Assembly: GCA_964291315.2 (NCBI GenBank)
Contig: OZ219753.1
Coordinates: forward strand, 1,184,001-1,248,000
Direction: 5' to 3'
From: Candidatus Poribacteria bacterium
GTDB taxonomy: Bacteria; Poribacteria; WGA-4E; WGA-3G
Length of the DNA stretch: 64,000 nt
Shown here: piece by piece, positions 1-64,000 of the stretch
Position numbering within the stretch: position 1 is the stretch's first letter
Layout of the letters: every line of letters begins with the position of its first letter
Notes under the pieces: model-generated
The model's input: only the letters and a program-made list of their open reading frames with translations
Told to the model about the DNA's origin: nothing
Databases searched by the model: none
Translations under genes and position numbers: made by a program

Positions 1-2
1 CC

Positions 3-599
3 TCTCGAAGACTGCCCCCGAACCCGATTGCGATCTCCGTGCCGCGAAAAGAGGGTGCCCCGCTTCTCCTCGATATGACACTGAGTGTCGTTGCGGGCGG
101 AAAACTGCTGGTTCACACTGCCCGCGGTGAGTCGATACCGGAAGGGTGGATGATAGATTCGGAGGGGAAGGCGCTCACTGATCCAAATGCGTTTCGCCAA
201 CGTCCACAAGATACAGCCGTTATGCCGCTGGGTGGTTTCCAATTTGGGCACAAAGGGTTCGGGCTTGGTGTGATGATAGATGCGATCGCGGGCGGGCTTT
301 CTTGGGCGGGGTGTAGTCGTGAAGCTCCGACGCGTGGGGCAAGTGGTATCGTAATGTTTGCGATCAAAATTGCGGATTTTATAGAGTTAGCCGATTATGA
401 ACGCGAAATCGAACATCTCGTAAAGTGGGTGAAGTCATCTGCGCGGCTTCCAGGTGTCGACGAGATCTACGTTCCCGGAGAGTTTGAGGAACGGAGTCGC
501 GAAAAACGTTTGCGGGAGGGTATCCCGATTGAAGAGCCGACTTGGGACCGCCTTGTTGAAGCTGCGAAACGTTTCCATGTCGCTGTCCCGAGTCTCTAA
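3..599 (+). CDS. Ldh_2 family (malate/L-lactate/ureidoglycolate-type) oxidoreductase, 5'-truncated by window edge
   Basis: Frame is open from position 3 (NPIAISVP...LLLDM). Motifs IPEGWMIDSEG..TDP, PLGG..FGHKGFGL and IYVPGE are typical of Ldh_2. Confidence 0.85.
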   Translation, partial: SRRLPPNPIAISVPRKEGAPLLLDMTLSVVAGGKLLVHTARGESIPEGWMIDSEGKALTDPNAFRQRPQDTAVMPLGGFQFGHKGFGLGVMIDAIAGGLSWAGCSREAPTRGASGIVMFAIKIADFIELADYEREIEHLVKWVKSSARLPGVDEIYVPGEFEERSREKRLREGIPIEEPTWDRLVEAAKRFHVAVPSL

Positions 600-745
600 C
601 ATAAATCTGCTGGATTGGCTAGCGGGGTGTGGCCTCTAAAACGGTTATAATTGCCATAAATTGGTAGCTGCCTCGCTCATCGAAGACCTGCTATCCAGTT
701 TTCCGTTCGGATGGCAGGCTGCTAACAACTAATAGGAGAGAGAAA

Positions 746-1339
746 ATGCGCATCTACGGTCTGTTTATTTTGCTTATCGGCATTATCGGGTGTGCCGCCC
801 TGAATCAACCGGTCAATGAGATGATGGCGTCGCGCCTGACTTGTGCGTCTAACCCGGAATTTGTGGATGGCAATATAGAGACGGAAGGCGCCTTTGTAGT
901 GAACGGGTTTGTTCGAAAGGCGTACCACCTTGATGAAGGGGAGGGTCGGCGGCTTGCGTATGCGCAACGTCGTTATTTAACGCAGGTTGAGGGGCAGCGT
1001 CGCACAGAAGCAATTATCAAGCTCAATGCCCCGACGTATGTTTCCTATGTAGTAGTATATCCGGCGTCGCGTCGGATTCCGAATTTTGCAATGATGACAA
1101 CGACTGATGATCCGCCTCGTTTCGATGTTGCTTTCGAACGGGTAGCCGACAAACAACACAAGGATATTGAGGGGTTGAATCCGGTGCGTTTTCGAATTGA
1201 ACGCGAGGTGCTTTATCTACGCATGAGTGCAGACGGCATTGAGGACAGGGAAAATTCTGTGCGCGGTGCAAATGCGATTGTTGAAATTCCTCTTAAGGGG
1301 GCTTCGATCCGTGAAGTTAAATTCTATGGATACGAATAA
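746..1339 (+). CDS. Hypothetical lipoprotein
   Basis: 197-aa ORF with AGGAG upstream and a hydrophobic N-terminus ending in IIGC (lipobox-like). Confidence 0.7.
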   Translation: MRIYGLFILLIGIIGCAALNQPVNEMMASRLTCASNPEFVDGNIETEGAFVVNGFVRKAYHLDEGEGRRLAYAQRRYLTQVEGQRRTEAIIKLNAPTYVSYVVVYPASRRIPNFAMMTTTDDPPRFDVAFERVADKQHKDIEGLNPVRFRIEREVLYLRMSADGIEDRENSVRGANAIVEIPLKGASIREVKFYGYE

Positions 1340-1345
1340 AATCAC

Positions 1346-1375
1346 TTGACTTCTGTTTTAAGAACGTTATAGAAT
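1346..1375 (+). promoter_or_regulatory. Putative sigma70 promoter upstream of phoH operon
   Basis: TTGACT-18 nt-TAGAAT. Confidence 0.45.
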
Positions 1376-1578
1376 AAAATAAGCGAGGGGCCTATGCAAA
1401 CAGCTCGGAGAGTGAGTGATCTAACAAATCGGGCGTTTGAAAAGGTACCTAGCAGCGGACTTAAACTAGGGTAGCGTCTAATATTGATTTTTCTAGGGAT
1501 GTATGGTAAGTTAAACGAAATACTTAATTAGGGCAGAACTTATAGGTTTCTTATATCAAACGGAGGATTAGAATCCGA

Positions 1579-2595
1579 TTGGAAAAACAAGCATTGAAGA
1601 GGGTTCCCATACAGGGTAACGCTGAGGTGCAAGCTCTTTTTGGGCACAGCGATGCCTTCTTAAAGATCATCGAAAACGATTTCGATGTACGCGTTGTTTT
1701 GAAGAGCGACAGTCTGGCTGTTGTCGGTGAAAATGTGAGTGAGGTTAAGCGTGTGACGACGGTCCTAGAGTCGCTGCTACATCGCATCCGGAAAGGAGAG
1801 CGGATTCAGGTAACTGATGTCAACTATGTTATCCGGGCATCAGGTGCCGGTGAGACAGACGATTTAGGTGAAACTGGTGCTGAGTCTATTCCGGTTTTCT
1901 CAAAGCGCGGGGTTATTCGTCCTAAAACCGCGGGGCAGAAAAGGTATGTTGGGGCGATTAAGTGCAACGATCTTGTTTTCGGCATTGGACCGGCTGGGAC
2001 TGGAAAGACGTATCTTGCGATGGCAATGGCCGTTTCTGCTCTTAAAAGCGGGCAGGTGAGTCGGATTATCTTAACACGGCCTGCTGTTGAAGCGGGTGAG
2101 AGGCTGGGGTTTCTACCCGGGGATATTGCGGACAAGGTACACCCGTATCTTCGTCCTTTATACGATGCGCTTTACGATATGATGCCGCCAGAAACGTTGG
2201 ATAACTATATTGAGCGCAATGTCATTGAGGTTGCCCCTATCGCTTTCATGCGTGGGAGAACCCTTAACAATTCTTTCGTTGTCTTGGATGAGGCACAAAA
2301 TGCTACGATTGAACAGATGAAAATGTTCTTAACGCGCCTCGGGTTTGATTCGAAAGCGGTTGTCACGGGCGATATTACACAGACAGACCTGCCGACCCAC
2401 AAAGTGTCAGGGCTTGCAGACGCGCAAGAGGTGCTTTCAGGTATCGACGGGATCCAATTCATCTATTTCTCAAGAGTCGATGTTGTACGGCACGAGTTGG
2501 TCCAGCGTATCGTAGAGGCTTATGAACAGGCATCACCGCACAATACTAGCCGGAACGGTACAAATCCATCATCTCTGCCCGCCGAAGAAGGGTAA
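1579..2595 (+). CDS. phoH: PhoH family ATPase (YbeZ-like)
   Basis: GPAGTGKTYLA Walker A, LTRPAVEAGERLGFLPG, AFMRGRT, DEAQN, GDITQTDLP. Confidence 0.95.
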   Translation: MEKQALKRVPIQGNAEVQALFGHSDAFLKIIENDFDVRVVLKSDSLAVVGENVSEVKRVTTVLESLLHRIRKGERIQVTDVNYVIRASGAGETDDLGETGAESIPVFSKRGVIRPKTAGQKRYVGAIKCNDLVFGIGPAGTGKTYLAMAMAVSALKSGQVSRIILTRPAVEAGERLGFLPGDIADKVHPYLRPLYDALYDMMPPETLDNYIERNVIEVAPIAFMRGRTLNNSFVVLDEAQNATIEQMKMFLTRLGFDSKAVVTGDITQTDLPTHKVSGLADAQEVLSGIDGIQFIYFSRVDVVRHELVQRIVEAYEQASPHNTSRNGTNPSSLPAEEG

Positions 2596-2600
2596 CCGCT

Positions 2601-3050
2601 TTGATTAATATCAGGAATATGAGTTGTCATACTGGCTTTGACGTGGAAGTTGTCTATGCTGCAGTGAGCGCCACCTTAAAGGCACACGACGCTGAAGACT
2701 ATGAAGTTAGCGTTCTGTTGACGGATGATGCGGGTATAAGATATCTCAACCGGGAATATCGGGGTATTGATGCGCCGACAGATGTGTTAGCGTTTGCTAT
2801 GCGTGAGGGGGCAGATAGTGATATAAATTCTGTCCTGCTTGGGGATCTAGTTATATCGCTTGAGACAGCGGCGCGCCAAGCGTCAAGCGAAGGTGGTCTC
2901 AGCGGAGTTCGCGGTACTTTTGAAACCGAGGCTGCAGTGCTTGCAGTACACGGGATGCTGCACTTGCTGGGTTACGACCATCGGACAGAGCGTGAAGCTA
3001 GGGTTATGTTTGAAAAGCAGCGCGCTATCTTCGGCTCGTTGCAGGTCTGA
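2601..3050 (+). CDS. ybeY: rRNA maturation endoribonuclease YbeY
   Basis: LNREYRGIDAPTDVLAF, LGDLVIS and HGMLHLLGYDH zinc motif; follows phoH. Confidence 0.95.
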   Translation: MINIRNMSCHTGFDVEVVYAAVSATLKAHDAEDYEVSVLLTDDAGIRYLNREYRGIDAPTDVLAFAMREGADSDINSVLLGDLVISLETAARQASSEGGLSGVRGTFETEAAVLAVHGMLHLLGYDHRTEREARVMFEKQRAIFGSLQV

Positions 3051-3062
3051 TAACACGATTGT

Positions 3063-4391
3063 TTGCCGTTTTTTGAAAAATGTAAAAAAAATGGGTGTAT
3101 TATAAGGAGCGTGATTTTAGGTTTGGACGACCTATCCTTAGCCATCAAACTTGTTAGCTTAGGTATACTTTTGATTATTAATGCGCTATTCTCAGCTGCT
3201 GAGGTTCTGCTGACTCGTTTAACGCGGGACGATATCCTCAAGTTCGCTGAGGAAGGCGGGAGACGTTATGAGGTGCTTACCTCGCTGTTGCGCAATCCGC
3301 GTCGTTACTCGCTCACTATTATTACGGCAAAAACGATACTGATCGTTGCAAGTGTAAGGTTGTTCATGACCTTTTGGTCCTATCCTGTTGCGAATGCTGC
3401 GCTTGCTGTTGTGTGTTTTGTAATTTTTACTGAGTTGTTCCCGAAGAATTATGTTCAAGGCAGCACTGGTGAGGCGACGATTCGGGCGCTTAGCGTTCTG
3501 CGGGCTATCTATTGGGGCGGTTTCATTGTTTTAATTCCGCTGAATTTTGTTGCGAATCTCCTCGTCCGTGTGTGCGGTGGCAAGGTGACTTGGGCGCAAG
3601 ACAGTTTGGTTTCGCCCGAGGTTTTAGAGACGCTTGACAATGTTGCCGACAGCCAAGAGATTTTAGAGCCTGATGATCGAGAGATGATCGCTCGAATTTT
3701 AGACTTGCCGGACAAAGTGGCGCGTGAGATCATGGTTGCGCGAACGGATATGGTCTGTCTTGAAGTTAGCACCTCGGCGGCAGAGGTTTTACAGACAACG
3801 ATCACGTGCCGACATACGCGGATTCCCATTTATGAAGAGACTATTGACCGTATTATTGGGGTTTTGCATGCTAAAGATATGCTGGATTGCTGGGCAACAG
3901 GCGAGCCTATCAACCTCAGGGAGCTTATCGTTGATCGGTCACCTTTCTTCACGCCGGAAAGCAAAAACATTTCCGAGCTTTTTCGAGAACTCCGCGCCCA
4001 TAAACAGCATATTGCGATAGTGGTGGATGAATACGGCGGCACTGCGGGGATTGTGACATTAGAAAACATCATCGAAGAAATTGTGGGGGAGATTCACGAC
4101 GAAGATGAAATCAATGAACAAGATACCTATGTTCAGATAGATGCAGACACTCATTCGGTTGACGCGAGGATGAATCTGGTAGAATTAAACGAAAGACTCG
4201 GCACGGAGCTCGAAGCAGAAAATATTGATACTATCGGTGGATTTGTCGTGGACCACCTCGGGCGTGTTCCGGAACAGAGTCTGCAGTTCACATACCGCGG
4301 TATCCAATTCACTATATTCGAGGCAGATGAACGGCGCATCCACAGAATCCATATCCGGATGCCAAATATTAATAACAGTGAGGATGCTTAA
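3063..4391 (+). CDS. HlyC/CorC family CNNM-CBS domain transporter (start uncertain)
   Basis: N-terminal TM region (NALFSAAE, FTELFPK), CBS pair (HTRIPIY, AIVVDEYGGTAGIVTLE), CorC C-terminus (DTIGGFV..LGRVP). Confidence 0.9.
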   Translation: MPFFEKCKKNGCIIRSVILGLDDLSLAIKLVSLGILLIINALFSAAEVLLTRLTRDDILKFAEEGGRRYEVLTSLLRNPRRYSLTIITAKTILIVASVRLFMTFWSYPVANAALAVVCFVIFTELFPKNYVQGSTGEATIRALSVLRAIYWGGFIVLIPLNFVANLLVRVCGGKVTWAQDSLVSPEVLETLDNVADSQEILEPDDREMIARILDLPDKVAREIMVARTDMVCLEVSTSAAEVLQTTITCRHTRIPIYEETIDRIIGVLHAKDMLDCWATGEPINLRELIVDRSPFFTPESKNISELFRELRAHKQHIAIVVDEYGGTAGIVTLENIIEEIVGEIHDEDEINEQDTYVQIDADTHSVDARMNLVELNERLGTELEAENIDTIGGFVVDHLGRVPEQSLQFTYRGIQFTIFEADERRIHRIHIRMPNINNSEDA

Positions 4392-4481
4392 AGAGTATAC
4401 GGGCCGACAAGAAGCTTGCAGACGCCGCATCTACAAAAAGAGTAACACACATGGCACTTTGTAGATAAATTGGAAATTAAT

Positions 4482-4510
4482 TTGACAACGGCTAAAAATA
4501 AAGGTATAAT
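4482..4510 (+). promoter_or_regulatory. Consensus sigma70 promoter upstream of tRNA-Pro
   Basis: Perfect TTGACA-17 nt-TATAAT. Confidence 0.8.
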
Positions 4511-4712
4511 TGTTACAGTATACTTCATTATCTTATAGGAGCACCTTTATAGTTCTTCTATTCCTTTTGTTGGTGTGGTAGCGGTTGCAAGGCTGCTATT
4601 GTGTTCTTGTTGGATTAGGTCTCCTGACCGCCCCTATTTCACCTCTTGTAGGGGCGGCTAGGAGGGTGCTACCAGTTTGATAGTGGATGGAAAGAGGCAA
4701 GACAGTAAAAAA

Positions 4713-4791
<79 letters not shown>

Positions 4792-4902
4792 ATCCCCTCA
4801 AACATAATAAAACTCACAAATTAATCTTGTCCACTTTTGGATGAGCTGCCTACAGAAAATAATTTAAAATGCCCGTTTATGGACATTTTAGGGAGTAGTA
4901 TT

Positions 4903-5199
4903 ATGGCAACTATTAAGATTAACGCTGATGCGAGTGCTATGCATAGAACGCTTAATAGATTGGAGAAGGCGTTTGAGGTTATAGCGCAAAGGTATGGCTT
5001 AACTAGAGATGATATTGATGCTATATTTCAAGAGGCTGATCGGGAGTTTGATGCCAATAAGACTGTAGGGAAGTCAGAGACTGCAAGTCGCAGAGTAGCG
5101 CAGGAGGCTAATAAAGCGGGAGCTGCGGCGAAGGGTGCTGGCGATACTATAGAAAAGGAGTCTCAGCAGGGCGAGACGGCGGTTGAGGAAACTACTTAG
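4903..5199 (+). CDS. Short helical protein resembling the N-terminus of a phage tape-measure protein (possible remnant)
   Basis: GGGAG RBS before ATG 4903; MATIKINADAS... and Ala/Lys/Gly-rich helical repeats; lies just 3' of a tRNA. Confidence 0.45.
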   Translation: MATIKINADASAMHRTLNRLEKAFEVIAQRYGLTRDDIDAIFQEADREFDANKTVGKSETASRRVAQEANKAGAAAKGAGDTIEKESQQGETAVEETT

Positions 5200-5231
5200 C
5201 GGGAAGCAGAGACAGGGTTCACACTAAAACC

Positions 5232-5996
5232 ATGGCAGCCCGAAAAACGCAAGCGATCGTCATACGCGCCATACCGCTTCAAGAATTTCACAAAATTATT
5301 ACCTTTTACACCCATGATTTCGGCAAGATCAAAGCGGTCGCTTACGGCATAAAGAGTCCGAAAAGTCGGCTCGGCGGCAGCTTAGAACTCCTTAACTACG
5401 GCACGCTCCTCTTCCAACATCGCGAAAACCGGGAGTTACAGAACCTCACCGACTTCAATCTGCTTAACGGATTTGATGCAATCCGTTCCGACTTTACCCG
5501 CATCACGTACGGTTGTTATCTCGCTGAATTAGTAGACAGCATCACAGCAGAAGGTATTGCCCACCCCGAAGTTTTCGCTCTTCTCCGATCCACTTATCGA
5601 TTTTTGACAGACGCTGACGATGTTCCGCTGCTTGCAAGAGGGTTCGAGATCAAGTTATTGGATTGTGCAGGCTACGGTCCCGAACTTGTGCGGTGCGTTA
5701 ATTGTCGTTCAACTGCAGGAGGCGGTGTGCTAGGCAAAGTGGGTGTGACGTTCAGCGTCCGCTATGGCGGTGTGCTTTGTAGGGATTGTGAAAGTAGAGA
5801 CGGGGCGGCTCTCACAATTGCCCCCGGTAGTTGTGAATTGCTAAAGACCCTCCGGAAGTCGGAATGGGAACGGTTTAACCGAATCCGTGCCTCTACCCGA
5901 AATCATCAAGAACTCAAACGTTTATTGGGTAGCTTCATCGAATACCATACAGAGCGGAGTTTAAAGAGTCTCCGGTTCATTGAGAATGTTTTGTAG
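5232..5996 (+). CDS. recO: DNA repair protein RecO
   Basis: KTQAIVIR, GKIKAVAYGIKSPKSRLGGSLE, FEIKLL..AGYGP, Zn finger CVNC...CRDC. Confidence 0.95.
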   Translation: MAARKTQAIVIRAIPLQEFHKIITFYTHDFGKIKAVAYGIKSPKSRLGGSLELLNYGTLLFQHRENRELQNLTDFNLLNGFDAIRSDFTRITYGCYLAELVDSITAEGIAHPEVFALLRSTYRFLTDADDVPLLARGFEIKLLDCAGYGPELVRCVNCRSTAGGGVLGKVGVTFSVRYGGVLCRDCESRDGAALTIAPGSCELLKTLRKSEWERFNRIRASTRNHQELKRLLGSFIEYHTERSLKSLRFIENVL

Positions 5997-6031
5997 GCAT
6001 TCAAGCAGCCACCTCCTAGCAATAGAGTCCA

Positions 6032-7837
6032 ATGAACTTTGCTGATACCAGTTTAAGAAACGAATCGACGCGCGTAAAAATTATCCTAATCGCTATCTTG
6101 ATTGTTTCCGGGTTTTTGGTGCTAAGACATGTCGGGCACAGTGGGATTACCTATTGGGATGAAGGGTTTCACGCGGTTGTTGCGCGGAATCTGACGAAAC
6201 ACCCGCTCAAATTCACGCTCTACGATCAACCGTGGCTTTCTTACGACTATAAAAACTGGGGGGAGAACCACATCTGGCTCCATAAGCCGCCTGTGGCTAT
6301 GTGGAGCATTTGGCTTTCACATCTTGTTTTTGGCATCAATACGTTCGCCCTCCGTTTGCCTGCTGCCGTGAGTCTTGTTATCGCAACGTGGGTCACGTTC
6401 CGCATTGCTGCCGACCTTTTCGACAAACGGACGGCACTTATCGTTGCCTTTCTGCATGGATTCAACCCGTTCCTCTTTGAATCTGTGCACGGCTATCGCT
6501 ATTCAGATCACATTGACATCGCACTGCTCCTCTGGGTACAGATCTCCTGTTGGTTCTTACTTCGAGCCGTTCGCACTGGAAAACCGAGAAATTATATTTT
6601 ATCGGGCGTTACGATGGGGATCGCCTATCTGTCTAAAAGCTACCTCGCTTTAATCACTTTCGGCATCGCACTCGTCGTTTGGACTTTTGCGCAAGGGAAA
6701 CGGATCTATGAGAGCAGGCGTGCCTCATGTGAAGATATGCCGGGCGAGACGTTAGGCGTGAAAATCCGTCTCAGGGACATCGGGCTGCAACTCTTCGCAG
6801 CGCTTGTGACGGTCGCTCCGTGGACGGTCTATTGTCTGATCTACTACCGAAAAGAATTCTTGTGGGAACACAAGCGTGTTATTGATCATCTGAATACGGA
6901 TGTTGAAAACTGGGGGGCAAGCTGGGACCGCCCGCTCTTTGACTATATGCCGTTGTTCTACCCGCTCTTCTACGCTGCCCTTTTCGCGGCTGTGCTATCT
7001 CTGTTGGTGGTACTGTTCAAACGTCGGCGTTTAGCCGAGCTCTTTGTATTGGCATGGGGCATCGGTGTCATCGTTCCGCATACGTTTGCTCAGACGAAAA
7101 CGCCCTCGGCAACGATGATCGCCGTGCCGCCGCTGCTGATGTGTTTGGCAGCTGTCATCAGTCGTGCATGGCAAAAACGGGATTGGCTCTATACATCTAT
7201 CTGGAGTGCGGGTATGCTTGCCGTCACTATCATTTCTGGTGGACGCACCTTGGTCAAGGCACGGGACCAGTTCGACGGTCTCAAGAAATTCGCGCCGTTT
7301 ATTGAGACGAACTTCTGGATTGTCGAACAGCTCATCGGTTTTGGTATCATACTCTCGGTTCTTATAGGCGTATATCTGTTGGTGCGCCGGTACGAGTTTC
7401 AAAAATGGTTGTGGCTTGCGCTGCGGGGTGTAGCGCTGATCATCGCTTTGTTCTATGCAGGAAAGTATGTGAACGCTGCATACAAGGTGACAGAGCGGAA
7501 CACACAGACTCCGCTCTATGTAGCTAGCGGTCAACGTCTTCAACGTGAGTTGCCAGAGAACGCTTGCTTTTTTCTCGACGATGAACGCGTCGGGGCACAT
7601 TTCGATTTGATGTACTATGCGGATAGGTCAACCTATCAGATTTACAACAGGCACATGAAAGAGCCCCGAGACTTCGAGGAACAAGCGAAGGAAGCACATG
7701 AAGCCGGCGCGATTCCGTATCTCTTTTCTGTCAAAGATATTGCGTATGACTACCCGTTGTTGCTTGAAGGTGAGGTAGGCACGGCAAACGGGAAAACGCG
7801 ACGTTATCGGGTTTATCGAATGACCGAAACGCCATGA
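6032..7837 (+). CDS. GT-C fold glycosyltransferase (ArnT/PMT, GT39/GT83-like)
   Basis: WDEGFHAVVARN, HKPP, FALRLP, LSK and many TM helices. Confidence 0.85.
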   Translation: MNFADTSLRNESTRVKIILIAILIVSGFLVLRHVGHSGITYWDEGFHAVVARNLTKHPLKFTLYDQPWLSYDYKNWGENHIWLHKPPVAMWSIWLSHLVFGINTFALRLPAAVSLVIATWVTFRIAADLFDKRTALIVAFLHGFNPFLFESVHGYRYSDHIDIALLLWVQISCWFLLRAVRTGKPRNYILSGVTMGIAYLSKSYLALITFGIALVVWTFAQGKRIYESRRASCEDMPGETLGVKIRLRDIGLQLFAALVTVAPWTVYCLIYYRKEFLWEHKRVIDHLNTDVENWGASWDRPLFDYMPLFYPLFYAALFAAVLSLLVVLFKRRRLAELFVLAWGIGVIVPHTFAQTKTPSATMIAVPPLLMCLAAVISRAWQKRDWLYTSIWSAGMLAVTIISGGRTLVKARDQFDGLKKFAPFIETNFWIVEQLIGFGIILSVLIGVYLLVRRYEFQKWLWLALRGVALIIALFYAGKYVNAAYKVTERNTQTPLYVASGQRLQRELPENACFFLDDERVGAHFDLMYYADRSTYQIYNRHMKEPRDFEEQAKEAHEAGAIPYLFSVKDIAYDYPLLLEGEVGTANGKTRRYRVYRMTETP

Positions 7838-7955
7838 CAGAACAGCACGCAAATTCCAGATTCTGATAGAATACGCATCACTCGGTTCGTTCTAGCAACA
7901 GAAATACCTCTCGGAGATCCAAAAGACCCACCCGATGGATCGCTGCTAAAATGAG

Positions 7956-7984
7956 TTGACAGACGCGCCAAAATACAGTACAAT
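7956..7984 (+). promoter_or_regulatory. Sigma70 promoter at start of the defence island
   Basis: TTGACA-17 nt-TACAAT. Confidence 0.65.
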
Positions 7985-8080
7985 GCCATCAACCTTAGCA
8001 AACCTCTTAAATAAGAGATATATCGTAGGTATCTATACCGATGAGTCTCCCATCTTGAAACTTTTTAGTGAATAGCATTA

Positions 8081-8536
8081 ATGAATATAAAATACACCGA
8101 TCAACAAATAGTAGATTTAATTAATGAACCTAAAGTTTTGCCAGATGACTGGCGTGCACGACTATGTAAGGAAAATAGTTTGTATATCATGGGAGAAAAC
8201 GGTAACCGATTCCGTATCATAACCAACCTGAACGAAAAATATCCATCATACTTTTCGGTGATATTAACGGTCATAAACCCTAAGATTGGGGCAGCCTTTC
8301 GGATCCTCCGCTATAACGGTATACCTAAGCGTCTACACCGGAACAAAATTGAAAAACAAAAAATTTTCGGTTATCATATACATTTAGCGACGGAACGATA
8401 TCAGGAGAGAGGTTACGATGAGGAAGGTTATGCAGAAAAAACGGACCGCTACAATAACCTCGAAGGGGCCCTACAGTGTCTTATACAAGACGCTAATTTT
8501 GAACTGCCAGCACAGCTAGAATTAAAACTTCTCTAG
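8081..8536 (+). CDS. Hypothetical protein, DUF6978-like (RYNG..HxN...HxH..TERY)
   Basis: 151-aa AT-rich ORF with a His-cluster motif, directly upstream of a DUF1828-like gene. Confidence 0.6.
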   Translation: MNIKYTDQQIVDLINEPKVLPDDWRARLCKENSLYIMGENGNRFRIITNLNEKYPSYFSVILTVINPKIGAAFRILRYNGIPKRLHRNKIEKQKIFGYHIHLATERYQERGYDEEGYAEKTDRYNNLEGALQCLIQDANFELPAQLELKLL

Positions 8537-8548
8537 GAGATAAAACCA

Positions 8549-9331
8549 ATGTCAATTACAACTATAGAGAAAGAGTTCATGGCTAAGGTTTCCGCAGAGA
8601 TACAACTTTCAGCAGACGGCAAAGACCGTTTTCTTGTCTTCACTCCTTTCCATTTCAATGATGGAGATGAATTGGTTATCGTATTGAAGAAGATGGGGGA
8701 TAGGTGGGTCCTATCAGACGAGGCGCACACCTACATGCACCTTTCATACTATATGGAGAAACACAGCCTCCATCATGGAAAACGCCGGGAGCTCATTTTA
8801 AAGGCACTCTCCATGTTTCAAGTCGAAGACTCTGAGGGAGAATTAATTATGGATGTATCTGACGGCTGTTATGGAGAAGCTCTCTATGACTTTGTCCAAG
8901 CGCTGCTGAAAATAATCGACGTTACATATCTATCAAAAGAGACGGTTAGGTCAACGTTTCTCCATGATTTCCGAGAGCTTTTGTATCAACAGGTAGAACC
9001 GCAACATATTACATTCAACTGGCAGCACCCGACCAACGATCCCCATGGGATTTACAAAGTAGATTGTAGAATAAATGGAAGGTTCCCGCCTTTATTCGTG
9101 TTTGCACTAAATAGTAATACCAAAACGCAAGCGGCAGCGCTCACATTGCACCAGTTCAAGGCATGGGGGATGAATTACCAGCCTCTCGGTATTTTTGAAA
9201 GAGCCAAGACAACTACTCATGATATATTTTTGCGTTTCAAGGATGTTTGTGAAATACATTTCACTGACATAAGCGAAAATAGTCGAGAAATTGGGCAATA
9301 TTTGCAAAATTATATGTCAGATGAAGCATAA
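8549..9331 (+). CDS. DUF1828/DUF1829-like protein
   Basis: TPFHFNDGDELVIVL...WVLSDEAHT and FVQALLKIID in the N-terminal domain; C-terminal YKVDCRIN. Confidence 0.7.
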   Translation: MSITTIEKEFMAKVSAEIQLSADGKDRFLVFTPFHFNDGDELVIVLKKMGDRWVLSDEAHTYMHLSYYMEKHSLHHGKRRELILKALSMFQVEDSEGELIMDVSDGCYGEALYDFVQALLKIIDVTYLSKETVRSTFLHDFRELLYQQVEPQHITFNWQHPTNDPHGIYKVDCRINGRFPPLFVFALNSNTKTQAAALTLHQFKAWGMNYQPLGIFERAKTTTHDIFLRFKDVCEIHFTDISENSREIGQYLQNYMSDEA

Positions 9332-9504
9332 TAATTGCCCTCATCCTGCTAACTTCCGAAAGCCCGCTCGGCAAAATGGAGAACCTGATGAAGGACTTTG
9401 GGATTTACGCTCCCGATATTTAACACTTGACATACTATATCAGGTGTGAAATGATACTTATCAGAAAAGTTGGATTTAGCGCAAAAGGGAGTTAGGAGAA
9501 GACA

Positions 9505-10419
9505 ATGCCCACCAAATCCGTTGCCGAAATAAGACAACTCCTTGAAAAGCTCTACCCGGAACGAACACTCCGTTTGCGGTGCTTGTCTCTGTTCGCGGAG
9601 AGCATCAAACATGCCCACTCTCATGCACCAGATAACTGGGTTGTTGTTGTTCCTTCGAACCAATCAAGAATCCGACTCACAGTTGGGCACTTAGTGCCTT
9701 TTACACTAGAACGTGGCAAGGTTTGGATGGCGCTTGATCTAGAAGCATTGGAAGAGCTGCCGCAGGCTATGATGCTCCTCAATGAAGCACAGGGTTGGCA
9801 GTGGCAGACTGGACTCTATTCAGAGTACAAACCTGTTCCATCTCGGAACGGCTACTATTTTCCAGATGCTGATCCTTCGGAAAAACTATTCCCCACAGTT
9901 TGGGAGCTAAATTGTGCTTATGTCAAACGGATCGGAATCTTAAAATATAAACTTCATCCTCAGAGTCGAAGGGCATACCAACCGGCTATCTTGGAATTTT
10001 TACGGCAAGAGTTGAAATGCTCCCTACTAGAACCCGGAACACAACCCCAAATTGATATAGAACTGCCGGAAGAAGTTAGTGAAAATGAAGTTTTCCCTGA
10101 AGGCACGCGTAAGCAGATCTCGGTAAATGCTTACGAGCGCAATCCGACTGCCCGGCGTAAGTGCTTGGAATACTACGGCACCTGTTGTGCGGTATGCACA
10201 CAAGATATGTCGGAAATCTATGGGCCCGCAGCCGCGGGTTTGATTCACGTTCACCACCTTAAACCGTTGAGTAAGGTTCGAGAAGGGTATTGTGTAGATC
10301 CGATTGACGATCTGCGGCCGGTCTGTCCGAATTGTCATGCTGTCATTCACCGTCGCAAACGGCCATACACAATAGAAGAGGTAAAGAAATTTTTGGAAAA
10401 GGCGAAACGGGATACATAG
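9505..10419 (+). CDS. HNH endonuclease, McrA-like (putative modification-dependent restriction)
   Basis: EG...VNAYERNPTARRKCLEYYG..CAVC...IHVHHLKPLS...DLRPVCPNCHAVIH. Confidence 0.85.
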   Translation: MPTKSVAEIRQLLEKLYPERTLRLRCLSLFAESIKHAHSHAPDNWVVVVPSNQSRIRLTVGHLVPFTLERGKVWMALDLEALEELPQAMMLLNEAQGWQWQTGLYSEYKPVPSRNGYYFPDADPSEKLFPTVWELNCAYVKRIGILKYKLHPQSRRAYQPAILEFLRQELKCSLLEPGTQPQIDIELPEEVSENEVFPEGTRKQISVNAYERNPTARRKCLEYYGTCCAVCTQDMSEIYGPAAAGLIHVHHLKPLSKVREGYCVDPIDDLRPVCPNCHAVIHRRKRPYTIEEVKKFLEKAKRDT

Positions 10420-10469
10420 AGCAATAGAGATAATAACTGTTAGCGAAATAAAAACAACACGGAGAACCT

Positions 10470-12560
10470 ATGACCGAACCCAGCATCATCGAAACTGTCC
10501 TCAAAGACAGCAAATATCACCTCGACCTATTCAATACATCCGAAATTCAGGATTTATCCGAAAAGATCCAAGGCACGGAAAAACCTATTATCTACTGCCC
10601 CATCCGTAGAAAAGCGATCCAGCTAAAACCCGAGGAGCTCATCCGCCAACTCTACCTCGAACGACTGCTGACGCAATACCGCTATCCGCAAGATCGCGTG
10701 CGGTTTGAATACGTTGTGAATTTTGGGAGAGAGCGAAAACGCGCCGATATTGTTATCCTCGACAGAGATAGACCGGATACCCCGTATATTATCATCGAGG
10801 TAAAGAAGCCTAAGCTCCAAGATGGGAAGGATCAACTCCGATCCTATTGCAACGCCACGGGTGCCCCTATTGCTGTATGGACAAACGGACAACAGATCTC
10901 ACACTACCACCGAAAAGACCCGAATTACTTCGAAGATATTACCGATATCCCCAACGCCGAGCAAACCCTCGCCGACGTACTCAACGAACGTTTTACGCTC
11001 AAGGACCTTATCCTCAATGATAAGCTCACAACTGATCGGAAATCCTTAAAGGATATCATTTTGGAATTAGAGGACGAAGTCCTCGCCAACGCAGGTGTCG
11101 ACGTTTTTGAGGAGGTGTTCAAACTCATCTTTACCAAACTCTATGATGAATTCAAGAGCCAAAACGACAAGATGTTTATCAATCATCACTTACAGCAAAG
11201 CATCAACACCGCTATCCAAGAAACAGATCACGCTTACGAGGGCGAAAACTCAGATTATGAGACTCTTAGGAAAGCGGTCGAAAAGATTCCAGATGAAAAC
11301 ATAGTCCGCAAGATGGCGTTTAGGAACACAGGACAAACTGATTCGGAACTGAAGACTAAAATTCAGAGACTTTTTGACGACGCGAAAAATCAGTGGACAG
11401 GTGTCTTTCCGGAGTACTCAACTTTTAAACTTTCTGACAGTCATCTTGCGGTTTGTGTGTCTAGTTTACAAAACATAAAATTGTTTAACTCCAATCTGCG
11501 GGTCATTGATGAGGCGTTTGAATACCTTGTCAGTAAATCAGCTAAGGGGGAAAAGGGGCAATACTTCACACCTCGCCACGTCATAGACATGTGCGTGAAG
11601 ATGCTCAATCCGCAGCCAGGTGAATATATGATCGACACTGCCGCAGGCAGTTGCGGATTTCCAGTACATACCGTTTTCAAACTTACAGGGCGGAATTTTA
11701 CAAATGCTGAAATCCCGCCGGAGCACAAAGAACACGTCCTCAAAGTCTTCGGCATCGACTTTGATGAAAAAGCCGTTAGGATTTCAAGAACACTCAACCT
11801 AATTGCTGGAGACGGTGAGACCAACGTCTTACACCTCAATACGTTAGACTACCAACGTTGGAGTGACAGAGCTGAGAAAGATAGGATATGGATAATGACG
11901 TACGGTAGAGGATTTGATAGACTTAAAACGCTAAGCGTCGAACCGGAGAATAACAAAATGTTTAATTTTGATGTTCTGATGGCAAATCCGCCCTTTGCCG
12001 GAGATATCAAAGAACGCCGCATCCTCCACCAATACAACCTCGGTTTTAAGAGGGATGGCAAAGCACAAAACAGAGTCGGACGCGATATTCTGTTTATTGA
12101 ACGCAACCTCGATTTCCTCAAACCCGGGGGACGCATGGCGATTGTTCTGCCTCAAGGTAGGTTTAACAATACGTCTGACAAGTACGTCCGTGATTTCATC
12201 GCAGAGAACGCCCGCATCTTAGCCATAGTCGGTTTGCATACCAATACCTTCAAACCGCACACCGGCACCAAAACCAGCGTCCTCTTCGTGCAAAAGTGGA
12301 ACGATGATCCATCTAAAGGCCCCCTGTGTCCCAGGGTCGAGGACTATCCTATCTTCTTTTCAGTAAGCGATAAGGGTGGCAAAGATACCTCCGGTGATTA
12401 TATTTACTTGAAAAATTCCAATGGGCAACCCAAATTGGATAAGAATGGGCATCTGATTATCGAACACGACCTGCACAACCACGATGGCGAACTACCAAAC
12501 GGTATTGCTGAAGAATTTATTCAGTGGGCCAAGAGTGAAGGATTAAGTTTTTGGAGGTAG
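10470..12560 (+). CDS. Fused restriction endonuclease (HSDR_N-type PD-(D/E)xK) and N6-adenine methyltransferase (Type IIG/IIB-like R-M subunit)
   Basis: N-terminal PEELIRQ...RADIVI...IIEVK...QLRSY...TNG; MTase GQYFTPRHV, DTAAGSCGF, NPPF, LKPGGRMAIVLPQG. Confidence 0.9.
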   Translation: MTEPSIIETVLKDSKYHLDLFNTSEIQDLSEKIQGTEKPIIYCPIRRKAIQLKPEELIRQLYLERLLTQYRYPQDRVRFEYVVNFGRERKRADIVILDRDRPDTPYIIIEVKKPKLQDGKDQLRSYCNATGAPIAVWTNGQQISHYHRKDPNYFEDITDIPNAEQTLADVLNERFTLKDLILNDKLTTDRKSLKDIILELEDEVLANAGVDVFEEVFKLIFTKLYDEFKSQNDKMFINHHLQQSINTAIQETDHAYEGENSDYETLRKAVEKIPDENIVRKMAFRNTGQTDSELKTKIQRLFDDAKNQWTGVFPEYSTFKLSDSHLAVCVSSLQNIKLFNSNLRVIDEAFEYLVSKSAKGEKGQYFTPRHVIDMCVKMLNPQPGEYMIDTAAGSCGFPVHTVFKLTGRNFTNAEIPPEHKEHVLKVFGIDFDEKAVRISRTLNLIAGDGETNVLHLNTLDYQRWSDRAEKDRIWIMTYGRGFDRLKTLSVEPENNKMFNFDVLMANPPFAGDIKERRILHQYNLGFKRDGKAQNRVGRDILFIERNLDFLKPGGRMAIVLPQGRFNNTSDKYVRDFIAENARILAIVGLHTNTFKPHTGTKTSVLFVQKWNDDPSKGPLCPRVEDYPIFFSVSDKGGKDTSGDYIYLKNSNGQPKLDKNGHLIIEHDLHNHDGELPNGIAEEFIQWAKSEGLSFWR

Positions 12561-12561
12561 A

Positions 12562-13185
12562 ATGCCCAATTCTGACAATATCGAACTTTGGAAGGAAAAA
12601 GCGGAAATCGATTATATTCCACCTTTTATGGCTTTATGGCTTTCCTTAAATGCATGGATGAAAAAGCATTTTGGACCTAAGACTGATAGAGTTAAATTGG
12701 AGCAGTTAAAAGGGGGTGGTGGCTCACTTCATGACAAATTTTCGGACTTAATCAGGAGCGAGGGTTTCAACGGTATTCTTTTTAGAGGATACTTCGGAGA
12801 ACTACACAGAGCATTGGTAAACGCCCACATTCCTTACAGTTACGGGCGGAGGAGCTCTGATAAAACAATTAGTTTCGAATCCTGTATTATTGAATGGAAC
12901 AACGGACGCCCCCAGTTTGATTCTATCCTAGTCGAAAAAGAACACAATCACTTGTCATTTGAAACTCCATCGATGTTTGATGAAAACGATGAAGAAAAAA
13001 TAAAATTAGATGATGAACTGTGGGTCGAAAACGCCCCTGAGCGTTTGTTTGTGGCTTATATAGAGATCGTCTATCAAGTTCGCTGTGCTCTTTTTCATGC
13101 AGATTTAGCACCAAACTCCGATGAAAACAAACGTGTCATTAAGCAGCTCTACTTAACACTCTCAATGATCATGGAGAACATTTGA
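12562..13185 (+). CDS. Hypothetical protein with HEPN-like RxxxxH motif
   Basis: FMALWLSLNAW N-terminal helix and C-terminal YQVRCALFHAD; tightly coupled to both neighbours. Confidence 0.6.
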   Translation: MPNSDNIELWKEKAEIDYIPPFMALWLSLNAWMKKHFGPKTDRVKLEQLKGGGGSLHDKFSDLIRSEGFNGILFRGYFGELHRALVNAHIPYSYGRRSSDKTISFESCIIEWNNGRPQFDSILVEKEHNHLSFETPSMFDENDEEKIKLDDELWVENAPERLFVAYIEIVYQVRCALFHADLAPNSDENKRVIKQLYLTLSMIMENI

Positions 13186-14564
13186 TGCAGTATTCAATTG
13201 TTAATTTTTCAGACGTTAAATCTGTCTATGACTTCAGGATTGATGCACAATACTGGCATCCCGTTTTCATTCGAAATAGTGCCCTTGTTCCCGTGCATCA
13301 AAAATTGAGGGATTTTGTATGTCAAAACATAACAAACATCAAATCATCCCCTATAAATCGGGGCTTTGAATATCTCGAGATTTCTCAAATTTCAGTGAAC
13401 AGTTTTGAATATCAAACGACAAAAGTAAAATTAGGTCAGGAGCCGGACCGAGCTCGTTCTCTTTTAAAAAAAGGGGATGTTGTCGTTTCTACCGTCAGAC
13501 CTAATAGAAACGCGATTGCCCTCATTAAAGCCGATGGTATTGTCGGTAGCAGCGGGTTAGCAGTTCTCAGACCTAACAACATAGAGACGGAGTATCTACT
13601 TGCTTTCTGCAAAACCAACTACTTTATAAACTGTTTGATGAGGGCAGATAAGGCGAGCATGTATCCTGCTGTTTCAATCAGTCAGGTTTTGGATACGCCT
13701 CTGTTTGTTCCTACTAAATTTTTTCGATTGCTGATTGTGGACACTGTTAGAAATTCTATTTCCGCTCTCGACAAATCCAAACAGACTTATACCGAAGCAG
13801 AGACGCTCCTTCTTACTGAACTCGGGCTCGCAAACTGGCAACCGAGGCAGCGGTTAACCTTCGTCAAAAGCTTTTCAGATATCCAAAGTGCGGGGAGAAT
13901 TGATGCAGACTATTTCCAGCCCAAATATGATGACATCATCAACGCTATCAAAAATTATTCAGGTGGTTGGGACACTTTGGGAAATTTGACAACGCTTAAA
14001 AAATGTGTTGAGGTGGGTAGTAAAGAATACCTTGAGGCCGGCATTCCGTTCATTCGGGTGAGTAATCTCAGTCCGTTCGAAATTACACAAGAGAAGTACA
14101 TTTCAGAAGAATTGTACGTAAAAATCAAGGAACATCAACCAAAACAGGGAGAGATCCTTCTCAGCAAGGATGCAACCCCCGGCATAGCCTATTATCTGCG
14201 CAAAACCCCGAAGAAGATGATTCCATCAAGTGGGATACTCCGATTAAAAAGCAAAACGGATAAAATTGGAAAAGAATACCTGACGCTGCTACTTAATTCT
14301 ATCCTGACTCAAGAACAGGTCAATCGAGATGTCGGGGGATCGGTAATTTCCCATTGGAGAGCGGAGCAGGTAGCAGAAACAGCCATACCCATTCTGTACC
14401 AAGAAAAACAGACTGAGATTGAACAAAAGGTCCTTGAATCTTTCAGTTTACGTCAGCGTGCGAAAGTCCTCTTAGAGCAAGCCAAGTGCGCTGTCGAGAT
14501 CGCAATTGAGCAAGACGAACAAGCTGCTATTGATTGGTTGGAATCTGCTGGGGAAGTGGATTGA
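13185..14564 (+). CDS. Restriction-modification specificity subunit (HsdS-like, two TRDs)
   Basis: Two repeats starting RIDAQYW/RIDADYF, GDVVVSTVRP, GEILLSKD.TPG, IP...Q.EI helical spacers; TGATG overlap with the upstream ORF. Confidence 0.85.
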   Translation: MQYSIVNFSDVKSVYDFRIDAQYWHPVFIRNSALVPVHQKLRDFVCQNITNIKSSPINRGFEYLEISQISVNSFEYQTTKVKLGQEPDRARSLLKKGDVVVSTVRPNRNAIALIKADGIVGSSGLAVLRPNNIETEYLLAFCKTNYFINCLMRADKASMYPAVSISQVLDTPLFVPTKFFRLLIVDTVRNSISALDKSKQTYTEAETLLLTELGLANWQPRQRLTFVKSFSDIQSAGRIDADYFQPKYDDIINAIKNYSGGWDTLGNLTTLKKCVEVGSKEYLEAGIPFIRVSNLSPFEITQEKYISEELYVKIKEHQPKQGEILLSKDATPGIAYYLRKTPKKMIPSSGILRLKSKTDKIGKEYLTLLLNSILTQEQVNRDVGGSVISHWRAEQVAETAIPILYQEKQTEIEQKVLESFSLRQRAKVLLEQAKCAVEIAIEQDEQAAIDWLESAGEVD

Positions 14565-14771
14565 GGAAGGGCATATCTTTCAATGGAGGAACGGCGGCCT
14601 CCAAACTAGTACCAGCAAATCCCAAAAAATGACTTGCCGATTTTACGCCAACCTGCTACACTGTTTAAATGGGTTTAGGGTGATACAGCTACGAATTGGT
14701 GGAGACTTTCTCCGTTTCTGCCCATCCTGCTAGAGTTAAAGGATAAAACGGACTAGCACTTGGAGTACCTC

Positions 14772-15209
14772 ATGAAAACGATACTTGCTCTCTTGACGCT
14801 ATTTTCGACGATTGCTTTACCCGCTTTTGGTGAGTTAACCAACGCGGACCTCAATCAGATGCGCTTGATTGTTCAAGAAGAAATCAGGCCTATAAAAGCC
14901 GACATCATAACGCTAAAAACTGATTTGGCGGTCGTAAAATTGGAAGTTGCAAATCTAAAAGAGAAAGTGGCAGATTTAAAAGATACTGTCAATAACGACT
15001 TCGGTGCCATTCAAAAGAATTTTGACAGACAAAATAACATCATTATTGCCTGCATCGGTATCCCTTTGGCAATTCTCGCCATCGCTGCAACGGTGTGGGG
15101 CATCTTAGCAAATAGGCGCAGCAGAAAAGATCAAGCACTTGAAAAGCAGATTGAGACGCTTACACAAGAAATCGAAACACTCAAGCAACAGCGAATTGTG
15201 AATCCCTAG
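14772..15209 (+). CDS. Secreted or membrane coiled-coil protein
   Basis: GGAG RBS, signal peptide (..ALPAFG), coiled coil, one TM helix, C-terminal coil. Confidence 0.7.
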   Translation: MKTILALLTLFSTIALPAFGELTNADLNQMRLIVQEEIRPIKADIITLKTDLAVVKLEVANLKEKVADLKDTVNNDFGAIQKNFDRQNNIIIACIGIPLAILAIAATVWGILANRRSRKDQALEKQIETLTQEIETLKQQRIVNP

Positions 15210-15403
15210 ACTTAATAAGGAAGGATCCCAATTTAGATGAATAAACCCAGCATTCATAGTTCCTTCTCACATAAGTAGACTGCCCTCTTAAAACTAATAC
15301 GCCCCACACATTTTGAAAATGCTTTGCTTAAAAATGCCCGTTGTGTTAGAATAGGGGTGCATTAATCAGACTAAAATGGAGCAGGTTACGGAAAAATATA
15401 GAT

Positions 15404-18400
15404 ATGACCCTTCAAGAAATAATTTTGGCGTTAGAAAAATTTTGGGCAGACCAAGGCTGCATCATCCAACATCCGTGTGATATAGAAGTAGGTGCAGGCA
15501 CATTTAACCCCGCGACCTTTTTACGGTGCCTCGGACCGGAGCCGTGGAAGGTTGCCTATGTAGAACCGGTCCGGCGTCCAACCGATGGTAGATACGGTGA
15601 AAACCCTTTTCGGGTTGGCGCGTACTATCAATATCAGGTCATTCTCAAGCCGGCCCCGGAGAACGTTCTTCCGCTCTACCTTGAAAGTCTTTATCATCTC
15701 GGTATCTCGCCCCGCAAGAACGATATCCGATTTGTGGAAGACGACTGGGAGTCCCCAACCCTGGGTGCGTCTGGATTGGGTTGGGAGGTTTGGTGGAACG
15801 GCGCGGAGGTCACGCAATTCACCTATTTTCAGCAGATGGGGAGTATTGACCTTGCGCCCGTCTGTGCTGAGATTACCTACGGGCTTGAACGCATCGCGCT
15901 CTACCTACAAGATGTGGATAACTTCTTCGACATCCGCTGGAACGAACACGTTAACTACGGGGATGTACATCGGCAGAGCGAAGTCGAATATTCAACTTAC
16001 AATTTTGAGCGTGCCGATGTAGAGATGCTTTTTGAGCTGTTCGGCACCTACGAGAAGGAGACGCACGCCTGCCTAGATGCTGGGTTAGTGCTACCGGCTA
16101 CTGATCACGTTCTGAAGTGTTCCCACACCTTCAACATGCTTGATGCCCGCGGTGTTATCAGCGTCACAGAGCGGGTCAGTTACATTGAACGTGTGCGGCG
16201 GCTCGCCCAACGGATTGCCCGGGCTTACGTCAAACAACGTGAAGAGATGGCACACCCGCTTGTGGGGCGTTTCGGCACGGGAACTCAACCTATCGGAGAT
16301 AGCGGCTTCGTTCCGGTAACCGACAGCGCCGTATCACCGTCTCAAGAGACTGCTGATTTTCTTTTTGAAATCGGCACGGAAGAGATACCTGCGAGCTATG
16401 TTCCGCCTGTGCTTGCGCAGCTTCGCGAGATCGCAACTGAGTCACTTACAGATCAGAGGATCCCGTTCGGTGCCATCGAGACGCTCGGTACTCCGCGTCG
16501 GGTTACGGTCAGTATCAAGCGCGTAAAGACGTTTCAAGAAAGTCGAGAGACAGAGGTGGTGGGACCGCCAAAGCGTGTGGCTTATGACGAGAGGGGCGAG
16601 CCGACAAAAGCTGCTATCGGCTTCGCGCGGACGCAAGGGGTTGAGCTCGCCGCCCTCCGCATCGTCGAAACCGAGCGGGGCGAATATGTTGCTGCCTCTA
16701 AACTTGAAACGGGCGAACCGACGCGGGCGGTTTTGAAAAAACTCCTGCCCGAATGGGTCCAAGCCCTTCGCTTTCCGAAAACGATGCGCTGGGAAACAGA
16801 GTCTGGGGATGCAGGCACTTTCGCTCGTTTCGCGCGCCCGATCCGATGGCTTGTGGCACTATTGGGCGCTGATGTCGTCAGCTGCACCTACGGTGCCGTG
16901 GAGGCGGGACGCGTCACCTATGGACATAGGTCCTTGCATCCTGAGCCGATAGCCCTGGCATCCGCGGACTTAGAGGTCTATGCTGAGAGGCTGCGCGCCG
17001 CAGGTGTGATTGTTTGTCAAAATGAGCGCCGTGAAACGATCAAAAAACAGGTTGCAACCCTTTTAAAAGCGGAAGGTTGTCTGCCTATACTCGACGACGA
17101 ATTGCTTGACACAGTAAATTATCTCGTAGAGAACCCGCAGCCCGTCGTTGGCAATTTTAGCGAGTCGCATCTGAAAATACCGTCTGAGGTGCTAATCACG
17201 GCTATGAAGAAGCATCAGCGTTATTTTCCGATGTGGATGTCGGAGACTGCTCTTGCTGCGAAATTTATTACGATTTCCAACGGTACAGATGGCAATATTG
17301 AGGGTGTTCGGCATGGAAACGAACGGGTGCTCCATGCTCGCCTCAACGATGCTGCGTTTTTCTATCGGGAGGATCAGAAAACCGGGCTTGCCGATAAGGT
17401 GGAACGTTTAGGTGCGGTCGTTTTCCATGCCAAACTGGGTTCGCTTTTAGAAAAGGTGGAACGACTTAAGACCCTTGTTTCATATATCGGCGGCCACCTG
17501 CGGCTTTCGGAAACGTCTGTGCATCATGCGGCGCGCGCGGCGTGGTTGTGTAAGGCAGACTTGACGACGCAAATGGTTATAGAATTTCCATCACTGCAGG
17601 GCATCACAGGGCGACATTACGCGCGCAACTCGGGCGAGGTGGCATCTGTTGCTGCGGCTATTGCGGAACACTACCAACCGCTTGGTGCGGATACGCCGCT
17701 GCCTGAAACTGAGATCGGTGCGATCGTTTCTATCGCTGATAAGATCGACACGATTGTCGGCTATTTCGGAATAGGAGAGCGTCCGACAGGTTCGCAAGAC
17801 CCGTACTCGTTACGGCGAAACGCCCTCGGCACAATTCGTATAGTTCAAGAGCTGCAGCTGTCACTCTCTTTAGGGGCGGTTGTCCAAAAGGCACACTCAC
17901 TTTACGGAGTCGCGTTGGCGGGCGATACGGAGACGAGCGTTCTTAACTTCATCAAAGAACGTCTACGCGTCATCTTGCTGCAAACGCAGCGGTTCGCTCC
18001 GGATCTTGCCGATGCTGTGTTAGCGGTGGGTGAGGTTGACGTTATTGATGTTTTCAGCCGCGCCACCGCGCTTGCCGAATTTCGCTTGACACCGAGTTTC
18101 GAGGCAGTCTATAATGCCTTGAATCGGGTGCTGCGAATTTTACCGCAGCGTCCCCCGGAGACGGTAGAGACTACGTTGCTCCGTGAAGTGGCTGAAAAGC
18201 GATTGTCTGACGTTATCACTGAATTAGAGCCGGGCTTTAAGCGGAGTCTTCGGGAAGGTGACTACGGTAAGCTCTTAGCGCAACTGGCTGCTTTACAGCC
18301 AACTATCGACAAATTCTTTGATGAAGTGCTGGTTATGGCGAAAGAACCAGCCCTGCGCGCCAACCGGTTGGCGCTGTTGAATCGAATTGGACAGAATGTT

Positions 18401-18445
18401 TATGCGGTTGCTGATCTCACAAAGCTCGTAATCGCTGGGAACTGA
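15404..18445 (+). CDS. glyQS: Fused glycine--tRNA ligase alpha/beta subunit
   Basis: Alpha motifs [28 protein letters not shown]; beta motifs [36 protein letters not shown], all in one ORF. Confidence 0.95.
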
Positions 18446-18579
18446 TAAAATAGTCATCAGCTATGAACTATAAGGTGGTTACACCTTCACCAAAAGGCGT
18501 TCTCTCATGTGTGTATTATATGACTCTTCTGCAAAATAGGTGACTTTTTTCTTGTATATCAGAGAAACTGAAAAAAGAC

Positions 18580-18608
18580 TTGACATGAGGTGCGTTTTAA
18601 GATATACT
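18580..18608 (+). promoter_or_regulatory. Sigma70 promoter upstream of the lamin-tail protein gene
   Basis: TTGACA-17 nt-TATACT. Confidence 0.65.
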
Positions 18609-19241
18609 TAATAAATAATATATTGTAGAAGATGCAGCATGAAATAGTCCGAAAGTGAATTTGTAATCTATGCGACATATGAAAGCTTTAGACACAGGCT
18701 CCAGAATTAGCACGTCAGATCGGCTTAGCCCCCTCTTGGGTATTCAGTGCCTATTATATCGTCTAATCCGTGCATTTAGTTGGCTTTTTAGCGATTACCC
18801 CCCCCCTTACCTTTACACACAGTAAGTGTTTTATCCCCTTTATCACAAAACATACCGGCGCACCGCGGCTCTACCCACTTTGCGCCTGCTCGCCAGCTGA
18901 CCCAACAGCACAAGATCGCACACCGGCCACAGAGCGTCCGGCAGCCGAAGATAGGCAGGAGCAAAGCCGATCCTATAGCAAAAGAGACAGCCGCTCTATT
19001 CTTTTCATATGTTTTATGCTGGCGTTCCGTTTTCACGCCCTTTAGGGACACTTGGTGCCGCCATTCAAAATACGCAAGGACAAGGCGGACTGAAATTTGG
19101 AGGCTGCCCCCGTTCCCTCTTCCTATGGAGAGCTGGAGGGTTCTTCACATAAAGTTGATTTCGTAAGCAGAGCGAATGGATCTGTCATCCGTGATTCCAT
19201 TCTTATTTGATTTATGTTTAATATATGAATAACAGAGGAGG

Positions 19242-22127
19242 ATGAGACTAATGTCAATGTTATGGAATAAAATGAGACTATTTGTGGTGTTGGGCCTGGT
19301 GTGTTTCTTCTCAACATCCCAGGCTTCCGCTCTTCAGCAGGATAACGCATGGCAATCGAAGAAAGGTAGCTTTTATGTTTTCACAGCCGGAGCATTGAGC
19401 CCTGCGAGCGAAACACCCACACTCGCTGACAACGGCATCGTGGACACGGTAAAAGGGAGCCCGAAGGAAATTGTTTCTGAGACTTATTTTCCGGTGGAGT
19501 GGCAGGAAATGCAGGAGATATTCCGCGGAGGCGGCGGGTTTGCCGTTGCAGCGGCGATTCCGTCTCCAGGCGACACGGGCCAGTTCACGTTTGCTAAGCA
19601 TAAAAGTTGGGCTGCTACAAAGGCGGGTGCGGACGCGTTAGAGCCTACCGAAGAGGCAAAAGCCTTGGCGCAGACGCTCAAGCAGGCAATTGTTTTCAGC
19701 GAGGTCATGTGGGGTCGGGATTTCGCTGCGAGAACTGATGGTCCCGGCGAGTTTGGGGCCCAATGGGTTGAATTTTACGTCAATAAACCTTTGAAAAGCA
19801 ACGATGTGGTGGTATTCAGATCATATAGTAATGCGACCGAGATGCCTGCTCCGGGTGATATAGTATCAGTAACTCAGGGCGGTGGTTCTAATTTTTATCG
19901 CCATCATTATGTCTTTTTGGATCGTATATCAACGATCGATCGTTGGGGTAGGAATTGGTTCCCGGATGCGCCGGGTAAAGACGGTGATACCGATGGCAAC
20001 ACAAATGCCGGCCTGCCTCCGACGCCTGTGGTCTCTATGTATCGGGATATCAAACTTGATAGCACAGGGAAGGCGTATGCGGTCAAAGATGGTAACCTGG
20101 ATGGACTCGGTGATGGCAGCGAACCCAGCTCCTGGAAGGAGTCCGTCGGCCGCGTGAACATGGCGGGGCATTTCATCGGTTCCCCGGGCAGCGTTCACGT
20201 GCTTCATCCTGGCGGTCCCCATGTAACAAGGTTTGATAAGGCGCCTAAGGATGAAGATATCACGGCTACCGGCATCATCATCAATGAGGTGTACAACGAC
20301 CCGTCAAGTGCGAACTTGGATTGGGTAGAGTTGTTCTATAATACCGATGATGCGGCAGCTGCATCTATAAGCATAGAGAACTATAAGTTGAGCTTGGTGA
20401 TGGGGAAGATGAAGACTGATGGCAGCGGCTACCACGAGTCTGGGGATGCCAACTTCACGGAGACGAGCCTTGCGGTGCTGCCGAAATACAAGATGCGGCC
20501 GGGGGAGTATCTGGTGGTCTATAATCGGGAGCCTGGGAAGAGCGTTAAGCTCGCTGGGGGTGTGAACGTTAGCAACCTGTTGGACAGAACGGACATCAAT
20601 ATGGGTGCGACGCACAAGTATGCGGTTGCGAAGGATCTGAGTCTGCCTGCTACGGGCAAGTTCTTGATCCTGTTGCGCACGCGGAATAGTGCGGATGACG
20701 TTGGCAAGCCGACGAACATCAAAGACTACGCTGGCAACGGGTTCTTCAAGCGCATGGAAGATGGAAAGTTCAACACGTACCTCTGGCCGTTCGTGGGCTG
20801 GTCGAAGCCGGGAGATGTGGATGAGAGCGACTTCGGTGGTATGAACAGCTTCTCTTCTCGGAGCATGTCGTTCGGTCGGGGTGTGCACTTAAACGCGAAG
20901 GGGATGTATTGGGCGAAGTCTCGTGCGAATCGTGTCCACAAAGACGACTGGCAGTCGTTTGGTTTCATGGGTGCTGGCTACGATCGCGGCAAAGATAAAA
21001 CGATTGACAAGGCGAGTTCCCCTGGCACGCCGGGGTATCCGAACATGGTAGTGGGCGTGATCGCTGATGACAAAGACACCGCATCGACTGAAGACGACTA
21101 TGCGTTTGATGGAACAGTGACGATCAGCGAGATTATGTATGATGCGGGACCGCGCTGGGACTTGGTGCAGTGGATAGAGCTCTACAATAGTTCTATGACG
21201 GAGACGCTAAACCTTGAAGGGTGGGAGTTTGAGATCCGCAACGCCGACACAAACGTAGATGCGTATGTGGATGCGTCTTTCACGTTTGCTGCGGGGACGT
21301 ATCTGCCGCCGAATCAGACGTTGCTGCTGGTGTCGAAGAACGGTGTGAACGATGTGCCGGAGAACTACGTATACAATCTGCAACAGAAGCATCGTAGCGA
21401 TTTAGGGTTGGCGGCGAACGGTCGCCGGTTGCTGAGTGCGGAGGGTTTCCGTCTGGAGCTGCGTGCAAAGGTCAACATAGGTGGTCAGTCCCGGTTGCGG
21501 GTGATGGACACGGCTGGCAACGTTGAGATAGTGGAGGGTCTGCGCAAGCGTGCGTGGGAGCTGCCGAAGCGTGGGGATGTGCGGATGTCTATTGTGCGCA
21601 AGTCTGGAGGCATCTTCAATAACATGACAGAGGGTTCTGGTCCGCATGCTGCGGATGACGGTCTGATGAAAACCTCTTGGCGGAAGGGTTCCTCGCTGAC
21701 GTACTACGGACATCGTGACGATATCGGCACGCCGGGTCATCGTGCTGGGGGACCGCTGCCCGTGTCGCTCTCGAGTTTCCGTCCTGTGCGCGATGTCTCG
21801 ACGGGCCACGTTGAGATTACGTGGGTAACGCAGTCGGAGCTGAACAATGCGGGGTTCAATATCCTACGCAGTGAGAGCAAGACCGGTGAGTTTGCGGTTA
21901 TCAACGCCGAGGGTCTGATTGCTGGCCACGGCACGACGTCTGAGAGGCATGTGTATCGCTACACAGATACGACTGCGAAGCCGAGTGTGGTGTATTATTA
22001 CCAGATAGAAGATGTTTCTATGGATGGGGTGCGCACGACGTTACGGACGACGCATCTGCGTGGGGATGTCTCTGCGAATGGTAAACTCACAACGCGTTGG
22101 GGAGAGCTGAAATCGTCTGATAAATAA
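19242..22127 (+). CDS. Large secreted lamin-tail-domain (LTD) repeat protein with C-terminal LPVSLSSF Ig-like domain and KLTTRWGELK tail
   Basis: Signal peptide; three LTD-like units (IVFSEVMW..QWVEFY, IIINEVYN..DWVELF, VTISEIMY..QWIELYN), each ending GSPG/GTPG; LPVSLSSF..W.TQSELNNAGFNILRS..YYYQIEDV. Confidence 0.8.
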   Translation: MRLMSMLWNKMRLFVVLGLVCFFSTSQASALQQDNAWQSKKGSFYVFTAGALSPASETPTLADNGIVDTVKGSPKEIVSETYFPVEWQEMQEIFRGGGGFAVAAAIPSPGDTGQFTFAKHKSWAATKAGADALEPTEEAKALAQTLKQAIVFSEVMWGRDFAARTDGPGEFGAQWVEFYVNKPLKSNDVVVFRSYSNATEMPAPGDIVSVTQGGGSNFYRHHYVFLDRISTIDRWGRNWFPDAPGKDGDTDGNTNAGLPPTPVVSMYRDIKLDSTGKAYAVKDGNLDGLGDGSEPSSWKESVGRVNMAGHFIGSPGSVHVLHPGGPHVTRFDKAPKDEDITATGIIINEVYNDPSSANLDWVELFYNTDDAAAASISIENYKLSLVMGKMKTDGSGYHESGDANFTETSLAVLPKYKMRPGEYLVVYNREPGKSVKLAGGVNVSNLLDRTDINMGATHKYAVAKDLSLPATGKFLILLRTRNSADDVGKPTNIKDYAGNGFFKRMEDGKFNTYLWPFVGWSKPGDVDESDFGGMNSFSSRSMSFGRGVHLNAKGMYWAKSRANRVHKDDWQSFGFMGAGYDRGKDKTIDKASSPGTPGYPNMVVGVIADDKDTASTEDDYAFDGTVTISEIMYDAGPRWDLVQWIELYNSSMTETLNLEGWEFEIRNADTNVDAYVDASFTFAAGTYLPPNQTLLLVSKNGVNDVPENYVYNLQQKHRSDLGLAANGRRLLSAEGFRLELRAKVNIGGQSRLRVMDTAGNVEIVEGLRKRAWELPKRGDVRMSIVRKSGGIFNNMTEGSGPHAADDGLMKTSWRKGSSLTYYGHRDDIGTPGHRAGGPLPVSLSSFRPVRDVSTGHVEITWVTQSELNNAGFNILRSESKTGEFAVINAEGLIAGHGTTSERHVYRYTDTTAKPSVVYYYQIEDVSMDGVRTTLRTTHLRGDVSANGKLTTRWGELKSSDK

Positions 22128-22178
22128 CAGACAAGAAGGTTAGACAGAGATAGACAACTCTGAATCCGACTAACCAAA

Positions 22179-22210
22179 GTTGGGGGTGGAATGCCTGTTT
22201 CACCCCCAAC
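22179..22210 (+). terminator. Hairpin, likely intrinsic terminator
   Basis: GTTGGGGGTG-12 nt-CACCCCCAAC perfect 10-bp stem after the LTD gene. Confidence 0.6.
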
Positions 22211-22403
22211 GTTCTTAACCGCATTCTCTTCCTGGTCTCTTTTCCCCTCCGTAAGCACAGAATACCGCACCTCCTGTCTGATTCTGCCGACACTTGATCG
22301 CTGCCGCCTCAAAACGAAGTGCCCCGGAATCCGTCCTTGCCCACTTCGTCTTTCTAATCAAAGAGAAGTTAACTATAAAGCTCGGATTAGAGAAAAAAAT
22401 AGG

Positions 22404-22432
22404 TTGACATTTCATGGCGATCAGGTTAAAAT
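22404..22432 (+). promoter_or_regulatory. Putative sigma70 promoter
   Basis: TTGACA-17 nt-TAAAAT. Confidence 0.55.
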
Positions 22433-22891
22433 AAATGACACTATTCACTTAAATCGTTTGGTTGATACGGAGCGACCGACATTCCCTTTTTATATTAACC
22501 TCCTTTTGACTTTATTTGTTAAGGGAAATTACAGGGTCCGCTTAGGCACAATATCCGCAAGTGTTATGTATATGCTTTAGTCCTCTTTTCGGATAAAACT
22601 GTCGATCGCCCCTGCAAAGTTTTTGAGAATATAGGAAAAGAATTGACCTTTACGCGCGAAATGTGATATATTACTTTAAACTTGAACAGCTAGGGTCTGG
22701 TGTGCTGTTTGATATTATTTTCAGTGGTGGTCATTCCACCTATCAACCGATGTTCACTGACAAACTCCGCCACCACCGGTTTGCGGGATCAACCGGTGGC
22801 CTCGGTACATCTTCCGAGACGTGCCTCGCTTATGAGACAGTATCAGCACAAGCGACATTAGAGTGGGGAAGTGTTGCTGTCAAAGGAACAC

Positions 22892-23800
22892 ATGCAAACG
22901 CCAACAGAGCAGCGAAACCTGAATGCTACCGAGATTGACCTAAAACCGATCTCAGAAATCGTCCGGGTTTTTCACGAAGAAGACCGAAAAGCTGTTGCAG
23001 CAGTAGAGGCAGAATCTGATGCAATTGTACACGCCATTGAATTATGTGTTGCAGCGTTTCGTAATGGAGGTCGTCTCTTTTATGTTGGTGCGGGTACGAG
23101 TGGTAGACTTGGCGTGTTAGATGCCTCCGAATGTCCGCCAACCTTTAGTACACCTCCTGAAATGGTGCAAGGAATTATCGCAGGTGGTGATGTGGCTTTG
23201 CGCCGCTCTGTGGAAGGCGAAGAGGACAAACCGCAACGAGGTGCAGAAGCTGTCCGAAAACGTGAACTCGCGCCACAAGATGTCCTCCTCGGAATTGCGA
23301 GTAGTGGGCGAACGCCTTACGTCATCGGGGCTTTGAAGGAAGCACACTGCATTGGGGCAACAACAATTTTTCTCTGTTGTGCACAACCACCTAACCGACT
23401 TAAGGAGTGGGTCACCCATTTTATCGTTCCAATTGTCGGTCCAGAGATCATCACGGGCTCGACCCGATTAAAGGCAGGTACAGCAACCAAACTCGTCTTG
23501 AACATGCTAACCACAGTTTCTATGATAAAGTTAGGAAAAGTCTACGACAATCTGATGGTGGATGTTCGAGTTTCTAACGCGAAGTTGACTGCGCGGAGCA
23601 TCCACATCATTCAAGCTGTTACCGGTGTTGAGGCTGCTGTTGCCGAAGCCGCATTGGCACAAGCGAATGGTCGCACGAAGCTGGCCATTGTAATGCTTGC
23701 AAATGGATTGAACCCCACAGACGCAGAAGCTTTATTGGAAAGACACGCTGGGTTTCTAAGAAAAATTCTTGATACAGAACACGAAGATTTTCCTAGCTGA
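22892..23800 (+). CDS. murQ: N-acetylmuramic acid 6-phosphate etherase
   Basis: TEQRN, GAGTSGRLGVLDASECPPTF, GPEIITGSTRLKAGTATKLVLNML, NLMVDV. Confidence 0.95.
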   Translation: MQTPTEQRNLNATEIDLKPISEIVRVFHEEDRKAVAAVEAESDAIVHAIELCVAAFRNGGRLFYVGAGTSGRLGVLDASECPPTFSTPPEMVQGIIAGGDVALRRSVEGEEDKPQRGAEAVRKRELAPQDVLLGIASSGRTPYVIGALKEAHCIGATTIFLCCAQPPNRLKEWVTHFIVPIVGPEIITGSTRLKAGTATKLVLNMLTTVSMIKLGKVYDNLMVDVRVSNAKLTARSIHIIQAVTGVEAAVAEAALAQANGRTKLAIVMLANGLNPTDAEALLERHAGFLRKILDTEHEDFPS

Positions 23801-23840
23801 CGCGTTTTCAGGCGCAGAATATATTATAAGGAGGAATTCT

Positions 23841-24791
23841 ATGGGTACGAAAGTGGGACTTGCAAAAACCGGGAGGCGACGATCGAATGTTTTTGAGGCA
23901 CTTAACAGTATACGCGCGGAACTTATACCAAAGGTCAGTGAACGGGTATTGTTGAAACCGAATTTTCTCTCCAGCACGAATCAGCTCGCTTCATCGCATC
24001 CGGATGCGATACGCGGTGCCCTTGATTTCCTGATCAGTACGCCGCAGCCTCCTAAAGAGGTAATTATCGCGGAAGGTGCGAACGAGAAATTTTCCGGTGA
24101 GGCGTTCCAAATCTTCGGATATGAAGCACTCCAAGCTGAATACGACCTCCCTATCCGACTCGTGGATTTACATCAAGAAACCGAGTGGCTAAAAGCTAAG
24201 GTTTTTCTTGCTGAACGCAAGGAGGATACCGTGCGAATGCCGAAAATAGTACTGGATTGTCCGTGCACGATCTCCGTTGCTATTGCTAAAACCCATGATG
24301 TTGGGGTCGTGACCCTTGCTATGAAGAATCTGATTATGGGCACCTTGCACAAAGCAGATCGGATTAAAATTCACGGCTACCACAGTCACGCCGACCGTGT
24401 GCTGCCGCGCGAGGCACAGACGCTCAATATTAACCTACTTCGCCTCTCACGCCACCTTAAACCTGATATTGCCATCGTTGATGGCACTGTCGGTTTGCAG
24501 GGCAACGGCCCCGGCGGGACTGACTCTGTACCGCTCGGTATCGCTGTTGCCAGTGATGATGTCTTCGCAGCGGACGCTGCTGCAGCGAAGACAATGGGAT
24601 TTGAACCGTTAGAGATTGGACTTTTTCATTACGCAAACGAAATGGGCTACGGTGTCGCGGACCTGAGCAAAATTGATATCCTTGGCCCCGCCTTGGAAAC
24701 AGTAGCGATGTCCTTTAAACCGCATGAAATGGCCGAACTTCAGTTCCAATGGCAGGAATCGAACGCTACAGAATATCTGGCAGCTGACTAA
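23841..24791 (+). CDS. DUF362 domain protein
   Basis: AGGAGG RBS; VLLKPN, HPD, IIAEG, KTH...TLAMKN, PDIAIVDG, QGNGP. Confidence 0.85.
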   Translation: MGTKVGLAKTGRRRSNVFEALNSIRAELIPKVSERVLLKPNFLSSTNQLASSHPDAIRGALDFLISTPQPPKEVIIAEGANEKFSGEAFQIFGYEALQAEYDLPIRLVDLHQETEWLKAKVFLAERKEDTVRMPKIVLDCPCTISVAIAKTHDVGVVTLAMKNLIMGTLHKADRIKIHGYHSHADRVLPREAQTLNINLLRLSRHLKPDIAIVDGTVGLQGNGPGGTDSVPLGIAVASDDVFAADAAAAKTMGFEPLEIGLFHYANEMGYGVADLSKIDILGPALETVAMSFKPHEMAELQFQWQESNATEYLAAD

Positions 24792-24804
24792 CGAAGGGAG
24801 AAAT

Positions 24805-25689
24805 ATGAAACGCTTTTATTATAAAATCCTGATTCTGTTTTCTATACTCTACACTGCCCCTGTATGGGCGTGGTGGGGCGGCGGACATGATATCCTCACG
24901 CGCGGAGCCGTTAAGGCGCTTCCCGAAGAGATGCCTGATTTTTTTCAGGCCGCCGAGAAAATGGTGGCGCACTGTGCCTACGACCCGGATATATCAAAAG
25001 GACCGGAAACACCACATGCACGACAGGCAGAATACGGAGAACATTATATCGATGTAGAACTGCTAAAAGAACACCCCATTCCAGAGGGACGCGAGGCACA
25101 TATTGAGCTTTGTGCTGATTTAGGACTCACCCCGCGGAAGGTTGGGACGCTCCCGTACGCACTTGCAGAATGGACAGAGCGACTTGCGGTCGCTTTCTCA
25201 GAATATCGCAAGTGGCCCGATAATCCTATGATTCAACATAAGTGTTTTCTCTACGCAGGATTTCTAGCACACTACGCACAAGATATGTGCCAACCGTTGC
25301 ATCTGACAATTCATTTTAACGGTATTGTTCAAGAAGACGGGACACGCCTGCATGACGGGATCCATGAGAAGGTGGATTCGGCAGTTGAAATTTTGAAGCT
25401 TAATCCAGCGAAACTCGCCGAAGCACAAGACATTAAAGCGGTCGACAGGCTCATGCCGGCAATAATAGAGCAGATTAAGGCAGGACACGGATTGGTAGAT
25501 AGTGTTTATGCACTTGCAGAAGACTTTCAGAATCTCGACGATCCGACACCGGCATTGCTCAATTTCACAAACGACCGAGCACGCGAAGCTGTCCGTTGGA
25601 CGGCTTCACTTTATTTAACTGCATGGAGACTTTCTGAGAACATTAAACTACCCGGTTGGCTTGACCGCACACAAAACGATAAAAGATAG
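24805..25689 (+). CDS. Secreted zinc-dependent S1/P1 nuclease or phospholipase C-like protein
   Basis: Signal peptide followed by WWGGGH; PD, HYID, HYAQDMCQPLH and HEKVD zinc-ligand pattern. Confidence 0.75.
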   Translation: MKRFYYKILILFSILYTAPVWAWWGGGHDILTRGAVKALPEEMPDFFQAAEKMVAHCAYDPDISKGPETPHARQAEYGEHYIDVELLKEHPIPEGREAHIELCADLGLTPRKVGTLPYALAEWTERLAVAFSEYRKWPDNPMIQHKCFLYAGFLAHYAQDMCQPLHLTIHFNGIVQEDGTRLHDGIHEKVDSAVEILKLNPAKLAEAQDIKAVDRLMPAIIEQIKAGHGLVDSVYALAEDFQNLDDPTPALLNFTNDRAREAVRWTASLYLTAWRLSENIKLPGWLDRTQNDKR

Positions 25690-25847
25690 CGGTCAGTGGT
25701 TAAGTGTCAACTGTCTACTCAGAATAATAACCTCTGTTTTTAATCTATCCAAACCCCGAGGATCCCGGAGTGGAATGATGTGTTAGAGGGGCCCTCTTTA
25801 TCCGACAACTGATAACCGAAGATAATTATTAATAAGGAGAAATAACT

Positions 25848-27236
25848 TTGTTACAACAGTGGAAACCTGATCCGACTTTTTATCCATCGCCGAAGATGGC
25901 GATCGGAGCCCCTATTGAAGAGCTCGCTTACGTTGCCGCTCCTCGCGATGACGGCAAACCGGATGCTATGTGTGTTGTTGACCTCAATGAAACATCTGAT
26001 ACCTATGGGCAAATTGTCAATAGATTGGAGCTCGGCGTTCGCGACGAGATCCACCACTTTGGGTGGAATGCTTGTAGTGCTGCGCTCTGTCCTTATGCAC
26101 CGCACCCTTACGTAGAACGCCGCTATCTCGTTGTACCAGCGCTACGGGGGTCTCATATTTACATTCTTGATGTGAAACCCGACCCGAAGGCACCACAACT
26201 TGTTAAGACTTTGACAGCTGATGAAGTTGAAGATCGATCCGGGTATACGCGTCCACATACGGTACATTGTGGGCCCGAGGGTATCTACGTCAGTGCACTC
26301 GCCTCAGCTGGTTCTGAAGAGGGACCTGGTGGTATATTCCTCATGGACCACTACAACTTCAATATCCTCGGGCAGTGGGAAGTTGAGCGTGGTTCTCAAT
26401 CCCTCTCTTACGATTTCTGGTGGCACTTGGGCTACGACATCGCCGTTACCAGTGAATGGGGATATCCTGCAATGATTGAAAATGGGGTCAGCCTTGAAGA
26501 TCTAGGGGCGCGCAAATTTGGACATAAAATTCACATCTGGGACATCCGACACCGTAAAAACATCCAAACCTTAGATTTGGGGGACGACTACCAGATGATC
26601 TTAGAACTGCGTCCCGCGCACGACCCAACCAAAGCTTATGGTTTTGTCAATGCCGTGCTGAATATGAACGACCTCTCTAGTTCTATTTGGACATGGTACA
26701 AAGATGGCGACAATTGGGGCATTCAAAAGATTATTGATATTCCCGCACGAGCCCCTGAAAATCCGGAGGATTTACCGCCTGCCTTGAAGGATATTGGTAT
26801 GATACCGCCCCTGGTTACCGACCATATCCTCTCTTTGGACGACCGATTCCTTTATGTCTCCTGTTGGGGAACCGGTGAACTGTTACAATACGACGTATCT
26901 GATCCTTTCAATCCCAAGCATACCGGTACGCTCAAAATAGGCGGTATTACAACATCCTATCCACATCCGGCAGCTGGTCCCGTCAGCGGGGGCCCGCAGA
27001 TGGTTGAACTGAGCAGAGATGGAAAACGTCTCTATTTCACGAATTCGCTCTACGTCGCCTGGGATAACCAATTCTACCCCGATGGCGCGAACGGATGGAT
27101 GGTAAAAGCGGATATACATCCGGACGGCGGGCTCGAATTGGACCCCAACTTTTTCGTCGGTTTTGGAGACGGGCGTGCCCATCAGATTCGCTTACAAGGT
27201 GGCGATAGCTCATCGGACACTTTCTGTTATTCGTAA
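25848..27236 (+). CDS. SBP56/SELENBP1 family protein (methanethiol oxidase-like)
   Basis: PDPTFYPSP, DEIHHFGWNACS, PHTVHC, YDFWW, GGPQMVELSRDGKRLY, WDNQFYP, GGDSSSD. Confidence 0.92.
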   Translation: MLQQWKPDPTFYPSPKMAIGAPIEELAYVAAPRDDGKPDAMCVVDLNETSDTYGQIVNRLELGVRDEIHHFGWNACSAALCPYAPHPYVERRYLVVPALRGSHIYILDVKPDPKAPQLVKTLTADEVEDRSGYTRPHTVHCGPEGIYVSALASAGSEEGPGGIFLMDHYNFNILGQWEVERGSQSLSYDFWWHLGYDIAVTSEWGYPAMIENGVSLEDLGARKFGHKIHIWDIRHRKNIQTLDLGDDYQMILELRPAHDPTKAYGFVNAVLNMNDLSSSIWTWYKDGDNWGIQKIIDIPARAPENPEDLPPALKDIGMIPPLVTDHILSLDDRFLYVSCWGTGELLQYDVSDPFNPKHTGTLKIGGITTSYPHPAAGPVSGGPQMVELSRDGKRLYFTNSLYVAWDNQFYPDGANGWMVKADIHPDGGLELDPNFFVGFGDGRAHQIRLQGGDSSSDTFCYS

Positions 27237-27387
27237 GAATTAATAACAGCTTAATAGACTAGGCATACAGCCGGGGTGTTTTTAACCTCGTGCTCTAAAG
27301 GGTGTTTGCCCTTACAATACCTGTTTGAAAAGAGGGTGCGCGAATTCTCTTGCCGCACCCTCATATTATAGATGGAAATATATTTTT

Positions 27388-28029
27388 ATGGATACTGTCT
27401 CATGGTTAAGCTACACACTTCTTGGCGTATTTCACGGCATTAACCCGGGTATGGGATGGCTTTTCGCGGTGGCCCTAGGCATGCAAGAAAAACGGAGAAC
27501 TGCGGTTATCGCTGCTCTGTTTCCAATGGCACTCGGACATGCGATCTCCATCGGAGTCGTCGTTCTACTGATAGCATTAGCACAACAGCAGATCCCGGAG
27601 GCTGTACTTCGCATCGCTTGCGCAGTTGTCCTGTTCGGCTTTGGCGTATACAAATTATTTCGAGCACGGCATCCGAAATGGGTGGGAATGCGTGTTAACT
27701 TCAAGGACTTAACCATCTGGTCTTTCCTAATGGCTTCCGCCCATGGTGCAGGTTTGATGCTTGCCCCACTTTTGTTACGGATGCCTACAGCGGGACATTC
27801 TGGACACATGCACCATGGACCATCGAGTATGACAGATAGTGCTGCGATGTTGTTGTCCGCCGTTGGCGTACATACACTCAGTTTTTTCTTGGTCACCGGG
27901 ATTGTCGCAATCGTTGTTTACGAGGTTGTAGGACTTGCCTTACTTCGCAAGGCGTGGTTTAATTTAGACATGTTGTGGTCCATTGCTTTGATGATTGCCG
28001 GTATTGTCACCCTCTTCTGGAGCCATTAG
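27388..28029 (+). CDS. Multi-pass membrane protein with His motifs (possible metal transporter), downstream of SBP56
   Basis: GVFHGINPGMGWLFAVA, GHAISI, MASAHGAGLM, His-rich loop; about six TM helices. Confidence 0.75.
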   Translation: MDTVSWLSYTLLGVFHGINPGMGWLFAVALGMQEKRRTAVIAALFPMALGHAISIGVVVLLIALAQQQIPEAVLRIACAVVLFGFGVYKLFRARHPKWVGMRVNFKDLTIWSFLMASAHGAGLMLAPLLLRMPTAGHSGHMHHGPSSMTDSAAMLLSAVGVHTLSFFLVTGIVAIVVYEVVGLALLRKAWFNLDMLWSIALMIAGIVTLFWSH

Positions 28030-28292
28030 GAAAGATTCGGTCTCCTTTTGAAATTTTGAGCGCTGTAGTTGCTTGTAGGAGGAATTTCCAACCCCCCCTC
28101 TCTTCTTGTAGGTTTGTTTCCATCTTTGTGCCTCTACTGCGAAAAACTTGCCTTTTTTTCTCGCTTATGCTATAATTATTTTCCAGCAATACGAAAAATC
28201 TCAATCTGCCTTCGTACTCTCGACTTACACTTACAAAGAAACGTCCTTAAATTTGAAATGCTCAAGCCGCACCCAAAAAAGGAGAACCTAGC

Positions 28293-29381
28293 TTGATAAA
28301 TCTATATGGTGCAACGTATGATAGAACACAGCTGCTTCGCCATGTCGGAGATGTGTCACAAATTGCCCACGCCAAGATGTATCAATTGACAGATGGCAAT
28401 GAAAAGGGCGTCGATGCAATTGATTTCCGAACCGGCAGCGGTCTCAACTTCACTGTACTACCGAGCCGAGGGTTAGACATATCTTACGCCGAATATCAAG
28501 GGGTACCACTCTGTTGGCGCTCTAGCACCGGCGATGTCAATCCCGCACATTACGAACCGATGGAACTCGGTTGGCTGCGGAATTTTTATGGCGGTTTACT
28601 GACAACCTGCGGAATGCAGCAAGTCGGTGTACCTTGTAAAGATGACGGTGAAGCGTTAGGACTTCACGGTAGAGTTTCCAATATTCCAGCGAAAAACGTC
28701 TGGGTCGACAGCCGTTGGGAAGGGCACCGTTATATGTTGTGGGCGCAAGGCAAGGTTAAAGAGACCACAGCTTTAGGCGAACACCTCGCTCGCACTCGCA
28801 GAATTTGGACGGAGCTAGGATCTCGTACATTACATATCGAAGATATTGTTGAAAACCTCGGATACCAAGATTCACCCCACATGTACCTCTTCCATATTAA
28901 CGTTGGATTTCCGATCCTCACCGAGCACAGCGAGCTACTCGCCCCCTCTTCACAGATCACACCTCGAGATGAAACCGCTGCCGCTGACTTGAATAACTAC
29001 ACCCTCTGCCAACCGCCGACCATTGATTTCCAAGAACAAGCATTCTATCACGAAATGGAACCTGATGTTGATAACCACATTCGTGTTGCTCTCGTGAATC
29101 GCAATTTTAACAACGGTCAAGGCATCGGTATATCTGTCCGCTACCATAAAACACAGTTCCCTAACTTCGTTCAATGGAAGATGTGTGGCGAAGGCACCTA
29201 TGTTGTCGGCCTAGAACCATCCAACTGTGGCGTGGAAGGCAGGGCAAAAGAACGTCAACGCGGTACCCTACAGCATATTGAACCTGGCGGCAGACGGCAC
29301 TATGAGGTCGAAATCGGGGTCTTAACCTCCAATGAAGAAATTGATGAGCTCCAAGAAAGAATCACAAAAACCCAAAATTAA
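28293..29381 (+). CDS. Aldose 1-epimerase-like protein (DUF4432)
   Basis: RGLDI, GGLLTTCG, LHGRVSNIP, HINVGFP, YVVGLEP. Confidence 0.85.
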   Translation: MINLYGATYDRTQLLRHVGDVSQIAHAKMYQLTDGNEKGVDAIDFRTGSGLNFTVLPSRGLDISYAEYQGVPLCWRSSTGDVNPAHYEPMELGWLRNFYGGLLTTCGMQQVGVPCKDDGEALGLHGRVSNIPAKNVWVDSRWEGHRYMLWAQGKVKETTALGEHLARTRRIWTELGSRTLHIEDIVENLGYQDSPHMYLFHINVGFPILTEHSELLAPSSQITPRDETAAADLNNYTLCQPPTIDFQEQAFYHEMEPDVDNHIRVALVNRNFNNGQGIGISVRYHKTQFPNFVQWKMCGEGTYVVGLEPSNCGVEGRAKERQRGTLQHIEPGGRRHYEVEIGVLTSNEEIDELQERITKTQN

Positions 29382-29443
29382 CGCTACACATTTCAATGGA
29401 CCCGCAATTAACGCAATTTAAATTAATTAAAAGGGAGCAACCC

Positions 29444-31417
29444 ATGAAAAAATATTTGCCTTTACACGGTATCGCGTTACTACTACTAACGGTGTTTGTA
29501 TTCATCGGTTGTAGCGCTAAACAGACAGCGCCTCCGGAAACCGCGGAAATACCTTTAACTCAGAAAACAGAAGAGACAGGCAAATCGTCCTCTCCTGAGG
29601 CAGCCCTGACAGATAAACCACATTCATCTGAACAAGAAACACTCGCTGAAACTAAAGCCGAAGACACACTAAAGGTAGAGGTTCCGAGTGGCAGTGTCCT
29701 GCATCTGATTCCAGCGCATGTATTAGGAGTCATCTACTGCCCCAGTCTCGCTGAATTGGATGACCGAATTAATACCCTGGCAGCAGATCTACTACCGATA
29801 GCTGAGCCACCTGAGGTCCTCGCTGGAATTTTAGCAGATGCTTTCGGCGCAGGATTTGAGAGCCTTGCCGAATTAGAGGAAATCGGGTTGGATATGAATC
29901 AAGACTTTGCAATCTTCATGACCGCTTTGAGCCCGCCCGATCTTTCTGCAACAGTACATCTCACTGCACCCGATGCCATGAAACAGGTGATTGCAGACGA
30001 AAGCGAAGGAACAGCACCTGTTGAATATAAGGGTGTAACCTATTGGAACGCAGCTGGCGGCGGCGGGAGTTTCGCTATTCTAGAGGACGTTCTCGTTTTT
30101 GCTCGAGCCCCTGAAATCTGTGAAAGCGTCATTGATACGTATCATAAAACAAAACCCGCTATCATAACCAAGCCAAACTATGACTCGTTCCTTGCTGACG
30201 TTTCTGAAGGAACAGCACAGCTGGCCCTCCATTTTGATCTTGAGTCGGTCACCCCTGACATCACTGAATCAATTAACAAAGAATTAGAAGCGGCCAGAGA
30301 CAATCTTGAGAGCGATCCCTCTGCAATGCAAGCTGTACCTTTCCTTAACTCTGTATCCAAGAATGTTAGAGATATCCTGAATCAACTAAGATCTCTAAGT
30401 GTCACGCTTGAACTGAAGGGAACCGATGTACAACTTGCACAATTCCTGACATTCAAAACGGGCAGCAAGATTCAGAACTTGTTAAGAGAGATAGGTTCCG
30501 ATCAATTAGCACTTCTCAACAAGCTTCCAAAGCAAGCATTTATAAACGGTGGCTTTCAAGGCGAACCAGAATTCCTGATTGAAATGAATGTCTTCGGGCT
30601 AAGAATGTTTGGGGCAGATACCCCAGAACAGTCGGCTCTACTCAAAACAATTATTGAACAAACGGAAATATTTTACGGTTCTCTTGCCGGCGAAGCGGCA
30701 TTCAGCGTTGATTATAACAACGGTGTTCTTCCTGATTCTATGGTTATCTATAGATTGAAGGATGAACAGCAGGTGAGAACCTATATGGCTGAGACCTTCC
30801 TTGAACAGATCCAAAATACAATGCAACTCATGCAAGCCAAGCTTGGTGATATGTCGCAATTGAATATGTATGATGGGGCCCACTTGGCCGCGCCCATTAT
30901 GCATAACGGTGTCGAGATTCAAACGTTTGTTTTTCCTAATATCGGCTCTGTTTTTGAAGACATGCCGTCAACTGCTTCTAGTATAATGCCGCAGGCATGG
31001 AAGTGGTCCTATGCCTTTCATGAGAACCAACTTTTGCTCGCTATGGGCGGCCCCGAAATCATTAAGGCAGCTTTGGACCGACAGACTGAGACCGGTGAGA
31101 CGCTTGCTGAGGATCAGAGCTATCAGAAACTTTCTGAAATGTTAGGAACTGACAATAACCTGCTTTTAGCTATTTCCCCAATAACTGCTGCTAATAGCAT
31201 TTTACCTATTATTGCACAAGTAGATCCGGATTCTGCCGCGCCGATGCAGATGTTTTCTGGAGCGCTGCTGAATATGCCAGAGACTTATAGTCTCGGGTTT
31301 TCCGCTAAAGCCGAAGAAAACGGCATTCGCACCAAAATCCTGCTCGTTTTAGGCGATTTTAAGCAACTCGTCCAAATGATCGCAATGATAATGCAGGGTG
31401 CAGGACAGATGCAATAA
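29444..31417 (+). CDS. Large lipoprotein (DUF3352-like)
   Basis: Lipobox FIGC, low-complexity linker, YKGVTY/HNGVEI repeat-like segments. Confidence 0.65.
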   Translation: MKKYLPLHGIALLLLTVFVFIGCSAKQTAPPETAEIPLTQKTEETGKSSSPEAALTDKPHSSEQETLAETKAEDTLKVEVPSGSVLHLIPAHVLGVIYCPSLAELDDRINTLAADLLPIAEPPEVLAGILADAFGAGFESLAELEEIGLDMNQDFAIFMTALSPPDLSATVHLTAPDAMKQVIADESEGTAPVEYKGVTYWNAAGGGGSFAILEDVLVFARAPEICESVIDTYHKTKPAIITKPNYDSFLADVSEGTAQLALHFDLESVTPDITESINKELEAARDNLESDPSAMQAVPFLNSVSKNVRDILNQLRSLSVTLELKGTDVQLAQFLTFKTGSKIQNLLREIGSDQLALLNKLPKQAFINGGFQGEPEFLIEMNVFGLRMFGADTPEQSALLKTIIEQTEIFYGSLAGEAAFSVDYNNGVLPDSMVIYRLKDEQQVRTYMAETFLEQIQNTMQLMQAKLGDMSQLNMYDGAHLAAPIMHNGVEIQTFVFPNIGSVFEDMPSTASSIMPQAWKWSYAFHENQLLLAMGGPEIIKAALDRQTETGETLAEDQSYQKLSEMLGTDNNLLLAISPITAANSILPIIAQVDPDSAAPMQMFSGALLNMPETYSLGFSAKAEENGIRTKILLVLGDFKQLVQMIAMIMQGAGQMQ

Positions 31418-31613
31418 ATCCACTTTCTGTTTTGTTATAGGCACGGTTTCTCGCTTGTGATTTTATTTACTTGACGCGCCTGATTAACCGCTACGACATC
31501 CCCGACACAGAGGTACACGCTTTTGTAGCGGAAGATTTGATAGATGAAATAGTCTTGTAAAGTTTAGATTTCGTTTTGATTTACTCCTTGAATCATGCTA
31601 TCATTACCATATT

Positions 31614-32585
31614 ATGAACACAGCAGAACTTGAGTTTGAGAAACCGCTCATCGAATTAGAACGGCATCTTGCACAGTTAGAAACTTTCGCGCAAGCACAT
31701 CCTGAATTGGATATCGCGGAAGGGATGAACGCCCTAAAACAGAACGCGGATACACTTACAAAGCAGACTTTTCAAAAGCTAAGTCGCTGGGATAAAGTGA
31801 GATTGGCACGCCATGCACAACGTCCCCAAGCCCCTTTTTATATTAATGCTCTTCTTGATGAATTTACTGAGCTTCATGGGGATAAGTTATACGGCGACGA
31901 TCGCGCCCTGATCGGGGGACTGGCGTGGTTCGATGGGCAACCGCTTGTCTGTCTTGCACAGCAAAAAGGGACGAATCTTGAGGAACGGCAAGAAATGAAT
32001 TTCGGCTACACGCATCCAGATGGCTATCGCAAGGCAAGACGTTTAATGCAATTAGCGAATAAGTTCAACCGTCCGTTGCTCTGTTTTGTGGATACACCCG
32101 GCGCACACTTCGATCTCCGTTCAGAAGAATACGGACAAGCCAGGGCGATCGCTGAAAATCTTGCTGAGATGATAGCACTCCGTGTTCCTGTTCTTGTCGT
32201 TATTATCGGTGAAGGTGGAAGCGGCGGAGCACTGGCAATTGCGGTCGGCAATCGTGTATTGATGATGGAGTACGCTATCTACTGCGTTGCACCGCCTGAA
32301 GCGTGTAGTGGAATCGTTTGGAAGGACAAAGGTGAACACGCCCCCGAAGCAACCGAGGGTTATAAACCGACCGCCCCGGATCTGCTCAAGTTGGGCATCA
32401 TAGACCAGGTTATCCGTGAACCACTCGGTGGAGCGCACAGAGATCCAGAAGCCGCAGCACGCAGCGTCAGGCGCGCAATACGTAAACATCTTACCGAATT
32501 GATGCAGATCCCATCTCAACAACTGGTTCAACAAAGGCAGCAACGTTATCGGCACATCGGGCTGTATGGCGAAGATTCTGCATGA
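31614..32585 (+). CDS. accA: Acetyl-CoA carboxylase carboxyltransferase alpha subunit
   Basis: LEFEKPL, ARH.QRP, ELHGD, GYRKA, DTPGA, IGEGGSGGALA, EPLGGAHRD. Confidence 0.95.
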   Translation: MNTAELEFEKPLIELERHLAQLETFAQAHPELDIAEGMNALKQNADTLTKQTFQKLSRWDKVRLARHAQRPQAPFYINALLDEFTELHGDKLYGDDRALIGGLAWFDGQPLVCLAQQKGTNLEERQEMNFGYTHPDGYRKARRLMQLANKFNRPLLCFVDTPGAHFDLRSEEYGQARAIAENLAEMIALRVPVLVVIIGEGGSGGALAIAVGNRVLMMEYAIYCVAPPEACSGIVWKDKGEHAPEATEGYKPTAPDLLKLGIIDQVIREPLGGAHRDPEAAARSVRRAIRKHLTELMQIPSQQLVQQRQQRYRHIGLYGEDSA

Positions 32586-32603
32586 GAAACTAATGCTGGT
32601 GAC

Positions 32604-33734
32604 ATGAAAATCCGAACAATTACGACAGGTATCCCTTTCCCTTTCGCACCCTACCAACTTCAGCGCGCCGCAAAATTTAACACAGCGTGCCAAGCATATT
32701 TTGAAGCCAACGGTTACGATGTACAAACAACACGGGTCAGCTCTCAAATTTGGGATGGAGCGCGCGATATAGAGACTATTCTTAACTTAGAGTCCCAGGC
32801 TCGGGCGTTAGGAATTGAGTTCCTTAACTTGGGAACAATTCTGCCGGGCAAAAGGTATACTATGACGCATCTCTCTTGTGTCGCCGATGTTATTGTCCAA
32901 AGCGAGATACTTTTTGCTACTGTTACGCTTGCAACACAGACTGGACATGTAGCATCTGAGGTTACTGAGGGCGTAGCAGGCATCATTCAACAGATAGCGC
33001 GCGGAACCGATGAAGGTTATGGAAACCTCCGATTTGCGGCTTTAATGAACTGCCCACCGAATACCCCTTTTTTTCCGGCGGCCTATTGGCAAGACACTAG
33101 AACGAACTTCGGCATCGGATGGCAAGCATCTGATTTAGTCAAGCAGGCGTTCACGTGTGCAGAGAATTTAGAAACTGCACTGCAAAATCTGAAGGTTTTG
33201 ATGGAAACGGAGGGGGGGAAAATTGTTACACTGGCAAAAACGCTTTCAAATGAATGGGGTATAAAGTTTATCGGCATCGACGTTTCGCCTGCCCCGATGG
33301 GGGATGAAAGCATCGCGTATGCAATAGAGCAACAGCTGCCCGGTCATTTCGGAGAGCGTGGCACCTTAACTGTCGCAGCAGAGCTGACGCGTACACTTCA
33401 ATCACTTGATCTGCCACTGTGTGGCTATTCCGGATTAATGCTCCCTGTCCTTGAAGATGTCGGATTGGGTAAACGCAGTGAAGCAGGGTACTTTAACCTT
33501 GACAGTCTCCTTCTCTATTCTGCTGTTTGCGGTACGGGCTTAGATACAATTCCTATTCCAGGTGATGTTTCGACAGCTCAACTCGCTGCTATCCTAAAGG
33601 ATGTTGCTGCCCTCTCCGCGCGGCTTACCAAACCTTTATCTGTGCGTCTCTTCCCTGTACCTGGGTGTAAGGTTGGCGACATGACCCGCTTCCAATCGCC
33701 CTACCTAACCAATACAACAGTGATGCAGATATAA
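32604..33734 (+). CDS. DUF711 family protein
   Basis: MKIRTITTG, PFFPAAY, GIDVSPAP, GYSGLMLPVLED, SAVCGTGLDTIPIPGD, KPLSVRLFP. Confidence 0.85.
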   Translation: MKIRTITTGIPFPFAPYQLQRAAKFNTACQAYFEANGYDVQTTRVSSQIWDGARDIETILNLESQARALGIEFLNLGTILPGKRYTMTHLSCVADVIVQSEILFATVTLATQTGHVASEVTEGVAGIIQQIARGTDEGYGNLRFAALMNCPPNTPFFPAAYWQDTRTNFGIGWQASDLVKQAFTCAENLETALQNLKVLMETEGGKIVTLAKTLSNEWGIKFIGIDVSPAPMGDESIAYAIEQQLPGHFGERGTLTVAAELTRTLQSLDLPLCGYSGLMLPVLEDVGLGKRSEAGYFNLDSLLLYSAVCGTGLDTIPIPGDVSTAQLAAILKDVAALSARLTKPLSVRLFPVPGCKVGDMTRFQSPYLTNTTVMQI

Positions 33735-33913
33735 GCAGCAACTGTCTATTTAGGGCTTTTCGCTTGCTAATTCTAATAACTTGTGATAAGATGATGCCAA
33801 CAGAATTTCGAATCCAAGACATAGCCTTATTAATCAGACGAACGAGCCGCTCAAGAGTTTTATTTTCCGTGCTATGCTTAGCATGCTCAGCGTGATCGGT
33901 GAAAGGAATAATC

Positions 33914-35371
33914 ATGTCTGATAAACCACATGTACTTTTGATTTCAACAGACCACTGGCCCAACTCACTTTTGGGGGTGAGTGGACATCCCGCTATCCAA
34001 ACTCCGACATTAGATACTCTCGCTCGTGCTGGTACCCGTTTCACACGTGGGTACAGTGAATGTCCAGTGTGTGTACCTGCACGAAAAACCTTGATGACCG
34101 GGACAACACCGCGCACACATAAAGACAGGGTCTTCAACGATCAGCAAGGCCTCAATGGACTCCCGACAATCGCACAAACCTTTCGAAACGCGGGATACCA
34201 GGCGTATGCTGTCGGCAAACTGCATGTCTATCCACAACGCGACCGCATCGGGTTTGACGATGTGCTTTTAGGCGAAGAAGGTAGACTGCAGTACGGTGCA
34301 ATTGATGATTATGAGCTTTTCCTTGGGGACAGGGGCTACGCTGGCCAGCAATTCGCGCATGGCATGTGTAATAATGATTATCTTAATCGACCGTGGCACC
34401 TGCCCGAGGACTGTCATGTCACGAATTGGAGCACACAGCAGATGGTCCGGATGCTTAAGCGCCGCGACCCGACGCGCCCCGGATTTTGGTACCTCTCTTA
34501 TTGCCATCCACATCCGCCACTTGCACCGCTCCAATGCTATATGGACATGTATCGTGATGTTGAGGTAGACATGCCTTATTATGGCGAGTGGGCAAAGCAG
34601 ACCTCACAGCTCCCCTTACCGGTAAAGGCACGCCAGAAACAGGATGAAGACTTTACAGAAAACCAGATTCGTTCAGCGCGCCAAGCGTTTTATGCCCTCT
34701 GTACACACATTGATCATCAACTCCGGGTTGTTATTGGGACCCTACGTGAAGAGGGCATGTTGAACAATACAATTCTGCTCTTCACATCTGACCACGGTGA
34801 TATGCTCGGGAATCATCGAATGTGGGCGAAACGACTCTACTACGAAGATTCTGCTAATGTACCCATGATCCTCGTCGGCACCGCTGGAGACGAACGCGTA
34901 GGACATCATAGAGTGGATGACCGTCTCGTCGGGTGGCAGGATGTTATGCCAACCCTGCTCCACTTAGCAGGCATCGACATCCCCGATACAGTCGAAGGAC
35001 TACCTATGGTGGGCGACCAGAAACGGGAATGGTTATACGGTGAGATTGGGGTCCGAGGCAGCGCAACCCGGATGATTCATGACGGCCGTTTCAAACTTAT
35101 CTACTACGCCGCCGGAAATTACCGCCAACTCTTCGATCTCGAAGAAGACCCGAGAGAATTGAACGACCTCAGTGATTCACCAGCGCATACTGAGGTACTC
35201 CAGCGATTAACACATCTCCTAGTAGGCGAACTCTATGGAGACGATGAAACTTGGATGCAAGACGGGGAACTTGTCGGTTTACCCGATCGCGAGTATCAGC
35301 CGTCTCCTAACCGCGCACTATCAGGACAACGTGGACTTCACTGGCCACCGGCGCCCTCCACGGGGCGTTAG
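33914..35371 (+). CDS. Sulfatase (Cys-type, choline-sulfatase-like)
   Basis: PHVLLISTD, CVPAR, GKLH, PHPP, TSDHGDMLG. Confidence 0.92.
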   Translation: MSDKPHVLLISTDHWPNSLLGVSGHPAIQTPTLDTLARAGTRFTRGYSECPVCVPARKTLMTGTTPRTHKDRVFNDQQGLNGLPTIAQTFRNAGYQAYAVGKLHVYPQRDRIGFDDVLLGEEGRLQYGAIDDYELFLGDRGYAGQQFAHGMCNNDYLNRPWHLPEDCHVTNWSTQQMVRMLKRRDPTRPGFWYLSYCHPHPPLAPLQCYMDMYRDVEVDMPYYGEWAKQTSQLPLPVKARQKQDEDFTENQIRSARQAFYALCTHIDHQLRVVIGTLREEGMLNNTILLFTSDHGDMLGNHRMWAKRLYYEDSANVPMILVGTAGDERVGHHRVDDRLVGWQDVMPTLLHLAGIDIPDTVEGLPMVGDQKREWLYGEIGVRGSATRMIHDGRFKLIYYAAGNYRQLFDLEEDPRELNDLSDSPAHTEVLQRLTHLLVGELYGDDETWMQDGELVGLPDREYQPSPNRALSGQRGLHWPPAPSTGR

Positions 35372-35502
35372 AGAAATTTTCTAATATCTTGACAATTTTT
35401 TTCAAATCAACTATATTTAACCTATTGAAACATCTTTTTGTTAAGCTATAAGCTGTAATTCAACTTTCGTGTAATCATCAAACAACGAAGAAAGGAAAAT
35501 AG

Positions 35503-35856
35503 ATGTTAGCAGAAATACGTCAAAGAGAAGGGGTTATCGTTATACGCCCCACTGGTCGCATGATTGGTTCGGCAAGTGCTGAAATTCGAGAACAAATTAA
35601 TGAAGAACTTGAAGAGTACTTTGATGCCCCGAAAATTATCTTTAACCTTGAGAACGTTACTCGCATGGACAGTAGCGGTCTCGGCACGCTTGTCTCTATA
35701 AATGTCACTGTTTCCCGAAAAGGCGGACGCACTGCACTCGTCAACGCAGGTGCACATATCCGAAACCTTCTCATCCTCGGCCGGTTAATGACTGTCTTTG
35801 AAAGTTACGGTAGCGAGGAAGAAGCAATCCTCGCTCTCACTTCTGAGGAAACCTAA
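35503..35856 (+). CDS. STAS domain anti-sigma factor antagonist
   Basis: NLENVTRMDSSGLGTLV with the phosphorylatable Ser. Confidence 0.9.
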   Translation: MLAEIRQREGVIVIRPTGRMIGSASAEIREQINEELEEYFDAPKIIFNLENVTRMDSSGLGTLVSINVTVSRKGGRTALVNAGAHIRNLLILGRLMTVFESYGSEEEAILALTSEET

Positions 35857-35962
35857 CAAGCTAGTGGGAGCGCTTTCGTTCAAACGCTGCCCGTTTTTAA
35901 CCGCAGTCGAAAACTAAATCATGCCAAAGTCATAGAAGCACCCAAATAGGGAAAAGGAATTT

Positions 35963-37126
35963 ATGGCAAATCAGAACCTTCCGACGTTCACTGTTAACGC
36001 CGGGTTCCACGATCGAGACGGATGTCCCGTGAGTACCGATGTTGAAGACCTTGGCATCAGTCAACTTCACGATCGTCCTGTTACTTTAACAGATATAGCA
36101 TCCGGTAACGTCATTTCAGCACAATGTTATGCGAACGAGGCCGGGGGTACGACCTTAAATTGGATACTTGATGGCCTCGCTGCCGGTGAATCGCGAACTT
36201 ACACCCTCTCAGAAGGAAGCATTGCAGACGGAGCCGGTGTTCAGCTAAAAGAAGCTGCCGAAACCATCGTTGTTACGCTTAACAACCGGCACTTTACGAC
36301 GTTCCGCTACGCGAAAACGCAGTTCCGTCCCTACTTTTTCCCCGTTCTTGGTCCGAATAGATGCGAAGTAACGCGTGGCGAAACGAGCGACATTTCAAAA
36401 GACCACGTGCACCACCGTTCTCTTTACGTTGCCTATGGCGAGGTGAATGATATCGATCTGTGGGGTGAAGGAAACAATTCTGGAAGAATCGCACACCAAA
36501 ATTTTACACAAAAACAGGGCGGCGCTGTTGTCGGCAGAATTTATACCGAAAATAGATGGGAGACCCGAGAAGGCGATGTCCTAATGACAGATAAGCAGAA
36601 CTTCCGAGTCTATAACCTACCGGAAGATGCCGCACTTCTCGATCTAGACTTAAGTTTTATCGCCTCTGCGGGCGATGTCCACTTCGGAGACACCAAGGAG
36701 GGTGGCATTATGTCAATCCGTGTCCATCCGTCGATGAATGCTTCAGAGGGTGGGAAGATAGAGAACGCTTTCGGCGGTATCAATGAAAGGGAGACTTGGG
36801 GAAAACGGGCAAACTGGTGTGATTATTCCGGGGTCGTTGATGGAACACCTGTCGGGATTGCCGTTTTTGACCACCTCGTCAACCCACGCTATCCAACTTA
36901 TTGGCATGTGCGGAATTATGGATTAATGGGAACCAATATCTTCGGAGGCGGTACCTTTGAAGGTGACCCATCTAAAGATGGATCCTACACACTTAAAGAA
37001 GGTGAACAGATGCAGTTCCGATTCCGTGTTCTCATTCATGCAGGCGATGCAACCATAGGGAAGGTCGCGCAGAAATATCATGACTTCATCAATCCACCTG
37101 TTGTTGAGGTTTCCTCACCGTTTTAA
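35963..37126 (+). CDS. PmoA-like/DUF6807 family protein (not the methane monooxygenase subunit)
   Basis: RPYFFPV, DHVHHRS, FGDTKEGG, WCDYSG, HxxN.RYPTYWHVRNYG. Confidence 0.75.
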   Translation: MANQNLPTFTVNAGFHDRDGCPVSTDVEDLGISQLHDRPVTLTDIASGNVISAQCYANEAGGTTLNWILDGLAAGESRTYTLSEGSIADGAGVQLKEAAETIVVTLNNRHFTTFRYAKTQFRPYFFPVLGPNRCEVTRGETSDISKDHVHHRSLYVAYGEVNDIDLWGEGNNSGRIAHQNFTQKQGGAVVGRIYTENRWETREGDVLMTDKQNFRVYNLPEDAALLDLDLSFIASAGDVHFGDTKEGGIMSIRVHPSMNASEGGKIENAFGGINERETWGKRANWCDYSGVVDGTPVGIAVFDHLVNPRYPTYWHVRNYGLMGTNIFGGGTFEGDPSKDGSYTLKEGEQMQFRFRVLIHAGDATIGKVAQKYHDFINPPVVEVSSPF

Positions 37127-37185
37127 GTGACACAAAGGGGCACCGATGCCCAACAACTGATAGCCGTTATTAAGGAGATTCACGA

Positions 37186-38253
37186 ATGCCGATCCCTACG
37201 ATTCACGTGGGCTGCACCCATTTCGCGCACGGGCGTCTACAAGCCCAAGTTAATTCACAAGGATTAGAGCCTGTTGCGTGTGTTGACATCGACCTTGAAG
37301 CCGCGCGAGCGGGTATCTCATCAATAGACAACGCCCCCGAAGGCTTGACAGAACGGATCTACACGACAATAACCGAGGCGAAAGAGAAGCATGACGCACA
37401 AGCGTGTCTTATCTATGCCTCAACGACCGTCCACGCCAAGTTAATTATTGAGAGTCTAAATCTCGGTATGCATACCCTCTGTGTCAAACCTATCGCTACG
37501 ACACAGTCAGAATTTCATGCCATTATCCAAGCGCACAAGGCGAACCCTGATTTAATGCTCGTTCAAGGACAAAACAAACGTTGGAATCCTGCTGCTGCAA
37601 AAATGAGAGAATGGCTTCGCGAAGAAGACGGTATTGGTGAAATGTTAACGGGTGAATGCCGATTCTGGATTCGACAGAATCTCCACACTGGGTCTGATTC
37701 TAGACAACCCGATGCTTATATAGATGGACTTTTCTTCCATGCTGGTACAAGTCATCAACTCGATCAACTCGTTGCAGCGAAAGGACTCCCAAAATATGTC
37801 ACAGCGCATGTCCACAACCGCCGGGACCCCGAACTCGGGCAAATTGACGCTTGGGGCACTGCTGGCGGCAACGCGCTCATGGAATACGCAAACGGTGCCC
37901 CTTTTTCTTATACCGGCACCCGGGCGGGGCATGCCGATGCCTTCGGGTGGAGTGGAAATTGGACCTTTCACGGTAAAGATGGGGATATCCGTCGAGATGC
38001 TGGCCACCTTCAACGTTTCCGCCTCGGTAAAATCGTTGAGGATCTAACACTCCAAGATTTGCACCCAGGGCTTATAGAGGACGACCGACTCCAATTTGAT
38101 GCTTTTGCTCAGGCAATTACTGCCGGTACAGACCGGAAATGGATGCAAGAGACGACCCTTGGAACGTGGCTGCTGATGGAAGCCTGCAATGAATCGGCAA
38201 GAACGCACGAACGCATTGATGTTGCAGCATTCACTAAGAAAATGATCGACTAA
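37186..38253 (+). CDS. Gfo/Idh/MocA family oxidoreductase
   Basis: N-terminal Rossmann fold, HTLCVKP, QNKRW, HQLD. Confidence 0.75.
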   Translation: MPIPTIHVGCTHFAHGRLQAQVNSQGLEPVACVDIDLEAARAGISSIDNAPEGLTERIYTTITEAKEKHDAQACLIYASTTVHAKLIIESLNLGMHTLCVKPIATTQSEFHAIIQAHKANPDLMLVQGQNKRWNPAAAKMREWLREEDGIGEMLTGECRFWIRQNLHTGSDSRQPDAYIDGLFFHAGTSHQLDQLVAAKGLPKYVTAHVHNRRDPELGQIDAWGTAGGNALMEYANGAPFSYTGTRAGHADAFGWSGNWTFHGKDGDIRRDAGHLQRFRLGKIVEDLTLQDLHPGLIEDDRLQFDAFAQAITAGTDRKWMQETTLGTWLLMEACNESARTHERIDVAAFTKKMID

Positions 38254-38378
38254 CCGGCTATCGGTTTCCAAAACAGTAATTGTCAGAAACTGTTGTTCAC
38301 ACCCTTTCTCAGGAAAGGTGTTGACGGTATCAGACGCTTAACTGACAACCGACACCGACAAAAACTGGAGGTTTCCGC

Positions 38379-40007
38379 ATGCAATCGCCGCACGGTTCAG
38401 CATTTCGTCCCTCCGTGATGGGGAAAAATGGTATGGTTACATCCGGACACATACTCGCGTCGCAAGCCGGTATTCAAACAATGATGATAGGGGGGAACGC
38501 TGTTGACGCTGCTATCGCAACTGCTGTAGCGCTCGGTATGGTTGAACCCGCTGGCTCTGGACTCGGCGGTGACGGATTTATTCTCATCTATTGGGCGGAG
38601 ACCGGGAGGGTCGAGGCGATAAACGGGACAGGATCCGCACCGCGTGCCGCAACCCGAGAGACCTACCTCAAACACGGCGGAATCCCGATGAAAGGGATGC
38701 GAAGCGTTTCCGTGCCAGGAATCGTAGACGCGTGGCTCCTTGCACACGAACGCTACGGCACACTCAAATTAGAGGAGGTTTTTGCACCCGCGATCGCTAT
38801 CTGTGAAGACGGGTTTCCTGTGAGCGAGAGACTCGCTGACAGTCTTAAAAGCGAGACACCACGTTTTGCCGCTGAGCCAGACAGCCGGGCTATTTTTACA
38901 GATGATGGGGAACCCATCCGCGCCGGCCAATTCATTGCCAACCCCAACCTCGGTAAAACGCTCCGAAAGATTGCTAAACATGGCAGGGAGGTATTCTACA
39001 AAGGTGAAGTTGCTAAAGCTATCGCAGAATTCAGTCATGCCTATGATGGACTTCTAACTGCAGGGGACATGGCTGGCTACTGCGCACACTGGGCTGACCC
39101 GATACACGTCAACTACCGCGGGTATGATGTCTATGAGATGCCTCCTAATTCAAGTGGGCATGTCTTGCTTCAAGAATTGAATATCGTTGAGCTCTTTGAC
39201 TTGCGAGCCTTGGGGTGTAGTACTGCCGAAAGTGTCCATCTGATGGTAGAAGCGAAGAAACTCGCTTTCGCGGACCGAGAAAAATATATGGCAGACCCGA
39301 ATTGGGTTGATGTTCCTTTAGACGGAATGTTGTCGAAATCCTACGCTGTTGAACGAGCTGAACGAATCGATTTGGATAAGGCAGCTATTGATGTCTCCGC
39401 CGGGGGACCGGAAGCACATGAAGATACCACCTGCTTCTGCACCGCAGACCGGGCGGGAAACCTCGTCTGTATACTACAGAGCATCCAGTCGGGATTCGGA
39501 GCCAGCCTCGTTGCAGGGGACACCGGCATCCTCTTGAACAATCGAATGACCTATTGGCACTTAGAGGAAGAACACCCAAACTGTTTGATGCCGGGTAAAC
39601 GCGTGCGGCACACGATGAATCCCGTTATCGTCACGAAAGATGGACAACCGTTCATTGCGTGCGGTACACCCGGTGCCGATACCCAAGTTCAGACGAACCT
39701 ACAGCTCCTTACCCACATGCTCGATTTTGGCATGACCCCACAAGAAGCCGTCTCGGCCCCGCGCTGGCGGAGTTTACAGAACCCAATGGAATCCACTATC
39801 CCACACACCTGCTCTAATGACCTTCAATTGGAACACCGATTCGATTCGGATACCAAGGACGGGTTAGCAGCGAGAGGGCATGAACTCCATATCCTCGGAG
39901 ATTGGGCCGCCCCAGGCAGTGCACAGGCGATCATGATCCACCCTGAATCTGGCGCACTCATCGGAGGATCGGATCCACGCACTGAAGGATACGCTGTTAC
40001 TTTTTAA
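38379..40007 (+). CDS. ggt: Gamma-glutamyltransferase
   Basis: GGNAVDAAIA, SGLGGDGF, SVPG, PPNSSG, DTT nucleophile, LNNRM, PGKRVRHT, GSDPR. Confidence 0.92.
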   Translation: MQSPHGSAFRPSVMGKNGMVTSGHILASQAGIQTMMIGGNAVDAAIATAVALGMVEPAGSGLGGDGFILIYWAETGRVEAINGTGSAPRAATRETYLKHGGIPMKGMRSVSVPGIVDAWLLAHERYGTLKLEEVFAPAIAICEDGFPVSERLADSLKSETPRFAAEPDSRAIFTDDGEPIRAGQFIANPNLGKTLRKIAKHGREVFYKGEVAKAIAEFSHAYDGLLTAGDMAGYCAHWADPIHVNYRGYDVYEMPPNSSGHVLLQELNIVELFDLRALGCSTAESVHLMVEAKKLAFADREKYMADPNWVDVPLDGMLSKSYAVERAERIDLDKAAIDVSAGGPEAHEDTTCFCTADRAGNLVCILQSIQSGFGASLVAGDTGILLNNRMTYWHLEEEHPNCLMPGKRVRHTMNPVIVTKDGQPFIACGTPGADTQVQTNLQLLTHMLDFGMTPQEAVSAPRWRSLQNPMESTIPHTCSNDLQLEHRFDSDTKDGLAARGHELHILGDWAAPGSAQAIMIHPESGALIGGSDPRTEGYAVTF

Positions 40008-40205
40008 ATAAGCAAGGTACGTCTCCAAAGAGGGACCTTGAGAAACACTATTATTGAACGCATATCATTAATTATCAAATTGGCGTTAAGACAAAATTTG
40101 AAATGTGAAACAGAGTATTCGCCTGCTAATAATATTTATAGTGAGTTGCCAACAGACGCAACCCTATAATATCGTTAGTGGGTTAAAACCCTTCGGAGGC
40201 TAATT

Positions 40206-41054
40206 ATGAATAGCGCCACCACAAGAATCGTTACACATGCGGTTCTTACAATAACCTTTTGTCTTGTAACATCATTGGTTTGGGCAGTCGATACTGTCCT
40301 CTTTGAAGAAGATTTTGAGGATGTACCCCTCGAATCAAGCATAATGGAACAGATTAAAGATAAAAAGGTCTGGTCAGGCACCCCGCCTGACAGCTGGGAA
40401 ATTACAAACGAGAACCCCGAAAACCTCGGAATGCCTGAATGGAGAACTTGGGCGATTGTTGACCTTGAGTGGTGGACACGAACAGCCGAGGACCAACGGC
40501 GGAGTGAGTTCACAGGGGTACACAATGACGGCAAAGGCGTAGGTAACGGAGCGGTTTCTGATCCTGACGAATGGGATGATTGGGAGGGGAACGGCGATCC
40601 TGATGCTATTAGCCGCTGGAATGGTCACTTAATTACGCCCTCCATTAAAATTAAGGGGGCCGCAGCAAAGTCGCTCATCTTAACCCTGGATTCGAGTTGG
40701 CGCCCTGAAGATACACAAAGCGCAGAAATAACAGTGCGTTTCGACGGCGGTAAGGAAGAACGAATCCTATTCTTCAAGAGCGTCGGTATTGACGCAGGAG
40801 CACACACCCTGGTTACGATTCCTACACTCGACATGCATGAGGAAGATATAAACGATGGAGAACAGATAAACGAAACGCTAGAAATCCCAATTGATAACCC
40901 AGCAAATGCTACTGAGATGATCATTAGTTTCGGTGTCATTGATGCCCAGAATGATTGGTGGTGGGCAATAGATAATATAAAGCTCATCAGCACCGCATTT
41001 TCTGTGGAGCCCAAACATAAATTAGCAGTGAGGTGGGCAGAGCTAAAATCCTGA
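40206..41054 (+). CDS. Secreted beta-sandwich protein with C-terminal KLAVRWAELK tail
   Basis: Signal peptide, LFEEDFE...NDWWWAIDNI domain, C-terminus SVEPKHKLAVRWAELKS. Confidence 0.75.
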   Translation: MNSATTRIVTHAVLTITFCLVTSLVWAVDTVLFEEDFEDVPLESSIMEQIKDKKVWSGTPPDSWEITNENPENLGMPEWRTWAIVDLEWWTRTAEDQRRSEFTGVHNDGKGVGNGAVSDPDEWDDWEGNGDPDAISRWNGHLITPSIKIKGAAAKSLILTLDSSWRPEDTQSAEITVRFDGGKEERILFFKSVGIDAGAHTLVTIPTLDMHEEDINDGEQINETLEIPIDNPANATEMIISFGVIDAQNDWWWAIDNIKLISTAFSVEPKHKLAVRWAELKS

Positions 41055-41166
41055 CAACTGACCCCTTGTCATTTACAGCTAGCTCGACGAAAATAGCTGT
41101 AAGGAAGAGCTGCGAGCACCTAAAGTGCACTCTTCTTTTATATCTTGTCGATTTTTGGGAGAAAGA

Positions 41167-42222
41167 ATGATGAAAATTTTGGTCACCGGGGGCACAGGAC
41201 GGATTGGCTCCAATCTCGTTAAAAAATTGTTGGAAAAAGGGCACAGTGTGCGTAGCTTCGTCTATCCGGGTGATGTCCACCGCGTCGGAAGATGGAACGA
41301 GACGCAAGGTGTTGAAACCGTGCTTGGCGATCTGCGCGAATACGAAGATGTTAAAAAAGTCGTTGAAGGCGTGGACGCTATCTATCATATCGCCGCTGCG
41401 TTTGGAGGTCCCTTTGATAACCGCCAGTACCTGGCAATCAATGGGATGGGTACCCTCAACATTTTGGAGTGTGTCCGTGAATTCAACCCGAATATTCACC
41501 GACTTGTTTATGCATCCACAGAAGCCATCTATTGGGAACTCACCCAAAAAGGGCGCCTTTTCAATCAACGCATTACCGAAGACATGGTTGCCAAATACCA
41601 TCACATGCCTTACTTCCTTACCAAATGGATTGGTGAAGAACTCTGCATGACCTATTATCACCAATATGGAGTCCCTTCAACCGTCTTCAGGTTCACAACC
41701 GTGATTGAACCGAGCGAATTTCTCAACGAAAAGGGGTTGCCGAGACAATTCACCTTCAGTCCCATCTACAATCGATACAAGAGCTATACGGGAGATGACC
41801 CGGCCGAATTGGGGACTGCAAATACTGTTAAACGTCTTTGGGATGGGCAGGAGAAGTTTATACTCAAACGCAATCCTGATGGACGACCCTACAAAGAACA
41901 TTTCACGGATGTGCGAGATATCGTGCAAGGCTTAGTTTTAGGCATCGAAAAGGATGCCGCTGTCGGTGAAGAATTCACGCTTGGTGGAAAGGGCGTTTTC
42001 AAGTATGAAGAGGTCATTCCGTATCTCTCTCAACGCTACAAGATGGGTTTTGTGGACATCCAGCTCCCTGAATCCCTCTATTTTGAATTTGATTTGAGCA
42101 AAATCGAGACGCTTCTGGATTATGAACCGCAGCACGACTTAGCAAGTATCCTTGATGCCGCTGAAGCAATGCGACGAGGTGAAGACGTTGGGATCATTCC
42201 GACTGGCATTCGATGGAGCTAA
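41167..42222 (+). CDS. NAD-dependent epimerase/dehydratase
   Basis: ILVTGGTGRIG, YFLTK (YxxxK), DVRDIV. Confidence 0.9.
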   Translation: MMKILVTGGTGRIGSNLVKKLLEKGHSVRSFVYPGDVHRVGRWNETQGVETVLGDLREYEDVKKVVEGVDAIYHIAAAFGGPFDNRQYLAINGMGTLNILECVREFNPNIHRLVYASTEAIYWELTQKGRLFNQRITEDMVAKYHHMPYFLTKWIGEELCMTYYHQYGVPSTVFRFTTVIEPSEFLNEKGLPRQFTFSPIYNRYKSYTGDDPAELGTANTVKRLWDGQEKFILKRNPDGRPYKEHFTDVRDIVQGLVLGIEKDAAVGEEFTLGGKGVFKYEEVIPYLSQRYKMGFVDIQLPESLYFEFDLSKIETLLDYEPQHDLASILDAAEAMRRGEDVGIIPTGIRWS

Positions 42223-42315
42223 CCTTTTTTTCAGTAATTCTTCTTGATGTCTCACAATTAATGGGTTAAACTTATTAGACAATCTGAGTTTAACTGTATC
42301 GGGATCCTGTTTATT

Positions 42316-43968
42316 ATGAAAGTCTTTTTTCGGAAATCTACCTATTATTCTCTCCTACTATTTGTATTTGGCTGCTTGACGTTGAATTGCGCGAAGCTTT
42401 CGCCAACGCCCCCGCGGTATGTACCAGCGAGCACCAAACATCTGGATCGGCATATTAACGCAGTACTTAAAAAAGAGAGGATCCAACCGTCTCGGAGATC
42501 GGCGGACGCGGAATTTCTGCGCCGTATCTATCTCGACATGACAGGAACAATCCCGACCCCTGAAAAAGTTCTCGATTTCCTCAAAGACGGTGCATCCAGC
42601 AAACGGCAGAGAGAAATCGATCAACTCTTCCAGAGTGAGGCCTTCGTTGACTATTGGACACGGTTATGGGTGGACTGGTTAATCGGCAAGCGCGGTGATA
42701 ATAACGATTACCGCATCGGATTAATGGCATGGGTGAAGGATGCTCTACAAAAGAATATGCCCTATAACCAATTTGTTCAGGAACTCATCGCGGCTGATGG
42801 GGAGCTACGGAACAATGCTGCAGGGAATTATATCCTCCGTTATAATCGGTCACCGGTTCTTCTTACTTCGCATACCTCGCGTTTCTTTTTAGGCCTCCCC
42901 ATGCAATGTGCCGAGTGCCACGACCATAAAACTGAGGCGTGGCGACAAGAGGACTTCTACGGCATCGCAGCCTTTTTCACAGGTATTGAGCGTAAAAGAA
43001 AGGGATCTATCCAGACAGTGAATATGATAGGTGAAAAGCAAAAGATAGACAATTTTCTCATTACCAACACACCTCAAAAATCTCTGTGGGTAAGAAGGCT
43101 TGATAGTAAGGTCTTTCCTCGTTTCCCTGATGGAACCGAGTACAACGGGAGGCCTGTCAAAAAACGCGAAGCGCTTGCAGAGTGGATAACCGACAAATCG
43201 AATCCGTATTTTAGTCGTGCACTCGTGAATCGGATTTGGAAGCACTTTATGGGCCGCGCATTTGTCGAACCGCTAGACGGATTCGGAGAAGAAAATCTGC
43301 CAACCCACCCAGCTCTATTGGAATGGCTTGCAGACGATTTCGTCATTCACGGATATAACTTGCAACACTTAATGCGGACCATCCTCAATTCTGAGGCTTA
43401 CCAGCGCACGTCAGAGACAAATGAAAGCAACAAAGCGGATGAACTTTACTATTCGCATGCGTACGTCAAACCGCTCAGTGCAGAGCAATTTTTCCATTCC
43501 ATGCTACAAGCCACCGGCTTTGAAAGGCTCCAACAAGTCGAGATGGAAGGTCTCGCAAAGCAAGGTGGCAAAGATCGTAAGGATATGCTGCGCGCTCTGG
43601 AGCAAAGAAAGCGCCAGCACCTCAGGCGGTTTCTGTTTCTCCTAGATAACGGTGAAATGGAGGAAATCGAAGCCTTCAACGGAACCCTCCCGCAAGCTCT
43701 TATGATGATTAATGGAAGTATGGTGAATGATAGCGCGAGTCATGAGAAACGCGGTGGTTTCGTTAATTACGTTCTCGAAAAATGGCGTGAACCGCTTGAC
43801 CGAGTGGAGTACATTTACCTCAACATTCTATCTCGGCTGCCAACGGCTAAAGATAGAACCTATTTCCAACGTTATTTGGAGCGAAGCCTTTATTCAGATA
43901 AAGACTTGGCTTACGAAGACCTCTATTGGGTGTTGTTAAATTCTGCCGAATTTTCTATTAACCATTAA
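42316..43968 (+). CDS. DUF1549/DUF1553 (planctomycete PSCyt/PSD1-type) protein
   Basis: DAEFLRRIYLDMTG, CAECHDH, ALVNRIW.HFMG, HPALL.WLA, PQAL.MIN, LLNSAEF. Confidence 0.9.
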   Translation: MKVFFRKSTYYSLLLFVFGCLTLNCAKLSPTPPRYVPASTKHLDRHINAVLKKERIQPSRRSADAEFLRRIYLDMTGTIPTPEKVLDFLKDGASSKRQREIDQLFQSEAFVDYWTRLWVDWLIGKRGDNNDYRIGLMAWVKDALQKNMPYNQFVQELIAADGELRNNAAGNYILRYNRSPVLLTSHTSRFFLGLPMQCAECHDHKTEAWRQEDFYGIAAFFTGIERKRKGSIQTVNMIGEKQKIDNFLITNTPQKSLWVRRLDSKVFPRFPDGTEYNGRPVKKREALAEWITDKSNPYFSRALVNRIWKHFMGRAFVEPLDGFGEENLPTHPALLEWLADDFVIHGYNLQHLMRTILNSEAYQRTSETNESNKADELYYSHAYVKPLSAEQFFHSMLQATGFERLQQVEMEGLAKQGGKDRKDMLRALEQRKRQHLRRFLFLLDNGEMEEIEAFNGTLPQALMMINGSMVNDSASHEKRGGFVNYVLEKWREPLDRVEYIYLNILSRLPTAKDRTYFQRYLERSLYSDKDLAYEDLYWVLLNSAEFSINH

Positions 43969-43991
43969 GGACAAAGCAGCAGACGCAAACT

Positions 43992-45038
43992 ATGAACTAT
44001 CGTGACCTGAGGATCGGAGCGTTAAAAGCAGAACTCAAAAAGCGGGGATTGAAAGGGTATTCATCGTTAAAAAAAGCTCAAATGATTGAATATCTTTCAA
44101 CAGGAATTCACCCGCTGAAACAGACAGAAGCATCTCCCATGGTAGCGGAGAGTGAAATGCTCGATTCGTCTCCTGAAGAAACTGAATATTCACCGACTAT
44201 TTTGGAGGGTACCACCCAAAAACTTCCAATCAATCAAGTTATATTGGGGAACTGTTTAAAGATTTTGCGATCTTTTCCTGATGGCGTTTTCGATTGTTGT
44301 ATTGCCGACCCGCCATTTAATATGTCGAGAAAAAAAGGGTTGGGTTGGGCCTTTAGTTCCCATGTTACAATGCAGGAACAGTGGGATATTTTCGCAAAAG
44401 ACGACTATTTTCAGTTCACGGTTGACTGGCTTCGTGAGGTATTAAGGGTGCTGAAGACAAACGGAAACTTGTTTGTTTTTGGGTCTTTCCACTGTATCTT
44501 TACAATCGGTTTTATTCTTCAAAACCTGTTTGACCGCCGAATCATCAGCCAACTAGTTTGGTACAAACCTAATGCACAACCTAATATCACCTGCCGTATG
44601 TTTACCGAATCGACTGAATTTATCGTTTGGGCAGTCAACAATGAAAGCAAAAAGGCCAAAAATTGGACGTTCAATTATGAGGTGATGAAAGGGCTAAACA
44701 ATAACAAACAAATGCGAAATGTGTGGGAGATTCCGCTTACCAAACGATCAGAACGGACGTATGGGAAACATCCGTCACAAAAGCCTGTTGCTGTTGTCAA
44801 TCGGCTTGTCTTAGCGGGAACTCATAAAGGTGATCTCATTCTTGATCCATTCTCTGGGACCGGAACTACAGCGGTTGTGGCTGAACAAAACAGTCGGAGA
44901 TGGGTCATGATTGAAAAGGAAGAAGCGTATAACGAAATTGCGCGACAGAGGCTTGGTGAGTTGGCCAATATGCTGTTTGAAGGTGATTCAGAGACCGATG
45001 AGAAACCTTTTTTCCCTTCACTGCTTGCGGTAGAATAG
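43992..45038 (+). CDS. Orphan beta-class DNA methyltransferase (DpnA/CcrM-like) with N-terminal Rho_N/SAP-like domain
   Basis: DPPF catalytic motif precedes LDPFSGTGTT; HPSQKP; N-terminal LKAELKKRGLKGYSSLKKAQMIEYL. Confidence 0.88.
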   Translation: MNYRDLRIGALKAELKKRGLKGYSSLKKAQMIEYLSTGIHPLKQTEASPMVAESEMLDSSPEETEYSPTILEGTTQKLPINQVILGNCLKILRSFPDGVFDCCIADPPFNMSRKKGLGWAFSSHVTMQEQWDIFAKDDYFQFTVDWLREVLRVLKTNGNLFVFGSFHCIFTIGFILQNLFDRRIISQLVWYKPNAQPNITCRMFTESTEFIVWAVNNESKKAKNWTFNYEVMKGLNNNKQMRNVWEIPLTKRSERTYGKHPSQKPVAVVNRLVLAGTHKGDLILDPFSGTGTTAVVAEQNSRRWVMIEKEEAYNEIARQRLGELANMLFEGDSETDEKPFFPSLLAVE

Positions 45039-45149
45039 AAAAGCATAACCTAACAAGAAACTATGCCACGAAAGAAAACATAACAAAGGCACAGTCTAAC
45101 AGAGAATCATGCATGCTACATCGAATACAACCGAAAGGAGAATCTTATT

Positions 45150-45872
45150 GTGAAAAAACTTAACGTGTTCATCACCCTCTGCGCAATCACCTTAGGGGTC
45201 GCTGCAGTGGCGACAGCACAGACCTACTTTGAGGACAATTTCGACGATGCAAAGGCATCTAAAGAGAAATGGGTACCGCTTTTCGGGGAGTGGGAATTCA
45301 AAGATGATCAATATCATCAACTTCAGAATGCGTTTAACTGTATGAGTGTTGTCGCTGACGAATTTTGGGATGATACCTGGAATGAGTACACCTTTGAAGT
45401 CCGAGGCAGCAAGGTCAGCGGTGCCGAAGGATTCTTGATTATGTTCCGCTGCCAAGGCTTAATGCAACCACGGGGACAGGCACTTGAAGACCATCCACCG
45501 CGTATGGAAAAACGCAAACCTTCACTGGAGTACTGGTGGAACCTCGGCGGCTGGGGCAATACACGCTCACAAGTCGAATCGTGGGGCGGCAAAGCAGGGG
45601 CCAATAGCAACCACACCATCAAAGATAAAGATTGGTACCACATTAAGATTGTCAATACGCCCGATAGTTACACGGTGATCCTCGACGATGAAGAAGTCGC
45701 TAAGGTGGATGATGACACCGAAGGCGGTGTCGGACGTGTCGGTCTCGCGACCTGGAGCACAGTCGCAAAATACGACGATGTCCTCGTCTACGGACCCGAT
45801 GGTCCCTCGTTGCCAGTTGACGCAAAAAACAGACTCGCAACAACCTGGGCACACCTCAAATCCGTGAGATAG
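45150..45872 (+). CDS. Secreted concanavalin/LamG-like protein with C-terminal RLATTWAHLK tail
   Basis: Signal peptide, FEDNFDD, WNLGGWGNT, WYHIKI, GRVGLATW, C-terminus PVDAKNRLATTWAHLKSVR. Confidence 0.75.
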   Translation: MKKLNVFITLCAITLGVAAVATAQTYFEDNFDDAKASKEKWVPLFGEWEFKDDQYHQLQNAFNCMSVVADEFWDDTWNEYTFEVRGSKVSGAEGFLIMFRCQGLMQPRGQALEDHPPRMEKRKPSLEYWWNLGGWGNTRSQVESWGGKAGANSNHTIKDKDWYHIKIVNTPDSYTVILDDEEVAKVDDDTEGGVGRVGLATWSTVAKYDDVLVYGPDGPSLPVDAKNRLATTWAHLKSVR

Positions 45873-45933
45873 ATTTTGACATTAAACGCTGCAGTAACCT
45901 GTATCATCCCGAAGGTCCAAGAATCGAAACAAA

Positions 45934-47103
45934 ATGTTGAGTTACTTCTTACCTCCACGAATTGAATTTGGAAACGATGCCATCCAAAATTTGGGTAAGT
46001 ACGTCAAAATGTTTGATGGCAGAAAGCCGTTCTTGGTGAGCGACAGCGGGGTTATCAACGCCGGTATCCTCGCCAAGGCAATAGACGTATTGGAGGCAGC
46101 CGGTTTGGCGCACGCCACTTATTCAGACATCCAACCGAATCCGACAGACCTCAGCGTCATCGCGGGGGTGGAGGTCTACAAAAAGGAAGCATGCGACGTG
46201 GTTGTTGCTGTCGGCGGCGGGAGCGTGATGGATGCAGCAAAAGCCGTTCGGCTCCTAACAACGCATGAGCCGCCTTTGGAGACCTACTATGTTGATAGCG
46301 GCGGGATTGAACGGATCCGCGGCGATATGCCGCCCCTCGTATGCGTTCCAACAACCGCTGGCACGGGCAGTGAGGTCTCACAAGGCGCGATTATCACGGA
46401 TACATCGCTACAGACAACCGATCGCTGGCGAAAGCGCGCAATCGTTACACCGTTTAACATGGCGAACGTGGCACTCCTTGACCCCGCAATAATAGGCGGT
46501 ATGCCGCCCGCACTCACCGCTGCGACCGGTATGGATGCTATCACCCATGGGATCGAGGCGTACGTCGCGACAAAGTACCACCCGATTGCCGAGGGAGTGG
46601 CGTTACAGGCACTCAAGATGTTAAGTGCGAATATCCAGCAGGTCTATCGTAACGGGGAAGACATAACCGCACGGGGCGAGATGCTGCTCGGCTCATGCAT
46701 GGCGGCATTCTCATTCCAAAAGGGGCTCGGCGCTGTCCACTCCTTGGCGCATCAGCTCTCCACAGACGCACCGATCCCGCACGGGGTCGCGAACGCCCTG
46801 CTCCTTCCACCCGTCATGGCATTTAACTTTTCTCATGCAGCTGAGAAGTACGCTGAGATCGCGCGTGCCTTAGGAGTAGAAACCGAGAACATGGACACCG
46901 ACGCGGCAGCACATGCTGCGATTGATAAAATTCGGGCGTTTAACACTGAACTAGATATGCCCGCCGGACTCGGAGCCGCCGGCTTAGATCGAGCGAAGAT
47001 CCCGAAACTCAGCGCGGATGCAATGCTCGATCACTGTCACACATTCAATCCGAGGGAGTGCAGAAAAGCCGATATGGTCGCGTTGCTTGAGGCGGCATTT
47101 TGA
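45934..47103 (+). CDS. Iron-containing alcohol dehydrogenase
   Basis: GGGSVMDAAK, PTTAGTGSE, GMDAITHGIEAY, GLGAVHSLAH, PHGVAN. Confidence 0.93.
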   Translation: MLSYFLPPRIEFGNDAIQNLGKYVKMFDGRKPFLVSDSGVINAGILAKAIDVLEAAGLAHATYSDIQPNPTDLSVIAGVEVYKKEACDVVVAVGGGSVMDAAKAVRLLTTHEPPLETYYVDSGGIERIRGDMPPLVCVPTTAGTGSEVSQGAIITDTSLQTTDRWRKRAIVTPFNMANVALLDPAIIGGMPPALTAATGMDAITHGIEAYVATKYHPIAEGVALQALKMLSANIQQVYRNGEDITARGEMLLGSCMAAFSFQKGLGAVHSLAHQLSTDAPIPHGVANALLLPPVMAFNFSHAAEKYAEIARALGVETENMDTDAAAHAAIDKIRAFNTELDMPAGLGAAGLDRAKIPKLSADAMLDHCHTFNPRECRKADMVALLEAAF

Positions 47104-47127
47104 TTGCCAACGCTCTTTTCGGCACTT

Positions 47128-47151
47128 GTAGCATAGACTGTTAGTCTGTGC
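47128..47151 (+). repeat. GTAG-type REP-like palindrome
   Basis: GTAGCATAGACT-GTT-AGTCTGTGC; related copies at 48231, 48358(-), 48403, 50762 and 50873(-). Confidence 0.6.
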
Positions 47152-47250
47152 CGCAGCAGTCTCTGCTATAGATATAGCAACAATCCGCTCTTTTCCTCGC
47201 TTGTGTTGGGAAAGAGGAATATTAAACACTTAAAAAAGGAGTATTTTCCG

Positions 47251-48135
47251 ATGAAAACGTATTTGAGGATCCCGAAACTTATGATTGCGGCGCTTGCTAT
47301 CGGCGCATGCTGCTTCGTTTTCTACGCCTGTGAGGTTGTAGATATTGGCGTTGTCACTAGCCCGTTGCAGGAGACTCCTGCTCCGCCAGAGAACATGGTG
47401 TTAATTCCTGCGGGGGAGTTTCAGATGGGTAGCAACGATGCAGATTCTCGCGCGGATGAGCAGCCCATCCATACCGTCTCTGTAGACGCGTTTTATATGG
47501 ATACGCACGAAGTGACAAACGCAGAATATGCGGCGTTTCTGAATGCCTGGGGCAACGATGATTGGTCTGATATCAACGCCGATGGGGCGCGCATTGAGCT
47601 TGTAGCAGGCATGTATCGGCCCGTGTCGGGGTACGCGGATCATCCGGTTGTTGAGGTGAGTTGGTATGGCGCGATGGCGTATGCGGAGTGGGCAGATAAA
47701 CGGCTGCCGACCGAAGCGGAGTGGGAATATGCCGCACGCGGCGGACTATCGGGCCAGAAATATCCGTGGGGCGACACGATTGATAGCACACACGCCAACT
47801 ACGCCGGCAATGCCGGTAGTACGACAGCGGTAGGCAGTTATGCAGCGAATGGGTACGGTTTGCATGATATGGCGGGGAACGTCTACGAATGGTGCTTAGA
47901 TGCGTATGACGAGGAGTTCTACGCCACCTCTCCTGCTCGGAATCCGCTGTCGGGTGCACCCAATATTAAGTGGTTATCAGACAACTATGAAGAAGTTAAT
48001 TCTGACCGCGTGTTACGTGGCGGTTCCTGGCCCAATACTGCCCGGGACGTGCGGGTCGCCGCTCGCGGCCTCAATGCGCCGTCGGTCACGGATGTCTTCT
48101 TCGGTTTCCGTTGTGTCAGGTCTGTATCCCCTTGA
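47251..48135 (+). CDS. FGE-sulfatase/SUMF1-fold (C-type lectin) lipoprotein, probable DGR target
   Basis: AAGGAG RBS, lipobox-like FYAC, MVLIPAGEFQMGS, RLPTEAEWEYAARGG, GLHDMAGNVYEW, RGGSW...GFRC; lacks the catalytic FGE cysteine pair. Confidence 0.88.
   Translation: MKTYLRIPKLMIAALAIGACCFVFYACEVVDIGVVTSPLQETPAPPENMVLIPAGEFQMGSNDADSRADEQPIHTVSVDAFYMDTHEVTNAEYAAFLNAWGNDDWSDINADGARIELVAGMYRPVSGYADHPVVEVSWYGAMAYAEWADKRLPTEAEWEYAARGGLSGQKYPWGDTIDSTHANYAGNAGSTTAVGSYAANGYGLHDMAGNVYEWCLDAYDEEFYATSPARNPLSGAPNIKWLSDNYEEVNSDRVLRGGSWPNTARDVRVAARGLNAPSVTDVFFGFRCVRSVSP
48007..48135 (+). repeat. Putative DGR variable repeat VR1
   Basis: Aligns with 49679-49804 and 50519-50656; differences concentrate at codon positions 1-2 of NNC/NNT and position 1 of NCG. 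Confidence 0.7.
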
Positions 48136-48426
48136 ATCTTTACTGTTTAACGCATTTTTCTTCTTAGGTTGTGCCGCAGCAGTCCCCGTGGCACAACCTG
48201 CTGAGGGGTGCCTTGTAGCATAGTCCCCTTGTAGCATAACCTGTTAGGTTGTGCATTGTATCATGTTGCTTGTAAGGATTTACTTGTAATGTGAGTTGGG
48301 TGATAAGCACCGAAGAGGCACAGGAAACTAACAGCCTACGATACAAGAACTGAAGAGGCACAGACTATCAGCCTATGCTACAAGAACATAAAGGATTTAC
48401 TTGTGGCATAACCTGTTAGGTTGTGC
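48136..48426 (+). repeat. Conserved post-VR segment with hairpin (48166-48199) and REP-like cluster
   Basis: Near-identical to 50657-50785; AGGTTGTGCC...GGCACAACCT stem; repeated ATAACCTGTTAGGTTGTGC. Confidence 0.7.
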
Positions 48427-48451
48427 ATTCTATCAAATATATTAAATATAA

Positions 48452-50656
48452 ATGAAAAAAAGTAGAAATGGTATGAGAAGAACATTGTTCGTTCTGTCTA
48501 TTTTGGCGGTGCTGGTGTTTTCGGTTGCTCAGTTAGCAGCGGCGCAATGGAAGGCGAACCAAGTAACGAATCAGACAGATGAGAATGTAGATGTGATCCA
48601 TTCGACGTGGCGGCCTGCGAAAGAAGATATTCCGAACGGATTTCGGACGCGCGGGCATTATCGCCTGGCTCCGGGTGAGACTCGGCAATTTTATGCGTGG
48701 TCAGACAACAGCATCTATTTCCGCATCTTGCGTTCGGGTGAGGCGATAAAACCGAACGTTGATAAGGTGACGTTTAGTTTTTGGGTTCATCCGTCTCGTT
48801 CGTTTATGATAGTCTCGGACGAGCTGAGTGCTGCCGTGAAGTTTTCTGATTTGAGTTATGTGAATCGTTCTCGCGAGGGTTTTGTTCGTGAGGATGGTTT
48901 TATGAAGTATTCGAATGGCTCTGTTGTGAATATCACGTCTGGCTGGGTGTCCGTAGTTCCGGATGCGCCGGGTGCTGGCGATGGTGTGGGTCCTGGTGCT
49001 ACGACTACCCCTACGCCGCCGCAGGAGTCTCCTGCTCCGCCCGAGGGCATGGTGTTGATCCCTGCGGGCGAGTTTGAGATGGGCAGCAACGATGCAGATT
49101 CTTACTGGGATAAGCCGCACATTCATACTGTCTACGTGGATGCGTTTTATATGGACACACATGAAGTGACGAACGCAGACTTCCAGCGATTTGTGTTGGC
49201 GAACCCACAGTGGCAGAAGAGCCGGATTCCGGACAACTTGCACGGCGGAAACTACCTGAGGCATTGGGATGATTTTAATAACTATCCTGCGGGCAAGGCG
49301 AACCATCCTGTGGTTTGGGTGAGTTGGTATGGTGCAGTGGCGTATGCGAAGTGGGCAGGCAAGCGGCTCCCCACAGAGGCGGAGTGGGAGAAAGCCGCAC
49401 GCGGCGGCAAGTCGGGGCTAAAGTATCCCTGGGGAAACACGATTAGCCATACGCACGCGAACTACGGCAATAATGTCGGTGGGACGACGGCAGTGGGTGC
49501 GTATCCAGCGAATGGGTATGGTCTCTATGATATGGCCGGGAATGTCTACGAGTGGTGTCTGGATGCGTATGACGGGAACTTCTATGTTCGGTCCCCTGCT
49601 CGTAACCCCGTATCGGACGTGAATACACTGTCCAATATATTCCTAATATTAAATAATTACACCCAAATTAAGATGTCCCGCGTCTTTCGTGGCGGCAACT
49701 GCTACGATACAGCACAGGACGTGCGGGTCGCCCACCGCAACGCCTATTCGCCGCCGGCCTCGAACTCCGGCCTCGGGTTCCGTTGTGCGAGGTCCGTATC
49801 CCCTTCGGATGCTGGTGATGGTGTAGGTACTGGTGCTACTCCTCCTGTGCCTAGTGTCACCCCGCCGTCGCCGGAGGCTGCTGCTGCGCCCGAAGGCATG
49901 GTGTTAATTCCTGCGGGTGAGTTTGAGATGGGCAGCAACGATGCAGATTCTTACCCGGATGAGCAGCCCGTCCATACCGTCTACGTAGATGCGTTTTACA
50001 TGGACACACATGAAGTGACGAACGCGGAATTCAAGCGTTTTGTGTTGGCGAACCCACAGTGGCAGAAGAGCCGTATGCCGCACAACTTACACAATCAGTT
50101 CTACCTATTTCGGTGGAGTAGTCCTCCCAACTATCCTCGGCGCGAGGCGAACCATCCTGTTGCTGGGGTGTTTTGGCATGCTGCCGTGGCGTATGCGAAG
50201 TGGGCAGGCAAACGGCTCCCCACAGAGGCGGAGTGGGAGAAAGCTGCACGCGGTGGCAAGTCGGGGCTAAAGTATCCCTGGGGAAACACGATTAGCCGCA
50301 CGCGTGCGAACTACGGCGGATATCTCGGTGGAACGTATACAGTGGGTAGATATCCTGCGAATGGGTATGGTCTCTATGATATGGTGGGGAATGTCTGGGA
50401 GTGGTGTCTGGATGCGTATGACAAAAACTTCTATACCATTTCACCTACTTCTAATCCGCTATCGGGTGCGTCTAGTATTCAGTGGCTATTAGCTAATTAT
50501 GCAGAGATTAAGACTAAACGCGTCTTGCGTGGCGGCTCCTGGAGCGATCTATTCTCTGCGGAGCGGAAGGCGCGGGTTGCCTACCGCTTCGGCGGTACGC
50601 CTACGGGCGCGCACTACCTCCGCGGGTTCCGTTGCGCAAAGTCTGTATCCCCTTGA
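48452..50656 (+). CDS. Secreted protein with N-terminal beta domain and two tandem FGE/C-type-lectin domains, probable DGR target
   Basis: Signal peptide; two near-identical PEGMVLIPAGEFEMGS...RLPTEAEWEKAARGG...GFRC.SVSP units separated by Pro/Thr linkers. Confidence 0.88.
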   Translation: MKKSRNGMRRTLFVLSILAVLVFSVAQLAAAQWKANQVTNQTDENVDVIHSTWRPAKEDIPNGFRTRGHYRLAPGETRQFYAWSDNSIYFRILRSGEAIKPNVDKVTFSFWVHPSRSFMIVSDELSAAVKFSDLSYVNRSREGFVREDGFMKYSNGSVVNITSGWVSVVPDAPGAGDGVGPGATTTPTPPQESPAPPEGMVLIPAGEFEMGSNDADSYWDKPHIHTVYVDAFYMDTHEVTNADFQRFVLANPQWQKSRIPDNLHGGNYLRHWDDFNNYPAGKANHPVVWVSWYGAVAYAKWAGKRLPTEAEWEKAARGGKSGLKYPWGNTISHTHANYGNNVGGTTAVGAYPANGYGLYDMAGNVYEWCLDAYDGNFYVRSPARNPVSDVNTLSNIFLILNNYTQIKMSRVFRGGNCYDTAQDVRVAHRNAYSPPASNSGLGFRCARSVSPSDAGDGVGTGATPPVPSVTPPSPEAAAAPEGMVLIPAGEFEMGSNDADSYPDEQPVHTVYVDAFYMDTHEVTNAEFKRFVLANPQWQKSRMPHNLHNQFYLFRWSSPPNYPRREANHPVAGVFWHAAVAYAKWAGKRLPTEAEWEKAARGGKSGLKYPWGNTISRTRANYGGYLGGTYTVGRYPANGYGLYDMVGNVWEWCLDAYDKNFYTISPTSNPLSGASSIQWLLANYAEIKTKRVLRGGSWSDLFSAERKARVAYRFGGTPTGAHYLRGFRCAKSVSP
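49679..49804 (+). repeat. Putative DGR variable repeat VR2 (internal to gene)
   Basis: Same A-position-biased divergence relative to VR1 and VR3. Confidence 0.65.
50519..50656 (+). repeat. Putative DGR variable repeat VR3
   Basis: Same pattern, with a 3-codon insertion after GGSW; ends TCTGTATCCCCTTGA like VR1. Confidence 0.65.
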
Positions 50657-50896
50657 ATCTTTACTGTTTAACGCATTTCACTCCATTTTTCTTGTTAGGT
50701 TGTGCTGCAGCAGTCCTCGTAGCACAACCTGCTGAGGGGTGCCTTGTACTACAGTCCCCTTGTGTCATAACCTGTTAGGTTGTGCCTCCCCTCATAGTTT
50801 AAGGTGTCCAATTTGTGAGTTGATACTCAATCGCACAGGAAACCGACAGCCTATGCTACAAGCGTCGAAGAAGCACAGACTGGCAGTCTATGCTAC
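50657..50896 (+). repeat. Conserved post-VR segment with hairpin (50697-50730) and REP-like cluster
   Basis: AGGTTGTGCT...AGCACAACCT stem; GCACAGACTGGCAGTCTATGCTAC at 50873-50896. Confidence 0.7.
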
Positions 50897-50904
50897 AACT
50901 CCCT

Positions 50905-53124
50905 CTATTCGGCAATCGGCACAATCCAACCGTTCGTCACCGCTGGTTTATACGCATTGTCGCGCAAATAATCCGAGGTATGCCACAAGCAGAGATGCTG
51001 ACCGTCTGGCATCCAGACAACCGAGGTCAGTTTTAGCGCAGTCCGCGCAATTGGAAATTTCTTACCGCTCTCTAGGTCATAAACCCAGACCTTCCAGCGG
51101 ATACCCTCACAGTCCTCACGCTCCAGATATGCCAACCGCCTCCCGGTCGGCGACCACGACGGTGATGTGTGTGCCAAAATTTCGCTCTGTGTCAAGCCCC
51201 TAACCGTTTCCGACAGGTGCAGCTGCTTATCGATCCGCCGCCCGGGTCTATTGCTGCCCGATAAAACGTATGCGATCCGGGTGCTATCTGCTGCCCAATT
51301 GAGTTGTCGCACCTGTTGATGCTGCGTCTGAATCTCTTTTATCCGCTGCCCCTCTATATCTTGAATGCGGATACCCACGTATTTTGAGTTATCTACACCA
51401 AAAGCGACGCGTGTGCCGTCAGGTGCCCAAGAAGGTGCAGGTAGATAGGTGTAAGTCCGCTGTCGACGTTCGATGGGCACCCGCGCAATAGCACGTAAAC
51501 CGCTACCGTCGCTATTGATTCGATAGATGATGTCTAGTTCCTTTTCGCGCCTTCTAAACACTAGACGGTTGGAGGTCGGAGAAAAAGCGGGCCCCTCGCC
51601 ACGGACCAACTGTTTCGTCTGGCCGAACTTCCAATCCACTGTGTAGATATAGCGCTCACCGTTTTCATCAACCTCAAACGCGACGAGCCTGCTATCCAGG
51701 GACCAAGAGAGGTGCGGATTGTAAAACTGGCCGATATAGTATTTTCGTGCTCGCGCCCCTTTCCGATCCATAATCCACAACTCATTTGCACGCCAGTATC
51801 TACTTTTCAAATCGTCCCTTTTCAGAAACGCGACCAACTCCCCATCCGGGCTCCAGCGCGGGTATTCAGCACCCTCTATCAGTTGCAGCCGGCGCGGGGA
51901 TGGCGCTGAGCCGTCAGGCTCCCGGCAAAAAGTGGTGTTGAACAAAATGCCGTCTGTCTCCTCAAATTCCCCGAAGGCAAATTTATCCATCCACCCGCGG
52001 ACACCGTTCGGCAGCTCGATGTCGTACCACCCATCTGAAACTTGCACAATGGGCAAGGACATTTCCGCATTGAGGTGTAACAGCACGGACTTTTGATCTT
52101 TTGTCGTGTAGACCGGTGCCTCGTCGTGGACCACAACGCCTGATCGCCGGGGTTCCGCAGTTGCCGGGACTGCAGCTGCGTTCGTGAAGGCGTAAACATA
52201 CCCGTCGCCAGATGCTGCGTAAAGAGTGCCATCAGATATAGCAGGTGCGGCATCTACAAAACCGCCTGTCTGGTACATCCAAGTTTCTGTATGTGATGCC
52301 GAATCAAACCCGTGGATACGTCCATCGCGCGCACCGATGTAAGTAATGCCGTTTGCTGTAACAGGATAGCTGTCGCTTCCGGCCGTATAACCGCGCCATA
52401 CCTTGGCAGCGTGCTCCGGGAACACTGGCCGGAACACGCCGTTGGCACATCCGTATTCGATGCCATGAATTCGGACTGTCCGCTCATGCATCGCCTCAAG
52501 TTCGCCCGTCCTCGCGTTCAGCACGTAGATTTTTGATGGAAACGCGCCGACATAAACCTTGTTATCGGCAACGATGGGCGGTCCGTCCATCCAACTTTTC
52601 GTTTTGAATTTCCACAGCTTTTTGCCTGTTTGTGCCCTCAATGCATGGATTTTATTGTTTCGTGCGTTGAAGTAGACGCTATCACCGAGCACCGTCGCAG
52701 AATAACGGATAGCGTCCCCGGCATCAAACACCCATTTAATCCCCCACTGCTTCGCGTCTAACGCATACAATTTTCCGTCAGTCGACCCGATATACAAGAT
52801 ACCGTTTGCAATCACCGGTGAGGCATGGAGGGGGCCACCCGTTTTGAATCTCCACAACAGCTTCAGGGGCGGCATCAGGTGTTTGTCGGGGCTAATCCCG
52901 GAAAAACCGAGGTTGTGCATAAACATGTACCAATCTTCAGCACGCGGAGGTGTAACAGCAATGACTTCGGGAGACACGGACTCCTCCACCTCGGAAGGAC
53001 GTGATGCCCCCTGCTGTGTTGAATCACACCCGCATACCAGCAGAAATACGAGTAACGCTATAAATTTTAGGGCGCAGTTCGTGTACCAACACTGGTTGTC
53101 CAGCAATCTATTCGAGAGATACAC
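50905..53124 (-). CDS. Lipoprotein with PQQ-like beta-propeller repeats, SH3b-like domain and TolB/PD40 propeller
   Basis: Lipobox-like LVCGC; W.FKTGG..ASP...LYIGSTDGKLYALDA repeats; DGWYDIELPNGVRGWM; PRWSPDG/PSWAPDG repeats. Confidence 0.8.
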   Translation of the reverse strand: MYLSNRLLDNQCWYTNCALKFIALLVFLLVCGCDSTQQGASRPSEVEESVSPEVIAVTPPRAEDWYMFMHNLGFSGISPDKHLMPPLKLLWRFKTGGPLHASPVIANGILYIGSTDGKLYALDAKQWGIKWVFDAGDAIRYSATVLGDSVYFNARNNKIHALRAQTGKKLWKFKTKSWMDGPPIVADNKVYVGAFPSKIYVLNARTGELEAMHERTVRIHGIEYGCANGVFRPVFPEHAAKVWRGYTAGSDSYPVTANGITYIGARDGRIHGFDSASHTETWMYQTGGFVDAAPAISDGTLYAASGDGYVYAFTNAAAVPATAEPRRSGVVVHDEAPVYTTKDQKSVLLHLNAEMSLPIVQVSDGWYDIELPNGVRGWMDKFAFGEFEETDGILFNTTFCREPDGSAPSPRRLQLIEGAEYPRWSPDGELVAFLKRDDLKSRYWRANELWIMDRKGARARKYYIGQFYNPHLSWSLDSRLVAFEVDENGERYIYTVDWKFGQTKQLVRGEGPAFSPTSNRLVFRRREKELDIIYRINSDGSGLRAIARVPIERRQRTYTYLPAPSWAPDGTRVAFGVDNSKYVGIRIQDIEGQRIKEIQTQHQQVRQLNWAADSTRIAYVLSGSNRPGRRIDKQLHLSETVRGLTQSEILAHTSPSWSPTGRRLAYLEREDCEGIRWKVWVYDLESGKKFPIARTALKLTSVVWMPDGQHLCLWHTSDYLRDNAYKPAVTNGWIVPIAE

Positions 53125-53358
53125 ATTGATCCTTTCGTTAAGGGGTTGTGTGTTCGGTGTTGCGATCAGTTTTTTTGTTAACTTAACACATTACCGAGTA
53201 AGATGCAACTCTTCTTTTTAGCGCGAGTAACGTTTCTTGCGTGACGGATTTCCAAATCCCGACTTTAAACAGCACTATTGCTATTCTAAAACGGTTGAAA
53301 TACGACGCAACTTATGGTAAAATAGTAGAAAGTCTCTATACAACAAAGGAGTCAGCAG

Positions 53359-56031
53359 ATGCCCTATCCTGATCACGATCTTTTTCAGACACGCCGCACA
53401 CTCGACATTGGGGAGCAGGAGTTCACCTACTATTCACTCCCCGCCTTAGCAGAAGCCGGTATCGGCTCAATTGCAACTTTGCCCGTCAGTCTCCGCATTC
53501 TATTGGAGTCGTTATTACGAAATTACGATGGACACCAAATCACAGAAGAGGATGTCGTGAATTTGGCGAATTGGGACGCACGATCTCCTGAAGCGAAGGA
53601 GATCCCCTTTAAGCCGGCGCGCGTCGTGGCCCAAGATTTCACAGGTGTCCCTCTAGTCGTTGATATTGCCGCCATGCGCTCCGCTGTGGCAGCTCTCGGC
53701 GGAGATGCACGCATGATAGAACCGCTCGTCCCTGTCGATTTAGTCATCGACCACTCTATCCAGGTTGATGCATACGGCTCTGAAGATGCATTTCAGTTCA
53801 ATACCCAACGTGAATTTGAACGCAACAAGGAACGCTACGAGTTCCTGAAGTGGGGACAGCAGGCGTTTGAAAAGTTCAACATTATTCCGCCCTCTATTGG
53901 TATTGTACATCAAGTGAATCTGGAATACCTTGCTAAGGTTGTTATGGCGGAAGATTCGCTCGCCTATCCCGATACTGTCGTCGGCACGGATTCACACACC
54001 ACCATGATTAACGGCTTAGGTATCGTCGGATGGGGTGTCGGCGGCATCGAAGCAGAAGCGGCTATGTTAGGGCAACCCGTTTACATTCTGACCCCCCAAG
54101 TCCTTGGTGTCCATCTCATAGGTGAACTTCAGGACGGCGTGACCGCAACCGACCTCGTATTGACTGTAACACAACGACTCAGAGTCGCTGCAGTCGTTGA
54201 TAAATTTGTTGAATTCTTTGGCGAAGGTGTAGAAAAACTCTCCTTACCCGACCGAGCCACCCTCTCAAACATGTGCCCCGAATACGGTGCAACTATCGGA
54301 TTCTTCCCACCGGATGCTGAGACGATGCAATACCTTCGACTTACCGGCCGTGATGAGGCACACATCGATGTAGTAGAATCCTACCTCAAGGCACAGGGCA
54401 TGTTCGGCATTCCCCGTCTTGGCGATGTCGAGTACTCTGATATTCTGGAAATCGATCTCGCGAGTATCGAACCGAGTATCGCCGGCCCGAAACGTCCGCA
54501 AGATCGAATCGCCTTGTCGAGTGTTAAAGAGACCTTTACTGAATTGCTCACGCGTCCCGTGGCAGAAGATGGATTCGGCGTGGCAAAGCTAGATACCGAC
54601 CCTGATGCGATAACGCACGGTTCCGTTGCCATCTCCGCGATTACCAGCTGCACGAACACGAGTAACCCCTCTGTTATGATTGGTGCAGGGTTGCTCGCTA
54701 AGAAAGCCGTCGAAAAGGGGCTGCGTGTCCCTGATTACGTCAAGACCAGTCTGGCCCCCGGTTCACGGGTTGTAACCGAATACCTGCAGAACACGGGGCT
54801 GCTCCCTTACCTCGAAGAACTCGGTTATAACGTCGTCGGTTACGGCTGCACAACCTGTATCGGGAACAGCGGCCCGCTCAACGATGTCGTTCAAGAGGCG
54901 ATTGATGCAGGTAACCTTGTCACCGCTAGCGTTTTGAGTGGTAACCGGAATTTTGAAGCCCGTGTGCATCCAGAAATAAAAGCCAACTTCCTCATGTCAC
55001 CGCCGCTTGTTGTTGCCTACGGGCTTGCAGGCCGGATTGACATCGACTTCAACACAGAACCCATCGGACACAACGATATAGGCGACGCTGTCTACTTGAA
55101 GGACATCTGGCCCACCCAGCAAGAAATCGCTGAGATGGTTGGAGCAGCCGTTGATCGACAAACTTTCCGGGAGATGTACGAAGCTATCGGGAATCAAGCA
55201 CCCGAATGGGAAGAACTTGCAGGCGCAGCAGGTGTTCTTTACCCGTGGAATGAGCGAAGCACTTACGTCCAGCATCCACCTTTCTTTGAAGACTTCGCGC
55301 GCCATCCCGCACCTATTTCTGACATCGTAGATGCACGCGTTCTCGGTATCTTCGGGGACTCCGTCACCACTGATCATATCTCTCCAGCAGGCGCGATCGC
55401 CGCAGGGAGCCCCGCAGGCGAGTATTTGCAGTTACACGGCGTTGAGGTACTCGATTTCAATACCTACGGCTCCAGACGTGGAAACGACCGTGTGATGAGC
55501 CGCGGCACATTTGCCAACCGTCGCGTTCGCAACCGGATGACCCCTGAGGTTGAGGGCGGATTTACGATTCAGTATCCAGAAAGAACACAGACCACTATCT
55601 ATGAAGCCGCACTCCGTTATCGTGAAAATGGAGTGCCGACTGTCATCTTTGCCGGACAGGACTACGGTATGGGAAGCTCCCGGGACTGGGCAGCGAAGGG
55701 ACCTAAACTCTTAGGCGTCAAAGCCGTCGTCGTGGAGAGTTACGAGCGAATCCACCGCAGCAATCTCATCGGTATGGGGGTCTTGCCCTTGCAATTCAAA
55801 GCGGGTGAAAACGTCGAAACGCTCAATCTCGATGGTAGCGAGATTATCAGCATCACAGGATTTGCCGACACCCTTCAGCCTGGCCAGATGGCAACGATGC
55901 AGATTGTTAGAACAAATGGTGACATGCAGACGACCCAGCTGCTCATCAGAATTGACTCACCCGTAGAGGTAGAATACTACAAACACGGCGGGATTCTCGA
56001 CTACGTTATCCGGAATTTCCTATCGGCTTAA
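53359..56031 (+). CDS. acnA: Aconitate hydratase A
   Basis: [62 protein letters not shown]. Confidence 0.97.
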
Positions 56032-56065
56032 ATCAACAAAATAGGAACTCCACAATCCACATCCA

Positions 56066-56103
56066 AAAGCACGGGGTTACTGTCAGCAGAATCCCCGTGC
56101 TTT
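56066..56103. terminator. Hairpin terminator between convergent acnA and AKR genes (possibly bidirectional)
   Basis: AAAGCACGGGG...CCCCGTGCTTT. Confidence 0.7.
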
Positions 56104-56269
56104 CACTGCGGCAGTAGATCAAGAACAACGCGGTATATCTGGGCTAAGAATTAGGCTTCACGACTACAGTGCAGCGTTAGAGAATGTTGGTTGGCTTATA
56201 GAACGGTTAGGTAAAGACGAGGCATCGGTAGATGAAAAACCACGCTGAAGACTGTGGTCTCTGTATTTC

Positions 56270-57091
56270 CTACCTTCCATGAACTGTTCGCAAATCCAAC
56301 CGGGCATCGACAGCGTCGGACACCGCGTTCGTCCAATCTACATCGTCAATACGCTGCAAGCTCATCAATGCGACGTTTACCATCGGATTCGACAAGGCGT
56401 AGTTGAGGAGAAAACTATCGATGTCAACGTTCGCCATCTCGTTCGGAAAACAGTGCTTCATGAGATTCTGGAAGGCGTTACTTGTGGTAGAGCGCATCAG
56501 CACAATCCCCATCTCTTGTGAGACTGCGTCGGGGATCACGCCTTGCCCCCCGAACGCATCACAAGTACTCTGGTACATGAGGTTATAGTGGATTTGCATC
56601 ATGTCAAATTCTGCGGTGGCAATTAACTGCTCTGTGCCGCTAGAGGGGCCGTCCGCCGAAAACCCGATAAACCGGACTTTCCCATCTGCTTTCAGTTTCA
56701 AATATGTTTCCAACCCGCCTCTATTGAGAATTGTGTCTATATCGTCGGCATAAAACCATCCGCCGTGAAATTGCAGGACATCGATGTAGTCTGTGCCGAG
56801 CCGTTGCAGGCTCCCTTCTACATCTGTCACGATACCTTCTGGGTTGTATTCTTCCGTCTTGGTTGCGACGATACACGATTCGCGTCGTCCGTTGATGGCC
56901 TTACCGATAATCGTCTCGCTGTAACCGCTGCCATAGTCAGGTGCGGTGTCAAGATAGTTGAGGCCACACTCCATAGCATAATGGAGCATTCTGATGAGTG
57001 CAGCCTCATCGTGCTCTTGGCCAACTCTACCGCCGCCGTAACCGATCTCCGATACGCTGAGTCCCGTTTTGCCGAGTATACGATACTTCAT
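56270..57091 (-). CDS. Aldo/keto reductase
   Basis: MKYRILGKTGLSVSEIGYG, DTAPDYG, SL.RLGTDYIDVLQFH, GKVRFIGFS. Confidence 0.92.
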   Translation of the reverse strand: MKYRILGKTGLSVSEIGYGGGRVGQEHDEAALIRMLHYAMECGLNYLDTAPDYGSGYSETIIGKAINGRRESCIVATKTEEYNPEGIVTDVEGSLQRLGTDYIDVLQFHGGWFYADDIDTILNRGGLETYLKLKADGKVRFIGFSADGPSSGTEQLIATAEFDMMQIHYNLMYQSTCDAFGGQGVIPDAVSQEMGIVLMRSTTSNAFQNLMKHCFPNEMANVDIDSFLLNYALSNPMVNVALMSLQRIDDVDWTNAVSDAVDARLDLRTVHGR

Positions 57092-57189
57092 AGCAAATTT
57101 CCTTCCCTTTGAATCAAGGTCTGCTTGTAAAGCAGGAAGGATGAAAGTTAGAAAAGAGACTTCGTTCCATTCTTCCATCCTTTCTTCTT

Positions 57190-60100
57190 TTAGACAAAAT
57201 CTGTATATGAGGTGCGGTGCTTGTTCCCACGTATTGTCCGATTGCTGGGTTTGATAGAATTTTCGCCAAATAATTGTTCTACTTCTTCAATAACTGTCGG
57301 TTTATGAGCGACCCTGTATTTTTGAGCACACTGCGCAATAACTTGGCCATAGCGAGGTGTCATGAGACGCAAAATTAAGTCGTTATCTCCGCTATTATCA
57401 CTTGCGATTTCCCGGAGTGCCTCCAATTTCCCACTATTTTCAAGGTCCACCTCAGGAATCGTTACTTCAAGCGCGGAAGTCTGTTTTTCGATAACAGATT
57501 CAATATCTACGATGCTGTCAGCTTGTATCTGACGTTGCTCTCTTTGGTTTTCGTCCTCACTCTTTCGATTCCTGCTGTTTTGACTGACTTTCCCTCGAAT
57601 CCAAATCACCCGATCCTCGACGAGATCGCCTGCAGTTTTGTAGGCTTCAGGAAAAACGACGACCTCCACTGAACCTTCCAGATCCTCGAAACCGATCACC
57701 GCCATCCGTTCTCCTTTCTTTGTAGTAAGGTTTTTAACCTCTGTTATCATACCTACCACGAAAACTTCTGCATCAATCGGATGTTCAATGAGGGTTTGCG
57801 TACTCGTGCTTGTATAGTACTCAATGATGTCGCTATATTCTTCAAGAGGGTGTCCAGTAACGTAGAAGCCGAGGTGTTCTTTTTCCTGCTTGAGTCGTTC
57901 TAAAGGCTCGTATTCCGGGACATCAGTGATCATGGAAGTTATCGGCTGAGCCTCTGCTGCATCACCGAAAAGACTCATTTGTCCCCGATCGCGTTCTGCT
58001 TGTGCACTTTGGGCTGCCTTCATGATACTCTCTAAGTTCATCAGGTGCTGGGCGCGGTGTCCTTCGAGTGAATCAAATGCACCGCTCATAATTAAATTTT
58101 CAACAGCCCGCTTGTTAACCTGTTTAAGATCCACACGTTCGCAGAAATTTTCTAACGAAGTGAACAAACCGCCCTCGTCCCGCGCGTCTACAATGGCGTC
58201 TATCACACTATCACCGACTCCTTTTACGGCAACAAGCCCAAAGCAGACGTCATTGCCGTTCACCGTGAATTCCCTGTTGCTGCTATTGACATCGGGGGGT
58301 AAAAGATTGATCTCTACATCCAGAAAATCGGCAAGTTTTTTACATTCTGCCCGGTAACGCGTGATTTTTGATGAATCGCCAGCTTCTCCCGTCATCAGTG
58401 CTGCTAGAAATTCGTGCGGGTAATGTGTTTTCAGATACGCCATACGATAGGCTAACATTGAGTAGGCAACGGTGTGTGACTTGTTGAAAGCATAACGGGC
58501 AAAAGGTTCAAGCAGTTCAAATATGTCTTCTGCTTCTTTCTTTCCGATATCGTTTTTCATTGCCCCTTCAATAAATTTCTGACGCTGCGCTTTGAGGAGT
58601 TCCTCATCTTTTTTCCCCATGGCTGAACGAAGTACATCTGCTTCGCCGAGGGTAAAGCCCGCCATATCGCGTGCAATCTGCATCACCTGTTCCTGATATA
58701 CACAGACACCATAGGTGCTTTCGAGTATGCCTTCAATTGACTCATGGATATGGTCGACCGCCTCTGAGCCGTTCTTTCGGTTTATGAACTGTTGCATAAA
58801 ACCGCTCTCGATCGGGCCGGGACGATACAGGGCAGGGATCGCTGAGAATTCATCAAAAGTATCAGGCCTGAGATCCGTGACGACCCGATACATCCCCGGC
58901 GAAGCATCCAATTGGAACAAGCCGTTAATCAGCCCTTTACTGATCAGCGCGTAAGTTTCTTCGTCGTCAAAAGGAATATCTTCTAACTCTATCTCCTTAC
59001 CGTGGATCACCTTAATCATCTGCAGACAATCATACGTTTCTGTCAAACTTCGCAGCCCGAGAGAATCAAACTTAACGATCCCGACATCTTCAACAGTTTT
59101 ACCTTCAAATTGTGATGCGACCTGATCGTGTTTATCCTTGAACAGCGGGACATAATTGGTTAGCGGGCCGTTTGAAATAACAATCGCAGACGCATGGCAC
59201 GAAACATGACGTTTCATTCCCTCGACGGCTTTGCTGAGATCCATCAATTCTCTATTTTCTGGACGATCAGCGAGGTCCTGAAATTCCGGTTCCTTTTCCA
59301 AGGCCTCCTCAATCGTGATTCCGGGGGTATTAGGGATAAGGCGGGTTAACGTTTTGACATTTTCGAGTGGCACCTCAAGGGCGCGCCCGACATCCGCTAT
59401 AGCGGCTTTCGCACCCAGCGTTGCAAAAGTAGCGACTTTACCCACGGAATCTTCACCGTACTTTTCTCTAAGATAATTGATAACGGGCTCACGGGCCCGG
59501 TCCGCGAAATCAATATCGATATCGGGCGGGCTGATACGTTCAAGATTTAAGAACCGTTCAAAGAGGCAGTCGTAGTCCATCGGATTGAAAGTGATTACGT
59601 CAAGGGCATACAGCACAAGACTACTGGCAGCAGAACCCCGAGCCGAGAGCGGATACCCATGCTTATGCGCATATTTAACGTAATCCCACACAATAAGGAA
59701 GTAACCCGAATAGTCAGTTTTACTAATAATATCGAGCTCGTAATCCAACCGTTGGCAGATATTCTCCGGCAGTTCGCCACCATATCTCTCCCGTAAGTTT
59801 TTATAACAGATTTCTTTGAGAAAGCTATCGTTCGTATGGCCTGCCGGAACTTCGTATTCAGGCATCAGGTTCTTGCCGTAATCAAGTTTAAGGTCACACC
59901 GGTTAGCTATTTCGAGCGTGTTGCTAATGGCTTCTGGCGGATAGCCCTTCAATACTTCCCGCATTTCATCAACATTTTTAAAGTAGAAGTGATTGTCAAA
60001 CCGTAGGCGTTGCTGGTCGTTGACAGTTTTCTTCGTTTGGATACAGAGGAGGACATCGTGCATCTGATGGTCGGACTTGCGGAGGTAGTGACAATCGTTT

Positions 60101-60711
60101 GTTCCCACGAGCGGAAGGTTGAACTCTTTTGCCAAATCCACCATTATTGGATATGCCTCAAGCTCCTTGTCAATGTAATGATTTTGCACTTCAACATAGA
60201 GGTTCCGCTTGCCCATTATTTCTACTAATGTTTTGAAGTTTTGGATCCCCTCCTCTCGTCTATTTGAACAGACGAGTTGCGGCACCTGCCCTTGGATGCA
60301 CCCGGTCAGTGCGATGATTCCATGGTGATACTCGCGCAGGATCTCCATGTCAATGCGCGGCTTGCTATAGAAGCCTTCTGTATAGCCGAGCGATGTCAAT
60401 TTTAAGAGGTTTTGATAACCGGTTGCATCTTCCGCGAGCAGTGTCAAATGATAGGGACCGCCTTGTTCTTTCCTGCGTGTCTTCCTATCTCCAGGTGCTA
60501 CATATACCTCACATCCGACGATTGGCTTGACACCTGCTTTCTTAGCTTTATCATACAATTCCCATGCGCCGAACATGTTGCCATGATCGGTGAGAGCAAC
60601 GGCGGGGGCACTATTTTCGACAGCCCAATCTACCATATCGGCGATACGACACGCTCCATCCAGCATGCTATACTCGCTATGATTATGTAGATGAACAAAT
60701 TCTGTGGCCAT
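57190..60711 (-). CDS. dnaE: DNA polymerase III alpha subunit
   Basis: PHP domain HLHNHSEYSMLDGA, RGSAASS, PDIDIDF, YAFNKSH, OB fold; no intein evident. Confidence 0.97.
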   Translation of the reverse strand: MATEFVHLHNHSEYSMLDGACRIADMVDWAVENSAPAVALTDHGNMFGAWELYDKAKKAGVKPIVGCEVYVAPGDRKTRRKEQGGPYHLTLLAEDATGYQNLLKLTSLGYTEGFYSKPRIDMEILREYHHGIIALTGCIQGQVPQLVCSNRREEGIQNFKTLVEIMGKRNLYVEVQNHYIDKELEAYPIMVDLAKEFNLPLVGTNDCHYLRKSDHQMHDVLLCIQTKKTVNDQQRLRFDNHFYFKNVDEMREVLKGYPPEAISNTLEIANRCDLKLDYGKNLMPEYEVPAGHTNDSFLKEICYKNLRERYGGELPENICQRLDYELDIISKTDYSGYFLIVWDYVKYAHKHGYPLSARGSAASSLVLYALDVITFNPMDYDCLFERFLNLERISPPDIDIDFADRAREPVINYLREKYGEDSVGKVATFATLGAKAAIADVGRALEVPLENVKTLTRLIPNTPGITIEEALEKEPEFQDLADRPENRELMDLSKAVEGMKRHVSCHASAIVISNGPLTNYVPLFKDKHDQVASQFEGKTVEDVGIVKFDSLGLRSLTETYDCLQMIKVIHGKEIELEDIPFDDEETYALISKGLINGLFQLDASPGMYRVVTDLRPDTFDEFSAIPALYRPGPIESGFMQQFINRKNGSEAVDHIHESIEGILESTYGVCVYQEQVMQIARDMAGFTLGEADVLRSAMGKKDEELLKAQRQKFIEGAMKNDIGKKEAEDIFELLEPFARYAFNKSHTVAYSMLAYRMAYLKTHYPHEFLAALMTGEAGDSSKITRYRAECKKLADFLDVEINLLPPDVNSSNREFTVNGNDVCFGLVAVKGVGDSVIDAIVDARDEGGLFTSLENFCERVDLKQVNKRAVENLIMSGAFDSLEGHRAQHLMNLESIMKAAQSAQAERDRGQMSLFGDAAEAQPITSMITDVPEYEPLERLKQEKEHLGFYVTGHPLEEYSDIIEYYTSTSTQTLIEHPIDAEVFVVGMITEVKNLTTKKGERMAVIGFEDLEGSVEVVVFPEAYKTAGDLVEDRVIWIRGKVSQNSRNRKSEDENQREQRQIQADSIVDIESVIEKQTSALEVTIPEVDLENSGKLEALREIASDNSGDNDLILRLMTPRYGQVIAQCAQKYRVAHKPTVIEEVEQLFGENSIKPSNRTIRGNKHRTSYTDFV

Positions 60712-60921
60712 GCTTCCTCCAATGTTTAAGTTTAATGAATACGATTTTTTAAACGAATTGAATTATGAAATCGATAGCATTATACCAAAAATACGGCAGA
60801 ATTTCCATAATAAATTTTAAAAAGCTGTCAGTCTTCAGTCATCCGTAAAGAAAGAAGTGATGTATCTAAAGTTGCTCAGTTACCGGCTGCCAGCCGCTCA
60901 CGGCTAATCGCTGCTTTTAAG

Positions 60922-60951
60922 TTGACATCTGCTGATTACATCTGCTACAAT
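60922..60951 (+). promoter_or_regulatory. Promoter of MFS gene with overlapping 9-bp direct repeat
   Basis: TTGACA-18 nt-TACAAT with extended TG; ACATCTGCT at 60925-60933 and 60938-60946. Confidence 0.5.
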
Positions 60952-61056
60952 AAACAGGATTACGTTCTAAAATCGCTTCGGATCGCATCTGTAGAAGGCG
61001 ATCCAAGAGCATAGGAAGGTATAAACGCTTCATTGCGGATTTTCACGCCCAATTAG

Positions 61057-62271
61057 ATGGAAAAATCAAGACTTTTTTTGCTGTTCCTAACCCTGTTTTT
61101 TGTTATGCTTGGGTTTGGCATCATCATTCCAAATCTCGCTTATTACGCCCAAGATGTCGGCGCAACCCCCACTGAAATTGCCATATTGATGTCGATCTAT
61201 GCCGGAATGCAACTCCTCTTTGCCCCTATCTGGGGCAGGTTGTCGGACACACACGGTCGAAAACCCGCAATTCTGCTGGGCCTGCTTGGAAACGCTTTTG
61301 CCTTGATCGGGTTCGGAATAGCGAAAGATTACGTGTGGCTCCTTATTGCACGCGGCGCGGCGGGCATCGCTTCGGCAGCGGTAATGCCGACCACCATGGC
61401 CTATGTTGCCGATGTAACTACATCTGAGGAGCGCGGTAAAGGCATGGGATTGATGGGTGCTGCGATGGGACTCGGTTTTATCCTTGGCCCAGCGATCGGC
61501 GGTATCATGGGCAGCCACAATACTCCGTTTTTTGTCGCAGGTGCTATCTCTGTCTTAAATTTTCTTTTTGTCCTCGGATTATTACCGGAATCGCTACAGG
61601 AAATTAGAACCAATGAACCTCGGGAAAAGCATCACGAATGGGTATCTCCACACCAAATATTCCAGTGGGCGACTCTGAAGTCGCCTTTCAACTCGCTTTT
61701 TCTCGTCGCATTTTTCTCGACCTTCAGTTTTGCAGGATGGGAGGTGATCTTCCCGCTTTTCATTGAAGAAGGGTGGGACTATGGGGAACGAGAGATGGGC
61801 TGGATGTTCATGATCATGGGCGCGATTGTCGCGCCGATCCAGGGCGCGCTGCTCGGCAGATTAATCAACAGATTAGGGGAGCTGCGGATCATTCTTGCTG
61901 GGTTACTTCTCAACGCACTCGGTATAGCACTTTTGCCGAGCGCCTTCTCTATAGCACCTTTGGCTAGTGCCTTCTCTTTTGCGACGCTCACCGTATATAT
62001 TACTATTACCGGCATCGGCAGCCAGCTCATTCGCCCAACAAATACCTCGTGGATTTCCAAGCAAACCCAGATAGGTCAAGGGACCGCTATCGGTATCATG
62101 GATGCCTTTTCAAGTTTAGGACGTATTTTGGGACCGCTTCTCGGCGGTTGGCTTTATGAGAAAGGGGCTCACCCTTACGCTGTTTTGGCAGGCCTCCTGG
62201 CAGTAGCGACGCTATGGCTCTATGTCCCGCTACGCCGGATTAGAAGTGAAGCGTCGAACATTTCACAGTAG
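61057..62271 (+). CDS. MFS transporter, DHA1/TetA-like
   Basis: GRLSDTHGRKP motif A, AYVADVT..EERGK.MG, GFILGPAIGG motif C. Confidence 0.9.
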   Translation: MEKSRLFLLFLTLFFVMLGFGIIIPNLAYYAQDVGATPTEIAILMSIYAGMQLLFAPIWGRLSDTHGRKPAILLGLLGNAFALIGFGIAKDYVWLLIARGAAGIASAAVMPTTMAYVADVTTSEERGKGMGLMGAAMGLGFILGPAIGGIMGSHNTPFFVAGAISVLNFLFVLGLLPESLQEIRTNEPREKHHEWVSPHQIFQWATLKSPFNSLFLVAFFSTFSFAGWEVIFPLFIEEGWDYGEREMGWMFMIMGAIVAPIQGALLGRLINRLGELRIILAGLLLNALGIALLPSAFSIAPLASAFSFATLTVYITITGIGSQLIRPTNTSWISKQTQIGQGTAIGIMDAFSSLGRILGPLLGGWLYEKGAHPYAVLAGLLAVATLWLYVPLRRIRSEASNISQ

Positions 62272-62338
62272 CTATTTCTATCTTCGAAGACCGGAGTTCC
62301 AGGGCGCATCAGCTCTCCCGTATTTGCTATATCATCTC

Positions 62339-64000
62339 TCAGCGCAGCGGCGGTAGTCGGTGCTCCACGCGGCGCGTGTTGTATTTACGACGATATTCTT
62401 GATGTGCTTCATCGTTCGGATACTGTTCAGTTCCCGGATACGGATAGGCAGACATTCCATGAAAGGGTAGCGGTTCAACTGTTTGCGATGTAAGCGTATT
62501 GATGTCACCATCTTTATCCCATCCGTTACTATACAAGATAAAGTCGCGCACCCAACCCGGCTTCAATGCGGGGAGGCGCACAGCGTCAAATTCCACCGTG
62601 ATTTCGTCCCCCGCATTGAGGATAACATACATGTCGTCGACTTCCTGCAACAGAGGAGTGACATCGCCGTAACGGGTGTAATATCCAGCCAGATCACGCC
62701 ACTGGCCTGCTGTTGTTACCTTTTGATAATCGAATAAGTGCGGGGCATGACGGTTCGGCCGGTACATCTCGGAGAAACCACGGTAGTGCAGATCCGCGCT
62801 ATCCGGATTCAAAGTCGTCATCTCCATCGGCACGGATTGTTCTCCAACCGTGAAAAATGTCATATCCCAGTAAATCTGCATATCGGTTTCAATCCGAACG
62901 CGTCGATCATCCGATAGGAATTTGCCTGTCAGGTCAACCGTAATCGTCTTGTTTTTTCCTGCGGGTATCCCTATCATATCTATAACGGTCGTCCACTTCC
63001 CCGTTTTGTCCTTCACTGCGACTGAAGGGAAACGTGGATTAATCCGTGGATTCTGCGATAGAGCGATATTGATACTTGTGTCGGTCGGAAAAATCCAACC
63101 TGTGAGGAAAAGCGTCACAGGTGCTTTATTTGGGATATCTCCGAGGTCAAGAATAATAGCATGTGGTTCGACAATCCCTTGATAGGTGCCGGCCGCGTGT
63201 TCAATAGCATAATCGTAATCAAACGCCTTTAAGGCATCGGATACATCTTCACCGTGATGGTTGACGGCTGACTTCGGATACCGCTTCTCGGCGACACTAT
63301 AGACCTTGAATTCTGCAAACGGCGGCGGTATATACTGTTCATCTACAAAGATATCGGTGTTTGCAGGATGATCAACCGCAATTAGTTTCACTTCGTCAAA
63401 ATAGGCGGTTTCCCACAATTCCTCGGTAATTTGAATAGAATATTTGCCCGATTTCGGTTGGAGCTGTTCTCCGGATATTTTCACGAAGTCCCGTGTTTCG
63501 TCAGGTGCGACAAACCCCATTGATGTGACAAGCCCCAAAGGTGCGCGCCAAAGCAGATCGGTAACGAATTCATACCGATTACCGTTGTAGACGTATAGGA
63601 ACGGGCAGGAACCCTTCAAAACCTGTTTCTCCAGAATTCGCTGTCTTGCCTGCGGGGTAACGACATTCTGTGGTACCCCATTTGTCCAGACAACCCGGAC
63701 GACATCTGCAGCGTCAAATGTTCCCAACCCGAAGTGCGACATCTGTTTGGATACGTACCGCAATTGATACAGTTCACCGACTTTCACCTCTAACTTCGAT
63801 CCGATAGCATCTTTATTGACTTTGTTGTTTCCCGCGATGAGGCCCTCCAGCCGGACCTGTATCCAGTTGTTTTGATTCCCACCGTTGTTTTGCAGCGCGC
63901 GCAGTTGTCGGTCGGCGTTAACAAAAAAGAGGTCAAGATCGCCATCGTTGTCATAGTCACCCACTGCCCCCGCAATAGCATTCTTGAGAAGTACTTCGTC
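62339..64000 (-). CDS. FG-GAP/CRTAC1 ASPIC-UnbV domain protein, 5'-truncated by window edge
   Basis: GDYDNDGDLDLF, NKDAIGSKLEV, HFGLG, VRVVWTNGVPQ, KGSCPFLY. Confidence 0.85.
   Translation of the reverse strand, partial: DEVLLKNAIAGAVGDYDNDGDLDLFFVNADRQLRALQNNGGNQNNWIQVRLEGLIAGNNKVNKDAIGSKLEVKVGELYQLRYVSKQMSHFGLGTFDAADVVRVVWTNGVPQNVVTPQARQRILEKQVLKGSCPFLYVYNGNRYEFVTDLLWRAPLGLVTSMGFVAPDETRDFVKISGEQLQPKSGKYSIQITEELWETAYFDEVKLIAVDHPANTDIFVDEQYIPPPFAEFKVYSVAEKRYPKSAVNHHGEDVSDALKAFDYDYAIEHAAGTYQGIVEPHAIILDLGDIPNKAPVTLFLTGWIFPTDTSINIALSQNPRINPRFPSVAVKDKTGKWTTVIDMIGIPAGKNKTITVDLTGKFLSDDRRVRIETDMQIYWDMTFFTVGEQSVPMEMTTLNPDSADLHYRGFSEMYRPNRHAPHLFDYQKVTTAGQWRDLAGYYTRYGDVTPLLQEVDDMYVILNAGDEITVEFDAVRLPALKPGWVRDFILYSNGWDKDGDINTLTSQTVEPLPFHGMSAYPYPGTEQYPNDEAHQEYRRKYNTRRVEHRLPPLR

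Follow-up and report, generated by a model that had tools for sequence, protein, structure and literature searches.

Three segments that end FGE-type domains in two neighboring genes of a Candidatus Poribacteria bacterium raise the question of whether they were diversified by a diversity-generating retroelement (DGR) and, if so, from where. The window, which is the whole 64,000-nt stretch analyzed here, corresponds to C4:1184001-1248000; VR and gene positions follow window numbering unless a contig is prefixed. The first-pass annotation had read an adenine-mutagenesis footprint from three codon strings after CGG-GT(C/T)-GCC at 48061, 49733, and 50582. The strings are located as quoted and the footprint is real, since among the three segments 16–19 of 22 adenine positions of the template repeat (TR) differ in the 45-nt core, vs 0–2 of 23 other positions. 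It is highly probable that the three segments are genuine DGR variable regions (VRs), that is, adenine-specific, error-prone copies of a TR of this genome, with the machinery outside the window.

Window genes and their FGE-type domains

The features of the locus are as follows.

47251..48135, + strand, gene 1, 294-aa product, within ORF 47203-48135
47389..48120, + strand, FGE-sulfatase domain 1 (predicted CLec fold), C4:1231389-1232120, 227.2 bits
48015..48118, + strand, VR1, homologous to TR core positions 13-116; hypervariable core 48058-48102
48166..48199, + strand, inverted repeat with a 12-bp stem, ~45 nt past VR1, -13.2 kcal/mol, z=-2.4
48473..50656, + strand, gene 2, 727-aa product, within ORF 48452-50656
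49043..49792, + strand, FGE-sulfatase domain 2 (internal, gene 2), C4:1233043-1233792, 208.7 bits
49687..49790, + strand, VR2 (internal); hypervariable core 49730-49774
49892..50641, + strand, FGE-sulfatase domain 3 (C-terminal, gene 2), C4:1233892-1234641, 211.5 bits
50527..50639, + strand, VR3; hypervariable core 50579-50623
50697..50730, + strand, inverted repeat ~55 nt past VR3, a copy of the one past VR1, -12.4 kcal/mol, z=-2.2

Based on a Pfam search, gene 1 encodes one FGE-sulfatase domain (PF03781, E=4.5e-67) and ORF 48452-50656 encodes two. By eye, the gene 1 product starts with a hydrophobic, lipoprotein-like leader and the gene 2 product with a signal peptide. In gene 2, an N-terminal domain as in DGR cis-target proteins precedes two FGE-type C-type-lectin (CLec) domains, each ending in a VR. 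This type of N-terminal domain gave only a weak DUF1036-like lead; the stretch 48353-48993, which covers the 5' leader and this domain, shares 83% DNA identity with the C3 cis target. Tandem arrays of two or three VR-bearing domains are found in several proteins of the genome.

The VRs end the FGE-sulfatase domains, where the PF03781 model is covered up to 255/255. In sequence, the window protein is closer to true FGEs (E=1e-40) than to TvpA of Treponema denticola (2y3c, E=6e-13). The catalytic FGE/SUMF1 cysteine pair CxxxxC is absent from the window protein, which has a gap and PNTARD at the position of LCHDSYC in 6muj and 2q17, whose cysteines we take to be the catalytic FGE pair. The window products are predicted to be secreted or lipoprotein-type, non-catalytic FGE/C-type-lectin binders. 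Moreover, the motif TCTGTATCCCCT occurs in exactly nine copies in the genome, and every copy ends an FGE domain.

Most relatives within the genus have nothing at the locus where the two window genes are inserted. In 12 of 18 same-genus genomes the flanking genes abut, with gaps of 12–88 bp between the matched stretches; in two genomes, G004 and G010, unrelated genes fill this gap, with no FGE-like ORF among the translations inspected by eye. Both window proteins are the sole members of their 90% clusters. An identical 294-aa protein to the gene 1 product is present in the protein collection, and gene 1 reaches 68% identity with its best homologue. The search for a metagenome contig found none. 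Population-level sequence consisted of assembled contigs of four runs from a single study, on which the paralogues cross-map.

Avd-RT cassettes and template repeat outside the window

The first-pass annotation had placed the RT and the template outside the window and proposed a DGR elsewhere in the genome, and both are indeed present there. Only two RVT_1 matches occur in the whole genome, at C4:495366-496007 and C3:32128-32769, within two intact 352-aa ORFs (C4:495156-496211 and C3:31924-32979). Each lies in an Avd-RT cassette (C3:~29-35 kb and C4:~493-498 kb) with the order FGE target, 115-aa ORF, 352-aa RT, and TR position. The 115-aa ORF adjoining the RT is Avd (NF033474 DivGenRetAVD, 112.7 bits vs a cut-off of 80). 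The best PDB relative of the RT is 8ub7_A (328 aa; E=4e-62), presumably the BPP-1 RT, and this match is far better than those to group II (best intron RT, 1.6e-22) or retron RTs. The RT also contains YVDD and IGNLTSQ, which we take to be the DGR RT signature. Its nearest named relatives are all from Candidatus Poribacteria MAGs.

An A-rich, intact, non-coding TR lies past the C3 RT (~C3:31735-31838, minus strand), with 35 adenines within a 121-nt stretch. In the FGE frame it reads N-R-N-N-N-T-P-T-N-T-N-N-N-N-G-F and corresponds to a C-terminal FGE fragment only (PF03781 model positions 192-255, 72-aa frame), with Asn codons at the position of the FGE active-site cysteine. The 16-codon template that had been deduced from the three window VRs agrees with this TR at 45 of 48 bases, as compared by eye; the TR has CCA for CCG, GGT for GGG, and TTT for TTC. 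A DGR footprint can thus be recognized in the target genes by themselves, and here it gave the distant template almost base for base.

The C4 cassette, ~736 kb from the window VRs, is a 97%-identical duplicate of the C3 cassette (duplicated stretch at C4:~492.6-496.4 kb), and the pair is a segmental duplication. The C4 TR is a TR/VR recombinant with a downstream VR and, judged by its sequence, is no longer a proper template, so that the only intact TR sits on C3. In the proposed mechanism, adenine-specific, error-prone reverse transcription of the A-rich C3 TR would have written the window VR sequences, with Avd (115 aa), RT (352 aa), and TR acting from outside the window. Gene 2 is paralogous to the cis target that belongs to the cassette, and all three VRs, carried by the two inserted genes, would belong to the target family of the cassette.

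Window variable regions compared with the template repeat

Compared with the C3 TR, the three window VRs differ at 19–24 of 33 adenines and at only 6–8 of 71 other bases. VR1 differs at 24/33 A and 7/71 non-A sites, VR2 at 19/33 and 6/71, and VR3 shows 8/71 non-A mismatches plus nine gap positions. The adenines are replaced by each of C, G, and T. Over the 121-nt stretch, the A and non-A differences are 26/35 and 11/86 for VR1 (Fisher p=1e-10), 21/35 and 7/86 for VR2 (p=6e-9), and 24/35 and 10/77 plus a 9-nt insertion for VR3 (p=8e-9); these p-values are to be read with caution, because TR adenines coincide with the variable loops of the family and clear non-target FGE paralogues also score p of 1e-2 to 1e-5. 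We therefore separated targets from non-targets by the number of non-A mismatches, and 44 TR-like segments of the genome were scored on the 71 non-A positions, with the TR itself left out.

0–1 non-A mismatches in 71: n=8
2–4 non-A mismatches in 71: n=5
6–8 non-A mismatches in 71: n=8, including the three window VRs
9–13 non-A mismatches in 71: n=7
15–26 non-A mismatches in 71: n=16, non-target FGE paralogues

Thirteen segments, some of them remote, fit the TR better than the window VRs do (0–4 non-A mismatches). Imperfect as targets, the window VRs occupy a place between this group and the non-fitting paralogues.

In the 45-nt core, non-A mismatches to the TR number 2/23 in VR1, both silent and at third codon positions, and 0/23 in VR2 and in VR3, the latter with 17/22 A-site mismatches. 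Between VR2 and VR3, the core shows differences at 16/22 A sites and 0/23 non-A sites, and both VRs keep the TR third base at all non-A sites of their variable codons. This retention argues against ordinary paralogue divergence, in which diversifying selection on binding loops would act with no retroelement and third-position conservation would reflect codon usage. Such divergence could account for the TR-A mismatch excess, which the non-target paralogues show as well (p of 1e-2 to 1e-5). However, those paralogues match the TR at only 41–56% of silent sites and carry 15–26/71 non-A mismatches, vs 81–88% and 6–8/71 for the window VRs, and the genome holds a non-coding TR with adenines at exactly the variable positions, beside an Avd-RT pair. 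Ordinary divergence is close to refuted, and we regard it as exceedingly improbable. Variation across a larger alignment of 42 homologues is likewise concentrated where the DGR reading places it, with an entropy of 3.25 bits at the 12 TR-Asn positions vs 0.96 bits at the 28 other TR-coded positions.

The departures of the window VRs from the TR are partly shared. T>C at TR position 106 is common to all three, and T>G at position 103 to VR2 and VR3. A different TR variant, missing from the 95.2%-complete assembly or recently lost, could have served the window VRs and would explain these shared departures; the two codons concerned are exactly those that vary among the TRs of related Poribacteria (GGG TTT, GGA TTC, and GGT TTC). 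However, only one or two 3'-end positions are shared, and the remaining 4–6 non-A mismatches of each VR are private. In addition, the cassette-proximal VR at C4:501334-501454 has the same GGG TTC together with a perfect core, so the 3' 16 nt may simply escape transfer. A BLAST search of the genome with the TR gave no second A-rich copy, and only two RTs are present. A separate template is very unlikely.

TR and VR part directly past a common ...GTGCGA, and the window VRs retain the VR-type flank. The cis VRs are followed by a tight hairpin with an 11-bp stem and a 3-nt loop (z=-4.5). The repeat past VR1 and VR3 differs from it, with a 12-bp stem, a 7–10-nt loop, and weaker folding (z about -2.3); in the VR3 copy the stem is preserved via a C:G to T:A change. 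The ~95-nt 3' flank of VR3 has only 2–3 copies in the genome.

Action in trans and the target repertoire

Published screens, as described in PMC5758913 and PMC10907252, admit as remote targets only VRs with A-to-N differences, with minor exceptions. The cis and six other segments show this strict pattern, with 0–1/71 mismatches outside the TR adenines; strict VRs include C3:33443-33563, C4:500488-500608, and C1:562161-562281. In the remote VRs at C1:562161 and C4:776997, all 32/32 silent non-A sites agree with the TR. In contrast, the two genes are each other's best match among the aligned paralogues, with a silent identity of 79%, and outside the VR their domains share only 45–52% of silent sites with the C3 cis target. 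TR-perfect segments in such divergent domains indicate that trans homing works in this genome. The claim of dispersed targets diversified in trans thus holds for these two VRs; the window VRs fall outside the strict A-to-N pattern because of their 6–8 non-A mismatches in 71.

These mismatches leave room for another account of the window VRs, in which they are dead relics, duplicated with an already diversified VR, never rewritten since, and drifting normally. This is a serious possibility, somewhat short of even. Consistent with it, the mismatch counts are intermediate in a graded series down to clear non-targets, and because the locus is a recent insertion site, the genes could have come in whole. 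At silent sites, the TR is matched at 26/32 by VR1, 28/32 by VR2, and 26/32 by VR3; for VR2 and VR3 this identity is not significantly above the 77–79% of the closest paralogue (p=0.14 and 0.5), so a VR that had been diversified before its gene was duplicated would account for it equally well. For VR1, however, it exceeds the 121/202 upstream identity to the best other aligned paralogue (p=0.014), and VR1 is thus nearer to the TR than to any paralogue, which indicates that TR information entered after the paralogue diverged. Moreover, the complete non-A agreement of the VR2 and VR3 cores is found in domains that differ at 23% of silent sites upstream, and the chance of zero silent difference over ~13 core sites is 0.77^13 = 0.03. 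Trans homing on equally remote VRs of this genome also speaks against relics.

In VR2, the adenine-bearing span (TR positions 29-100) has 0/40 non-A mismatches, vs 6/31 in the 16-nt flanks on its two sides (Fisher p=0.005). This is the pattern expected if cDNA overwrote the span alone, and it too speaks against a relic. The A-site changes at positions 29 and 32 adjoin non-A mismatches at 23, 24, and 28 and must therefore predate the divergence of the flank. VR2 also has Asn-Cys in place of the conserved Ser-Trp of the GGSW motif. We slightly favor the view that rewriting of VR2 in trans continues or ended only very recently. For the 3' core of VR3 the same falls somewhat short of even odds, and VR1 is unlikely to be still active. 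Former targets that are eroding are the more likely reading of VR1 and of the 5' half of VR3. The 9-nt (3-codon) insertion in the 5' half of VR3, which has no alignment to the TR, would be erased by full-length homing and fits a relic, as do the two silent changes in the VR1 core. Those silent changes, the location of the sole intact TR on another contig, and the dissimilar hairpin are further evidence against activity.

On a broader reading, one intact TR and two RT/Avd copies would serve more than 20 VRs in a dozen or more genes on at least three contigs, including proteins with two to six tandem VR-bearing lectin domains. We offer this reading only tentatively and think it rather unlikely. 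If it were true, the repertoire would be among the largest known for a single DGR, with DGR targets at every stage from birth to death, namely perfect, slightly eroded (such as the window VRs), and dead. Targets would then stay rewritable despite several non-adenine mismatches, and a poribacterial, probably sponge-associated, bacterium would possess a library of hypervariable surface lectins.

Remote targets, trans action, FGE/CLec scaffolds, and duplicate cassettes are already established in principle. In Treponema denticola, one DGR is thought to serve TvpA and seven remote targets scattered over the genome, according to the account in PMC5758913. Similar to TvpA as described there, the window targets are FGE-sulfatase-type CLec domains with the VR at the C-terminus and no formylglycine-generating active site. 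Unlike that system, the poribacterial genome has 13 VR-like segments with at most four non-A mismatches and eight more with 6–8, tandem VR-bearing domains, two cassettes of which one has a recombined TR, and window VRs that match the TR imperfectly.

In Thiohalocapsa PB-PSB1, as presented in PMC10907252, remote VRs likewise match a distant TR at non-adenine sites, incomplete cassettes stand beside intact ones, and the target domains are of the FGE-type CLec class. In contrast to the window VRs with their 6–8 non-A mismatches, its trans targets are TR-perfect at non-A sites, and its diversification was measured in natural populations. Cyanobacterial DGRs, as reported in PMC7517822, resemble this genome in that dispersed CLec target paralogues have arisen by intragenomic duplication, keep TR-VR homology near their 3' ends, and form a graded set, while some of the genomes hold duplicate cassettes; their targets are mostly kinase or protease signaling fusions, whereas those here are secreted or lipoprotein-type proteins.

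A full-text literature search returned no paper on DGRs in either Poribacteria or sponge symbionts. With the present genus, which groups with Candidatus Poribacteria MAGs, the use of DGRs on FGE-type lectins extends to a further lineage. Ranging from perfect to decayed, the ~44 TR-like segments form a natural series for the non-adenine divergence tolerated before homing stops. Together with the cassette whose TR was destroyed by TR-VR recombination, they may help to show how a DGR target family expands and dies.

Similar to Bordetella phage BPP-1 (Mtd, Avd, bRT, and TR), the system combines Avd, RT, and an A-rich TR, with A-to-N changes in a VR of predicted CLec fold. Its VR and TR also have different 3' flanks, which may correspond to IMH and IMH*. 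BPP-1, however, is phage-borne with one target of Mtd-type CLec fold, whereas the poribacterial system is chromosomal, with many targets of FGE-type CLec fold and remote ones hundreds of kilobases away.

Template, cassettes and window genes

The two FGE genes of the window and the variable regions (VRs) that end their domains are as follows.

Gene 1: ORF 47203–48135, with one Pfam FGE-sulfatase domain ending in VR1
Gene 2: ORF 48452–50656, with two FGE-sulfatase domains ending in VR2 and VR3; on record as 727 aa from 48473
Gene 2 N-terminal domain: 48473–49030, common to DGR cis-target proteins (encoded by FGE genes within the cassettes)

The likely start of gene 1 is the ATG at 47251, since the 294-aa product on record begins there. 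The sequence bears out what the first-pass annotation described: the codon strings it quoted are present at 48061, 49733, and 50582, each preceded by CGG-GT(C/T)-GCC. When VR1–VR3 are compared among themselves over the 45-nt hypervariable core, differences fall at 16–19 of the 22 template-adenine positions (A sites) and at 0–2 of the 23 others (non-A sites).

That annotation saw no RT in the window and predicted a template and an RT elsewhere in the genome. Consistent with the first statement, an RVT_1 search of the 4.40-Mb genome (four contigs) returned exactly two matches, C4:495366–496007 and C3:32128–32769, both outside the window, which spans C4:1184001–1248000. The two loci are arranged alike: first a gene whose FGE domain ends in a VR, then a 115-aa ORF, a 352-aa RT, and the position of the template repeat (TR). 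NF033474 identifies the 115-aa ORF as a DGR Avd (112.7 bits; cut-off 80). The best solved relative of the RT is 8ub7_A (E = 4e-62), which we take to be the Bordetella phage DGR RT, and the best group II intron RT reaches 1.6e-22; YVDD and IGNLTSQ, presumably DGR signatures, are both present. Downstream of the C3 RT, the TR is a non-coding C-terminal FGE-domain fragment with 35 adenines in 121 nt, and its core reads N-R-N-N-N-T-P-T-N-T-N-N-N-N-G-F in the FGE frame. By eye, the 16-codon template previously deduced from the VRs agrees with it at 45 of 48 bases; the mismatches are CCA for CCG, GGT for GGG, and TTT for TTC, and the one ambiguous codon covers the true AAC. With this TR beside an RT and two RVT_1 loci in the genome, the earlier reading is verified in its central prediction.

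The two cassettes form a 3.8-kb segmental duplication with 97.15% identity and no collinearity beyond it. C3 as a haplotig of C4 is ruled out because the similarity is confined to these 3.8 kb. At the C4 TR position (C4:496208–496405), the 5' part is TR with all adenines, and VR-type bases appear from approximately TR position 59. This copy differs from the TR at 13 of 33 A sites and 0 of 71 non-A sites, carries a VR-type 3' flank, and reads in frame into a downstream multi-domain FGE ORF. Judged from these features, it is a TR–VR recombinant without a proper template, its Avd and RT being intact, which leaves the C3 TR as the sole intact one. The recombinant was also considered as an alternative template and rejected, as its fixed non-A states are, by eye, not common to the window VRs.

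Two further repeats were observed in the assembly. C3:1–13225 matches C2:1–13224 in reverse complement at 99.99% identity; both are contig starts, and this is probably an unresolved contig overlap. A repeat of ~2.4 kb at C3:59206–61702, present in at least five other places (C1, C3, and C4) at 92–96% identity, may be an insertion sequence.

Within the genus, the RT is patchy: of the 60 other genomes searched, 6 have it, 5 of them at full length with 80–83% identity. Its nearest named relatives (78–83%) are all MAGs titled Candidatus Poribacteria, and the TRs of Candidatus Poribacteria relatives keep the same A-rich template, with variation in the final GGT TTT codons.

Fit to the template and silent-site test

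The genome contains 44 TR-like segments besides the TR. All 45 BLAST hits of at least 60 nt, including the TR itself, were aligned to the TR, and mismatches were counted at TR positions 13–116, which comprise 33 A and 71 non-A sites.

TR-like segments by number of non-A mismatches (of 71 sites)
0–1: 8 segments (both cis VRs, the recombinant, and five others)
2–4: 5 segments, including the remote C1:562161 and C4:776997
6–8: 8 segments, including VR2 (6), VR1 (7), and VR3 (8, plus a 9-nt insertion)
9–13: 7 segments
15–26: 16 segments, clear non-targets

The strict VRs include C3:33443–33563, C4:494575–494695, C4:500488–500608, and C1:562161–562281. Mismatches at A sites amount to 13–25 of 33 in all five classes and thus do not discriminate by themselves. 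Within the core (positions 56–100), VR2 and VR3 each show 0 of 23 non-A mismatches, and VR1 shows two, both third-position C>T changes. In VR2, the adenine-bearing span has 0 of 40 non-A mismatches and its two flanks of 16 nt together have 6 of 31 (p = 0.005), as would be expected had cDNA replaced the adenine-bearing span alone.

The VRs were also compared at silent sites. For the ~660 nt upstream of each VR, the third-codon-position identity to all other aligned domains was determined and compared with the identity of the non-A third positions of the VR to the TR.

Silent-site comparison (VR match to TR; best upstream identity; p)
C1:562161, remote: 32/32; 79% (45% to the C3 cis target); p = 0.0012
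C4:776997, remote: 32/32; 79% (52% to the C3 cis target); p = 0.0012
C4:2166040: 30/32; 61%; p = 9e-5
VR1: 26/32; 60%; p = 0.014
VR2: 28/32; 77%; p = 0.14
VR3: 26/32; 79%; p = 0.5
Four non-target controls: 41–56% silent match to TR, none above their own upstream values

The closest aligned domains of C1:562161 and C4:776997 are each other, and the perfect silent-site match of both to the TR shows that homing in trans takes place in this genome. For VR1, TR information came in after the divergence of this paralogue and has since drifted. By the silent-site test alone, VR2 and VR3 are not distinguishable from inherited VRs. Between these two, 16 of 22 A sites and 0 of 23 non-A core sites differ, and 23% of upstream silent sites do; with ~13 silent core sites, the chance that none differs is 0.77^13 = 0.03. 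This value is suggestive only, and diversification of VR1–VR3 at the present day is unproven.

Earlier work describes remote DGR targets, among them seven that belong to Treponema TvpA-like FGE proteins, along with 29 targets more than 100 kb distant across 10 DGRs (PMC5758913). Other reports describe degraded cassettes and action in trans on targets that match perfectly at non-A sites (PMC10907252), cyanobacterial genomes in which duplicate cassettes accompany dispersed CLec paralogues (PMC7517822), and the blindness of large metagenome surveys to remote targets (PMC8144416). Literature searches on DGRs in Poribacteria or sponge symbionts turned up incidental mentions only. The main elements of the system are thus already covered; notable here are the number of TR-like segments and the recombined TR.

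FGE repertoire and protein features

PF03781 has 67 matches in the genome, including the TR and the recombinant. Variation was expected to concentrate at template-adenine positions in a larger alignment, and this is borne out by 42 gene 1 homologues (55–65% identity): the 12 TR-Asn positions have an entropy of 3.25 bits and the 28 other TR-coded positions one of 0.96 bits (1.07 bits overall), and beyond residue 45 the VR accounts for 13 of the 15 most variable positions. A gene 1 model built from this 42-sequence alignment has a mean pLDDT of 50.2, with the C-terminal half below 50, too low for the model to be used. In sequence, the window FGE domains resemble true FGEs (E = 1e-40) more closely than they do TvpA (E = 6e-13). 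The LCHDSYC active-site stretch of 6muj and 2q17 is absent from them, and the TR carries Asn codons there.

By eye, the leaders of the window proteins look like one lipoprotein-type leader and one Sec signal. The gene 2 N-terminal domain has no Pfam match; a weak language-model lead points to DUF1036 (score 0.87), and among metagenome contigs it gave 75 pattern matches and 0 relatives. In other assemblies, the FGE domain of the closest gene 1 homologues is often joined to dockerin (PF00404) and cohesin (PF00963) and, in some, to protein-kinase domains. Elsewhere in the genome, C4:2727624–2733270 holds five tandem FGE domains in an ORF that may reach 1613 aa, and a sixth in the 335-aa ORF before it. 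All six terminate in TR-like segments with 7–12 of 71 non-A mismatches, and these segments form an array of eroded VRs.

Locus history and surroundings

The closest DNA matches of the window FGE region in the genome are cassette-linked targets (~80%), and gene 2 has 83% DNA identity to the cis target over its 5' leader and N-terminal domain. The flanking alcohol-dehydrogenase-like gene and 739-aa gene abut in 12 of 18 same-genus genomes (12–88 bp between matched stretches); the gap is ~1 kb in one and 3.8–24 kb in five. In G004 and G010, two of the genomes compared, it holds unrelated WD40-type genes and no FGE-like ORF, as read by eye from translations. Because the flanks abut in most genomes and these two gaps contain no FGE ORF, the two window genes are an insertion particular to this lineage.

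Public data comprise four runs from one study, all as assembled contigs. On window 47000–50900, hundreds of short pieces from paralogues and related strains cross-map; the 40 of 601 contig differences listed, which give no positions within the pieces spanning a VR, include none in a VR core. In the protein collection, both window proteins are single-member clusters without strain variants (best gene 1 relative, 68% identity), and the collections searched held no near-identical proteins or contigs of the window genes.

Two non-coding elements were considered as DGR parts and rejected. The post-stop motif TGA(A/G)NCTTTA... is not a DGR-specific recognition element because it also follows non-target paralogues, and intergenic palindromes of the GGCACAGACT...TGCTACAAG type, with ~25–46 genome copies, are dispersed REP-like repeats. 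REP-like palindromes (GGCACAGACT...CTATGCTACAAG type) lie on either side of the two FGE genes and between them, at 47120–47165, 48225–48420, and 50800–50905. The ~95-nt 3' flanks of genes 1 and 2 (48136–48230 and 50657–50760) are ~90% alike by eye and have only 2–3 genomic copies; the upstream domains share 58% of silent sites. These flanks contain an inverted repeat whose 12-bp stem is preserved through a compensatory change from C:G to T:A. Finally, upstream of the FGE genes, a 348-aa ORF (43992–45038) with a DPPF motif and an N-terminal SAP/Rho-N-like segment is DNA methyltransferase-like by eye.

Follow-up and report, generated by a model that had tools for sequence, protein, structure and literature searches.

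The hairpins that follow the two terminal variable regions (VRs) described here are most likely ordinary by-products of two adjacent copies of a common REP-like repeat, and not purpose-built targeting signals. They lie behind two genes, A and B, in the window (the whole 64-kb stretch of DNA that was analysed), and the VRs of these genes are targets of a diversity-generating retroelement (DGR) located elsewhere in the genome. For the account as a whole, in which the paralogues are written by a remote DGR, carry an inherited flank and bear a stem at a junction of REP-like units with no separate invention, we would put the probability at about 0.7. The stem would, we infer, have no dedicated role in retrohoming. 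A preliminary description of this DNA had suggested that REP-derived palindromes were co-opted as the recognition hairpin of a DGR; such co-option is not supported by the data set out below.

Both genes belong to the FGE-sulfatase family, which accounts for 67 Pfam matches in this 4.4-Mb genome. The coding features of the locus are as follows.

47251 to 48135, + strand: gene A, 294 aa, with one FGE-sulfatase domain of C-type lectin fold (Pfam PF03781, E 3.8e-67, residues 47-290)
48003 to 48120, + strand: VR of gene A (core 48027-48102), in alignment with the 118-nt template from contig C3
48452 to 50656, + strand: gene B, 734 aa, with two FGE-sulfatase domains (Pfam PF03781, two stretches, E 1.5e-122)
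49675 to 49792, + strand: internal VR of gene B domain 1, continuing into an in-frame linker, without stop, tail or hairpin
50515 to 50641, + strand: terminal VR in domain 2 of gene B, where 9 nt are inserted compared with the template (counted by eye)

Matches to PF03781 extend as far as 48120, 49792 and 50641, so that all three VRs are found at the C-terminal end of the FGE fold. Genes A and B appear to be tandem paralogues within this large family. Coding identity between gene A and domain 2 of gene B ranged from 38 to 88% per 60-column window and was 57% in the VR, in agreement with the divergence of the two VRs remarked on previously. Clustering at 90% left gene A as the one member of its cluster, its next relative being at most 68% identical.

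The DGR apparatus lies outside the window. RVT_1 gave two matches genome-wide and none inside the 64-kb window. Avd was identified with NF033474 at 112.7 bits (cut-off 80) and also as bAvd PF22296, and tblastn searches of this genome returned the Avd and RT genes in two copies each, none within the window. A full cassette consisting of target gene, Avd, RT and template is present on contig C3, which is separate from the contig of the window (C4), and a second, near-identical cassette is located on C4 ∼736 kb from the window. The intact template, downstream of the RT on C3, is an AAC-rich sequence of 118 nt containing 34 A. Its core comprises 32 A and 44 non-A positions; mismatches were counted separately at the two classes and compared by the Fisher test. 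The VR of gene A differed from the template core at 24/32 A and 2/44 non-A positions (p 6.6e-11; 25/34 and 10/84 over the full length). Equivalent values were 19/32 and 1/44 for gene B domain 1 (7/84 non-A over the full length) and 23/32 and 4/44 for gene B domain 2 (13/84 non-A over the full length), with p ≤1.4e-8 in each of the three cases. All three VRs thus depart from the template almost only at adenines, the adenine-specific signature of a DGR-type VR, and the C-terminal lectin-fold loops of genes A and B would be written by the DGR. The DGR interpretation of the preliminary description therefore stands with respect to the VRs, RT, Avd and template, the last three being outside the window; what does not stand is the identification of the REP hairpin as its recognition hairpin.

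Remote or multi-domain FGE-sulfatase targets are a property shared with Treponema TvpA-type DGRs and others surveyed by Wu et al. According to that survey (PMC5758913), FGE-sulfatase targets occur in 71 of 372 DGRs, and 29 targets, belonging to ten DGRs, are located at distances above 100 kb. The present system differs from those in that template-consistent VRs are scattered across three contigs, in that one of the two cassettes has a chimeric template, and in that the copies in the window carry several non-adenine differences. If zero non-A differences and indels are taken as the mark of a currently templated region, none of the three window VRs qualifies. Given that non-A differences and indels also occur in targets taken as active (PMC5758913), current activity of the window VRs is less likely, though possible.

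Downstream of the terminal VRs, genes A and B both end TCTGTATCCCCTTGA and then run on identically, as the preliminary description had stated.

48121 to 48157, + strand: identical 37-nt end of gene A, made up of the codons S-V-S-P, the stop at 48133-48135 and 22 non-coding nt
50642 to 50678, + strand: identical 37-nt end of gene B, the same as 48121-48157

Comparison of the flanks (48136-48254 versus 50657-50785) over 119 columns revealed 92.4% identity, with 9 substitutions and a single indel of 10 nt. This segment had been termed an IMH-like tail, a name that suits it in part. The first 15 nt are merely the last four codons plus the stop, i.e. coding sequence, and do not merit the name; the 22 non-coding nt of the 37-nt block share homology with the flank found at the cassette-adjacent targets (an IMH-type flank), the tail being identical at 31/41 and 32/41 nt to the flank behind the VRs of the two such targets. 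The comparison of IMH with IMH*, called for in the preliminary description, showed that TR and VR both carry GGTTTTCGTTGTGCGA(A/G)G and are dissimilar beyond it; the template has a 12-nt insert, which folds into a small stem of its own (by eye). Judged from its sequence, the window tail would thus be an IMH in the sense of an unmutated 3′ flank of a VR that is like, yet distinct from, IMH*.

The tail may be regarded as consisting of three layers. The first, 15 coding nt (S-V-S-P-stop), is common to many paralogues and, minus the stop, to internal domain linkers as well. The second would be ∼25 nt of non-coding flank derived from the ancestral target gene, and plausibly constitutes the target-specific part of the IMH. 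The third, an array of palindromic REP-like units, would have been duplicated together with the gene at the time of locus duplication. The exact 21-nt tail had no match in metagenome_contigs or genome_contigs. A pattern combining the tail with a REP arm gave 0 matches in genome_contigs and one in metagenome_contigs (L033), which was discarded as a chance match as no FGE gene is found upstream of it. Tail similarity and template consistency were related across 38 terminal genes (Spearman -0.60), but this correlation was dropped as evidence because closer paralogues have both properties in common.

The hairpins and the REP-like units of the locus are listed here.

47128 to 47151, + strand: REP-like unit upstream of gene A (C4:1231128-1231151); its 3′ flank, CGCAGCAGTC, is also that of the truncated unit in the tail
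48164 to 48174, + strand: truncated REP-like unit, of which loop and 3′ arm remain (by comparison with the family consensus), giving the 5′ arm of the gene A hairpin
48166 to 48199, + strand: hairpin of gene A, with 10 Watson-Crick pairs (12 in the MFE structure) and a loop of 14 nt (10 in the MFE structure)
48188 to 48211, + strand: decayed REP-like unit with a GTGG head (C4:1232188-1232211), whose 5′ arm doubles as the hairpin's 3′ arm and whose internal stem is largely broken
48231 to 48254, + strand: intact REP-like unit of the minor subfamily, forming its own hairpin in the MFE structure
48358 to 48381, − strand: inverted REP-like unit in the spacer between genes A and B (pattern hit)
48403 to 48426, + strand: REP-like unit in the spacer between genes A and B (pattern hit)
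50697 to 50730, + strand: gene B copy of the hairpin, whose distance from the stop exceeds that in gene A by 10 nt
50719 to 50742, + strand: decayed REP-like unit with a GTAG head, the gene B counterpart of 48188-48211
50873 to 50896, − strand: inverted REP-like unit downstream of gene B (pattern hit)

Both stem-loops had been recognized in the preliminary description, and their existence was corroborated by folding of 46-nt pieces, in which each is the MFE structure of its tail (-11.9 kcal/mol and z -3.9 for gene A; -11.1 kcal/mol and z -3.6 for gene B). The linker after the VR of gene B domain 1 folded no better than shuffles (z -1.9). The derivation of the arms from halves of REP-like units was likewise borne out: the 3′ half of one unit supplies the 5′ arm, the following unit, which is in direct orientation, contributes its 5′ half as the 3′ arm, and both arms fall inside REP pattern hits or the truncated unit. 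Since the unit is palindromic, any copy can pair through its 3′ arm with the 5′ arm of a direct copy that follows it. In the present case the 5′ half is gone from the first unit and internal pairing from the second, so the stem between units wins. That the ten Watson-Crick pairs are perfect is due to the second unit having C where 65/68 family units have T. The stem is better than that of a typical junction in this respect, which is a point against the by-product account, as is the start of the hairpin at 45 nt (gene A) and 55 nt (gene B) after the VR end, near the ∼40 nt of the lineage's canonical hairpin.

A compensatory change from C-G to T-A between the two copies had also been claimed, and was confirmed at 48175/48190, which reads C-G in gene A and T-A in its gene B counterpart. 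When 9 substitutions were placed at random on 119 columns, a double change that still paired arose in 2.7% of 200,000 trials, and one that left the whole stem intact in 1.3%. This result, also a point against the by-product account, is suggestive of an exchange beyond chance, on the basis of a single pair in two sequences related by duplication. The pair changed on both sides is the extra stem pair outside the REP core, and forms in only ∼2/12 of the other major-subfamily junctions (our own reading of the rows). Its G/A side corresponds to the third position of the GT[AG]G head, where 62/68 units have A and 6/68 have G. Given that tandem REP units always offer a stem between units, a stem-loop that covaries at one pair behind duplicated genes is weak evidence of a dedicated element.

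The definition of REP elements includes a GTAG head. The family pattern gave 72 hits in the genome, in 54 clusters, versus 4 in a reversed-genome control, and the unit was matched in 24/24 sampled congeners. Among 68 units, position 9/19 was GC in 41 and AT in 15, and position 10/18 was AT in 34, CG in 15 and GC in 5. Watson-Crick pairing was thus retained in 59/68 and 60/68 units, respectively, with 2-3 pair types; positions 4-8 and 20-24 are fixed by the search pattern and so are uninformative on covariation. These are many dispersed palindromes with a conserved head and a covarying stem, and the family is REP-like on that basis. It resembles the REP/BIME elements of Enterobacteria and Pseudomonas in that the unit is short, imperfectly palindromic, headed by GT[AG]G and covarying in its inner stem, and in having tens of probably intergenic copies in direct and inverted clusters with a genus-wide distribution. 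By contrast with those elements, Y1 transposase (PF01797) had no match in this genome, which is 95.2% complete. Y1_Tnp matches were obtained in 64/64 congeners, and the REP units flanking these genes were convincing in 0/8 sampled genes; a REP-RAYT link is thus not supported. REP units are enriched near FGE domains, 22/72 being within 3 kb versus 5.9% of random points, and the window locus alone supplies 7 of the 22. This enrichment is a further observation that counts against the by-product account.

Junction stems of the same build were found in 22 rows, versus 0 in the control. Other than the two hairpins, 18 junction rows were available, and for 15 of these the nearest FGE domain is over 3 kb away. 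The build is thus not specifically associated with VRs, and the expectation that the hairpin should be rarer after unrelated genes is contradicted in spirit.

The lineage's own post-VR hairpin differs in type from the hairpin at the REP junction. Both cassette-adjacent targets have an 11-bp stem, in which 9 pairs are GC, capped by a 3-nt loop and located ∼40 nt past the VR end, and paired changes in this hairpin are visible across species. Its core, CCTGC-NNN-GCAGG, occurs after an FGE end in 3 places in this genome and in 3/64 congeners. The system as a whole is like that of BPP-1 in having a VR at the 3′ end of a lectin-fold gene, adenine-specific differences from the template, a non-mutated flank past the TR/VR homology and an inverted repeat a few tens of nucleotides further on. 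The BPP-1-type hairpins described in PMC3240598 have GC-rich stems of 7-10 bp and 4-nt GRNA loops, a layout well matched by the cassette-adjacent targets. The window hairpin differs from it in having a loop of 10-14 nt, in its lower GC content (6/10 stem pairs in gene A and 5/10 in gene B), in being built from a genome-wide repeat and in occurring at two spacings. By the measures of Guo et al. (2011), the stem is long enough (10 bp) and the loop is not short.

A somewhat doubtful alternative is that invasion by REP units displaced the canonical hairpin, and that both terminal VRs have since been rewritten rarely or never and are drifting. Alignment of post-VR flanks revealed homology to the cognate and four other species until about TTAAC-N-TT, beyond which the canonical hairpin is present in 5/9 rows and the truncated REP unit in the two window rows. 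The REP array would stand at the site expected for the canonical hairpin, which it may have displaced, although no remnant of that hairpin is visible. Drift would be consistent with the 2 and 4 non-A core mismatches (of 44) in the two VRs that have a REP hairpin, versus 0 in six other regions, two of which are internal and hairpin-free. It would also be consistent with the 9-nt insertion in gene B domain 2 and with 3-4 differences outside adenines in the final 18 nt, which border the IMH. However, domain 1 of gene B has at no time possessed a hairpin, yet the core of its VR is close to a perfect match with the template, and this suggests that no hairpin is needed in this system. Hairpin-free VRs (e.g. 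gene B domain 1, C4:499874 and C4:496208) match the template equally well or better, so that, for fixed differences only, the earlier expectation of lower variability in paralogues without the hairpin is contradicted. Moreover, in the survey by Wu et al. (PMC5758913), a clear inverted repeat is recorded for only 127/372 DGRs, and the IMH of internal VRs is described as constrained by coding sequence.

The identity of the two tails (92%) exceeds that of every coding window between the genes (maximum 88%), and a tail more conserved than coding sequence has to reflect constraint or else gene conversion in the recent past. Recombination is well known to act on REP arrays. A tentative explanation is recent gene conversion or unequal exchange between the REP-rich spacers, with no selection on IMH or hairpin, and homology does extend throughout the spacer, inverted REP units included. 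Some bearing on this comes from reads of four runs of one study, used as Logan contigs, none of which is on record as RNA. A joint from 48256 to 50833 was present in one contig in each of two runs, with a short side of 27 nt that is often a repeat artefact. At 80% likeness, each run yielded 137-821 short pieces, in which paralogues are mixed and pile up on the conserved core. Loose contig ends at 50542 (5 in run X1 and 3 in run X3) may be paralogues or repeat artefacts, and a 2048-nt contig of run X4 matches 47703-48137 and is then unlike the window. Against an exchange of this kind, the onset of identity is sharp and falls exactly where TR/VR homology stops (48121), and the first ∼33 nt of the post-VR flank are conserved in an alignment of five species, implying constraint on that part at least.

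REP elements have a role in mRNA decay in E. coli. It is unlikely, though conceivable, that the REP array here serves as a 3′ mRNA stabiliser or as a transcription barrier between the genes, with the hairpin acting as an RNA structure. The intergenic 3′ position on the sense strand would suit such a role, as would the G-T pair at position 7/21 in 65/68 units, which favours folding of the + strand as written; a terminator scan, however, found no terminator-like site at the hairpin, and Rfam gave no match at E ≤1.

Recruitment of the REP-derived inverted repeat as the DGR hairpin of these two remote genes, in place of the GC-rich one, is improbable. The perfect 10-bp stem, its offset, the compensatory exchange and the strong adenine signature in both VRs that carry the REP hairpin are all compatible with it. 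In BPP-1, moreover, the structure of the stem counts and not its sequence, as reported in PMC3240598, and a 2026 study (PMC12875486) proposes that the stem-loop acts by keeping the target open, in which case any stable hairpin might serve. Enlargement of the 4-nt BPP-1 loop by 2 nt, however, brought activity near background (PMC3240598), and the window loops, at 10-14 nt, lie well beyond the size that functions in this single tested system; the stem is modest in GC pairs, the spacing is unequal between the copies, and the same build recurs at the 15 distant sites. With up to 3 mismatches allowed, the exact hairpin was found in 0/64 other genomes of the genus, and an FGE end joined to a REP arm also in 0/64, a search of low power given that the stricter FGE end is present in only 3/64 congeners. 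The hairpin-bearing VRs show more non-adenine drift than hairpin-free ones, and the two copies, being duplicates of one event, amount to one observation. That a REP palindrome replaced the canonical hairpin and that a sharpened, compensatorily kept stem between units now holds the target open is very improbable.

On the preferred reading, in which the stem is a by-product of neighbouring repeats behind remotely written paralogues, the locus adds two genes and three VRs to the many remote FGE-sulfatase targets of a chromosomal DGR, and also documents a genus-wide REP-like family; both the REP family and the DGR targets are of already-known kinds. In a search of the literature, as judged from titles and the starts of abstracts, no publication joining a DGR with REP elements was found. 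Were co-option nevertheless true, the hairpin requirement of DGRs would be generic enough to be satisfied by an unrelated repeat, which would bear on how remote targets are acquired. If the stem between units does hold the target open, genome-wide repeats would have a route by which to create or maintain new DGR targets.

The hairpins under study, at 48166-48199 and 50697-50730, lie behind neighbouring FGE-sulfatase genes (PF03781, lectin fold), here termed gene A and gene B. The pair is bordered by an iron alcohol dehydrogenase gene upstream and by a beta-propeller gene downstream on the opposite strand.

Features of the gene pair and of the gene A tail (window coordinates)
47251-48135, gene A, single-domain FGE-sulfatase protein
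48164-48174, truncated REP-like unit (loop and 3' arm only), gene A tail
48188-48211, decayed REP-like unit, gene A tail, after an 11-13-nt spacer
48231-48254, intact REP-like unit, gene A tail, preceded by a head fragment
48452-50656, gene B, protein with two FGE-sulfatase domains

The gene B tail has the same element order. In the protein collection, the gene A product forms a single-member cluster with next matches ≤68% identical; no near-identical strain was found there for gene A, and a homologue at 63% identity carries the NCBI name Candidatus Poribacteria bacterium. A few kb upstream of the pair, a PSCyt2/PSD1 (DUF1549/DUF1553) protein and an N6/N4 DNA methylase are encoded (42316-43968 and 43992-45038), for which no connection to the hairpins was seen.

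As the preliminary description stated, both genes close with TCTGTATCCCCTTGA, and identity spans 37 nt (48121-48157 and 50642-50678). Between the stop codon and the far edge of the final repeat unit that both possess, the flanks align over 119 columns and differ by 9 substitutions (identity 92.4%) and a single 10-nt indel, whereas the coding alignment upstream is 38-88% identical per 60-column window and 57% identical in the variable region. The first 15 nt of the tail comprise S-V-S-P-stop codons, which without the stop also serve as links between internal domains. Non-coding sequence of ∼25 nt follows, alignable to the flank behind the variable regions of cognates, the FGE genes beside Avd-RT cassettes; the tails match the cognate 41-nt post-variable-region stretch at 31/41 and 32/41 positions. 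A flank consensus drawn by eye, TCTGTATCNCCNTRA-TCTT-AC-N-TTAAC, is common to FGE genes from five congeneric species. The template 3' flank diverges directly past GCGAAG, with a 12-nt insert forming a small stem. Given the match to the cognate flank, its conservation in five species and the departure of the template flank after GCGAAG, the label “IMH-like” is reasonable, and the tail may function as an IMH.

The stem-loops reported after both stop codons each belong to the minimum-free-energy fold, with 12 pairs, a 10-nt loop and −11.9 kcal/mol (z −3.9) for gene A and −11.1 kcal/mol (z −3.6) for gene B. The compensatory exchange was likewise borne out, pair 48175/48190 being C-G in gene A and T-A in gene B. 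When 9 substitutions were placed at random, a double-changed, still-pairing pair arose in 2.7% of 200,000 trials, and in 1.3% with the entire stem also intact. On its G/A side, this pair coincides with position 3 of the GT[AG]G head, a polymorphic site (62 A and 6 G among 68 units). Because one duplication gave rise to both hairpin copies, they constitute a single observation. With ≤3 mismatches allowed, the exact hairpin was found in 0 of 64 other genus genomes, and among the matches listed in the genus search, the hairpin portion of the query aligned to no sequence other than the two copies of this genome.

The repeat family GT[AG]GCA[TC]A, 10-12 nt, [TG]GTGC gave 72 matches, in 54 clusters, against 4 in the reversed genome. 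Its unit is a 9-bp palindrome with covarying inner pairs, present in 24/24 sampled genus genomes and in 2/16 from other families of the order. The assembly (4.4 Mb, 4 contigs, 95.2% complete) is the smallest in the genus sample (range given, 4.3-6.7 Mb); it keeps the family yet, alone among the 65 genomes, has no match to Y1_Tnp (IS200/IS605 or RAYT type). The stem arms are indeed REP halves: the truncated unit contributes its 3' arm and the decayed unit its 5' arm. Such junction pairing can occur between any two direct units, and a genome search for this build returned 22 rows (0 in the control), 4 of them the two hairpins, each read on both strands. The usual span, 28-34 nt, is that of the window hairpins. 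Given that 15 of the 18 other junction stems lie >3 kb from any FGE domain, a hairpin of this build is not specific to variable regions. The hairpin is most likely an incidental REP junction, with a probability of about 0.7.

The DGR context of the window genes is real but distant. No reverse transcriptase occurs in the window (C4:1184001-1248000), the genome's only two RVT_1 matches lying elsewhere. On contig C3, an FGE target gene is followed by Avd (NF033474, 112.7 bits, cut-off 80; also PF22296), a 352-aa reverse transcriptase and a 118-nt AAC-rich template with 34 adenines. A second Avd-RT pair (C4:494812-496211, the window's contig) is 99% identical. This cassette has no clean template: within C4:496208-497914, the “template” is chimeric. 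Its first half equals the C3 template, and its second half is already diversified (14/34 adenines changed, 0/84 other positions) and leads, with the frame kept, into a two-domain FGE gene, as though recombination had joined a template to a variable region. Directly downstream of the intact template, tandem FGE genes (C3:29328-30071 and C3:30466-31215, minus strand) carry identical variable-region patterns, each with 20 adenine changes and 1 other, reflecting either an assembly repeat or a very recent duplication that has not diversified since. Behind a third target gene (C3:226477-227223) come the canonical hairpin described below, a spacer and ∼25 nt from the start of avd; this region (C3:227224-227330) is a partial copy of the cassette 5' part, with no complete avd or RT behind the gene, and tblastn gives only two copies of each genome-wide.

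The genome has 67 PF03781 matches, and the 64 that extend to the profile end were compared with the template; C3:224701, C4:2224816 and C4:344625 were left out as truncated. Over the template core (positions 25-100; 32 A, 44 non-A), non-A mismatches numbered 0 in six regions, 1 in five, including gene B domain 1, 2 in gene A and 4 in gene B domain 2, the variable region of which contains 9 additional nt. Adenine mismatches numbered 13-24 of 32, and distant paralogues lacked the bias (e.g. 14/29 A versus 14/40 non-A). Given this concentration at adenines, all three window variable regions were written from the C3 template or its ancestor.

Both cassette-adjacent targets are followed, ∼40 nt past the variable region, by a predicted hairpin with a stem of 11 bp, 9 of them GC, and a loop of 3 nt. 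The core CCTGC-NNN-GCAGG follows FGE ends at three places in this genome and in 3/64 congeners, where one locus continues into Avd and RT and two lack them within 1.5 kb; the stems vary between species by paired changes. This hairpin fits the type described in the available text of PMC3240598, with GC-rich stems of 7-10 bp and 4-nt loops, the structure rather than the sequence of the stem being needed and a loop 2 nt larger leaving BPP-1 nearly inactive. Available portions of other papers report a clear inverted repeat in 127/372 DGRs, so that the hairpin is not universal (PMC5758913), and homing that is impaired, not abolished, by hairpin deletion (PMC12875486).

A different palindrome of 43 nt (GGGCGTGATAGC, ∼19 nt, GCTATCACGCCC) occurs at 20 places in this genome (0 in the control), all outside the window (e.g. 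C4:774763-774805, C4:777195-777237 and C3:31524-31566), and is absent from genes A and B. For 18 of these places an FGE domain end is no more than 351 nt away, the palindrome mostly sitting 79-84 nt beyond that end; one copy is found ∼170 nt past the DGR template. A T-rich run usually comes next, so the palindrome is probably an intrinsic terminator, specific to the family and passed down along with the paralogues.

It is possible, if doubtful, that the REP array displaced the canonical hairpin and froze the window targets. The proposal that REP palindromes were co-opted as the DGR target hairpin is very improbable: the stem pairs more cleanly than other junctions, has one pair altered on both sides and sits at an offset similar to that of the canonical hairpin, and REP-like units are enriched near FGE domains (22/72 within 3 kb versus 5.9% of random points, though the matches are clustered and the window locus alone contributes 7), but the stem is of generic origin, its loop is long and its GC content modest, the spacing differs by 10 nt between the two copies, relatives lack the hairpin, and internal regions without a hairpin, whose linker folds do not surpass those of shuffled sequence (z −1.9 and −0.4), are at least as consistent with the template.

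The incidental REP junction thus remains the preferred reading of the hairpin. Non-adenine departures in the window regions amount over the whole length to 7-13 of 84, including 3-4 within the last 18 nt, and would argue for rare or past homing, but they are also known in targets considered active, according to the available text of PMC5758913.
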